From assembly GCF_001194135.2 (NCBI RefSeq), contig NC_069002.1, forward strand, positions 6,132,014 to 6,196,013: a stretch of 64,000 nt of DNA, given 5' to 3'. Position 1 is the stretch's first letter. Every line of letters starts with the position of its first letter. Positions 1-64,000 of this stretch are shown here, piece by piece. Origin of the DNA: Octopus bimaculoides (lineage: Eukaryota). The position numbers were made by a program, and so were the translations under genes. The notes under the pieces were generated by a model, which saw nothing but the letters and a program-made list of their open reading frames with translations, was not told where the DNA came from and searched no databases.

Positions 1-48
<48 letters not shown>

Positions 49-329
49 CATCAGTAAGTTGAGAAAACTAAATGAGAACAATTTATCTCTAATATACACA
101 CGGAGCAAAGATGAAGAATTTCTGCCTGAATCTTCGACTTGAAGAATTACCATTACTATATGCTGATTAGTGTCAGATGTAGGTGAATAAAACCCCTAGA
201 CCATTCCACTTGAGTGGTTCTTTCCTTTCAGGAGGGAACCAAAACTGAACAATATGACTGCGTGACATAACTCATACGCTTTAGCCTGCGGGTCCCTTAG
301 ATTCTGAGACCACAGCTTCAGTATGCCAA

Positions 330-450
330 GCCATAGGCACTGTTAAGTCTATAAGCATTGGCACTGATATGGATGGGCTACAGCAGATATTCTGTTCAGT
401 ACCACAGATCTGTTTGTCAGTTGTTTGACCATAACCAGTTGAGCAAGAAA
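330..450 (-). mobile_element. Fragment of the R4/Dong-like LINE 3' region
   Basis: gatgggctacagcagatattctgttcagtaccacagatctgtttgtcagttgtttgacc matches 13350-13415. Confidence 0.55.
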
Positions 451-459
451 ATTCTAACA

Positions 460-640
460 GGGCCCCACCTGCAAGGTCATGCGCTGTATATCTTGATATG
501 AGATCACCATGTCACGCACACATGGTTGTGATGCATGTGCCTGGTGTACCCTTATCAGATTGGTAGTCATGATGGGTATACTGGGCTTCATATATTTCAT
601 CCCAGTGTCTCTTTGATGGCAAAGCACTGCTCTCTCACTC

Positions 641-674
<34 letters not shown>

Positions 675-690
675 TTAAAAATAATAATAA
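460..690 (+). mobile_element. Retroposon 3' fragment with (AAT)n tail
   Basis: Non-simple GC-richer body ending ctctcactc(aat)n; resembles a recalled abundant octopus repeat. Confidence 0.45.
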
Positions 691-1001
691 TAAAGAATTT
701 CCATATACCAATTTTATACTACAGATTTTCTGAATGCAATAGACTACCAAAGTAAGTTGAAAAATATAAAAAAACAAAAAGAAAAGGCTAACAAACAATA
801 ACACTTTCTAAAGCTAAATATACTGTAACATGGAAATTTAAAAGAAATTCTTTTTTTAAATAAAGCAATGCAAGGCAATAGAAGCAGAGAAAATATTGAG
901 TATGTGAGCAGAGAAGAGAAAGAAAAGACAAAAAGAAAGAAGGAAGACAACAAGATTAAGCTTGGATTTATGAAGAATATAAATATATAAATTTATAAAT
1001 A

Positions 1002-1013
1002 CCTTCCCAATCA
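1002..1013 (-). CDS. unc-13: Candidate 12-nt microexon of unc-13 (CTGATTGGGAAG)
   Basis: long T tract, cctttcttcaactcgaaag|CTGATTGGGAAG|gtattt; weaker AAG acceptor; shares TGGGAAG|gta with the 7238-7246 candidate. Confidence 0.3.
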
Positions 1014-1303
1014 GCTTTCGAGTTGAAGAAAGGAAAAAAAAAAAAAAAAAGAGAAAGGCAAAAATTCAATATACATTAATTACATATCACCTGTAATGAA
1101 ATTAATTTAAAAACAAAACTGTCTTCGGTTGTACAAGTTTTCAAGTTTTCGTTTTAAATAAGTTTTCGAAATAAAATTCCAGAAACTTCAAACATTCTTT
1201 TGTTCTTTTTTGTTTTCTTTTTTGTCTCTTGATCGTGCAGTTATGTCACGAAACAGAGACTTTAATTAAGATACGTGTGCATAATATATATATATGTAAA
1301 ATG

Positions 1304-1336
<33 letters not shown>

Positions 1337-1788
1337 ATATTATAAATGTATGTGTATATGTATTTTGGTACATAAAATATATGCACATGCAATGTATACA
1401 CATGTGTGTATATTATATACGTATATATTTATATATATACATGTGTACATTTTATACATATGTATGCATATATATATGTGTGTGCATATGTGTATGCTTG
1501 TGTGTGTGTGTGTGTGTGTATACAAAGAAAGACAGATTTCAATTAGAAACATTAAAAAATATTATATATTACTACTATAGATAATATCATGATACATACA
1601 CAATTTGTGTGTGTGTGTGTATGTGTGTTTGTGTGTGTGCGTGTGTGTGTGTTCTTTATTTTTTTTAAATCAATAAAATTTAGGAATCACATTTGAAGAT
1701 TTTGATAAACATGGTTTCTTTAATAATAGAACTCAATATGTCCTATGAGGCAATTTTATACATTTCGGCTTGCCATATATATACTTAC

Positions 1789-1883
<95 letters not shown>

Positions 1884-2280
1884 CATAAACAAAATAAAAA
1901 TAAAACATTTTTAAATATGGTAAAAACTAGAAGTAAAAAAAAAAACCCAAATATTCCTGTGAGAATGTGATATAATCATTAACCATTGATTTTTGGTTTA
2001 AAAAAAAAAGAATGGCAATTAGCCAAAATAGTCTGAATTTAAAACAAAATTAAATATGATTTTTAAAAATTATTGCATGCTTCCTTGTACTAAGAATCAG
2101 TTGGATGTCTTTGAAACTTCAGACATTTACATAAATTCCTGTAGCCAAGTGATTTAGTCGGTCGAATGTTGTTCTTAACAATCAAAACACTCGTCATGAA
2201 AGATGTTAATTTTTAAGAAAGTTGACCCCAACCACACAGTAAACAAAATGTTGACAGTAAAAGATTTAAGAATTTTAAAT

Positions 2281-2680
2281 CATCATCATCATCATCATAA
2301 TCGTTTAACGTCTGCTTTCTATGCTGGCATGGGTTGGACAGTTTGACTGTGGTTTGGAGAGTCAACGGCTGCACCAGGCTCTAATTTGATCTGGTAATGT
2401 TTCTACAGCTGGATGCCCATCCTAATGCCAACCACTCCAAGAGTGTAGTGGCTGCTTTTTACTTTTACGTGCCACCAGCACAGGAGCCAGTCAGGCGGGC
2501 CTGGCATTGCTCACATTCAGATAGTGCTTTTTATGTGCCACCAACATGGGAGCCAGTCATGGGGTTCTGGCATTGCTCATGTTCAGATATGATAGTGCTT
2601 TTTATGTGCCACCAGCATGGGGACCAGTCAGGGGGTACTGGCATTGGCCACGTTTGGGTGGTGCTTTTTATGTGCCAGTG
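2281..2680 (-). mobile_element. RTE-type 3' end/SINE with (GAT)n tail and internal ~55-60 bp tandem repeats
   Basis: (cat)n cgtttaacgtctgctttctatgctggcatgggttggac...; 4 copies of gtgctttttatgtgccacca; other copies near 4755, 20000, 26970, 35515, 44780, 47040, 52440, 56125, 61735 (same orientation) and 24585, 27340, 50225 (opposite). Confidence 0.7.
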
Positions 2681-3458
2681 AATGCAATTATCTATCTATC
2701 TACATGTGTATGTGCGTGTGTGTGTATGTGTGTGCATGTGTTTGTTAAAACTAATACATTTTCTTTTATTCTTTTAGCTTCTTTCAGTTTCCATCTACCA
2801 AATCCCCTCACAAGGCTTTGGTCATCCTAGAAGACACTTGCCCAAAGTGCCAAGCAGTAGGACTGAACTCAGAGAAGCAAGCTTCTTATCACAGAGCCAT
2901 GTCTGCACAAAGGATGTAAACATCAGTGAGGAAAGCCAATAAAATGGTGTTGCTGTGATATTTATTCTGCACCAGGTTACAAACACTTCCTTGTCATACT
3001 CGGTGCTAAAAAATAAAATGCAGTCAACTGGTTTTAACTAATGTTCACCATTTATGATCTAAAATAAAACAAATCGGTAAACTACTAATTGTAACAGTAT
3101 ATGCCTAGTTACTAATGTGTCTCTGCATATACAGTTCTTATTCGGTTTTCTTACTTTTTCTTTTCTCTTTTTTTTTTTTCACAGTTTCACAACAACAAAA
3201 AAACAGAAGTATCAAAAAAATCTGTAGAATTCATTAGCAAATTTTGACCTTAATTACACTTTCTAAATTAATTAAGGACAAGTAAAAAGCCGAAATACAT
3301 AAAGCTTGCATCTAATAGGTGTATCGCATTACTCCTGAATAAAGTAACAATAAATAGAAAGAAATTCATGGTTATAATATCAATTAGCAATAGCAATTAG
3401 TAATATCAGTAATATAACAATCCTTAACAGCACATAACACTTAAATATTGCAATAATG

Positions 3459-3509
<51 letters not shown>

Positions 3510-3950
3510 TATAGATATATACACATATATACATATATATATACATATATATATATAGATATATACACATATATACATATATATATATACATATATATAC
3601 ATATATACATATATATATATACATATATATATACACATATATATATTAGAAGAAAGAGCATAAAAAAAGGTAATGAAATTCTCAAAATGTTATTTTGTTT
3701 TTATGCAAGAATTTACCAATAGGGAATATTAAGTAGAGACTTACACTTTCATTTACCTAATTATTTTAATTGAAAAGCAATAAAAACTAACATGGATGGA
3801 TAGATGGATGGACAGACAGACAGATGGAGTAGTCATATCAAATCTGACTTCTGGAACATTCATATCCACCAGTCTTTCCTAGGACATTACATGAGTGGTT
3901 TGCCTTTGCCAACATAAAGTGAACCTACTGCTTATGTATCTTTAGATGTT

Positions 3951-4184
3951 TCTTATTTCTTTATTGCCCACAAGGGGCTACATACAGAGGAGACAAACAA
4001 GGACAGATAAACAGATTAAGTCGATTATATCAACCCCAGTGCGTAACTGGTACTTATTTAATCAACCCCGAAAGGATGAAAGGCAAAGATGACCTCGGCG
4101 GAATTTGAGCTCAGAACTTAACGGCAGACAAAATACCGCTAAGCATTTCGCCCGGTGTGCTAACGTTTCTGCCAGCTCGCCACC
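3951..4184 (-). mobile_element. tRNA-derived SINE family B, near complete
   Basis: Reverse complement ggtggcgagctggcagaaacgttagcacaccgggcgaaatgcttagcgg...ttctgagctcaaattccgccgaggtc. Confidence 0.85.
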
Positions 4185-4984
4185 TGAATATAACAAAATT
4201 ATAATTATTAATGGCAATTCTCATACACACCCAACTGCATGAAAATTTCTTTAAATGAGACACAAAAAAAAAAGCATGACTTTCTCAAAATATTTTTCAT
4301 TTTGTGCTAAAATTTGCAGATATGGGATTTTTATTGTTTAAATTAAAAACAAAAATAAAAAACTAAGTTCGTTTACCCTTTGATCTTGCTAATTATTTTA
4401 ATTGCAAAGAGGTTAAGAGCCAATATAAAAATACAATAAAATGCTTTTTGTTGTTGCTGTTGTTGTTGTTGTTTTTAGTTCCAGTTTAGTCATGATCAAA
4501 CAGACCTAGCAGAAAATACATTCCATTTGTGACCATCCTGACATGTCATATTTTCAGGCAAAGTGTAACTTGAACTACATTGCCGAAAATGTCTTTTCTC
4601 CTTTGAAGATGGTGAGGCATCATTTAAAGGAGATTTAGCTGCTATTACTTGCAGGTTGAACAACCAACCATACAGAGGTTCCCTGATTGGCAATAAGATG
4701 CAGTCGTATTCTGATTTAATCAAATATTATAACATTCAATATTAACTGAACATTCATCATCATCATCATCATCATCATTTTAACATCCACTTTTCCATGC
4801 TGGCATGGGTTGGACAGAATTTGTCAAGGTGGTTTTTTTTTTCTATGGCTGGATGCCTTTCCTTCACCAACCTTCAACTGTTTTCCATGGAAAATTGACA
4901 ACAAAGAACAGAGCTTACATGAGGGTGACACTCATTTACAGCAACTGTCACGTGATATCAGGCCAAGGAGACAGTAATACATGA

Positions 4985-5520
4985 GATATCAATGAAGTGA
5001 TTGTTTAGTTTCAGAATGGCATTGTCAGGTAGGAGTGAGAGGTCAGATCTGGCTGATTTGAACATAAAACAAATAGAATATCTGGATTAGATAAGGCTAG
5101 TTTAACCTGTTAGCATTCTGATTAATCTGTCTATTGTAATGCTTATCTATTCACATTGTTTTGAATTAATCATGCACTGTCTTGTAGCTTTGAGATTTCA
5201 ATGATATATTTTTTAGAATGACATTGTATGGTAGGCATGAAAGGCCTGATCTGGTCAGTTTGAATACAAAACAAGTAGAATATCTGAGCCTGATGTGGCT
5301 AGTTTGACCCTTTGGCATTCAGATTACTCAGTCAAATGTAATGCATATTTATTCACATTGTCTAAATTAATCCCCCATTATCTCATAGCTTTCAAGATTT
5401 CAACAATGTGATTATTGATATTTAGAATAACATTGTAGGGTGGGTGTGAGAGGCCAGATAGGGTTGGTTTAAACATGAAACAAGTAAAATACTTCGGCCA
5501 GATATGGTCAGTTAAATTAC
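4985..5520 (+). mobile_element. About 2.5 tandem copies of a ~200-bp TTAA/CCC-type (piggyBac-like) MITE
   Basis: Units start ttaacctgttagcatt (5102) and ttgaccctttggcatt (~5304); reverse copy near 40975-41125. Confidence 0.6.
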
Positions 5521-5995
5521 TACAGCATTCTTTTTTTACCCTTTTTCATGATTCAGCCATTGGACTGTGACCCTGCTGGAGCACCGTACAGTAAATTTTC
5601 TTTTATATATATATATATACAGTGACTGGCTGTGGAGGTCCGGTAGAATAAAACAGGAACAAAAGGAGTTCGTAGGCAAAACATCATTGAGACCGACTAC
5701 TTTGGACTGCGTTGATAAAACACTTGCCGAGGAAGCTGCACATTAGAACCAAATGCATAACCATGCAACCATGCACGAATACTTCTTGTGTTGACATTTA
5801 AACTATGCAAAATTTTATAGTTTTACAAACAGTGTTGTTATATGAAGAGAGAGCTCCGACTGAATACACAAACTATCAAACGGCTTGACTGCAAGTGTTG
5901 ATATACTTTCAGAGCTAACATATAAACAATCTACTGAATAAATATCGAATGTAGCAAATTTACACAAGTAGTAGGATAAATATGCTTCTTTTTTT

Positions 5996-6050
<55 letters not shown>

Positions 6051-6152
6051 CATACATACATACATATATATATACATACACATTTATACATATATATACA
6101 TACACATACACACATGTACATACCGATGTATGCTAAAGCATCCCTATGTGTG

Positions 6153-6201
<49 letters not shown>

Positions 6202-7237
6202 CCACATACACATATATACAAACACATACATACCAATGTATGCCAATACATTGCTATACATATATATATATATATATACATACATACACTCACACACATA
6301 TATATGCGTATATAATGTGCATATATGTGCACATTAAAGAGCTGCACATGAACATGAAAGTGTAAACTGTTAAAAACTGTTAAAAGGTATCGAGACAGAT
6401 CTGGCAAAATATGTAAGTTATGGTTTCTATGAAAGCCTTCAATGGCAACATTGGTCACTCGTATATCAAAAGAATATGTAAAAGCTGTATTCATTAGCTT
6501 CTCACATCACAGCTCAGCAATCATCAGGAGTTCTTTGACTGTCAAAAATATATTGTTCTGACTTCAATGTCATACACTTTGCCACGTCATTGCTACATTA
6601 TGCTTTTTTTCCAGATATGAGTCACAGCTCAAATTCTCAGTGCTGTTGACAGTTAACACTTCGTTCTGAATTTCCTTCTGGCAAATTAGGGCTCTTTTTG
6701 CTTTGTTTTGTTTTGTTATGCTTTTTTTCTTTTCTTTGTTAAAGACAAAATTCTCAATAAATGAACTTGGTTTTTCTCTAATCTCTTCTACATAGTTAAG
6801 TGACTTTCGTTGGTTTGCTGTTCTTTTTATTTTTTACTGGGGGCATGACCTTGTAAACAAATCGACCCCAGTAAATATTTTTTCAAGTTTAGTACTTATT
6901 CAAAACGCTATTTCTTGCAGTAGTGAATCTTGGCTGAATTCTTTTGAATGTTTTACGACAAGAGTTTGTAAATTGAAGTTAAATGCCATTACATACATGT
7001 GCACAATGCGAGGAATTTTATACAAAACATCAAAGAGAAAATTGTTGATGTAGCATTATACTTGAGTATGAAAAACAAAAAGAGGGAAGAAGAATGGTGG
7101 GTAATAAAAAAAAAACATTCCTGATTTTAAGTAAAATAAATCTGGAGGGAACAAATTATATTATATCTGAGATTGCATTGTATTCAGGTAGATATGGTTT
7201 TATTTGAAAGAAAATATTAATAAAAATTTATAGTTAC

Positions 7238-7246
7238 CTTCCCAGT
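7238..7246 (-). CDS. unc-13: Candidate 9-nt microexon of unc-13 (ACTGGGAAG)
   Basis: ctgttttctttttttctttaatttgcag|ACTGGGAAG|gtaact; frame-preserving. Confidence 0.45.
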
Positions 7247-7323
7247 CTGCAAATTAAAGAAAAAAAAGAAAACAGATTTAGCATAAAAACTGATATAAAA
7301 CAAAGATATAATATAAAACACTC

Positions 7324-7358
<35 letters not shown>

Positions 7359-7362
7359 ACAC

Positions 7363-7406
<44 letters not shown>

Positions 7407-9690
7407 ACATATACATATATATATAAACACAAATATATATGTATATATAAACACACACACACATATATATATATATCTACAAACACAAATATAGAATGAA
7501 ACATAAAATACAGATATAGTACGAAATATGAAATATATATAACATAAAACACAGTACATAACAAAGAATATATTTTATTTAAGCATATGGTACAACCTGG
7601 TAGCCAGTTACTGTAAGAGAGATAATCATTTCAAGACAAATGTTGGGGAGATTGGAAATTTGACTTTTAAAATGAAGAACTTAATAGAATATATGTATCT
7701 TATTTTTATTTACAGACTCATTGTGAAGATGTAAATACTTCTAGTTATAGGTAATCACATCTAGCACCATTTCATTCTTGATGACCCAAGGCAAATAAAT
7801 TAAATGAATTTAAACATTTTACAAAGCAAGATATTTCTTACAGTGGAAAGCAATTTACAGTTTAGAGGACATTCATGATAAATTATACAATTAACATAAG
7901 AATAGATGTACAAGATATGAGAAGAATATATCAAATAAAACTATTTTCAAAATGCCAAAACATTAAAAATTGCCTAAAGGGATTTTCTTGAAAATTGGTA
8001 AGGCATAAAGAAAAATATGAAACTGATAATCTAAAAAGTTATTTAAATGTCCAAATGTTGAAATCAAGTTGTTAACAAGATTAGAATTTCTCAAACTATT
8101 CACCTCATTTTTAGAGATTAATGATGTTTGAATGCATCACATCTACATTCTATTCTGATCAGATTAATTTCTAATCATATTCCTGGATATGTACAAAGTA
8201 TGTGACTGGATTTAATCTAATTTAGAACTTAGTTTAGAAAATAAAGAAGATTGAAGATCAAACCAATACGAACATAGTGTACATATGAAATATTGCAAAA
8301 ATGGTTTCACTTCTAAAGATGAAATTGACAGTCTGAAGAATTATGATGTAAATGTATGGACATAGCTGCATGGTTAAGAAGCTCATTTTGCATCCATGAA
8401 ATTACAGGTTCAATACCTTGGGCAAGTGTTTTCTATTACAGCCCTGGTTAGACCAATGCCTTGGGAGTGAATTTGACTGATGGAAACTGTAAAACCACAG
8501 TGTGTGTGTCCCTTCTCCACCACCACTCGACTGTAGCACGTTTCTTCCCTCCATGCACCCCACCATACCAAACTGAGTGCAACTATAATAACCCCAATCC
8601 CAATCACATAACAACTATTTTGTTTTGCTACTTGTAGAAGATGTATTCTTTGCTCTCAGCACTGTAAAGAATTCTTTTCTTTTCAAGACATACTTTAATT
8701 CTAAGTTGCTAAATTAACAATATAAATACATTAGAAAGAATATACAAACTGCTTCGATTAGAATACGTAATTTCCTCAAAATCACAGCAATGTAATCCCA
8801 AATAAATGTCCAATTGCTATTTATTAAAATGCTTTGACATGCTTTTATTATTATTTCACTAACTGCAAGTGTAATCTTTAATTGAAGATTACCTCAATTA
8901 ATTCACAGCTTTTAATTAGAAAATATATCACACAGAGAGCTTGAATTAGTGTATTTCTTTCAATTAATTCAAATTAAAATAAATAGATAAGTTAAGAGAT
9001 GATGATTTTTACATCTTCGTTTTTAGTTTTGTTTTTATTTTTAGATATAAACCAATTTAAATTTTGTTCTGGTGTTTTGATATTGGATATTATTTTACTT
9101 TCATTTCGTAAGACACATAAATCAAAATGATTATCTAACTTCTGAACCTGTTTCCACCATAATATTTAATATATACATATAAACACACACATATATATTT
9201 ACACACAAACACACATACATTCATATGTACATACATACAAACGAAAGCATTAAATTGTGCCAGTATACATAGATTAAAATATATGTAAAAGACAGGAAAA
9301 AGAAAGGAAAAAATGCATAATGAAGAGCCAAAATGTAACAAGCAATGATATTTTAAAAATTACTGGAATAACAAAAGTAAAAAGTAACAAAAACAAAAGC
9401 TGCATTGACTCAGATCTTTACAAATATTATATACAGAAGCATACTTCAAATTTCAATTGAGGCTAAACATTTCTGAACATTCAAGTATTTGATAGCAGTA
9501 GCAACAACATGTAATTTAATCTAAGAATGGTCTTTTAACACAGTATTTACACCAGCCATAAATGTCTTAAATAATCCACTAATTTTATGCCAAAACTAGC
9601 CAGATTTAGTCTCTCCCACCTATCCCTAAGAAAACAAATTTGACAGATAATTTAAGAAAAAGTTCTGATTTAATTCGTGTGTTGAAGCAT

Positions 9691-9873
9691 ATTTTATTAT
9701 CTGGGGAGAACCATTCTCTTTTAGTGCCTTATTATTTAACTCACTCACCAGTTCAATTTCCATTCAATTGATTATTTATTCTTTCTAAATAAGTAAATGA
9801 ATGGAAATTGAACCAGTGAGTGTGTTAAGTAATAAGGCACTGAAAGCGAATGACTCCCCAGACACAATAAAAT
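9691..9873. repeat. Imperfect inverted repeat, ~85-bp arms, ~9-nt loop
   Basis: ctggggag...gtgccttattatttaactcactcac..gttcaatttccattca vs tgaatggaaattgaac..gtgagtgtgttaagtaataaggcac...ctccccag; single related arm near 57130-57215. Confidence 0.85.
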
Positions 9874-10359
9874 TCTGATTTAATATTATGATGGAAAATT
9901 TAAATCTAAACACTAAGGAACATTCTAAAAGAAGGCAAATTGCCATCGAAACCTTGTGTTCTCCCATTTTCGGATTTAGTAATTAAAGAATTTGTCTCCT
10001 GCTCAATAAGAACATTTGAGCAAACTGTGAATTCACATTTGCATTGGGTTGTTTACAATAACATTAAAGCGAAATTAAGAGATCTGACTTTCTCGCTTGA
10101 AACAACAAAGTCGAAGAATTTATCAACTTAGACAAAAGATTTGGTAAAATATATAAATTGAATTGCAATTCGGCTATAAATTAACATAATAATAATAATA
10201 GTAATAATGATAATAATAATGTTCACAATTTTGAAATATACTTCAGTAATGAAGAAAACAAATTAAAAGAAGATATTAAATAACAAACTGTAGATTAAAT
10301 GAGAAACATTTAACTCAAATGGAGGGATATTTCTCAAATGAATTCAAAGGATAACATCC

Positions 10360-10393
<34 letters not shown>

Positions 10394-10519
10394 TGTATGT
10401 GTGTGTGTGTGTATATGTATTTATATGCACACATACATATGTACCTACATACATACACACACACACACAGAACATTAACAATATATCAAAAATCCTGACT
10501 GTCAGCAATATAGCATTTG

Positions 10520-10556
<37 letters not shown>

Positions 10557-10842
10557 TGTCTGTGTATGCACACATATATGTATGCATGCTTATGTGAGTG
10601 TGCGCTTACGCATACATGCACACATATACATATAGATACACACACACATATATGCTGGTAAGCACAATACTTCAATATATGGACACGGCTGAGCTGTCAA
10701 CGACTAAACCAGCAATCCCATGAAACTATGCTTGGGAAGTCCAGTGATTCATCCTGGCTGGACAAAAAAACAAAACCAATCAGAGAATGACCACTATCGC
10801 AAATGAGTCAACAGCCATTCAGTAGTGTGCATGTGTGTATGT

Positions 10843-10882
<40 letters not shown>

Positions 10883-11312
10883 GTATGTGTGTATGATGTC
10901 TATTACATATCTTTTATCTTTTGAAAGCACTTGGCTCAGTGGTTAAAGCATTGTGCTCGCAATCATACATACAAAATCATACATTTTATACATATATGCA
11001 TGTAAGTATGTATGTATGTATGTATGTATGTATGTATGTATGTGGAAAACAGATAGAGAAGATGGAAGAGAGGAGGAGAAGGAAAGATAATCAATATACA
11101 ATACTTTAACACTTCATTCCTTCTTCTGCCGCACATCAAACTGATAGTTCACAGCTTGTTTAAATATGCATTTAATAAAATCCAAGAAACAGAAAAATTA
11201 CATCGAAGATAGCAGAGCTCTTCCAAAATGTATATTGGTTTCTCTGCATTTTTATCTGTATTTATTATTTATAGTTGTAGCAGTAGTTGTTGTCATAAGC
11301 ATGCTCTCTTTC

Positions 11313-11343
<31 letters not shown>

Positions 11344-11568
11344 TATACATATATATATAGGCCTTAAACTTGCATGAGTATGTGTGTGTACACACATTTG
11401 TATGTATATATATATATATATATATATATACATTTATGTAGTATGTATATATTTATGTAGTATGTATATACACACACACACACATATATGAATAATAAAT
11501 ATTTATATGCATATATATATTTATAAATATATATATAATTTTAATAAATATCTATATGTGTATATGTA

Positions 11569-11609
<41 letters not shown>

Positions 11610-11651
11610 GTATATACATATATACATATATACATATATATATACATATAC

Positions 11652-11699
<48 letters not shown>

Positions 11700-11825
11700 A
11701 TATAGTAAATCCAAAAACAGAAGACAAACAAAAAAAACAACAATGCAAGGACGTGGTACATGTAAAATATTAGGAATGTATATACATGCATGAATGCGTA
11801 TTTGTGTATATATAATTCATATGTA

Positions 11826-11839
<14 letters not shown>

Positions 11840-11857
<18 letters not shown>

Positions 11858-11864
11858 CAAAAAT

Positions 11865-11899
<35 letters not shown>

Positions 11900-11937
11900 C
11901 AAAAATAATATATATATATATATATACATACAAAAAT

Positions 11938-11980
<43 letters not shown>

Positions 11981-12020
11981 CATACAAAAATAATAATATA
12001 TATATATATATATACATATA
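11840..12020. repeat. Higher-order microsatellite: (TA)n-tacaaaaataataa, about 4 units
   Basis: Directly visible; embedded in the 11300-12040 TA/TG field. Confidence 0.85.
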
Positions 12021-12110
12021 TGTATATATGTATACATATGAATTACTTAAGCACTCTACATATCAATAATGAAAGCATAAAGCAGTGACTAAAGGCAAAT
12101 TGATGCCTAC

Positions 12111-12119
12111 CTTCATATC
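12111..12119 (-). CDS. unc-13: Candidate 9-nt microexon of unc-13 (GATATGAAG)
   Basis: tttttttcccattttctttttcatgttttcttacacag|GATATGAAG|gtaggc; frame-preserving, no stop in any phase. Confidence 0.4.
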
Positions 12120-12492
12120 CTGTGTAAGAAAACATGAAAAAGAAAATGGGAAAAAAAATTAACAATGTTAGACATTTCATGAAACAAATAAAATGCACAA
12201 TTTGGATTAAACATTACAAAGTGCGTTCTGCTCCAACACACACACACAGAGCCACGCACGCAAGCACGTACATAGAAGAACTATCATTGGAACCACTGTC
12301 ATCACCATTGCCATCGACAGCAACATTAATGAGCAGCAACAGCATCTCGCAAATATTTGTTGTTTGACATTCTTGTGCTGCGTTCCTTTCAGCAATTATC
12401 GAACTGAAGGAAAAAATTTATCCAAACATCTATGCATTCAGAAATGAAACAACAATAATAATAATACTTATGGTAATAATAAGAATAATAAT

Positions 12493-12528
<36 letters not shown>

Positions 12529-12766
12529 CATAATAATAATAATTATGGTAATAATAATAGCAAAATGAATAATAATTATAACAACATTAACAGCAACAAT
12601 GATGGTGATGAGGATGATGTGGGCGATGATGATGAGGACGATGATGATGACTGCTTTAATTCACCACAGACCCACAAGCACACAATTTCTAAGAGGTTAC
12701 CCCTAAAATATGGTAAGAAAACAACAAAGTTAGTTATTTCTCCAGAATTAAAAGAAACTATTAAAA

Positions 12767-12858
<92 letters not shown>

Positions 12859-13230
12859 TAGTAATATTTCTTTTGTTTTTTGGTGTTGTTTTTTTTTTCT
12901 TTTCTTATTTTTTTAAGCTTGATTGCAATTCAGAAAACAACAAATTGGCGTTATGAACTGACTTGAACATCACAAAACGTGTGCGCATGTGTGTGCATGC
13001 ATCAGTGTGGGTATGTGTATGTACGTATGTGTATGCATATATGTATGTGTATATATATGCATATATTTATATATATGTAAAAAAAAAAACAAGTATTCTA
13101 CGCGCAAACATTTTTACAAATAAATACAAATTATCAATGGAGAAAAAAGGAAAGAAAACTCAATTTAATTTGGTTTAAAATCTATAATGTATTTAGTAAC
13201 TGGGAAAACATTACTGCTAATATCGTAATA

Positions 13231-13510
13231 ATAATAATAATAATAATAATAAATGCCCTGATGCAGTACCAGACAGTGGCTCTCATGGCTTCTGATCTTA
13301 ACTGATTGGAAGTGTTATCTTGTACATTGTTTTGTCTTGGTATAAAAGATGGGCTACAACAAATATTCTGCTTAATACCACAGATTTGCTTGTCAGTTGT
13401 TTGACCTTAACCATGGCTGACGACATGTGCATCTCAGATCACGAATAGCAGTAGTGGGGGGAGCATCACAGCCATGTGTTGAGAGGAATTCTTTGGGGTT
13501 TGGATAATTC
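13231..13510 (-). mobile_element. 3' end of the same R4/Dong-like LINE family with (TAA)n tail
   Basis: Shares cagatttgcttgtcagttgtttgaccttaacc with the reverse complement of 44030-44100. Confidence 0.65.
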
Positions 13511-13769
13511 ACAGGTTCACTGATGTGTGGACATGCCCTGATGTTGCATGAACCAGTCCCCACTGTCTAAGGGTTTTGATAGGTTCCACACCTCAAGTGT
13601 AAGCTCAAGAGAGCAGGAGAAAAGCAGAATAAATTGTAAATAAACCAGCAGAAGGCAAGGAATAAAAGAAAAAAAAAAACTGGTGTATTTTTTGTAGGAA
13701 AGATTATGAGACATCAGACTTTGGTATCAAGATCCATGAACACTAATACCTGTAGGCATGATACATAAA

Positions 13770-14277
13770 CAGAGAGAGAGAGTGGGGAAGAGATAGAAAG
13801 AGTGCATGTGTGTGTGAGAGAGAGAGAGAGTGTGTGTGTGTGAGAGATAGAGCATGTGAGAGAGAACGTGTGTGTGAAAGAGACTGCGTGTGAGTGTGTG
13901 TGTGTGTGCTGGGTGTGAGTGTGTGTAAGGGTGTGTGTGTGAGAGAGAGAGAGAGAGAGACGAGAGTGTGAGAGAGAGAGAGAAGGAGAGTGTGTGTGAG
14001 AAAGAGAGAGTGTGTGAGAGATAGCGTATATGAGAGAGAATGTGTGTGTGTGTGTGAGAGAAAGAGAGAGTGTGTGTGAGAGAGCGTATATGAGAGAGAA
14101 TGTGAGAGAGAGTGTGTGTGTGTGTGAGAGAGTGTGTGTGTGAGAGTGTGTGTGTTAGAGAGAGAGAGGGTGTGTGAGAGAGAAAAGGAGAGTGTGTGTG
14201 TGTGAGAAAGAGAGAGTGTGTGTGTGAGAGATAGAGTATATGAGAGAGAATGTGTGAGAGAGTGTGTGTGTGAGTGA

Positions 14278-14308
<31 letters not shown>

Positions 14309-14360
14309 GGGGGGGTGAGAGAGAGAAGGAGAGCGTTTGTGTGTGTGTGTGAATGAGTGA
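13770..14360. repeat. Compound (GA)n/(GT)n microsatellite with internal higher-order repeats
   Basis: Recurrent gagatagcgtatatgagagagaatgtgtg. Confidence 0.9.
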
Positions 14361-15323
14361 GAAAGAAACTAGATAAAAATTTTATTTAAATGTCTACAAA
14401 GACAAACCTGCGTAAAACACTCAAGGATCACTCTAGAGTACCCATTATAGATTAACGTTCTGTGCATTTGTAATGTCTGTCATAGGAATCTTGGCAGTTT
14501 TATAAGCAATTTATTTTTCAAAATGTATTTAAAATCCAATATATATTTTTCCAAAGTGTGAAGCATCAATTATTTTGAAATACTGGAGAAATATTAGGAT
14601 TTTTCTACAGAATTAAGAGCTGCCGAGTCTAAAGAAGCTGTATAACAAATAAAGAAAAGAAAAAATAAATTCCAAATTCTTAAAAGAGTTAGATATGAAG
14701 TAATAAATAAATGTATTAAACATAAGAACGCTCGTACACTTTATGTTGCTCTTTTCCTTTCAATTTCCAAGACAGAGTTTCAAAATTTATTCAGTTTGAA
14801 GCTGAGCATGAGTAATGTTATTTACAACCGAAATGGAAATAATTAAAAAGAAAAAAAAAAAATTTATGAGAATAAACTTAATGAAGAACAAAAAAACCCC
14901 CAAAGATTAGAAAATGCTCTCAGCGTCTACGTTTCATGAATATGAGGAAGTAAAAAAAAAAAAACCATTAAAAAAATATACCTAATATGAAAATAAACAC
15001 CAAAACAAACCATAGAGACAAGACAAACTGATTTAAGATAGGCACACACACACACACACACAAGCACATACACACACAAGCACATACACACTCACAGACA
15101 CACACACACACATACAAAAAAAAAAGAAAGTTGATAGGTGTTAAAAGGCACTTAGAATATATTTTGTTTATAGAATGTTTTCTAAGCTTGATAGTTTTTG
15201 TCCAGTATTTAAAAACTTAAATAAAAATACATCTCTTGTATTATTGATATCAGAAAAAAAAAGAGAAAAAAATGGCTTTAAAAAAGAAATGGATTTGTGA
15301 CCAAACATGTCAAGAACTGAATG

Positions 15324-16138
15324 NNNNNNNNNNNNNNNNNNNNNNNNNNNNNNNNNNNNNNNNNNNNNNNNNNNNNNNNNNNNNNNNNNNNNNNNNNNNN
15401 NNNNNNNNNNNNNNNNNNNNNNNNNNNNNNNNNNNNNNNNNNNNNNNNNNNNNNNNNNNNNNNNNNNNNNNNNNNNNNNNNNNNNNNNNNNNNNNNNNNN
15501 NNNNNNNNNNNNNNNNNNNNNNNNNNNNNNNNNNNNNNNNNNNNNNNNNNNNNNNNNNNNNNNNNNNNNNNNNNNNNNNNNNNNNNNNNNNNNNNNNNNN
15601 NNNNNNNNNNNNNNNNNNNNNNNNNNNNNNNNNNNNNNNNNNNNNNNNNNNNNNNNNNNNNNNNNNNNNNNNNNNNNNNNNNNNNNNNNNNNNNNNNNNN
15701 NNNNNNNNNNNNNNNNNNNNNNNNNNNNNNNNNNNNNNNNNNNNNNNNNNNNNNNNNNNNNNNNNNNNNNNNNNNNNNNNNNNNNNNNNNNNNNNNNNNN
15801 NNNNNNNNNNNNNNNNNNNNNNNNNNNNNNNNNNNNNNNNNNNNNNNNNNNNNNNNNNNNNNNNNNNNNNNNNNNNNNNNNNNNNNNNNNNNNNNNNNNN
15901 NNNNNNNNNNNNNNNNNNNNNNNNNNNNNNNNNNNNNNNNNNNNNNNNNNNNNNNNNNNNNNNNNNNNNNNNNNNNNNNNNNNNNNNNNNNNNNNNNNNN
16001 NNNNNNNNNNNNNNNNNNNNNNNNNNNNNNNNNNNNNNNNNNNNNNNNNNNNNNNNNNNNNNNNNNNNNNNNNNNNNNNNNNNNNNNNNNNNNNNNNNNN
16101 NNNNNNNNNNNNNNNNNNNNNNNNNNNNNNNNNNNNNN
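15324..16138. other. Assembly gap (N); other gaps at 24375-24486, 33612-33621, 36378-36929, 39460-40031, 43623-43632, 53579-54023, 58382-58551
   Basis: N runs. Confidence 0.99.
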
Positions 16139-17447
16139 TGTTAAGGGGAAAAAAATAAAAGAAAGATAACACTATGTTTAGTTTTTATTAAAATATTTGT
16201 GAATGATAAGAATGAAAAGGAAAAAAAAAACACACAAATATTATTTAATCAAACGGTCAAACTACCACCGAGATCAGATCAATAATATTAAATAATAAAA
16301 ACATCAATAAGGGATTTTAGTAAATATTGCTAGTGTTGGATGAAAAGAACATTAATTAGGTCCGATAAAGATAAATAAAAGAAATTAATGAACAAGCTAT
16401 TTTGAGAAAAAAATTTTTTTTTCCATTTATTCTATAATAAGCCATTATTTATTGCTATCAGAACTTCCTAATGGAACCAATAGAATTTCTTTAACTAGAC
16501 CATAAGAACGATGTCTTCCAATCTAAGATATTGTTCATAAAGTATTTAATAACCAAACTTACTCATCCAAAGACTATTAAAAATTACATTTCAAAAGAGT
16601 CTTCAATTTTCTGTCGTTGCTGAGACGAATTTCTTTAGGTTAGGTAGCATTCTGCAGAAATAGAGATGAATGCCATACCTTTCTAAGTTTTAAAGGACAC
16701 GATGTCAAGTTAACTTCCCTGACCTTGAACCCAACCCCAGCCAAATCTACTCTGATTTATATAATAAAAATAATTCATAATTGAAAGAGACAAATAAATT
16801 AAAAACGATGCAGCAACATGGCTGTTGCTGCTGCTGCTGTTGTTCTTGTCTTTGTTGTTGTTGGACAAGAGAAGGCAAATTTAAGCAATTTTGATGCCAA
16901 GGTTAATCTACTCAGTATTAATTAAAGGATTTCAATTAAAAGTGAGTCACCTCGATACTTTCAGTCTCTACAACAATATCAATAATCTCGGAATTAAAAA
17001 TTAACGCCAAGAAACCATAATCATCATCGAAGCGAATTTCCATAAATTTTTCCTAAAATTCTAGATCCAAAAAAGGAAACGTAGGTCATTTACGATGGCC
17101 ACACTATATAAAAAAGAAAATTATAGCCTTAACTCTTACAACAATATGTAAAAAGGCAGGAGGGGAAAATAATTTATTGAATTTTTGCTGCTTGTTTAAG
17201 AGTATGAAGTATGTTTGATGTAAAAACTTAAAATTTTCTTTCCACAAGCACACACAAATATGCATATATATATATATATATATATATACATACACACAAG
17301 TATATATATATACATATATGTGTGTATGTATACATGTATATATATTTATATATACACATAAATATAAATGTATATATATATGCATGTATATATATATGTA
17401 CATATACACCTACATGTATATATGTGTGTGTGTACATATATATACAC

Positions 17448-17489
<42 letters not shown>

Positions 17490-18084
17490 TTGTATGTAGA
17501 TTTATACACACCTATACATACATGTGTGTGTGTATATGCACACGTGTGAATGAATTATTCAAGTGCCAGTAATTCTGCAACAACTACCAGATATTATAAT
17601 TACATGCATGCAAATATCGCCGTTCAAATGTAAATAATTCTTAGAACTTCCTCCAAGCTTCCAATTTTCTCTGTTGCCTTCTCAGAAGAGAGAAGCATAT
17701 GAAGCATATTAGGAATTATTAACAATAGGCTTTAAAGGGTTAAGGTGTTGCCACTTTCAAACCAGGAATGAGGAGTGAAATCTTTATCTATTGCTTCAGA
17801 GTGGTGTACGAAGCAGAAAACTTGACAATTGACAAGTGTTACACTCACGTATAGCGCTGAGCTCAGCATTTACCAAAGAGACGGATTTTGACAAGATGAT
17901 TTACACTTAATCACTACGCTACATGAAGATGATGCCTCTAGTAAGGATCCAGTGAATCTAAAGAGCTTTCTGACATACTTGTGTTAGCTTATAATTCATC
18001 TACAGCCAATAATTAACACTTGTCTATGGCTGACCTCAGGTTAAACATTGAGATCAACAAGCTAAGAAGAGAGACTCTAAACCA

Positions 18085-18230
18085 ATGGTTCTCAACCAGG
18101 GTCCACATGGCCCCTGAGCGTTTGTATAAGATTTTTGGGGGTCCAAGCAGCAAAATAGTAAATTGGAGATCCACAATAGTATTTTGAGGGCTCCTGAAAA
18201 AATTTTGCTTTCGATGTTTATGGAGAAAAG
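18085..18230 (+). mobile_element. hAT-like MITE end
   Basis: caatggttctcaaccagggtcc; related termini at 46616 (cagtgcttcttaaactatgggtc) and 56565-56582 (gttgagaaccatcg). Confidence 0.45.
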
Positions 18231-18285
18231 ACAAAAACATTTTCTTTCTTGGACGAAATTTTTGAAATGGCTGTCATAAACTTAC

Positions 18286-18409
18286 CATAGGGAAGTTCAA
18301 ATCGGGCATCAATAAGAATGCTGTGACCAGTGGAGCCTCGAGTTCCAATAATTTCCCCATTCTTCATGATCAATTCACCATCCAAGGAAAACCATTTGCC
18401 CTGGCCTTC
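18286..18409 (-). CDS. unc-13: Unc-13/Munc13 C2A C-terminal exon (homologous to vertebrate UNC13 exon 5)
   Basis: ctttttatag|GAAGGCC...CCCTATG|gtaagt; 124 nt, phase 0 to 1; EGQGKWFSLDGELIMKNGEIIGTRGSTGHSILIDARFELPY vs recalled UNC13B [41 protein letters not shown]. Confidence 0.93.
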
Positions 18410-19289
18410 CTATAAAAAGTAAAAAAAGAAAAAAATTTGGAAAAGTTAATTTTTTTATCAATGGGAATCATATAGAAATGAAAAAAAAAAAAGGCATCTG
18501 TGTACAGATAAATTTTTTCACAAATTATAGTGTATCTTACAATGCATTGTTCATCCATGCTTTTTAATTGAACTGAATTAAGCTTCGTAAGTGTTTGACT
18601 GAAAGAAGATTAGCAGTCTAAATAGATGACAGCTAAAAGTAGACTTGATCGATGTCTATGCCAAATGCATGAGTAAAATTTGCTTATGACTAAATAAATT
18701 ATTATTCAAACAATAAACATGATTATGAAAAAGAGGGTGAACAAAGGGAAATACTTATAGAAAATATTGCATAGAATTTGAGAAGTGTTTTCAACATCTT
18801 TCAATGATGGCAGGCGAATCAAACCTACCACAGTTCATTGTAGGATATAAAAAATATGACTGCTTGCATATCGGGAAATTTGTAAGTTCAGTTTTTTTAA
18901 AATTTCATTAATTTTTTTTTAGTATCACCACTATAGGTATTTGCACCCCGGTGAAATCAAGAAATCAACTCGTAAATAAATGAAACCTTCAAATCGACCA
19001 CTGCAGACACACACGTACACACTAGAGAGGGAGAGAGAGAGAGACAGACAGAAAGACAAAGAAGGAGAGGGGGAGACAGATAAATGCATGTACATCAAAT
19101 ATATGTATCTATGTATGTGTGTATGTATATATATAAAACAATAATAAATGAGTATATGCATATATACGTACAGGTATGTGCATACCTACGTCTACCTGTA
19201 TATATAGGTGCATATCTGGGTACAGGACATTGCAAACAAAACGTAGACAAGAAAATAATAATAATAATCAGAGTACAGAAAACACACAA

Positions 19290-19650
19290 GCCACACAGAG
19301 AACATTTTCCTTCATCAGCTACCCCCGTTTTGACATCGGCGTTTCGAAGAGTTGAGCAGGACGCATCGTTAAAATGGCTCTTCCCATGGACCGCAAATTA
19401 AATTTGTATACACAAATTAAACCTGTGCCATGGAGGAATGTAGTGGCGTACGAAAAACAAGACAGGAAAACAAACGGAAAAGAAAACAAGACAGGAAAAC
19501 AAACGGAAAAGGCTGTGCGGCCAGACGTGAAAAAATATGTGTATATGAACGCTGTGAGGCATGAACTGAGAGTGGGGACGAAGTAAGTTCGCGTGTTTGC
19601 TCGGCGATAGCCAAGGAAGAAAAGAATTAGTGACCGGAAGCACGTGACCA
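19290..19650. promoter_or_regulatory. CpG-rich promoter-like island within the unc-13 intron
   Basis: Many CpGs in a CpG-poor background; ETS-like CCGGAAG (19634-19640) abutting E-box CACGTGAC (19641-19648); Inr-like TCAGTT on minus strand (19569-19564); plus-strand donor GAA|gtaagt at 19583. Confidence 0.35.
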
Positions 19651-20776
19651 AGCTGGGGTAAGGGAGAGAGAGTGGTAGAGGGAGAAACAAAGGGAGGAAG
19701 TAGAAGAATAGATGAGCAACGAGAGACAGAGAGGAATATAGTAGTGACAGAAGGAAGAACGAGAGGGGGAAAAGGTGATAGAGAAAGAGATAGAGTCGCG
19801 TCAGAAAATATAAAGTTGAAAACTACTTACAACAGGGATGACGCAGGCGTTATATATATATATATATATAAGTATACACACTTGGGTATATATATGTGTG
19901 TATACATATAAGTATACACAAGTGTGTATACATACATATATATATATACAGATTTGTGTATATATGTACATATATATAAGTATACACATATGTAAGTATA
20001 TCATCAACATCATTTAACATTCATTTTTTCCATACTGGCATGGGTTGGACAGTTTAGCAGAAGATGGCAAGCGAGAAGGCTGCACCAATCTTCACTGTCT
20101 ATTTTGGCAGAGATTTTATGGCTGGATGCCCTTTCTAACACCAACCACTTTACAAAGTAGACTATACATATATAAAGTATATGTATGTATATATACACAC
20201 ACATGCATACATATATATGAGATATGTGAGAATGCCCTTGTGTGTGTACACACACACATGTACATATATAGTCACACACTTTTGATCAATTCATTAAATT
20301 CAAAGAACTACAAAAATCCAAGATATCATCCTAAAATTACAAGACGAATGTTACCACACAAAAAAATAATAATAAAAAAATAAACTGCAGCAATAAAACA
20401 TGTCACAGAACGCTAAAGAATGAAGTATGACAAAACCACCAAGTTGATATTTCATATCGATAAAGTTATTAATAAATTTGACAACTCAGTTCAATACAAA
20501 GTGCTTTTCAGATTTTGAAATGGTCATGTTGCAGTTAGATAGAACCAGTATCCCACTTCACTACTTTATTCAACGTCTGTAAGAATGTGGTAGTTTTTCT
20601 AAGTAAGTTAATAGGATTTGCAATCAAGTGTTGTTGATTTTTATTTCAGTGGACATCTCCAACACGCACACATTCACATATATATAAGTGAATGAACAAA
20701 GAAAAGAAAGTGGCACTGTACACATGTATATGTGGGTGTGTGAGTGAGTGAATATGTATATATCTAAGTCTATGTA

Positions 20777-20823
<47 letters not shown>

Positions 20824-20824
20824 G

Positions 20825-21528
20825 TCAGTAAATAGTGGGGTTGTGTTAACTGCACGTGGAGAAATAATAGGAAAATGAAAAATAATAATAAGGCAGAATG
20901 CTAAACTGGAAGCATATTTTAATAAAGATTTCTAACCGGCTTTCATTGCATAGCAAATTTTCAAGAAGAGGAAGAATGAAAATGTTTTTTACAAAGAAGT
21001 ACAAAATGAAGAAAATAATATATAAAAAAATAAATATACCAATACATTATATTGTCTTTGAGCTTTTGAAGTTCAATGGTAATTCATGTAGATAATGGTT
21101 GGAAAAATAAGGATGCATGAGAATGGAGAGTTGTGTTAGGTTTAAAAAAAGAGAAAATGGGCTAAAAGTTTGTGTTAAGCAGGAAGTGTGGTGTCAGAAC
21201 AGGAAGTGTGAGTAAGGGAAGACAAATCATTTTAGTTGGAGTTATGAACTCTTTTTCAACAGGAAGTTTATGTCTGTTCCATGTGTTTTTTATTTTACCT
21301 TATTTTTGGATTTATTATAATATTTGAAGGTTTTATAATACCTGTGTTTACATGATGTTATCGCATCTAATCTATTATTTATTAAGTTATCTAGTTTATA
21401 TAGTAATATATTCAGCGATTCTAATGTGCATAAACGGCAATTATTTGATTTATGTGTGTATGGTGTGGCAGAATCTATTATTGACCAGTTTAGTTTATAA
21501 TTAATTTTATTAAGTTTTTGTATATATG
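20825..21528 (-). mobile_element. Penelope-like element 3' end (GIY-YIG C-terminus plus 3' region)
   Basis: LNWSIIDSATPYTHKSNNCRLCTLESLNILLYKLDNLINNRLDAITSCKH, stop at 21290; fits the W..I....PY...C.LC..E...LN.R......C.H tail of PLE GIY-YIG endonucleases. Confidence 0.8.
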
Positions 21529-22129
21529 TTCCAGGGTCGATTTCTTCGACAAAAAGGCAGTGCTGCAGCATGGACACAGTCAAAATGACTGAAACACATG
21601 GAAGAATCAAAGAACAGGCTCTAGATGTACTACTGAGTATTTTCCCAATGAAATTTCTCTCTCCCAAATTTATTCATAAAAAGGCATTGGTCAACCTAAG
21701 GCTTTAGTAAAACACACTTTCCCTTCCTTATGTTTACTAATGCCACATTGACAGGTCAAACCTAGAAACTACATTTACAAAAATACATTGCTCAACAAAG
21801 CAGCCACATCTCAATTAACAGAAATAACTAAACCATTCTCGAAGTTGTAATATGAACATTATTTTACCTTCAGCAAATAGGTTGAACTAGATCCAGTAAT
21901 AGGAGCTCTTACCCATATTAATAACTGCTTAATAAGCATTCCTCTTTTTACATTTAACATTTTTCCTATTTATAGACGGCATAAAATGACAGACGTGCGC
22001 ATACATAATTCTTATATTTATTGATTTACCTAATTGCATTTATTCTTTTTGTCTTATTCTTCCTTGCATCATCACATCACTGAACGCCTTCTAGTGACTA
22101 TTTTGATTAAACACTATACGCTTGCTTCG

Positions 22130-22330
22130 GAATTTTCCGTCGCAGAAAGAAGAGTAAAATTTGCAGGTCGTGTTTTCCAAACAGAGAAGGACAAATAACC
22201 GAGACATCTTCTTTACAATGGGTACCACCAAAGGGATGACGATATGGAGGAAGATGCAAGAAGACACTGCACAGCATTTTCAAAGAAGATCTGAAGACCT
22301 AGGAAGACACAGATGACTATGCTCAAAAGT
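22130..22330 (+). mobile_element. RTE-clade LINE fragment (post-RT region)
   Basis: Frameshifted RRVKFAGRVF...LQWVPPKG*RYGGRCKKTLHSIFKEDL. Confidence 0.55.
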
Positions 22331-22959
22331 GGTATCTTTTAAGACATCTTGTTACCCAGAAGGAACTAAATCTCTGATACAAAGATGGTTCCTAATTGCC
22401 TTTCTCCAAGAATATTAATTTTTAATTTTATTTTTTTGCAGATACAAACTTGGTTATGTGATAAGAAGTTTACATTCCGACCACAAGCTTCTTGGTTCAA
22501 TTCAACTGTATAGCACCTTGGGCTACTGCCTTCCACTATATTCCCAGACCAACCAAAGCCTTATGAGAAGATTTGTTTGATGGAAACTGAAAGAAGCCCA
22601 TCCTGTGAGTGTGTGTGCATGTTGTATGTCTTTCTGTTTGTCATAGTTTCAGGTAATCCATGGTTGACTTAAATTTATAATTAAAGGTATCACATTCATA
22701 AACAAGCAGTACTTATCGTTTTTTTTTCTGAAGTGAGGTAGTGTTTCTTTTTGTGGGGATAGTCTATCGAGGAATATACTATCTAATATCTGAATCATCC
22801 TTCTTTTTTTTAAGTGTGAGATGATGGAAATTTCTCTACTATTTCTAACATATTGAATACCTACATGTGGTATATATATGCACACACACACACAATAAAG
22901 CCCCTCAATAAAGCCATCTCTACTCATTCTTTCAAACATCTATATATATATATATATAT

Positions 22960-23135
22960 ATTATATGTCTTCAATACCCTCCCGAAGGACCTGAGGGGGC
23001 TACATGGGGTGGATATAGGTGTTTACACAATGAAACTGGACCTCTTACTGTCAAGTATCCCAGATGAACCAACTTCACAGCAGGTAGTGCAGATGAGGGT
23101 AGCAATATCAAACTGCCTCATGTCTATTTCTAAAT
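22960..23135 (+). mobile_element. CR1/L2-type LINE ORF2 C-terminal fragment
   Basis: FNTLPKDLRGLHGVDIGVYTMKLDLLLSSIPDEPT fits the FN.LP..LR....F..KLD.FL..IPD.P motif. Confidence 0.7.
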
Positions 23136-23149
23136 GTTTTGCAAACAAC

Positions 23150-23460
23150 TTGTACATGCAAGCGCTACCAGTCGAGAACTCTGCATACCGGAAGCCAGCA
23201 AGTGCATGGGGTCATCAGGAGAGAATGTGCACCATTTAAGGGCCTTCCTCTCGATAGCATCAATGCGCATCCCCCCACCACTGATATGAGGCCCTGCTTG
23301 CTAGACCAACTGGTTATCAAATAAAGTTCAATATTCTTCTAGCCATCACTCACCTTCTCTTTTTAACCAAATCCAGTGGCTAGCCTTTTCCACTGTAGTT
23401 TGGATATCAGCCATGGTGGTATTTACTTTACCATGAGTTAGGTCTAACAATAACAACAGT
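23150..23460 (-). mobile_element. Hero/NeSL-like (RLE) non-LTR retrotransposon 3' end
   Basis: TTMADIQTTVEKASHWIWLKREGE resembles the recalled E.AS.W.WL.R C-terminal motif, followed by a GC-richer 3' UTR. Confidence 0.5.
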
Positions 23461-24547
23461 CAGGCTTTCAATTTTTTCTATCAAATCCATTCACAGGCCT
23501 AAAGTAGAAGATACCTTCCCAAGGTTCCACATAGTGGCACTGAACCTGAAACCATGTGGTTGGGAAGCAAACATCTTAACCACACAGCTACACCTGTGTG
23601 TATAACGACAACAACAAAAAAAGAAAAAAGATGGGATGGCCATAGCTGGAATCCCTTTGATCATCAGCCTCCCCCACCCCATGACTAACCTAGGGTTAAA
23701 TAACGTCTTTTAATGTTAACTCCCTGTCAGCTTTGTACTTTATTTCAATATAGATTGGTTCAAGTTTCCTTTGAAGTAAATATACGCCACCACCTTTTGA
23801 ACTCTGCTACAAGAAACCAATAAAAACCAATGTGGAACACAAGCATTATGGATATCTTGAAGAAAATCTTAATTCCTTGATTTCGTGTCCTAGATACTTT
23901 TTTTCCTTCTCTTTTACCGATTTTTTTGTTTTTTAATTTTTTGTTAATGTTCCTCTCCACAAAAACCATTCTATAAAAAATGTCCAGACCACACTTCCAT
24001 CCAAACCTAAGGTTGTGTGAAACAATGAGGGGAACCTGTACTTGGTCACTGAACCTGCTAGAAATAGCAGTAAAATATCCATCAAATTGTACCCTGCCTC
24101 TGAAAAAATGAGCGTTTATATTAAATACTGTAGTTCTATATACCCAGAATAAACTGCTTAGCAGCATTTCTTTCGAATGTTTACATTCTGAGTTCAAATC
24201 TTGCTGAGGTCAACTTTCTCTTTCATAGCTTTGGATTTGTTCAACTAAACCCTTCAAGGAAGTGCCCCACTATGGCCACAGTCTAATGACTGGAACAAGT
24301 AAAAACAAAACAAGGTGTGGGTGCTTATTAAATTTAATGTTAAAAAAAACGTTGAATTAAGGATTAAAAGTTGTNNNNNNNNNNNNNNNNNNNNNNNNNN
24401 NNNNNNNNNNNNNNNNNNNNNNNNNNNNNNNNNNNNNNNNNNNNNNNNNNNNNNNNNNNNNNNNNNNNNNNNNNNNNNNNNNNNNNATATATATATATAT
24501 ATATAACAATTGTAGTGATTAATAAAAATTCTCATATCTTTCATTTA

Positions 24548-24582
<35 letters not shown>

Positions 24583-24584
24583 TT

Positions 24585-24775
24585 GTGCCTGTGACATGTA
24601 AAAGGCACCCACTACTACACTCTTGGAGTGGTTGGCATTAAGATGAGCATCCAGCTGTAGAAACCAAGCTAAAATCAGAGCCTGGTACAGCCCTCTGGCT
24701 TACCAATTCCAGTCAAACTGTCTAACCCATGCCAGCATGGAAAACGGACACCAAATGAAAATGATGATGATGATG
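24585..24775 (+). mobile_element. RTE-type 3' end copy
   Basis: ...ccatgccagcatggaaaacggacaccaaatgaaaatgatgatgatgatg. Confidence 0.65.
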
Positions 24776-26190
24776 CTGGTAATGATATGTATATATATAT
24801 TAAAATGTGGTTATACATTATTTGGCAGATCTGTGCAATTTGTGACAGAATGGGAAATGAAATCTTAAGATATTGATTATGACAATGATGATGCTGAGGC
24901 TACAATTATATCTATTAACTGAAAACTTTCATTTTAGAGAATAAAGAATATTGACCGATCTCTATTTATCCTGACAGGAAGAAATAACAGTTTTCGAAAA
25001 TTCATTTAACCACTAAGAATGCGAGCTGTTCTGTTTTCAAAAGCTCCCATCACTATTATTATCGGATATATCTGGCAAATATATATAAAGAAAAAAAAGC
25101 TTCTATCAGCAATTTTCAGAATGATGACAAAGAAAATAATTTCTTTGAAAGTATTATTGCAGAAAACGCTCTTGTTTGCAGTCTTTAAAATATTTTAATA
25201 TTCAATACACACTTTGGACAACGAGGAATTTTCCCTGATATTTTTGATGTGAATATTCATTACAGTTTTCATCGTACACATACGTAGGTGAGAGAGCATC
25301 GAGTCAGTAGTTCTTGACACAGCTTTATATCACCTTTCCACGTGGCTGTGTGGTTGAGGAGTAAAGTTCTCAATCACATGGGTTCAGGTTCAGTTCTACT
25401 GCCAGGTACCTTCCACCAAAGCATCAGGTTGGTCATTGTGGGACATGGAATATTTACGTACATATATTGACACAAGGATGGCTTTGATTACCAAAGATGA
25501 CTCAGCTAGATATTTTAGGAATTCATTAAGAGGGTTAAAAATTGGAAAAAATGAATAAAAGGCTACACTAATGTAATGTGTTTTTGTATTCGTCATGTTG
25601 TATCTGCAAATAATATAGTAGGCAGCTTGATATCTAATGAACTGAATGTTTGTATATTTATGGTACGATTTTTTTATTGCACAAAACTTGTAATCCTTTG
25701 CAAGAATTTATTATTTGCATTCTTTTACAACTCTGCAACAAGTAATCACTCACGTCAATGTGTTTTCAGAAAACAAATTTGCTCCATCCTGCAGTGGCAA
25801 GCATTTAAGCTGATGGTGATAATGAAATCAAGATGAACAACAATATAATCAAGGGTGAAGATAATGAAATTAAGGCTGAACGATGACAAATTAGAGGTTG
25901 ACATTGATGAAACTGAAGTTGATAACAACAAATTTGAGGGGTAAATCCTGTGCATGCATATATGTATGTATGATGTGTGTATTTATATGTATGTATATAT
26001 GTATGTATATTGTGGTTTTAGAGTCAGAATTTGACTGCTATTTTTCAGCGTGGCGGTATCTCTTAGATACCCTGTATTATAATTTTAAATAATTATTACC
26101 TTTGATGGTTTTTATTCCCATGCTGGCCACTTGATAAGATCAATATTTTAAATATCGATCTTATCCTTATTTATATAAATATATGTATGT

Positions 26191-26221
<31 letters not shown>

Positions 26222-27334
26222 TGTACATACATACATACATACATACATATAGAAAAAAACCTGTCATGAAATGTTCTGAAGTGTATTCTGTTTGTTACGT
26301 TACAACATAATTATATCTATGGGAGTACACATATATATTCATATGTATATCCATTTATATACATGTGTAAAAGATGATATAACACCTATATAATGAACAC
26401 AGGTTATGAAACAACTGTCAACTAATGGTCTGTGCCTGATGAATATGTTTGAGATATTTCTCAACATATGAAACTATTAGTAGCACTTAAAGACATGTAT
26501 TGTGTCCTTTAAATAAATAAATAATATATAGATATATATACATATATATATACATTCAGTATTCTGTTTTACTTCTGTCTACCAAATCCACTCACGAGTC
26601 TTTGGTTGGCCAAGGGTTATAGTAGAAGTCACTTGCCCAATGTGCTAGACAAAGGGGCTGAACCTGGAACCCTGTGGTTGGGTAGCAAACTTCTCCAGAG
26701 AATAATCTATTAATTCTTTCAATAGGAATTAATTTCCATTGATCCAACCGTTTTACTTTTGTGAAGAGAAGAGGAAAATATTTCATACTCAGTTATTTCA
26801 TGGCGATAATAATTAAAAGCTCCACTGTAGAAATTGTATTTAATCAATTTATTTTGCAGTTATGAAGATAATAGAAACGATAAAAGTTCCAATCGCTGAT
26901 GTGTATTTTGATCAAAGCTGGATCTCTTCAGTGCGGTGCCAAATTTTAGACTATTTGTGAGAAGCAAGCCAGATCATCATCATCATTTTCATGTCTGCTT
27001 TCCTATGCTTACATGAATCAAACAAAATTCATGGAGGCGGGTTTTCTATGGACGGAAGCTCATCCTGTTGCCAACCCTGGCCTGTTTCCAAATAAGACAA
27101 TGCTATTTCCCTTAGTCCTTTGTGCATGAACAGCACAACAGCCAGACATGTTTTCATGGAAGATTGCAAAAAAAAAAAAATAATAAAATAAAAACATTAG
27201 CACATAATGCCAAAAGAAGGAGACCCATGCACATGCATACTTGTACACACATGTGTGTATGTGTACGAGTCTGCATGAGTACTGTGGGCTTCTTTCAGTT
27301 TCCCTTTGCAAATCCAATCACTACCTGATTGGCC

Positions 27335-27535
27335 CGACTGGCTCCCATGCTGGTGGCATGTAAAAAGCATCCACTACACTCTTGGAGTGGTTGGCATTAG
27401 GAAAGGCATCCAGCTGTAGAAACATTGCCAGATCAGATTGGAGCCTGGTGCAGACGCTGGCTTTCCAGACCTCAGTCAAACCGTCCAACCCATGCCAGCA
27501 TGGAAAACGGACTTTAAACGATGATGATGATAATG
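27335..27535 (+). mobile_element. RTE-type 3' end copy
   Basis: ccgtccaacccatgccagcatggaaaacggactttaaacgatgatgatgat. Confidence 0.7.
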
Positions 27536-29374
27536 GTTTATATACATATGTATGTATGTATGTATGTATAATTATTTGAAGTCAACTTTACAAAAAAATG
27601 AAACAACTTGAAAATACAAAAAAAAAAAAACAAGTTCAAGCAAACCAACCAAAAACCAACAAACAAAAGAATCGGTCAGATTTACTCATCTGTCTAAGTC
27701 GTGTCAGACTGGAATATTGAAACTAAAGAACGTTACTGAAATACGAGAACATGAAGTTGAAACCAGCTGAAATGTCCTTTACTGGTAATTACCAATTAAT
27801 TTTTCCTAATTTTTCACATTTATCTGACACTAATTTCTAAAATGCTGAATTGCAATAATTATCCAATTGTTTCATTAAATATGTAACAGTAAAAATTTAA
27901 AAAAAAAGATTCACAGAGCTGTACATAGTTTACTTTTTTTTGTTTTCATGCCATTTTCTTCTTCTTCATCTCAAAAACTTAAAATGTTATTTATTCAGTT
28001 CTGTGACATGAATATCTTTTCCCTTTTTTAATTTTGACATTGAGATCCTCTTAGGGATAGAACGAGGTATCGTTTGGAAATTAGCCACAGACATTTTATC
28101 TTTCATCTTTTCTTTCAGTTATCGGACTGCAGCCCTGTTGAGGGCATCGCCTTGAAGAGATTAGTCAAACAAAGCAACCTTGGTACTTTATTTTTTTTTT
28201 TAAGTCCAGTACTTGTTCTATGAGTCTCTTTCACCAAATTGCTAAGTCCATGGGATGCAAACAAATTAACACTAGTATTCTACAAGTCTCTTTCACCAAA
28301 GTGCTAAGTCCATGGGATGCAAGCAAACTAACACCATACATATACACTTTTCCATATTATGTCTTTGTGTTTGTGTTTAGCAACTGTTACTAATGTGTTT
28401 ACACCCCCGTAACTTAGGGGTTTGGCAACAGAATAGAATAAGTACCGAGCTTAAATAAGTACTGGGGGTGATTCATTCGACTAGAAATTTCTTCAAGACA
28501 ATGCCCCAGCATGGCCAGTCTAACGACTGAAACAATTAAAAGATAGAAGACATATACAACAGGCTTCTTTTAGTTTCCATCTACCAAATCTACTCATAAG
28601 GCTTTGGCTGGCCCAGGGCAACAATACAAGACACTTGCCCAATATGCCATGCAGTGGGATTGAAACAGAAGCCATACAATTGGGAATCAAACTTCTTACC
28701 ACATAACCATGCCAGCACCTTCTTTAGAAAAAACAATTGGGAAATTTGCAATATTTCTTACTGCACAAAGCAAACACCAAGGATTCTGTTTACTTTGTTT
28801 AGAACGGAATGTAACAGTAGCATCAACTTTTACTAAATGCATCACAATAAGTTCAAACATTATTAATATTAAATATGTCCATAATAGTTTTAATTCCATT
28901 GATATGAGTACTGTGAGCAACAAAACAGAAATATTTATTAAATTTTCAAAACAGAATTTTAGCCATTAATTCATAAAAGACTAAGCAAACAGGGATATTC
29001 TAAAAGATTTATCTAATTATATTTAATTCTATCCTTTCATTCTTTTACTGCTATCAGTCATTGGACTGCGACCACACTGGGGCACTGCCTACAATGGGTT
29101 TTAGTCGATTATATCGACCTCTGTTAAGTTGTTTGAATCTTTGCTATTAATTTCAGTTTAGAAAAAAAAATTATTCCACAATAATTCTACCAAAAATTAT
29201 TTATACAAATGCAGAAATACATGTCTGTTCTGTGGAACATTTCATTGTTCTTGTAGGCTAAGGGAAAGCAGTGTCTGCACTGAGATTGTGTGTAGAGGGA
29301 GATAATTCAATCGAACTTAAATACCGCATGATATTTCTGTTCAAATGCACCCATTTCCTCCCCACACACTGATA

Positions 29375-29683
29375 TACACATACATCAAAACAAAGAACTG
29401 CAGGATGGATTCGGATGAAACTTTCAGGGATGTTTGGCCTCATGTCTGGCACAAACTGATTACATTTTGGGATTGATCTGGTACTGGACAAGGATTCTGG
29501 ATTATTTTTCCTGTTTTTTTTACTTAATTTTTGAGAGCAGTCGGGTTCACATTTAGTATTCTCGTTTGTGAGAGCAGTCAAGTTTATTTCAGATATTCTC
29601 ATTTTAAAAATCATCTCCGGCTAATCATTGACAGGCTGCTGGTGTTGCCGTGGTGGAGGTTTGCGCTCTCTGAGTGCTCTTGT
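29375..29683 (+). mobile_element. Helentron/HINE-like non-autonomous element
   Basis: ggatggattcggatgaaactttcagg...; 3' end ggtggaggtttgcgctctctgagtgctctt resembles recalled Helentron-family termini. Confidence 0.5.
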
Positions 29684-29885
29684 TATTATTATATTGCTAA
29701 TCAAAGAGAAAATTTAATGATTTTCAAAAGATAAATAAATCTTCCTTTGAAACAGGATATTTAAATCAGTTACACAGATAAGCCATCTGCATGAAAAATA
29801 ATAGTTAAGTTGCTATTAATATATCCCCCATTGTAATCATTAAATATCTAATTAGAAATATCTATGCAGAGAAGGAAATACAACA

Positions 29886-30113
29886 CGACCTTTTTGATAG
29901 CAACGAGCCTGAAACCAGCCTTGTCTCTAAGTTATGAGCTCCTTGTTCTAAAGCATTCTAAATTAAAACTGTCCATCAAAATTTTATGTTGTTTATATTT
30001 CAAATTCCAACTTAATAATGAATAAGTTGTTTTATTAATTTCTTCATTATTTTCGAAATTAACTGAAGTAAACACAGTGTATTTCAACAGAAATGTGGTA
30101 ACGAAAGAGTTAA
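29886..30113. mobile_element. piggyBac-like MITE
   Basis: Right end gtaacgaaagagttaa, degenerate inverted left end gaccttttt gatagc. Confidence 0.45.
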
Positions 30114-30240
30114 TAATGAATGTTATTTTAATAAATTTGTTATTACTTTAAAAATAAATCCACACAAAGATGGTGTATTTAATGAAGGCATAATTCAATG
30201 ATTATTATCATTTAAATAATCTAAGTTAATATGGGAGTCA

Positions 30241-30282
30241 ACTCTGAGCATGTTTCCATCTTATTAGACCTCATCAGTGAAG
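30241..30282 (-). ncRNA. Decayed minimal hammerhead motif
   Basis: CTGATGA-GGTCT(AATA)AGATG-GAAACATG; stem I not recoverable. Confidence 0.3.
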
Positions 30283-30954
30283 TATACACTTCAGCAAACA
30301 AGTTATAATAGTGGTGAGAAACTCACTAGGTGTACAATATTGTATTGAGTAGGCGTGGAATATTGGTATATTCAAAAAAAGAAAAATAGTTATTGATGTT
30401 ATACATTTTTCCAAAGATCTATAATCTATTCAATTGCACTTTTTTTTTTCCAAAAATATTATTCAAACATCCAGTGGACATTCTTTCATTTTTTGCTCTT
30501 TTTTTTGTTTTTTTGTTTTTTTTGTTTCTTTGTTCATCTTTTGTAAAACAGATGTTTGAAAACAGTATTATTAACCTTTTAATTAAACATAAACTATATT
30601 GATGATAGAATGAGAATTTAGATAAAATTCAATTATGTTTATGATTTGTTAAATAATATATATATATTTATAAATCAGTCTAAATGTAACTCCAAAAACA
30701 GATGTTGTTATTTAGCCCCGAGTCACCTTTGATTGTGCGCTTAAATCTATAATCAAAAGAGTTCCACTCGTGCCGGTGCCATCTTTTCTTTATCTAGACA
30801 TTATATAACCAATATATTTATGTTTTCAATATCTTTTTTTACCCTTTAACTGTGAAATTAAATTCCATAGTTATTCTGGTCCTGATGTTAAAAATTTACA
30901 ACACAATAGAATCGGTACTTTCTGCAAGTTATCTTCTTTCAATAAAACACAACA

Positions 30955-31255
30955 ACAGGCGCGGGCATGGCTGTGTGGTAAAAAGCTTGCTTTCCAAACA
31001 CATGGTTCTCGTGTTCAATTCCTATTGCATGGCACCTTGGGCGTGCATCTTCTACAATAGCCTCCGGCCAACCAAAGTCTTGAGAGTAGATTTAGTAGAC
31101 GGAAACGGAAACTGAAAGAAGCCCGTCGTGTGTGTGTGTGTGTGTGTGTGCGAGTGTCTTTGTGTATGTGTTGATCCATACAATGAGTGTTAGTGTGTTT
31201 ACATCCCTGGCAAAAGAGAACGACAGAATAAATACCAGACTTTAAAAAAATAAAC
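30955..31255 (+). mobile_element. SINE family A
   Basis: ggcgcgggcatggctgtgtggtaaaaagcttgctttcc...ggaaactgaaagaagcccgtcg(tg)n. Confidence 0.8.
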
Positions 31256-31304
31256 ACACCAACACCAGTTGTCAAGCAGTGGTGGAGGACAAAGACATAT
31301 ATAT

Positions 31305-31460
31305 GACAGGCTTCTTTTAGTTTCCATCTACCAAATTCACTAACACGGCTTCAGTTGGCCCAAGGCTATAGTAAAAGACACTTGCTCAAGGTGCCATGCC
31401 ATGGAACTGAACCTGGAATCATGTGGTTAGGAAATAAACGTCTTACCACACAGCCATATT
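31305..31460 (-). mobile_element. SINE family A head, inverted next to 30955-31255
   Basis: ggcttcttttagtttccatctaccaaattcac...cttaccacacagcc. Confidence 0.75.
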
Positions 31461-31785
31461 TGTGCCTAGAAATACTAACATTTTCAATATTGCCATTTTT
31501 TCAAAACAACATTTTTTTTTAAGTGTTTGAGTCTAAAGAAATTCATTGGCCATTTCTGGAAGGTAGCGAAATGACGCTGACTCTTTGATTAATGTGGGAA
31601 TAATTTGGTTACTATTTCGGTTTTGCAAACATTCAGGTCAGGACTCTGGTTTGAGGATATCTTTCACCTTCTCCATCCTCCTGGTCTTGGAGGGTCTGTA
31701 AAACACCATAGACATTACTATTCCCACCAGACTTCAAAGCTTTGTAAGTGGATCTGGTAGACAGAAACTGAAAGAAGCCTGTCAT

Positions 31786-32160
<375 letters not shown>

Positions 32161-32916
32161 TGTGTGTTTCCCATCACCGCTTGACAACAGTGTTGGTTTG
32201 TTTACATTCCCATAACCTAGTGGTTCGGCAAAAGACACTGATAGAATATGTAGCAGGCTTAAAAAGAATAAGTACTAGAGTCACTCAATCTGTTCAACTA
32301 AAATCTTCAAAAGCTGTGCCACAGCATGGCCACAGTCCATTGACTTAAACAAGCACATAAAAATAAAGAAATAATTAAAAAGATAAAAACGCAACAAGGA
32401 AAAACCAATATTCTAAGACGTCTTGTAGATCAGTTATTTACGTACATATTTGATTAATTTTTCCCTTTTTTCTTTTTCCTGTTTTTATCCTTTTTAAATT
32501 ACAAGACAGAAAATGGTAGAAACAAAATTAAATTTCATCTCTGGATTAATCTTATTGAATATAATAAATCTTTTCAGTTATCATATCAATTCATTTCCAG
32601 CACAGCAATGCCAAGATTTCGCAGAATTTTATTACTCAAAAACATTTCTTTCCCTATAATTACATCTTTCATCGTGTTACTTCATTAAAAAAAAATCATT
32701 CATCTGCGAACAATTCAATTATTTCTCATTTCCAAATTTATTCATTTTTGTTGAGTGCAACCTTTAAATGTACTTTACACATTCTTGGAAGTTTTTTTCT
32801 AAATTTAAAATCTGCGAAACACTTGCTTACTCGCTAACATACTTGCATGTTTATTTGCTTGCATGCATCTCAGGATTACTTATTCTCTAACAATTGCTCT
32901 GCTTGTCAGAATATTC

Positions 32917-32955
32917 TTTGCTGATGAGGCCAAATAAGATAGAAACATACCCAAA
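32917..32955 (+). ncRNA. Decayed minimal hammerhead motif
   Basis: TTTG-CTGATGA-GGCCAAATAAGATA-GAAAC-AT-ACC-CAAA; stem I intact, stem II and NUH mutated. Confidence 0.4.
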
Positions 32956-33270
32956 CTTTTCACCTTATTGCTTAAGATTCAGATTCCACCTTTTACTTGT
33001 TTTGATCACTGAACTGTGGCCATACAGAACAGATCAACTACGATACTTTTTTATGTCTGGTATTTATTCTATAGGTTAGTATCAAAAGGGTAAACCAAAA
33101 TAGGTAAAATATACATAAAAAATTAAGTATTGGAATACTGACTCCTCTTTCTAGCAATGATGGTGCATTTGGTACCCTAATTTTTATGTATATTTTACTT
33201 ATTAGGGTCAAGCTTGCTGGCTGCTTTATTATTATTATTATTATTATTATTAATGATATCTTATTTACAC

Positions 33271-33307
<37 letters not shown>

Positions 33308-34678
33308 GTAAGAGAGTTAGGGGTTGAGGATTCAACCCACTAAGGGATAGTATCTATCAAATATACTGCTGGGAGGGTGCCCAATTATTGTTACACTAGT
33401 GTTATACCAAGTGTAATAAGTGGGTGCGGGTAAAAGGGGGGTTATTTTACCCTAAATTTATATAGCAATAAGAAAATGGAGGAGAATATGTGGTATCCAT
33501 CGACTTGCAGACAGTGTATTCCGTTGAATTAATCAATTTATTTTGTAACTAAAATGACAAAAACCACAATATACAGATGCTTATGACATACCATGTCATA
33601 TTAACAATCGANNNNNNNNNNATATATATATATATAATATTTATCCAGACCATGAAATTATAGGTGTGGATTATATTTCTGACTGCCAAGTCTCAGCTGC
33701 TCAAAAGAAAGGAATTATTTTTACCTATTTTTAAAATAGCATTATCTCTGACTGACTGATCTTTGTACCTTACTGCAATTATGGTCGATGGCTAACTTCT
33801 GAGAGATTAGTGTACAGTACATTCTTATGATGGAAACGTTTAAATATTTTATATTGGTGGTTGCTTTTTAGTTTTTGCAATATAATTGGACGTTTTTAGG
33901 ATCTAGCCTCACTTAGTAGCCTGTATCGCATTACAACGTTTAAGCTGATCACTAACGAGTTTTATAAATAATATATTATCCACTTATCTTTGGTAACAAA
34001 ATTCCTCTGACAATAATTGTAAAATTATTGTTTTCACATGCATGCATATAAACCTAAATTGCATATTTTCTCTACTAATGCAGTCCAGTATTTGCCATTT
34101 GATACAGGATAATGACACGGCAGTAGATGCGGGGAGTGACTGCACAAACTGATTGATTTGGTAGTGTGCAGTTCAGAGTTTGGAATATGACATAGCGTTT
34201 TATCTTTCTCCAAAGACAACGAAATAAGTCGCTGCTTCAATAAATGGTAAAAAAATATGACTAGTAAATTGATGTGGCTGCACCAAGCAGTCAATCAAAT
34301 TTGTATTGGTCCAAAGCTATGCTCCATGGGTACAAAAGGGTCTCTATCTCCTCTCCTTCAGTGAGGTGTATGAGTGTGAGTATGTATGTGTATATATATG
34401 TGTGTGTGCGTGTGTGTGTGTATATATGTGTGTGTGTGCATGATTGTGTGTATGCATATGTGTGTGTCTTTGTGTTTGTCTCCCGCCAGAGCTTGACAGC
34501 TGGTGTTGGTGTGTTTATGTCCCCGTAACTTAGCGATTCAGAACATGGGGCCAATAGAATAATTACCAAGCTTAAAAGAAGAAAAAAGTAGTGAGGGGGA
34601 GGGTCAATTCCTACAGCTAAAACTTTGCGAGGCAATGCCCCAGTATGGCTGCAGCTGAATGATGGAAACAAGTAAAAG

Positions 34679-34719
<41 letters not shown>

Positions 34720-34828
34720 GTGATAGTAGTGTTTGTTGAAAGTTGTACAGGCAGTGGTGGTGGTTTTGGTGTTAGTAGTAGTACTAGTACAAACAGCAGC
34801 ACCACCAGAAGTAACAGTGGTGGTGGTA

Positions 34829-34861
<33 letters not shown>

Positions 34862-35153
34862 GTTATAAATCCTCAGAGGATGGAATCTGCCATTCTGTTT
34901 CCATTTCAAGATATGACAGCTTCCTTTAAAATACTCATTTGCTCTGGGGAGATACAAGAATGTCAAAACTACCAACTCTACTAACTCACTCCCCTATCTT
35001 CGGTGCTTCCTTGGAATATTGTATATATATCATAAATATATATATAAGCAGGTAAAACTATCAAACTCTTTTATTTTTATGAATTGCATTATTTTGGTTT
35101 TTCAGAAAAAAATATAATTATAAAAGTTTATTTACATATACACACACATATAT

Positions 35154-35490
35154 AGGTGGAGGTGTGGCTGTGTGGTAAGAAGCTTGCTTCCCAACCACAT
35201 TGTTCCAGGTTCAGTCCCATTGCGCACCAACCAAGGCCTTGTGAGTGGATTTGGTAGATGGAAACCGAAAGAAGCTCATTGTATATGTGTGTGTGTCCAT
35301 CACTGCTTGACAAGCAGGGTTAGTATGTTAACATTCCTGTAACTTAGCGGTTCTGCAAAAGAGACCGACTGAATAAGTACCAGACTTAACAAAATTAAGG
35401 TACTGGGGTTAATTCATTCCACTAAAAATTCTTCAAGACGCTGCCCCAGCATGGCCAAAATGCAACGGTTGGAACAAGTGAAAAATTAAA
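35154..35490 (+). mobile_element. tRNA-derived SINE family A, near full length
   Basis: Head ggtgtggctgtgtggtaagaagcttgcttcccaaccac...ggttcagtccc (A/B-box-like), microsatellite middle, tail ccccagcatggcc. Confidence 0.85.
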
Positions 35491-35788
35491 AAAATATATA
35501 CACACATATAAAACACCGTCATCATTATCATCATTTAACGTCCATGTTCCATGTTGGCATGGGTTGGACAATTTGATAGGGGTCAATATGTCCAAGGATT
35601 GCATCATGTTGTAATGCTGGCTTTGGCTGGATGCCCTTCCTAATGCCAACCAGAGCTGTCGTCTTAAGGCATGGGCACACTGGCCAACTGCCCAGAGGAC
35701 TCGTGATTCTAGGGGCCAAATTTTGTTCTATGTATATTGTAGCATGCTGTCAATAAAAAATACTACAGGGCCCTGTGCATTAATTTCC

Positions 35789-36160
35789 TTGTTTCATTCA
35801 ATTGATTGTGGCCATGCTGGAGTAACGTATTTTAGTCGAAGAAATCAACCCCGGGAGCTTATTCTTTGTAAGTCTGGTGCTTATTCTATCAGTCTCTTCT
35901 GCCAAACTGCTCGGTTATGGGGACATAAACACACCAACATCGGTTGTCAAGTGACTTTGGTGGGGGGGTACAAACACAGACACAAACACACACATAAATA
36001 CATACATACATACTTCTTTCAGTTTCTGTCTACCAAATCCACTCAAGGCTTTGGTCAGCCTGAGGCCAGAGTAGAAGACACATGCCCAAGGTACCATGCA
36101 GCAAGATTGAACCTGGAACCATGTGGTTGGGAAGCAAGCTTCTTACCACACACCCACCTG
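35789..36160 (-). mobile_element. SINE family A, full length, inverted relative to 35154-35490
   Basis: Reverse complement of family A head and tail. Confidence 0.85.
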
Positions 36161-37913
36161 CATCCATAGTAGAGGGCACTGTTCCAATGTGCTACGCAGT
36201 AGGACCAAACCCGGAACCATATTTTGAAAACAGCGAGATGGGAGAATTATTATTAGCATGTCGGACGAAAAGCTGAGCTGCATCCCTTTCAGCTGTTTAC
36301 ATTCTGAGTTCAAATTCCACTAAGGTCAACTTCACCTTTCATCCCTCCTGGGCGTCAATAGAATAAAGTAACAGTTANNNNNNNNNNNNNNNNNNNNNNN
36401 NNNNNNNNNNNNNNNNNNNNNNNNNNNNNNNNNNNNNNNNNNNNNNNNNNNNNNNNNNNNNNNNNNNNNNNNNNNNNNNNNNNNNNNNNNNNNNNNNNNN
36501 NNNNNNNNNNNNNNNNNNNNNNNNNNNNNNNNNNNNNNNNNNNNNNNNNNNNNNNNNNNNNNNNNNNNNNNNNNNNNNNNNNNNNNNNNNNNNNNNNNNN
36601 NNNNNNNNNNNNNNNNNNNNNNNNNNNNNNNNNNNNNNNNNNNNNNNNNNNNNNNNNNNNNNNNNNNNNNNNNNNNNNNNNNNNNNNNNNNNNNNNNNNN
36701 NNNNNNNNNNNNNNNNNNNNNNNNNNNNNNNNNNNNNNNNNNNNNNNNNNNNNNNNNNNNNNNNNNNNNNNNNNNNNNNNNNNNNNNNNNNNNNNNNNNN
36801 NNNNNNNNNNNNNNNNNNNNNNNNNNNNNNNNNNNNNNNNNNNNNNNNNNNNNNNNNNNNNNNNNNNNNNNNNNNNNNNNNNNNNNNNNNNNNNNNNNNN
36901 NNNNNNNNNNNNNNNNNNNNNNNNNNNNNAAAAAAAAAAAAAAAAACGAAAGAAAGACAAGAAAAAAAATAGAAACAAAGAGTTGTAGATTGTAGACAAG
37001 TATATTAGCTGCGAAAATACTGTGAAAGCCTTTCTTTCTTTCCCTTCAATATCGATAAAAGAGCTAATATCAAGAAAATGGTAATTCAAAAGTTTGACAA
37101 TGAAGTTAACATCATTTAAACATATTTCCTGGAAATGTCACAGAGATATATTATTTCATTACTAAATGTCAGTGCCACAAATAGGTTAAAACGTATATCA
37201 AATAGTTTCTATACTACATAAGGCGTGGCTGTTCTGTTAAGAAATTCGCTTCCCAACCACATGGTTCCGGGGTTCAGTCCCACTGCATGGGACATTGGAA
37301 GGGTATCTCCTGCTACAGCCTGCAGGCCAACCAAAGCTTTGTGAGTGGATTTGGTAGATGGAAACTGAAAGAAGCCTGTCATAAGGTACCCCTTGAAGAA
37401 TTTCTGTCGAATGAATCAACCAAACTACATGTGTTTTTGATGTTTGGTACTTATTCTATCTATTTCTTTTGCCAAACTGCTAGGTTATGGGGCTGTAAAA
37501 AAACACACCAACGCTGGTTGCCAAGCTTCAGTATTTTCTCTATTTTTCTTTTGATGTTTGTCTTTCTGTCTATCTGTTTCTGTGTCTGTCTGACCCTGTG
37601 CCTGTCTAGCTGTCTATCTCTGTCTGTCTGTCTTTGTCTGTCTATCTGAATGTGTGTCTGAATCTGTGTGTGTGTGTCTCTCTCTCTCTCTCACACACAC
37701 TTGGTCTCTTTCTCTCTCTCTAATGGTACTAAACAGATAAATTTATCCATTCAGCACCATTAGTAAACCTCACTCTCTGATGAAAACGCACAGCCAGAAA
37801 CGCAAGACTTTTCCTCTTCTTTCTTCCTTCCTCGCGACAAACCAATTCATTTCATTTCTCTTTCTTTCCCTTTTCTCTTCCTCCTGCACCCCCACCCTTC
37901 CCCATATCATATA

Positions 37914-37945
<32 letters not shown>

Positions 37946-37959
37946 CGAGAGAGAGAGAA

Positions 37960-37991
<32 letters not shown>

Positions 37992-38073
37992 CCAGCTTAA
38001 TCTCTTCGGATTAAAAGAACATTTTCACCTTAAGCAGCTGTTGACACTCTGCAGCGTCCAAGCACACACTTAC

Positions 38074-38120
38074 TTGCCAGGGACAAAGTGCAGAGTGCTT
38101 GTGCGGATCTTAGGACACAT
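38074..38120 (-). CDS. Possible alternative first coding exon (MCPKIRTSTLHFVPG + 2 nt)
   Basis: ATG at 38120, consensus donor GCAA|gtaagt; ends in phase 2, the phase needed to join the missing C2A exon; no homology recognised. Confidence 0.2.
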
Positions 38121-38330
38121 TTACAAGAAAGCTACTCACCTAATCAATAAACCCTCCCACAGAGACAAAACTATCTTTAACCCATTTTTGTACACTATAG
38201 TATTATTATTATTATTATTATATTGGTACTATAAAGAATTCTGCTCTTTAAAAATAATTCTCAGCTGCATTCCACTTTTAACTACATCTGTTTATTGCCT
38301 TTCACACACACACACACACACACCCACACA

Positions 38331-38367
<37 letters not shown>

Positions 38368-38579
38368 AATGATACACCGAACGAATACTGCATGCAGTCC
38401 TCCCTTCTGAGAGCAGATATTTCGAGACACTCTTCTATTTCCTCACATTACAGTAAATGCCAAAACGCTTCAGACTTCACATACGTCACCCCAGACTCTC
38501 TGGTCGCAAAGTGCTTACAAAATACGATGGCAAATGTCCTTTACACTTCAGCAAGGACTGCATCTATTCCAAGGAAGCC

Positions 38580-39030
38580 TCAACAGGGCTGCTCGGCCAG
38601 CTAGTAATAGCAGCTACGTGTCCTTCAAACCATACCCAACTGTCTTTAAAGAAAAGGACACATTCGATGATGCAATACACTATGTCAATGATGGAGATTC
38701 TACATGGTTGTTTCACCTGCTAGAAATAACAGCTAAATCCCTCTCAACTCATACACTACCATCTTAAAAGAAATGAAGGACACACTACACATTAGAGAAT
38801 GCAATTCTAGATCCACTATGTCAATGATGGGGGTTCAACATGATTGCTTCTCCTTCAAATCAGACACTACCATCTTAAAAGAAATGAAGGACACATTAAA
38901 GAATGAAATTCTAGATACAATTCATCAATGACGGACGTTCTACAAGATTGCTTGAACTGCTAGAAATAACAGCCAAATCTCTCTCCAATCACATCCTACT
39001 GTCACAAAAAAAAAACACATTTTGAATAAA
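38580..39030 (+). repeat. Tandem ~120-130 bp degenerate repeat
   Basis: Recurrent cactaccatcttaaaagaaatgaaggacac, cactatgtcaatgatgg and ctgctagaaataacagc. Confidence 0.7.
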
Positions 39031-39159
39031 TTAAACTTGGGCTATTTCTGGGGAGGGAGAGATGTTAAGAAATAAATGATGAATAAATAAATAAATAAAT
39101 AGATAAACAATGGCTAACAGTGATTGACTAAACAAACCACCATTAACAATAGTTATGTT

Positions 39160-39459
39160 TATGTTGGCACTCTGTCGTTTACGACGTCGAGGGTTCCGGT
39201 TGATCTGATCAACGGAACAGCCTGCTCGTGAAATTAACATGCAAGTGGCTGAGCACTCCACAGACACGTGTACCCTTAATGTAGTTCTCGGGGGATATTC
39301 AGCGTGACACAGTGTGATGAGGCTGGCCCTTTGAATTACAGGCACAACAGAAACAGGAAGAAAGAGTGAGAGAACGTTGTGGTGAAAGAGTACAGCAGGA
39401 TTCGCCACCATCCCCTGCCGGAGCCTCGCGGAGTTTTTTAGGTGTATTCGCTCAATAAA
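39160..39459 (-). mobile_element. SINE family C variant, head lost in gap
   Basis: Shares agaaacaggaagaaagagtga...ccctgccggagcctc...cgctcaataaa with 46150-46255; tail shared with 61545-61625. Confidence 0.75.
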
Positions 39460-40184
39460 NNNNNNNNNNNNNNNNNNNNNNNNNNNNNNNNNNNNNNNNN
39501 NNNNNNNNNNNNNNNNNNNNNNNNNNNNNNNNNNNNNNNNNNNNNNNNNNNNNNNNNNNNNNNNNNNNNNNNNNNNNNNNNNNNNNNNNNNNNNNNNNNN
39601 NNNNNNNNNNNNNNNNNNNNNNNNNNNNNNNNNNNNNNNNNNNNNNNNNNNNNNNNNNNNNNNNNNNNNNNNNNNNNNNNNNNNNNNNNNNNNNNNNNNN
39701 NNNNNNNNNNNNNNNNNNNNNNNNNNNNNNNNNNNNNNNNNNNNNNNNNNNNNNNNNNNNNNNNNNNNNNNNNNNNNNNNNNNNNNNNNNNNNNNNNNNN
39801 NNNNNNNNNNNNNNNNNNNNNNNNNNNNNNNNNNNNNNNNNNNNNNNNNNNNNNNNNNNNNNNNNNNNNNNNNNNNNNNNNNNNNNNNNNNNNNNNNNNN
39901 NNNNNNNNNNNNNNNNNNNNNNNNNNNNNNNNNNNNNNNNNNNNNNNNNNNNNNNNNNNNNNNNNNNNNNNNNNNNNNNNNNNNNNNNNNNNNNNNNNNN
40001 NNNNNNNNNNNNNNNNNNNNNNNNNNNNNNNCATTTGATACATCTATATCACTCAATCTCTCTCTCTCTCTCTCTACATATATATATATATATATGGGAG
40101 AATTTATGAAAAAAACAACAGACTAGGACAGGTGGTGTAAACAACAAAAGGATGTATTAGTTTAACGCTCGGGAATACAGAAAG

Positions 40185-40221
40185 TCTTTAACGTTTCGAG
40201 CTACGCTCTTCAACAGAAAGA
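40185..40221 (-). ncRNA. Minimal type I hammerhead ribozyme-like motif
   Basis: UCUUU-CUGUUGA-A-GAGC(GUA)GCUC-GAAAC-GUU-AAAGA; stems I and II perfect; palindromic AACGUU stem III; A6 replaced by U. Confidence 0.65.
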
Positions 40222-41127
40222 ATACGGAGAAAACAAGGAGAAAAACACAGAGAAAGCAAGGAGAAAAACACAGAGAAAACAAGGAGAAAAACACAGAGAA
40301 AAAAAATTGAATGTTTTGGTCAGCGATCAATCATGGTGACTGATTATATATATATATGTATATATATATATATTTATATAGAATATATTTCTGTACTACA
40401 GTTTCTGCCTGTCCAGTTCCACTCACAACACATTGGTCGGCAATAATCACTAAATATAATGACAAGCTGCACAATGGGACTTATTTTGTTTTGAGAAGAA
40501 TATGGAAAAAGAAATTTCAGATTTGAGTCACGAAATGAATGAGGGGGAGAGAAAGAGAGAAAGAGAGCAAAAGTGACATAGCAACTAAAATTATACGTAA
40601 TCGTTTTAAAAATCTTTAATTAAATTCCACTGCAATTACAATTCATCAATTTTTAATATGCATAAGCAATTATTTTGGGAGATTTTTAAATTAAAACAAC
40701 TATTATGACAGGTCAGTTGAAATGAAATATGAAAGAGATTTAAATAAGTGAAGTCCTGTTATGCAGAAAAATCTGATGTACCACACTGCGTTAACAAAGA
40801 TATTTAGCTGCTTGACCTGCTAAGAATAGCAACCAAATCTCCCTCAAATATATCTGTAAGATCACAGCCTCAATTCAGTTATGTAACAAGATAAAACACC
40901 CATGATATGGCCAATGATAGAGCTTCTATCGAGTCACTTAACTATCTAGAAGTAGCAGCTAAGGCCTTTAAATGGGGTTCATTTGGCCCAAATAATCTAC
41001 CAGTTTTGAGCTCAAATGGACTAGATCCAGCCTCTCACACCTACCTTACAATGTCATTCTTAAACTAAACAATCACCACATCAAAATCTTGACGCTACAA
41101 GATAATGCATGATTAATTCATAAACAA

Positions 41128-41320
41128 TAGGCGCAGGCATGGCTGTGTGGTAAGAAGCTTGCTTCCCAACTACATGGTTCCAGGGTGAATGTCTTCTACT
41201 ATAGCCTCAGGCCAACCAAAGCCTTGTGAGTGGATTTGGTAGGCAGAAACCGAAAGCTCATATATATATATATATATATATATACACGTATATGTATGTA
41301 TGTATATGTATATGTGTCTT
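41128..41320 (+). mobile_element. SINE family A head plus microsatellite
   Basis: ggcgcaggcatggctgtgtggtaagaagcttgcttccc; further head copies near 2778-2908(-), 8358-8530(+), 22450-22610(+), 23470-23600(-), 26565-26695(-), 28555-28720(-), 37222-37385(+), 61040-61285(-). Confidence 0.8.
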
Positions 41321-41640
41321 TGGCTGGCCTCAAATCTCACCTGCGAACCCATGGAAAACAAACTTCAACCAGCTATTCTGACTATATGTCAGTGCACACG
41401 TTTGAATGTGGTGTATGCCAGAGGGCTTGCAAATCCAATGGGGGTCTTAAAAGACATGTTAGGATCCACAATGAGCAGAACTTACCTGCAGTTATTGGTA
41501 GTTCAAATCAGAGGTGCAATCTGTGTGGGTGTTTTTTCAAAACATTGTCTGGTTTAAAAAGCCACATCAGACGCCATGAAAGGGCTAAGGTGTGGGTACA
41601 GGAGGTGGTCAAACTTTGTGTAAGGAGTAGACAACCACCA
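41321..41640 (+). mobile_element. LINE (probably RTE) ORF 3' end with 2.5 C2H2-like fingers
   Basis: GLKSHLRTH, CGVCQRACKSNGGLKRHVRIH, CNLCGCFFKTLSGLKSHIRRH; no TGEKP linkers; ends in a (TA/TG)n tail. Confidence 0.55.
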
Positions 41641-42469
41641 TGTGTATATATATGTGTGTGTGCTGTAACTGTTAAGCAATTGTAGAGTTAAGCACGATTG
41701 ATTTATCTGGTAAAGTGGAAAGATGTAGGGTGTTGTATTAGATACGAATATGTTATATGGGTTGGTGGAGACCACTTATAATATTAGGACATGTTTACCT
41801 AGAGAGGCAAAACCTGGTGGTAATAGTAGAATACTAGTTATCATTAAGGAGTACAAAGAAAGTGGGGATTATATAATAAACTACACTTGGTACCGAGTTA
41901 GAGGAAACACCAGATCAGATATCAAAGAAAACCAGCAGTAGGAAGTAGTCTAATGATTAACAATCTGGAATGTTGTATAGGTGGCGTTGATACTATTTAA
42001 TTAGATAGTATAATCACCATTGTATGAATCAGGTAAAGCAACTCCGGACAATAGTCACAGGTAAGAGGTTTGGATAGTGCGTTCCATCTATTATTTAACG
42101 AGCATAAGGATTATTTACTTAGTGGAATTGGAAAAGAACTGGGTGGGGTGTGCAGACTGCTACTTGTAGGTTAGATATTTTCGGTATTGCTAATGCATGA
42201 TATTGGGTACACCACAGATAGAATGGTTAGTTCCTTCAATATAGCATACCATGAAAGTATAGAAAAAGTTGTTTAGGTAAAGTAATGGTAAAGAAGAACG
42301 AGACTAGGTCTCAGACAATTAAGCAGATTAATCGACGTTTGGGTCAACAATAAAGGGACTAAATTTGATTGGCCCCTAGGTTGAGAGCTGTTATAGAGGT
42401 TGTTTAGTGTCCTTAAAATATTTAAAGGTGCGTGGTAGCCTTATGTATGCTGTAGTGTACCCAGTATTA

Positions 42470-43160
42470 TGTGTGATAATGATGGTGGTGGTGGTGACAG
42501 TGGTGTTGGTGGTGGTAGTTGTGGTGGCAGTGATGGCGGGGGTGACAAGATGACAATGACAGAGGTGATGGTGATACAGTGATGATGATAGTGATAGTGT
42601 TGATATGGCCATGGTGGTGGTGGTGGTAAGACGACGATGATGATGATGATGAAATACCGTATTTGGCAAAATAAAAAAAAAAACGGAAAGAAAAGAGATT
42701 AGCAATGTGCTAACTGTTGTTCTGTGTATTTCTTATTACAAGCTGATAACCAATACAACATATTCAATTACATAAACACTCCCCCAACATCTTGATAATA
42801 ACACTGAGCACTTTTCCTCCTCCTCCTATTATTATTATCATTATTATTATTATTTTTATTATCATTATCATTATTATTACTATTACTGCAGCTGCTGCTA
42901 GTAGTAGTAGTAGTAGTAGTAGTAGTAGCAGCAGCAGTAGTAATAGTAGTAGCAGCAGTAGTAGCAGTGATGGTGGTGGTCATGGTAGTAGTAGTAGTAG
43001 TAGTAGCAGCAGCAGCAGTAGTAGCAGTGATGGTGGTGGTCATGGTAGTAGTAGTAGTAGTAGTGGTGGTGGTGGTGGTAGTAGTAGTAGTGGTGGTGGT
43101 GGTGGTGGCGGCAGTAGCAGTGGTAGTGGTAGTGGTGGTGGCAGCGACGACGGCGAAGGC
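42470..43160. repeat. Mosaic trinucleotide field (GGT/GAT/TAT/AGT/AGC) with a 60-bp tandem duplication
   Basis: gtagcagtgatggtggtggtcatggtagtagt at 42961 and 43021. Confidence 0.9.
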
Positions 43161-43506
43161 GGTGGCGTTGTTTCATTTAAATCAATGTCTTTTGTGCGAT
43201 TAATATTCAAAGTAGTCTTTATTGACGTTCCAAACAAATCTTCTTTATGTAGCTAATTCGATCCGAGAGATACACACACAAAACCATACAATGATATTGT
43301 AAATCATCATCCTATGAATTAGTGATGGCCTGAATTAAGTATCATTATGTCGTAGCAATGCTCTCCAGAACTGCCCACTTCATTGACAACAGTTGGTGCT
43401 TTTGACCTGTAGCACATTCGTCTTAGAACGTTCGAGGATTTCATCTCGTCTTCATGATTTTTGTAAAAAACACAGTTGTTGTTGTTCTTGTAATAATAAT
43501 AATAAT

Positions 43507-43553
<47 letters not shown>

Positions 43554-43778
43554 TGATGATGGTGATGGTTTCAAATTTTGCCACAAGGGCAGAAATTTTG
43601 GGGGGAAGGGATGAGTCGATTANNNNNNNNNNCCCCCCCAGTTTTTATCTGGTACTTATTTTGTTGAGCCCCCTGAAAGGATGAAAGGCAAAGTTGACCT
43701 CGGCGGAATTTGAACTCAGAATGTAGCAATGGGTGAAATACCGCTAAGCATTTCGTCCAGCATGCTAACCATTTGTCC

Positions 43779-44100
43779 TACATGGATGAGCTGAAGCTGT
43801 TTAGTAAGAATGAATAAAGAGATAGATTCCTTGATACAAACTGTAAGACTCTTTCAGCAAAGGTTATAGGCATGGAATTTGGTAAAGATAAATGTGCAAT
43901 ATTAGTCATGAGAAGGGAACAGGTAATCAACAGTGAAGGCACCTAATTACCAGATGACCAAACATTAAAATCAATGAAAGGAGGAGAGAGTTATAAGTAT
44001 CCCTGACTATTAGAATCCAAAGGACATGTTCAACTAGTTAAGGTCAAACAACTGACAAGCAAATCTGTAGTATTGAGCAGAATATTTGCTGTAGTCCATC

Positions 44101-44135
<35 letters not shown>
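43779..44135 (+). mobile_element. R4/Dong-clade LINE remnant, internally deleted, ending in (TAT)n
   Basis: Frameshifted RT motifs YMDELKLF, EIDSLIQTVRLF, IGMEFGKDKCAILVM, SYKY joined directly to the family 3' region also seen at 13231-13510 and 330-450. Confidence 0.75.
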
Positions 44136-44136
<1 letters not shown>

Positions 44137-44705
44137 GGCCTCGAGTTGGTAGAATCATTAGCATGCTGGGCAAAATGCTTAGCAGTATCCATCTGTCTTT
44201 ACATTCTGATCTCAAATTCCACCGAGGTCGACTTTGCTTTTCATCCTTTCATAGAATCCTGACATAGAATGCATGACATAGAATAGGTGACAAGAAGAGT
44301 AGAGACAGGCAAATAAAACTTGTATGGAGATATGCAACAGAGCACATCTGTCGGCTGAGGATGGGGTGCATTGGTAAATGGTTCCTTGCCAATCAACTAA
44401 ATGGCTTTCTTTTTGGATGTAGTCTTGGATGTTTTTATGTGTAACATCATGACGTTCTATTTTCTCAGAACTAATAATATACAGCAGCGTCGACAATTCT
44501 GCTGACTCATCTTCATTATAACAATGAAATTGGTTTGGAAAAACTAACAGAAGTTTTTTCAAGAAATGGTAAAGCCACCAGACATTCCAGATATAATAAG
44601 AAACTGAAGCACCATGATAAAAAGGAAAAGAAAACAAGAAGAAATGACCTTTCATTATAGAAATAACTCAATCTATGGCATTTGGTTTATAAATGTGTAG
44701 GCTTG

Positions 44706-44755
<50 letters not shown>

Positions 44756-45413
44756 ATAATCTATATTTGGGTATTCATACATATATTATTTAATGTCTAT
44801 TTATTCCATACTGGCATGGGTTGGGCGGTTTGACAAGAACAGACAAGCTAGAGGACCCCACTAGGTTCTACATCTGCTTTGGGATGCTTTCTATATCAGG
44901 GTGCCCTTCTTGATGCCAACCACATAACCAAGTGTACTGGGTACTTTTTACATATGTATATATGAATATATACTGTTGTGTCTGGGAAGAGTCATTTTCT
45001 TTTTGTGCCTTATAATTTAGCACACTCACTGGTAAAATTTGATTTTTCCACAAAATATTTTTTTTTTTTCTATTCATGGGTGTTTGCCTTATTTGAGAGT
45101 GCACCTTATAAACCAGCAAATATAGAAAATACACTCTCCACGCCTATAATTGCTAGTCCAGCATCCTTCCTTTAAATATTCATATATATTTATATATATG
45201 TATAAGTACATACATATTTGTAGGGTAACAAGGCAACCAATGCTTTCAGGTGAAGAGATCTTCACAATTGTTCAATTGTACCACATAGAAGCGTTGATAT
45301 TTGTGTCTGTTTTGAATGAGAATATGAGAACGAGAACAAAATGGAAGGCCTGATATTAGTGTATACATACATACATATATACATACACACATATACATAC
45401 ACACACGAATACA

Positions 45414-45458
<45 letters not shown>

Positions 45459-45459
45459 G

Positions 45460-45490
<31 letters not shown>

Positions 45491-46019
45491 GTATATATAT
45501 ATATGATAGAACATTCATCACAGTAAACTATAGCAACATAAATTAACACGTTCGAATCTACAGAAATGGAAATGTCTAAAATATTCTTTAATGGAAACTT
45601 GATATATTTCTTTGCTCTTAGCAACACCAAAACGCAGGAACAGCAAACATTACAAGGAAGAGATCAGGACTGCAAACTCTCTTAATAATATACAACATAC
45701 ACCATTAAAAACCAAACAATTGTCAGGTTTAATAACATCTTGTAGAAACCCATCATATTACTTTTCACTTCTGAGACTTCTTCACAAAAACTGTTTCCAT
45801 TACACAACTAAATAACAAAAGATGATTTAATGTGTTCCATTTACTTATGCTTAACAAAGCTCAAGTTTAGAATGGTTATGTTAGCATTAACATCATTAAT
45901 GCAGTGAACCTAAAATAAAACAATAAACCAGATGTAATTCTGTTCTGCAATGCTTGTATGGGTTAGACAGAATTCACTGAAGCAGATTTTAATACAGATG
46001 TCCAACCTGTTGCCACTCC

Positions 46020-46340
46020 TCACCTTATTTATTTATTTATGCACCCTTTTCAAGCCTATCCAGGCTCATGGGCCCGGTTTCCCGGTTTCTATGGCGAACG
46101 TGTTCCCCACCAGCTGGACGGTACACCAGTCCATCACAGCATTACTCAAGAAACAGGAAGAAAGAGTGAAAGCTGGGGCGAAAGAGTACAATAGGGGTCA
46201 CCACCACTCCCTGCCGGAGCCTCATGGAGCTTTTAGGTGCTTTCGCTCAATAAACACACACAACGCCCGGTCTGGGAATCGAAACCGTGATCCTCTGATC
46301 GCGAGTCCACTGCCCTAACCACTGGGACATTGCGCCTCCT
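46020..46340 (-). mobile_element. tRNA-derived SINE family C
   Basis: Head ggaggcgcaatgtcccagtggttagggcagtggactcg...gtttcgattcccagacc; (AAAT)n tail. Confidence 0.8.
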
Positions 46341-46706
46341 CACCTGTTTTCAACTAATTTTCTAGGAGTAAGGTGGTGAATGGCATGAATCATTAGCCCA
46401 CCAGGCAAAAAATTCTTAGCAACATTTCGTACATCTTTACATTCTGAGTTCAAATTCTGCTGAGGTCGACTTTACCTTTCATCCTTTTGGGATTGATAAA
46501 ATAAGTACCAGTTCAATACTGGGGTTGATTTAATCGATCTACTCCTCCTGCAAAATTGCTGGACTTGCGCTAAAACTTGAAAGCAATATTTCTCTATGAC
46601 TGAACAGGTTCTAAAGCAGTGCTTCTTAAACTATGGGTCACGACCCCAAATGGGACTGCAAAGAGAAATGCTGGGGGGGGGGAAGCAATTAAATTCAAAT
46701 AGTTTC

Positions 46707-46747
<41 letters not shown>

Positions 46748-47755
46748 GAGAGAGAAAGAGAGAGAGAATGGAAGAGAGAGAAAGAGAGAGAGACAGAGAG
46801 AGAGGAAGAGAGAGAAAGAGAGAGAGAGAGAGACAGAAAAATGCACCAGGACTTTGGCTCCAGTCTATTCACCACAGCAGAGCTGAATAACAGGAACAAC
46901 ATGTAACGAAGTGCCTTCTTCAGGACCATGATGCACTGCTCAGTCTAGGAATTGAATCCACAAACTTTTGACAGTACGTCAAGAACCCAAACCATTAGGC
47001 CACGCACTCTCACTTCACATCAGATAAAGCACTCCAATCATCATCGTCATCATCATCATCATCACCATCGTCATCATCATCATCATCATCATCACCATCG
47101 TCATCATCATCATCATCGTCATCAACATTTAACGTCTGTTTTCCATGCTGGCATAGGTTGGACAGCTGGAAAGGAGCAGGCAAGGCCAGAGGCCACATCG
47201 GGTCCCATAGTCTGTTTCAGCTCAGTTTCCACATCTGGATGCCCTTACTAATGCCAACCACTTTATGATCAATGTGATAAACTAAAGGACCTCAACTACG
47301 GTGCCATTGCATCGCCTAAGTGAGATAACCAAACCAATAAAAAAAGAAATAGACAAAGTCTGCTCTGAATTGATCAGTCGGGTAATTCCATCGCATGAAT
47401 AATTCAACTCTTTGATTTATAATTTTCTCCTGCTACTATTTTAAAGTACATTGTAATTCCAATAAATTTATGACACTTGAGTTGTTTATAAATTAATAAA
47501 TTAACAAAATAAATTACACTTTAACTGAAAATTAAATTAACAACTTAGGTTGCGTCTTCTTAACACCTTAGTAAAAACAATTAATGCAACTTGGCACACT
47601 TGCATATTTCAAACTAATTTTAGCCAGCTATTGACTTTTTCTTAAGCTATAAAACACGGTAACAAGTGGAATGGAGTTTAGATGATTCGTGGACTCTGAC
47701 AAAATATGGTTCATGTTCCAGGAGATAACTTTGTTTTCCCGTAGTATAAATGGAC

Positions 47756-47863
47756 TGTCAAATTCCCAAACCACAAAGAAACATTCTTATTTGTAGCACG
47801 TTGTCCGCCCCCATTTAACATGCTATAAATAGGAATGTTTCTTCGTGGTTTGGGGATTTGACA
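47756..47863. repeat. Inverted repeat, 43-bp arms, 22-nt spacer
   Basis: 47756-47798 vs 47821-47863; 39/43 Watson-Crick pairs, all 4 differences transitions. Confidence 0.9.
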
Positions 47864-47944
47864 TCTCTTTTCAGCATGTAAGGAGACCATTTAGTGGTCT
47901 TCCTCATTGTGTATAATTTTACACACACGTATGTATATATATAC

Positions 47945-47997
<53 letters not shown>

Positions 47998-49967
47998 GAT
48001 GAATGTTTGTGTGTATGCATGTTTTATATCAAAAGACATCCACATTGGTGACAAAATTGCTGATAAACAGGTGCATATTTTGTGATATTTATTCTGCCCT
48101 TGTTGTACAGACACTCTCTTGTCACTGTCACCATTGGAAATACGGTGAACCAGTCATTGATCTATGTGAAACCTATAATCAAAAATATATCAACTATTTG
48201 CAAAATTATGGTACAAAATACCTTTGTTGTATTTCTTAAGGGGCCGTAACTAAATACCACAAGGTATTTTCTCTCCCGTCCTACTGATTCTGCTACTTAC
48301 CCACTACTTCTTCTGGTACTTATTTTATTGACCTTGGATGAATGAAAGGTAAAGCAGACCTCGGCAGAATTTGAACTCAGAACATAGCAACTGCCGAAAT
48401 ACCGCTAAGCATTTTGTCCAGCATGCTAATGATTCTGTCAGCTTGCCACCTTAATATAATAATAACAATGATAATAATAATAATCTTCACCATCATTCTA
48501 CATTCTTTGAGATTATCCAAGCAATTAAAAGAATAAAAGACCTCCACTAGCCTTCAATGTGTCTAAGGTTAAAGAATGATAAGGGAAGTAACTCTAATAA
48601 GGTCAGATGATGTATCTCACATTTTCTTATAAAACTCTCAAGAGTGTTTTTTTTTTCTTCTTTCGTCTTTATTCACATAGTATCAAGAACACATACAAAC
48701 ACACACTAAAACACATATATTGGGTATGTTCATTAAGATACATAGGAAAATTAGATCGACAACACTTGTAATAAATCTGAAACATGAAGCAATGTGCAAC
48801 AGTTTTAATTAACTACTTGTTTACCAGCATTTTTGCTTTGTTTTTCTTTTCTCTCTTTTTTTTCTTTTTGCTTCTTCTTGTTCTTCTTCTTGTTCTTGTT
48901 CTTCTTGTTTGTGCAGATGCTCAAAGGCAGCACCAACAGCATAAAACATTTTATTTTATTTCGTTTCTTGTTAGGAAAAGAAAAGACATATTCTACGATA
49001 TAATTTAAGAAGTAATTGCAGTGAAATGACAGATGAGATAAAGTATGTATTAAAATGTGTTTGGTGGTGTACCAACTGAATAAAACAGAATGTATACCAA
49101 GAGAATATTGGAATTTTTCTTGATATTTTTGTAGCTGTTGTTGTTCTTTTCTTTTCAATTCGTCACGTACTAAGCTGAATGGTACGACAAATATAAATGG
49201 TAAACTGGTAATAAATAGCAAAAATAGTGAAACTAGTGGAAATGATGAAACAAGTATCCATGGTACAAGCGACATAAATTTTAAATGGCATAAAAGACTT
49301 AGAGCGGTGATGGTGATGGCAAATTTTGCATCAAGATATCACGAGGAAGAGTGGCTGCCTACATGTGGAGTTGAGGCAGTGACGGACGGTACCATTCAGG
49401 GCCTGTCATTCCCATCTCTTCCCCATCACTGCAGAGTTTTTCTTCCAGCCTGCGTTTAGGAGTTTGAACGTGAGAGTCAGTCTTCACGATCAGATCCCAT
49501 ACTTTAGACTTGGGGGTCTTAACAAACGGACTAATACACGTGTTTTAGCATGTGTGTGTGTGTGTGTGTGTGATTGATACTATGCAAAGAAAAACGAAAG
49601 GAAAAAATAGTGCTCTTAAGAATTATATAAGAAACTGTGAAACAATCGCACTATTGTAAATTCAAAGCTACGAGAGAATGCAGGATTGATTCAAAACAAC
49701 ATGAATAAAGAAGCATTACATTTGACAGAGAAACCTGAATGCTAAAGGGTTGAATGTCGACAATGATGATGATGATGACGATGGTGTTGGTAATGATGAT
49801 GATGATGTTGATGATGACGATGGTGGTGATAATGTTGACGATGATAACTGTTGGGGAGGGATTTCAGGAGTCAGTCAATGTCAAGCATGTATCTGTACAT
49901 GTTTTACATGTTTGTGTAGGCCTAGGCAACTTTTATTTAATTTTTTTTTTTTTTTTTAAAGAAAAAC

Positions 49968-50128
49968 TAGGTGCAGGCGTGGGTGCATGGTAAGAAGCTT
50001 GCTTTCCAATCACATGGTTCTGGGTTCAGTCCTACTGTGTGGCATCCTGGGCAGGTGTCTTCTACAATAGCCTTGGGATAACCAAAACTTTCATTAGTAG
50101 ATTCGGTAGACGGGGACTGAAAGAAGCC

Positions 50129-50172
<44 letters not shown>

Positions 50173-50225
50173 TATGTGTGTGTATGGCTTTGTGTCTGTT
50201 TGTCCCTCCACCACCACTTGACAAC
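49968..50225 (+). mobile_element. SINE family A fused to an RTE-type 3' end (50225-50320)
   Basis: ggtgcaggcgtgggtgcatggtaagaagcttgc...; continues into ccgtccaacctatgccagcatgg. Confidence 0.7.
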
Positions 50226-50318
50226 AAGTGGTGGTGCAGCCTCCTGGCTTCCCAGACCCCAGTCGAACCGTCCAACCTATGCCAGCATGGAAAACGGACG
50301 TTAAACAATGATGATGAT

Positions 50319-50360
<42 letters not shown>

Positions 50361-50859
50361 TGTATGTTACATATGGTAATAATGTATAAGTGATATAATT
50401 AGCATAAATGGCATAAGTAGTATAAATCAAAGAACTGTTATAAATGGTATGACAACTTTCCTTTGATGGTGTTACTAAAGAAATTAAAAAACCAAAAAAA
50501 AACAAAAAAACAAAAGAAGTATAAAAGTTGATTGATACATGATTGGCGACTGACCAGAAAATCAGAGCTGTAACGATGGTAGGATGAAGGTTTGATTGAT
50601 GCTTTTCTACTATTTTTAGTCCGCCATTTTCTTGTAATTCTGATGTTTACATTAGCTAATCTGAAGGAAGTACCATATAATAGTAATAGTGGTTGGTACT
50701 ATAACACAGGCCATATAACGGTGTAGCATAACAACACTGTCACAACATAATACTGTAGGAGAGTTACTACTCAGCATTACAACACAATCTCCGTAACACA
50801 TTCAGAATGCAGCTACTACATGAGACTGGCTATACTGTAGCCACATGACACATCCAAAA

Positions 50860-51300
50860 TATAATCACAACGCAACACATTTGAAATAGAAGACTACCAC
50901 ACAACCAACACAAAACAATCACCACACAACACTAGAAAGCAACCAACACAATGCATTCATAACAATTACAACACTATCATATATCACAATATGGACAACA
51001 TGTTCGAAATACAACACTACCACAAAATACAACACAATACGCACAACATATTTGAAAGGTAACAGCATCACACAACGCAACACATTTGAAATATAAACCG
51101 ATCACACAACACAACACGTTTGATATACAACCTTACAACACAACACATTTGAAATAAAACCCTACCACACAACACAACACATTTGAAATGCAACATAACA
51201 GACACAACACATCTGAAATAGAACACTATCACACAAGTCACACAAAACAATCACCACACAGCACTACAACACATTTAAAACAATATCAACAAAGAACACT
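50860..51300 (+). repeat. Degenerate ~33-bp CA-rich minisatellite
   Basis: Unit cacacaacacaacacatttgaaata...; 6 or more copies; similar sequence resumes after the SINE at 51565-51700. Confidence 0.75.
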
Positions 51301-51302
51301 AT

Positions 51303-51457
51303 ACATTATCTACATTTGACAGATATTTGTCCTCATCTTATTTGTTATTAACACGTTTCAGCTGATATACCCTCCAGCCTTCATCAGGTGTCTTGGGGGA
51401 AATTTAGAACCTGGGTTCTCATTCCTAAGGTATTTTTCGATGTTATTATTAATATTA

Positions 51458-51499
<42 letters not shown>

Positions 51500-51564
51500 T
51501 CACTGCCTGGAATCGAACTTGGAATCTTGGGGTTAGTAGCCCGTGCTCTTAACCACTACGCCAT
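51303..51564 (-). mobile_element. tRNA-derived SINE with (AAT)n spacer and 3' hammerhead-like motif
   Basis: Head TGGCGTAGTGGTTAAGAGC (A box)...GTTCGATTCC (B box, 51518-51509); (AAT)n; then GACAC-CTGATGA-A-GGCTG(10 nt)CAGCT-GAAACGTGTT. Confidence 0.75.
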
Positions 51565-52009
51565 AATACTACAACACAAGCAACACAATAACTCATTTAA
51601 AAAAAAAATGCAGAAACGGTCATAATGCTGCACACAGCCCACGCAACATGACCAAAACATAATCACCACAACACTAAACTACAACCCACACAACACTGTG
51701 ATAGTAGAAACTGGTAAAACAGTAACTGAAGAAAACAATGACAATAACAACAAAAAAAAACCCATTCATTGTAACAAATCAACAAAATTTCCTATTGAAA
51801 AGTATTTTTTAACAAGATAAATGTTGCAAAACACCGACCCTCAACCCCTTTCTCCGCTCTTAAGCCGAAAATCTTTAGTTATTTTGTCAGACAAATAAAC
51901 AAAAATCATAATAAATTTTTTTTCTATAATGTACAACTCACTAGAAATAAACTGAACATTTTCCGTGTGTGTGTGTGTGTGTGTGAATTATAATGTTGTC
52001 TTTCTTTTA

Positions 52010-52193
52010 CTTGTTGCAGTCATTAGACTGCAGCCATGCTGAGGTACTACTGTCTTGAAGAATTCTAGTCAAAAAAATCAACTGCAGTGCTTGTTTAGTT
52101 TAAAACCCAGTGCTTATAATATCAGTCTCTTTTGCTGAACTGCTAAGCTACAGGGATGTAAACATGCCAACATCAGTCGGAAAGCAGTGGTGG

Positions 52194-52234
<41 letters not shown>

Positions 52235-52330
52235 CACACACATATCCACACATACATCCATGCAACTGGCTTCTTTCAATTTCTGTCAATCAAATCCACT
52301 CTCAAGACTTTGTTCAACTGAAGGTTTTGT
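52010..52330 (-). mobile_element. SINE family A (5'-truncated)
   Basis: tcattagactgcagccatgctg...ttctttcaatttctgtcaatcaaatccactc. Confidence 0.7.
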
Positions 52331-52439
52331 AAGGGATTATAATGTTATCCATGTTTAAGAAACTCCCATATTTTTTAAACCTAATTTTTAACAATAAAGG
52401 GTTCCTTATGCACATTAAAATACGCTAAGTGTGATTCCA

Positions 52440-52820
52440 TCATTTAATGTCTGCTTTCCATGCTGGCATGGGTTAAGCCAGTGTGGGCTGCACCAGGTTA
52501 CAGTCTGGTCTGACAAGGTTCCTACGGTTGGATGCCCTTCCTAATGCCAACCACTCTGAGAGTGCAGTGGGTGCATTTTACCTGCCACCGGCATGGGTAC
52601 CATTGATCTGACACTGGCATCGGCCTCAACTATGATCTCACTTGGCTTAACAGGTCAACACAAGCACGGTATATCACCAAGGGTCTTGATAACTTTCACT
52701 GCCTCCATGAGGCTCAACACTCGAATGGTGCTTTCTATGTGCCACCGGCACGGGTGCCAGCCAGACGGCACTGGCATCAGCCACAACTACAATTTCACTC
52801 AGTTCAACAGGTCTTCAGGT
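52440..52820 (-). mobile_element. Longer copy of the RTE-type (GAT)n family
   Basis: catttaatgtctgctttccatgctggcatggg...ggatgcccttcctaatgccaaccactctgagagtgcagtggg...tgccaccggca. Confidence 0.7.
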
Positions 52821-53037
52821 CTAATAGTGGATATTTTAAAGAGCAAGAAAGAGAGAGAAAGAGGGAGAGAGAGAGTGTGTGTATGCATGCGTGTGTACGT
52901 GTTATATATGTGTGTGTGTGTGTGTGTGTATGTAGTATATGTGTATGTGTGTGTGTGTATATGTATTTATAAAAAAGAAGTTTGAAAATAACAATATATA
53001 AAAAATAAAATTTTAATTTATAATTTTGTCAGAGATA

Positions 53038-53084
53038 TCTTTAACATGTTTCGGTTCTTGAAAAAACGAACCTTATCAAAAAAA
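53038..53084 (-). ncRNA. Degenerate minimal hammerhead at the end of a Penelope-like repeat
   Basis: TTTTT-TTGATAA-GGTTC(10 nt)GAACC-GAAAC-AT-GTT-AAAGA; core CUGAUGA carries two transitions. Confidence 0.55.
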
Positions 53085-53578
53085 TGTAATTAAATGAAAA
53101 GTTCATAATTGTTCCTTAGTGGTGTCAACAGTCCACGTGGGAGCATTTTTTGTTGGTTGTAGTAGTGACCGTGTTGGTATATATAAGTCAGTAAATAGTG
53201 GGGTTGTGTTAACTGCACGTGGAGAAATAATAGGAAAATGAAAAATAATAATAAGGCAGAATGCTAAACTGGAAGCATATTTTAATAAAGATTTCTAACC
53301 GGCTTTCTTTGCATACCAAATTTTCAAGAAGAGGGAGAATGAAAATGTTTTTTTTAAAGTACAAAATGAAGAAAATAATATATAAAAAAAATAATATATA
53401 AAAAAATAAATATACCAATACATTATATTGTCTTTGAGCTTTTGAAGTTCAATGGTAATCCATGTATATAATGGTTGGAAAAATAAGGATGCATGAGAAT
53501 GGAGAGTTGTGTTAGGTTTGAGAAAAGTGGCTAAAAGTTTGTGTTAAGCAGGAAGTGTGGTGTCAAAACAGGAAGTGT
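53038..53578 (-). mobile_element. Second Penelope-like copy (3' region/pseudo-LTR), truncated by gap
   Basis: 53186-53578 is near-identical to 20825-21210 (gtcagtaaatagtggggttgtgttaactgcacgtggag...acaggaagtgt); extends on to a hammerhead motif. Confidence 0.75.

Positions 53579-64000: not shown

What the first reader, a model, noticed from the sequence alone, without database searches (positions are those of the whole stretch)
1002..12119. Cluster of GAAG-ending 9-12 nt microexon candidates downstream of the Unc-13 C2A domain
Seen: three frame-preserving micro-segments on the unc-13 sense strand (12111-12119 GATATGAAG, 7238-7246 ACTGGGAAG, 1002-1013 CTGATTGGGAAG). Each follows a long pyrimidine tract and ends in GAAG|gta. 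Read in phase 1 after a G they give GYE, DWE and ADWE; in phase 0 they give DMK, TGK and LIGK. Known: 3-27 nt neural microexons are enriched in vesicle-trafficking genes, and the linker after Munc13 C2A is alternatively spliced in vertebrates. Inference: a microexon cassette tuning the synaptic priming factor, of a size standard annotation would miss.
Basis: partly seen in the sequence, partly recalled or inferred. Interest (0 to 1): 0.75.

Follow-up and report, generated by a model that had tools for sequence, protein, structure and literature searches.

The report
Three real microexons in octopus unc-13
Three tiny exons of 9, 9 and 12 bases, each separated by 5-6 kb of intron, are spliced one after another into the mRNA of the synaptic priming gene unc-13, adding ten residues (GYEDWEADWE) where the rat protein starts the helix that grips its partner RIM; they look constitutive, not switchable.

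Summary
The gene is on the minus strand. In 9 RNA runs the contig covering the last C2A exon (18286-18409) continues with exactly GATATGAAG|ACTGGGAAG|CTGATTGGGAAG. These are the three candidates, in genomic order. Two further runs show part of the join. The 11 runs come from 6 studies and 2 species. Each segment occurs only once in the 18-kb downstream region with AG...GT flanks (chance expectation 2e-4 to 8e-7). A partly spliced contig links microexon 2 physically to its own downstream intron.

The product reads ...RFELPY-GYE-DWE-ADWE-A... By ungapped alignment to PDB 2CJS these residues correspond to rat DIPEEEAR, the start of the post-C2A helix that binds the RIM zinc finger.

No skipping form appears in any contig, so the "alternative cassette" reading is unsupported, though contigs hide minor isoforms. 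Other molluscs encode this stretch in one ordinary exon, so the split looks lineage-specific.

A by-product is a likely short isoform. It reads through the donor of microexon 2 and ends 20-23 nt after an AATAAA (6826-6831).

Verdict: real microexons, a new member of a known kind, moderately interesting.

The parts
18286..18409 (-). Last exon of the Unc13 C2A domain (EGQGKWFSLDGELIMKNGEIIGTRGSTGHSILIDARFELPY + G). It ends in phase 1; the donor is ATG|GTAAGT.
   Evidence: Covered by one RNA contig in each of 11 runs with 0 mismatches. Aligns to rat Munc13-1 C2A in PDB 2CJS/2CJT, E = 2.4e-28.
12111..12119 (-). Microexon 1, 9 nt, GATATGAAG. It completes G|GA TAT GAA G, giving Gly-Tyr-Glu.
   Evidence: Joined directly to 18286 in RNA contigs of X1-4, X6, X9, X12, X13, X15 and X18, and partly in X5. 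It is the only AG..GT-flanked copy in the window. Unchanged in organism C DNA.
12120..12160 (-). Acceptor region of microexon 1: ttttttttcccattttctttttcatgttttcttacag-type pyrimidine tract, CTTAC at -9, no nearby UGC.
7238..7246 (-). Microexon 2, 9 nt, ACTGGGAAG. It gives Asp-Trp-Glu; this Glu aligns with rat E137.
   Evidence: Joined between microexons 1 and 3 in RNA contigs. The X15 and X17 contigs run from its downstream intron through it into microexon 1 plus the C2A exon. No substitutions across 7210-7265 in organisms C and D.
7247..7275 (-). Acceptor region of microexon 2: ctgttttcttttttttctttaatTTGCag, with a UGC at -5 between the pyrimidine tract and the AG.
   Evidence: A UGC in this position is typical of SRRM3/4-dependent microexons (bioRxiv 10.1101/2024.09.17.613571).
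1003..1014 (-). Microexon 3, 12 nt, CTGATTGGGAAG. It gives Ala-Asp-Trp-Glu. The next exon starts with C, so the next codon is GCN (Ala).
   Evidence: RNA contigs. Unique in the window. No substitutions across 967-1081 in organism C.
1015..1062 (-). Acceptor region of microexon 3: a T-rich tract of about 30 nt, followed by an unusual 19-nt spacer (cctttcttcaactcgaaag) before the AG.
6803..7237 (-). Intron sequence kept in an RNA species in which C2A exon, microexon 1 and microexon 2 are already joined. It is the likely 3'UTR of a short isoform. The frame reads DWE-GNYKFLLIFSFK-stop. An AATAAA lies at 6831-6826 and the contigs end at 6803 and 6806.
   Evidence: X15 (465 nt, depth 293) and X17 (462 nt, depth 206) contigs. 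The stretch is fully held by X15-17 and partly by X46, X9, X50, X51 and X47. Absent from X13 and X18 contigs.
56918..57017 (-). Upstream C2A exon ((E)[32 protein letters not shown]), 100 nt.
   Evidence: tblastn and direct reading. Aligns to 2CJS/2CJT.

Best explanation
The window holds the 5' part of a cephalopod unc-13 (Munc13-1-like, C2A-containing) gene on the minus strand. After the last C2A exon (18286-18409) come three microexons: 12111-12119 (9 nt), 7238-7246 (9 nt) and 1003-1014 (12 nt). They are separated by introns of 6166, 4864 and 6223 nt. All are phase 1 to phase 1 and all end in GAAG|GTA. They are spliced in series into the main mRNA, giving ...RFELPY-GYE-DWE-ADWE-A...

Shown:
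- The three segments are in the mRNA, in this order, in two species and six studies.
- No skipped form reaches contig level.

Inferred:
- The ten residues replace the short acidic stretch (D + 7-11 residues) that other animals encode at the start of one ordinary exon. They would then form the beginning of the alpha-helical extension after C2A, which in rat Munc13-1 wraps, together with the bottom of C2A, around the RIM zinc finger. By ungapped alignment the Glu of microexon 2 matches rat E137, one of two residues whose charge reversal abolishes RIM binding.
- Recognition of such small exons across 5-6 kb introns probably relies on the long pyrimidine tracts, the AAG|GTA donors, the purine-rich GAAG exon ends and, for microexon 2, a UGC at -5.
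- Microexons 2 and 3 probably arose by duplication.
- The donor of microexon 2 competes with an intronic poly(A) site about 430 nt downstream, which yields a minor C2A-only transcript.
For: RNA:
- The loose end before 18285 reads GCTTCCCAATCAG|CTTCCCAGT|CTTCATAT in X9, X12 and X13, X1 and X18 and X2, X3 and X4.
- Organism B run X6 shows all three, plus a synonymous TAT>TAC. X5 shows microexon 1.
- X15 shows microexons 1 and 2 and then branches.

Mapping: there is one unique, collinear, AG..GT-flanked decomposition, with expectations of 2e-4, 4e-5 and 8e-7.

Physical link to the genome: an X15 contig covers 6900-7248 with 0 mismatches and then continues into microexon 1 plus the C2A exon.

Frame: the composite of 154 nt translates without a stop to ...ELPYGYEDWEADWE + G.

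Identity and position: 2CJS_A, E = 2.4e-28, with ELPYGYEDWEAD aligned ungapped to ELPLDIPEEEAR. The E128K/E137K mutant abolishes RIM ZF binding (PMC5436228). The C-terminal helical extension wraps the RIM ZF (PMC1472246).

Comparison:
- Lottia has a single exon encoding D(VVAD)LPEAEAAELQNKLSVLNIMDQE, 4.6 kb downstream of its C2A exon.
- Sinanodonta and Biomphalaria models read the same way.
- 72 of 97 C2A proteins continue with D/E, and none has GYEDWEADWE.

Duplication hint: microexons 2 and 3 share TGGGAAG plus 23 of the first 30 intron nt (background P = 0.0065).

Poly(A) isoform.
Against: - Contigs, not reads, were available. They suppress minor isoforms, so 'constitutive' is only 'dominant in these libraries'.
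- Tissue identity of the runs is hidden.
- The exon after microexon 3 lies outside the window, so it is not shown that an ELQxKLExLN-type helix follows.
- The alignment of the microexon residues to rat 132-139 is ungapped and short, so the E137 equivalence is tentative.
- The peptide shows no amphipathic signal above shuffles (hydrophobic moment P = 0.5).
- Conservation around the microexons in organisms C and D is not longer than expected at 3% divergence.
- The poly(A) site rests on contig ends in one study plus partial word matches in others. No poly(A) tail was seen.
- The similarity between microexons 2 and 3 is in AT-rich sequence.
Confidence: 0.8

Rival explanations
1. The three microexons are alternatively spliced cassettes, neural or neuron-subtype specific, whose combinatorial inclusion tunes the length of the post-C2A helix and so RIM binding and priming.
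For: - Each is frame-preserving (phase 1 to 1), so any subset could be skipped without breaking the frame.
- Microexon 2 has the UGC at -5 typical of regulated microexons.
- Another unc-13 microexon is switched between neuron types in C. elegans (PMC12287369).
- Helix-less C2A isoforms are annotated in Daphnia, deer UNC13B and a catfish.
- The X9 and X12 contigs stop 14 nt beyond microexon 3, which could be a branch point.
Against: - No contig in 11 runs from 6 studies joins the C2A exon to anything but microexon 1, or skips microexon 2 or 3.
- The only branch seen is intron read-through after microexon 2.
- Microexons 1 and 3 lack a proximal UGC.
Confidence: 0.2
2. The X15/X17 read-through contigs are not a polyadenylated short isoform. 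They are nascent or partly processed pre-mRNA in which the intron between microexons 2 and 3 is removed last, captured by a nuclear or 3'-primed library.
For: - X15 also holds other intronic sequence of this gene (700-937, depth 27).
- No poly(A) loose end was reported at 6803 or 6806.
- The bulk runs X13 and X18 have no contig there.
Against: - Two samples end within 3 nt of each other, 20-23 nt after an AATAAA, with no genomic A-run at that point to prime from.
- Depth over this stretch (293 and 206) is about ten times that of the other intron piece (27).
- There is zero coverage just beyond it (6745-6800) and in the introns around microexon 1.
- Runs from four other studies hold 17-53% of its words.
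Confidence: 0.3
3. The 30 nt come from an assembly artefact, or from a paralogous or retro-copied transcript, and their match to these three intronic sites is a coincidence.
For: Only assembled contigs were seen, and the microexons are far shorter than the assembler's 31-nt word.
Against: - The sequence is identical in independent assemblies of 9 runs and 2 species.
- The flanking exon matches the window at 127 of 127 nt.
- There is one unique collinear AG..GT mapping, with a joint chance far below 1e-10.
- A contig joins microexon 2 to 338 nt of its own intron.
Confidence: 0.01

Closest known systems
Neural microexons of MUN-domain genes: the 9-nt 'VLK' exon of C. elegans/Drosophila unc-13, the 6-nt exon at the same position in mammalian Unc13c, and the 6-nt nSR100-dependent exon of mouse Unc13b (PMC12287369; PMC4387716)
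   Same: Same gene family. Exons of 6-12 nt, frame-preserving, lying in regulatory N-terminal regions, each inserting 2-4 residues.
   Different: - Position: the known ones lie between the CaM-binding and C1 domains or elsewhere, while these lie directly after C2A.
- Number: the known ones are single exons, while these are three in a row.
- Regulation: the known ones are switch-like alternative exons, while no skipping was detected here.
Runs of consecutive microexons: human RPS24 (3, 18 and 22 nt; PMC12686416) and plant microexon clusters, which are mostly constitutive and often misannotated (PMC8831610)
   Same: Several very small internal exons in series, separated by normal introns, that are hard for aligners and annotators. 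The plant clusters are largely constitutive and encode parts of conserved domains.
   Different: Different genes and lineages. The RPS24 microexons are alternative and affect the C-terminus and 3'UTR. Here the introns are 5-6 kb each, and each exon encodes one x-aromatic-Glu unit.
Rat Munc13-1 C2A plus C-terminal alpha-helical extension bound to the RIM2alpha zinc finger (PDB 2CJS; PMC1472246; PMC5436228)
   Same: The C2A sequence is clearly homologous (E = 2.4e-28). FELP with the E128 equivalent is conserved. The microexon residues occupy the aligned positions of rat 132-141 (DIPEEEARYW), are likewise acidic with aromatic residues, and include a Glu aligned to E137.
   Different: The sequence is not conserved (GYEDWEADWE against DIPEEEARYW). 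In rat, Lottia and other animals this stretch starts an ordinary exon. RIM binding by the octopus protein is untested.

Membership tests
Microexon (internal exon of 3-27 nt) | Length of 27 nt or less, with canonical AG acceptor and GT donor | tested here: met
   9, 9 and 12 nt. All have AG and GTA flanks.
Microexon (internal exon of 3-27 nt) | Present in processed mRNA, joined to its neighbouring exons | tested here: met
   The contig sequence C2A|ME1|ME2|ME3|C... is seen in 9 runs, with partial support in 2 more.
Microexon (internal exon of 3-27 nt) | Preserves the reading frame | tested here: met
   All are multiples of 3 and phase 1 to 1. The composite ORF is open.
Regulated neural (SRRM3/4 / Srrm234 eMIC-type) alternative microexon | Alternative inclusion: a skipped isoform exists | tested here: inconclusive
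   No skipping contig in 11 runs, but contigs drop minor forms.
Regulated neural (SRRM3/4 / Srrm234 eMIC-type) alternative microexon | UGC motif between the branch point / pyrimidine tract and the AG | tested here: inconclusive
   ME2 has UGC at -5. The nearest UGC is at -78 for ME1 and -46 for ME3. The motif is present in about 75-79% of dependent exons and is not strictly required.
Regulated neural (SRRM3/4 / Srrm234 eMIC-type) alternative microexon | Neural-enriched inclusion and dependence on the eMIC regulator | not testable with these tools
   Run tissues are coded, and no perturbation data are available.
Unc13/Munc13 long isoform with N-terminal C2A domain | C2A domain homologous to Munc13-1 residues 1-128 | tested here: met
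   phmmer against PDB: 2CJS_A at 2.4e-28 and 2CJT_A at 1.7e-26. 812 homologues in the representative library.
Unc13/Munc13 long isoform with N-terminal C2A domain | Post-C2A alpha-helical extension that contributes to RIM zinc-finger binding | tested here: inconclusive
   The residues align positionally to rat 132-139. The next exon is not available, no structure prediction was allowed, and there is no amphipathic signal.
The conserved unc-13 'VLK' microexon (between CaM and C1) | Located between the CaM-binding site and the C1 domain, encoding VLK or a similar tripeptide | tested here: not met
   These exons directly follow C2A and encode GYE/DWE/ADWE.

The most novel reading that the evidence does not exclude
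The triple microexon is a cephalopod (or octopod) innovation. Serial duplication of the 5' end of the ancestral helix exon (G|AC TTG CCA GAA G... in Lottia, against G|AC TGG GAA G and G|CT GAT TGG GAA G here) built a repeat of x-Trp/Tyr-Glu units, one per microexon, that lengthens and re-shapes the RIM-binding helix of Unc13. In addition, the weak point of this chain is the donor of microexon 2, which competes with an intronic poly(A) site. That competition is used to make a C2A-only protein (ending ...GYEDWE-GNYKFLLIFSFK), which could act as a decoy for RIM or for C2A homodimerisation and so set priming strength.
Probability: 0.15. Interest if true: 0.7.

Novelty: new member of a known kind. 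Interest (0 to 1): 0.5.

Why it matters
Unc13 is the core vesicle-priming factor. Its C2A domain and the helix after it form the switch between an autoinhibited homodimer and the active RIM heterodimer.

In an octopus the first ten residues of that segment are built from three separately spliced 9-12-nt exons across 17 kb. This gives three things:
- A clean natural test case for how spliceosomes define consecutive microexons across long introns.
- A lineage-specific change in a well-characterised protein interface, which can be tested by binding assays.
- A concrete warning for annotation and RNA-seq alignment of cephalopod genomes, since a 30-nt insert made of three pieces is invisible to standard aligners.

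It is not a new kind of biology. If the exons are constitutive, as the data suggest, the regulatory interest falls.

Tried and rejected
- Protein database searches with the exon peptide returned only the window's own read-through ORF. A longer query gave short C2A-only models from other invertebrates.
- I first suspected that those truncated models meant hidden microexons in other phyla, and rejected this. The G after ELP[YF] is simply read-through of the GT donor (18 of 97 models). Lottia has an ordinary next exon.
- A motif scan of 10 kb downstream in Lottia and Aplysia for microexon-like AG..GT sites encoding acidic/aromatic peptides found none.
- RNA runs for the Aplysia locus could not be requested.
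- Conservation test against organisms C and D: no substitutions in any microexon or splice site. But the substitution-free intervals (at least 79, 56 and 115 nt) are not longer than expected at 3% divergence, so the test is uninformative.
- The amphipathic-helix idea (Y2, W5 and W9 on one face) was rejected as unsupported: the hydrophobic moment equals the shuffle mean, P = 0.5.
- Attempts to fetch DNA beyond the window start through ORF look-ups failed, because the source genome is not in that collection. The exon after microexon 3 is therefore unknown.
- A tblastn hit 'LLCVGLK' at 63235-63255 was rejected as a first exon because a stop follows it.

Full report
**1. What is in the sequence**

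The gene runs on the minus strand. The exon at 18286-18409 translates in frame 0 to EGQGKWFSLDGELIMKNGEIIGTRGSTGHSILIDARFELPY. It ends with one extra G, so it is phase 1, before a GTAAGT donor.

In the sense orientation the three candidates read as follows:
- ...ttttcttacacag|GATATGAAG|gtaggc (12111-12119)
- ...ttctttaatttgcag|ACTGGGAAG|gtaact (7238-7246)
- ...cctttcttcaactcgaaag|CTGATTGGGAAG|gtattt (1003-1014)

Everything else in the description is correct.

A mechanical scan shows that such sites are not rare:
- The minus strand has 61 frame-preserving AG..GTR candidates with at least 70% pyrimidines upstream.
- Sixteen of them lie in the 18 kb below the C2A exon, and 12 of those are open in phase 1.
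- Only these three end in GAAG|GTA, and the plus strand has none.

**2. RNA evidence**

Public RNA runs hold the C2A exon. I laid their contigs on the exon.
- The contig that covers 18286-18409 with no mismatch continues, on the + strand, as G|CTTCCCAATCAG|CTTCCCAGT|CTTCATAT(C). This is seen in X9, X12 and X13, X1 and X18 and X2, X3 and X4.
- Reverse-complemented, that is C2A-exon|GATATGAAG|ACTGGGAAG|CTGATTGGGAAG|C...
- A second species (organism B) shows the same three segments in X6, together with a synonymous TAT>TAC in the last C2A codon. X5 shows the start of the first segment.

The 30 nt can be cut into AG..GT-flanked genomic pieces in only one way. That way is the three candidates in genomic order. 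The expected chance occurrences in the 18-kb region are 2e-4, 4e-5 and 8e-7.

In X15 one contig matches 6900-7248 exactly. That span is the downstream intron plus microexon 2. The contig then continues into TCATATC|CATAGGGAAGTT, which is microexon 1 plus the C2A exon. This ties the spliced segment physically to this locus.

The composite of 154 nt is open and reads ...RFELPY-GYE-DWE-ADWE plus G. The next exon begins with C, so the next residue is Ala. The introns are 6166, 4864 and 6223 nt.

**3. Alternative or constitutive?**

Every run had a single contig across the C2A exon's 3' junction. None joined it to anything other than microexon 1, and none skipped microexon 2 or 3.

The only branch is in X15, whose exon contig stops exactly at the boundary between microexons 2 and 3. 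The other arm of that branch is the read-through into the intron, not a skipped form.

Contigs suppress minor variants and tissue labels are hidden. The defensible statement is therefore that inclusion of all three is the dominant form in six studies.

**4. Gene identity and where the residues fall**

The window's C2A exons are 56918-57017 and 18286-18409. They match rat Munc13-1 C2A in PDB 2CJS and 2CJT, with E = 2.4e-28 and 1.7e-26.

In the 2CJS alignment, ELPYGYEDWEAD pairs ungapped with ELPLDIPEEEAR. 2CJS is the complex of Munc13-1 residues 3-150 with the RIM2alpha zinc finger.
- Camacho et al. show that E128K, in C2A, together with E137K, in the following helix, abolishes RIM binding (PMC5436228).
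- Counting from the alignment, E128 is the conserved E of FELP, and E137 pairs with the Glu of microexon 2.

This placement is an inference from a short alignment. A hydrophobic-moment test gave no support for an amphipathic helix (P = 0.5).

**5. Comparison with other animals**

A scan of 1.8 billion representative proteins with a tick C2A protein gave 812 homologues. Of the 97 fetched proteins with the FELPx motif:
- 72 continue with D/E.
- Invertebrates read D + 7-11 acidic residues + ELQxKLExLN..MDQE.
- Vertebrates read DIPEEEARYW.KKLEQLN.
- None contains GYEDWEADWE.

Mollusc models read DVVADLPESEAAELQNKL (Sinanodonta) and DLPESEAAELQDKL (Biomphalaria).

In the Lottia genome this stretch starts one ordinary exon, 4.6 kb downstream of the C2A exon. 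That exon has two in-frame acceptors 12 nt apart...G|AT GTT GTT GCA G|AC TTG CCA GAA GCT GAG....

So the phase-1 intron after ELP[YF] is ancient. Eighteen models from many phyla simply read through its GT and give a Gly. The division of the following residues into three microexons is not the general molluscan state.

Microexons 2 and 3 share TGGGAAG and 23 of the first 30 intron bases (background P = 0.0065). Both resemble the start of the Lottia exon. Duplication is plausible but not proven.

**6. Known unc-13 microexons**

The literature describes three (PMC12287369):
- a 9-nt VLK exon between the CaM and C1 regions in worm and fly
- a 6-nt exon at that same position in mammalian Unc13c
- a 6-nt Unc13b exon

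None lies directly after C2A. Only one paper in the library mentions both octopus and microexons, and the passages I retrieved by searching it for 'octopus' and 'microexons' did not mention unc-13. Consecutive microexons are known in RPS24 and in plant microexon clusters. Whether the reference annotation of this genome already carries the three exons could not be checked.

**7. How the exons may be recognised (inference)**

- Each has a pyrimidine tract with 83% Y.
- Each has an AAG|GTA donor matching 6-7 of the 9 consensus positions.
- Each has a purine-rich GAAG end.
- Microexon 2 has a UGC at -5, the position typical of SRRM3/4-dependent microexons. Microexons 1 and 3 do not.
- Microexon 3 has an unusually long spacer between the pyrimidine tract and the AG.

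**8. A short transcript**

X15 and X17 are two samples of study P5. Each holds a contig of about 460 nt, at depth 293 and 206. The contig starts in the C2A exon, passes through microexons 1 and 2, reads through the donor of microexon 2, and ends at 6803 or 6806. That end is 20-23 nt after an AATAAA at 6831-6826.
- There is no coverage at 6745-6800.
- No genomic A-run lies at the end point.
- These runs have no coverage of the introns around microexon 1, so they are not DNA.
- Runs from four further studies hold 17-53% of the stretch. The bulk runs X13 and X18 hold none of it.

The frame gives ...DWE-GNYKFLLIFSFK-stop. I read this as a probable intronic-polyadenylation isoform that encodes a C2A-only protein. 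The rival reading is late-spliced nascent RNA.

**9. Verdict**

The regulatory 'cassette' reading is not supported by what could be tested. The finding is a new member of a known kind, made more interesting by its position at a well-studied protein interface and by the serial arrangement of the exons.

Noticed in passing
window 6803-7237 (minus strand); AATAAA at 6826-6831: Abundant RNA contigs in X15 and X17 join C2A exon, microexon 1 and microexon 2 and then read through into the intron, ending 20-23 nt after a poly(A) signal. This is probably a short C2A-only isoform (...DWE-GNYKFLLIFSFK-stop). Four other studies hold it in part.
   Followed up: partly
window 18410-56917 (N runs at 24375-24486, 33612-33621, 36378-36929, 39460-40031, 43623-43632, 53579-54023): The C2A exon that precedes 18409 in the mRNA ends ...TTCCACTTCGAAAAATTCACCATTCTAATCAG, encoding ...PLRKIHHSNQ. 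It is absent from the window; not even 12-mers of it match. It probably sits in one of the assembly gaps.
   Followed up: partly
L001:20898-20978 (Lottia gigantea KB200521.1): The Lottia helix exon has two in-frame AG acceptors 12 nt apart, giving D-VVAD-LPE... or D-LPE... The long form matches the Sinanodonta model and the short form matches the Biomphalaria model, which suggests a conserved tandem-acceptor choice in molluscs.
   Followed up: no
proteins P0002, P0003, P0007-P0009, P0028, P0032, P0033, P0041, P0059 and others: Eighteen of 97 C2A-bearing gene models from many phyla read 'FELP[YF]G...' followed by unrelated sequence, that is, they run through the GT donor. The phase-1 intron is therefore ancient and a frequent point of model truncation. 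The Lottia model (P0002) stops there although a normal next exon lies 4.6 kb further on.
   Followed up: partly
proteins P0147 (Daphnia sinensis), P0060/P0166 (muntjac; white-tailed deer UNC13B isoform X5), P0161 (catfish): These models join C2A directly to the downstream SEDSDYTS / DDRDSDY region with an Ala at the junction. They lack the post-C2A helix altogether, which would be a possible RIM-binding-deficient isoform in other animals.
   Followed up: no
window 18150-18191 and 18500-18549: Short segments flanking the C2A exon are covered at very high depth (up to about 800) by many different RNA contigs with 1-2 mismatches. They are copies of an expressed dispersed repeat, not part of unc-13.
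   Followed up: no
window 18287: Organism B differs from the window by one synonymous change (TAT>TAC, Tyr) in the last full codon of the C2A exon. Its three microexons are identical to those of the window.
   Followed up: yes
window 5009-5403 and 2463-2677: There is a 202-nt unit repeated twice (77% match) and a 66-nt unit repeated 3.2 times inside the intron between microexons 2 and 3.
   Followed up: no
window 1015-1062: The acceptor of microexon 3 has a run of 17 T (in the sense orientation) followed by a 19-nt purine-containing spacer before the AG. This architecture is unusual for a constitutive exon and resembles the long branch-point-to-AG distance described for regulated microexons.
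   Followed up: no
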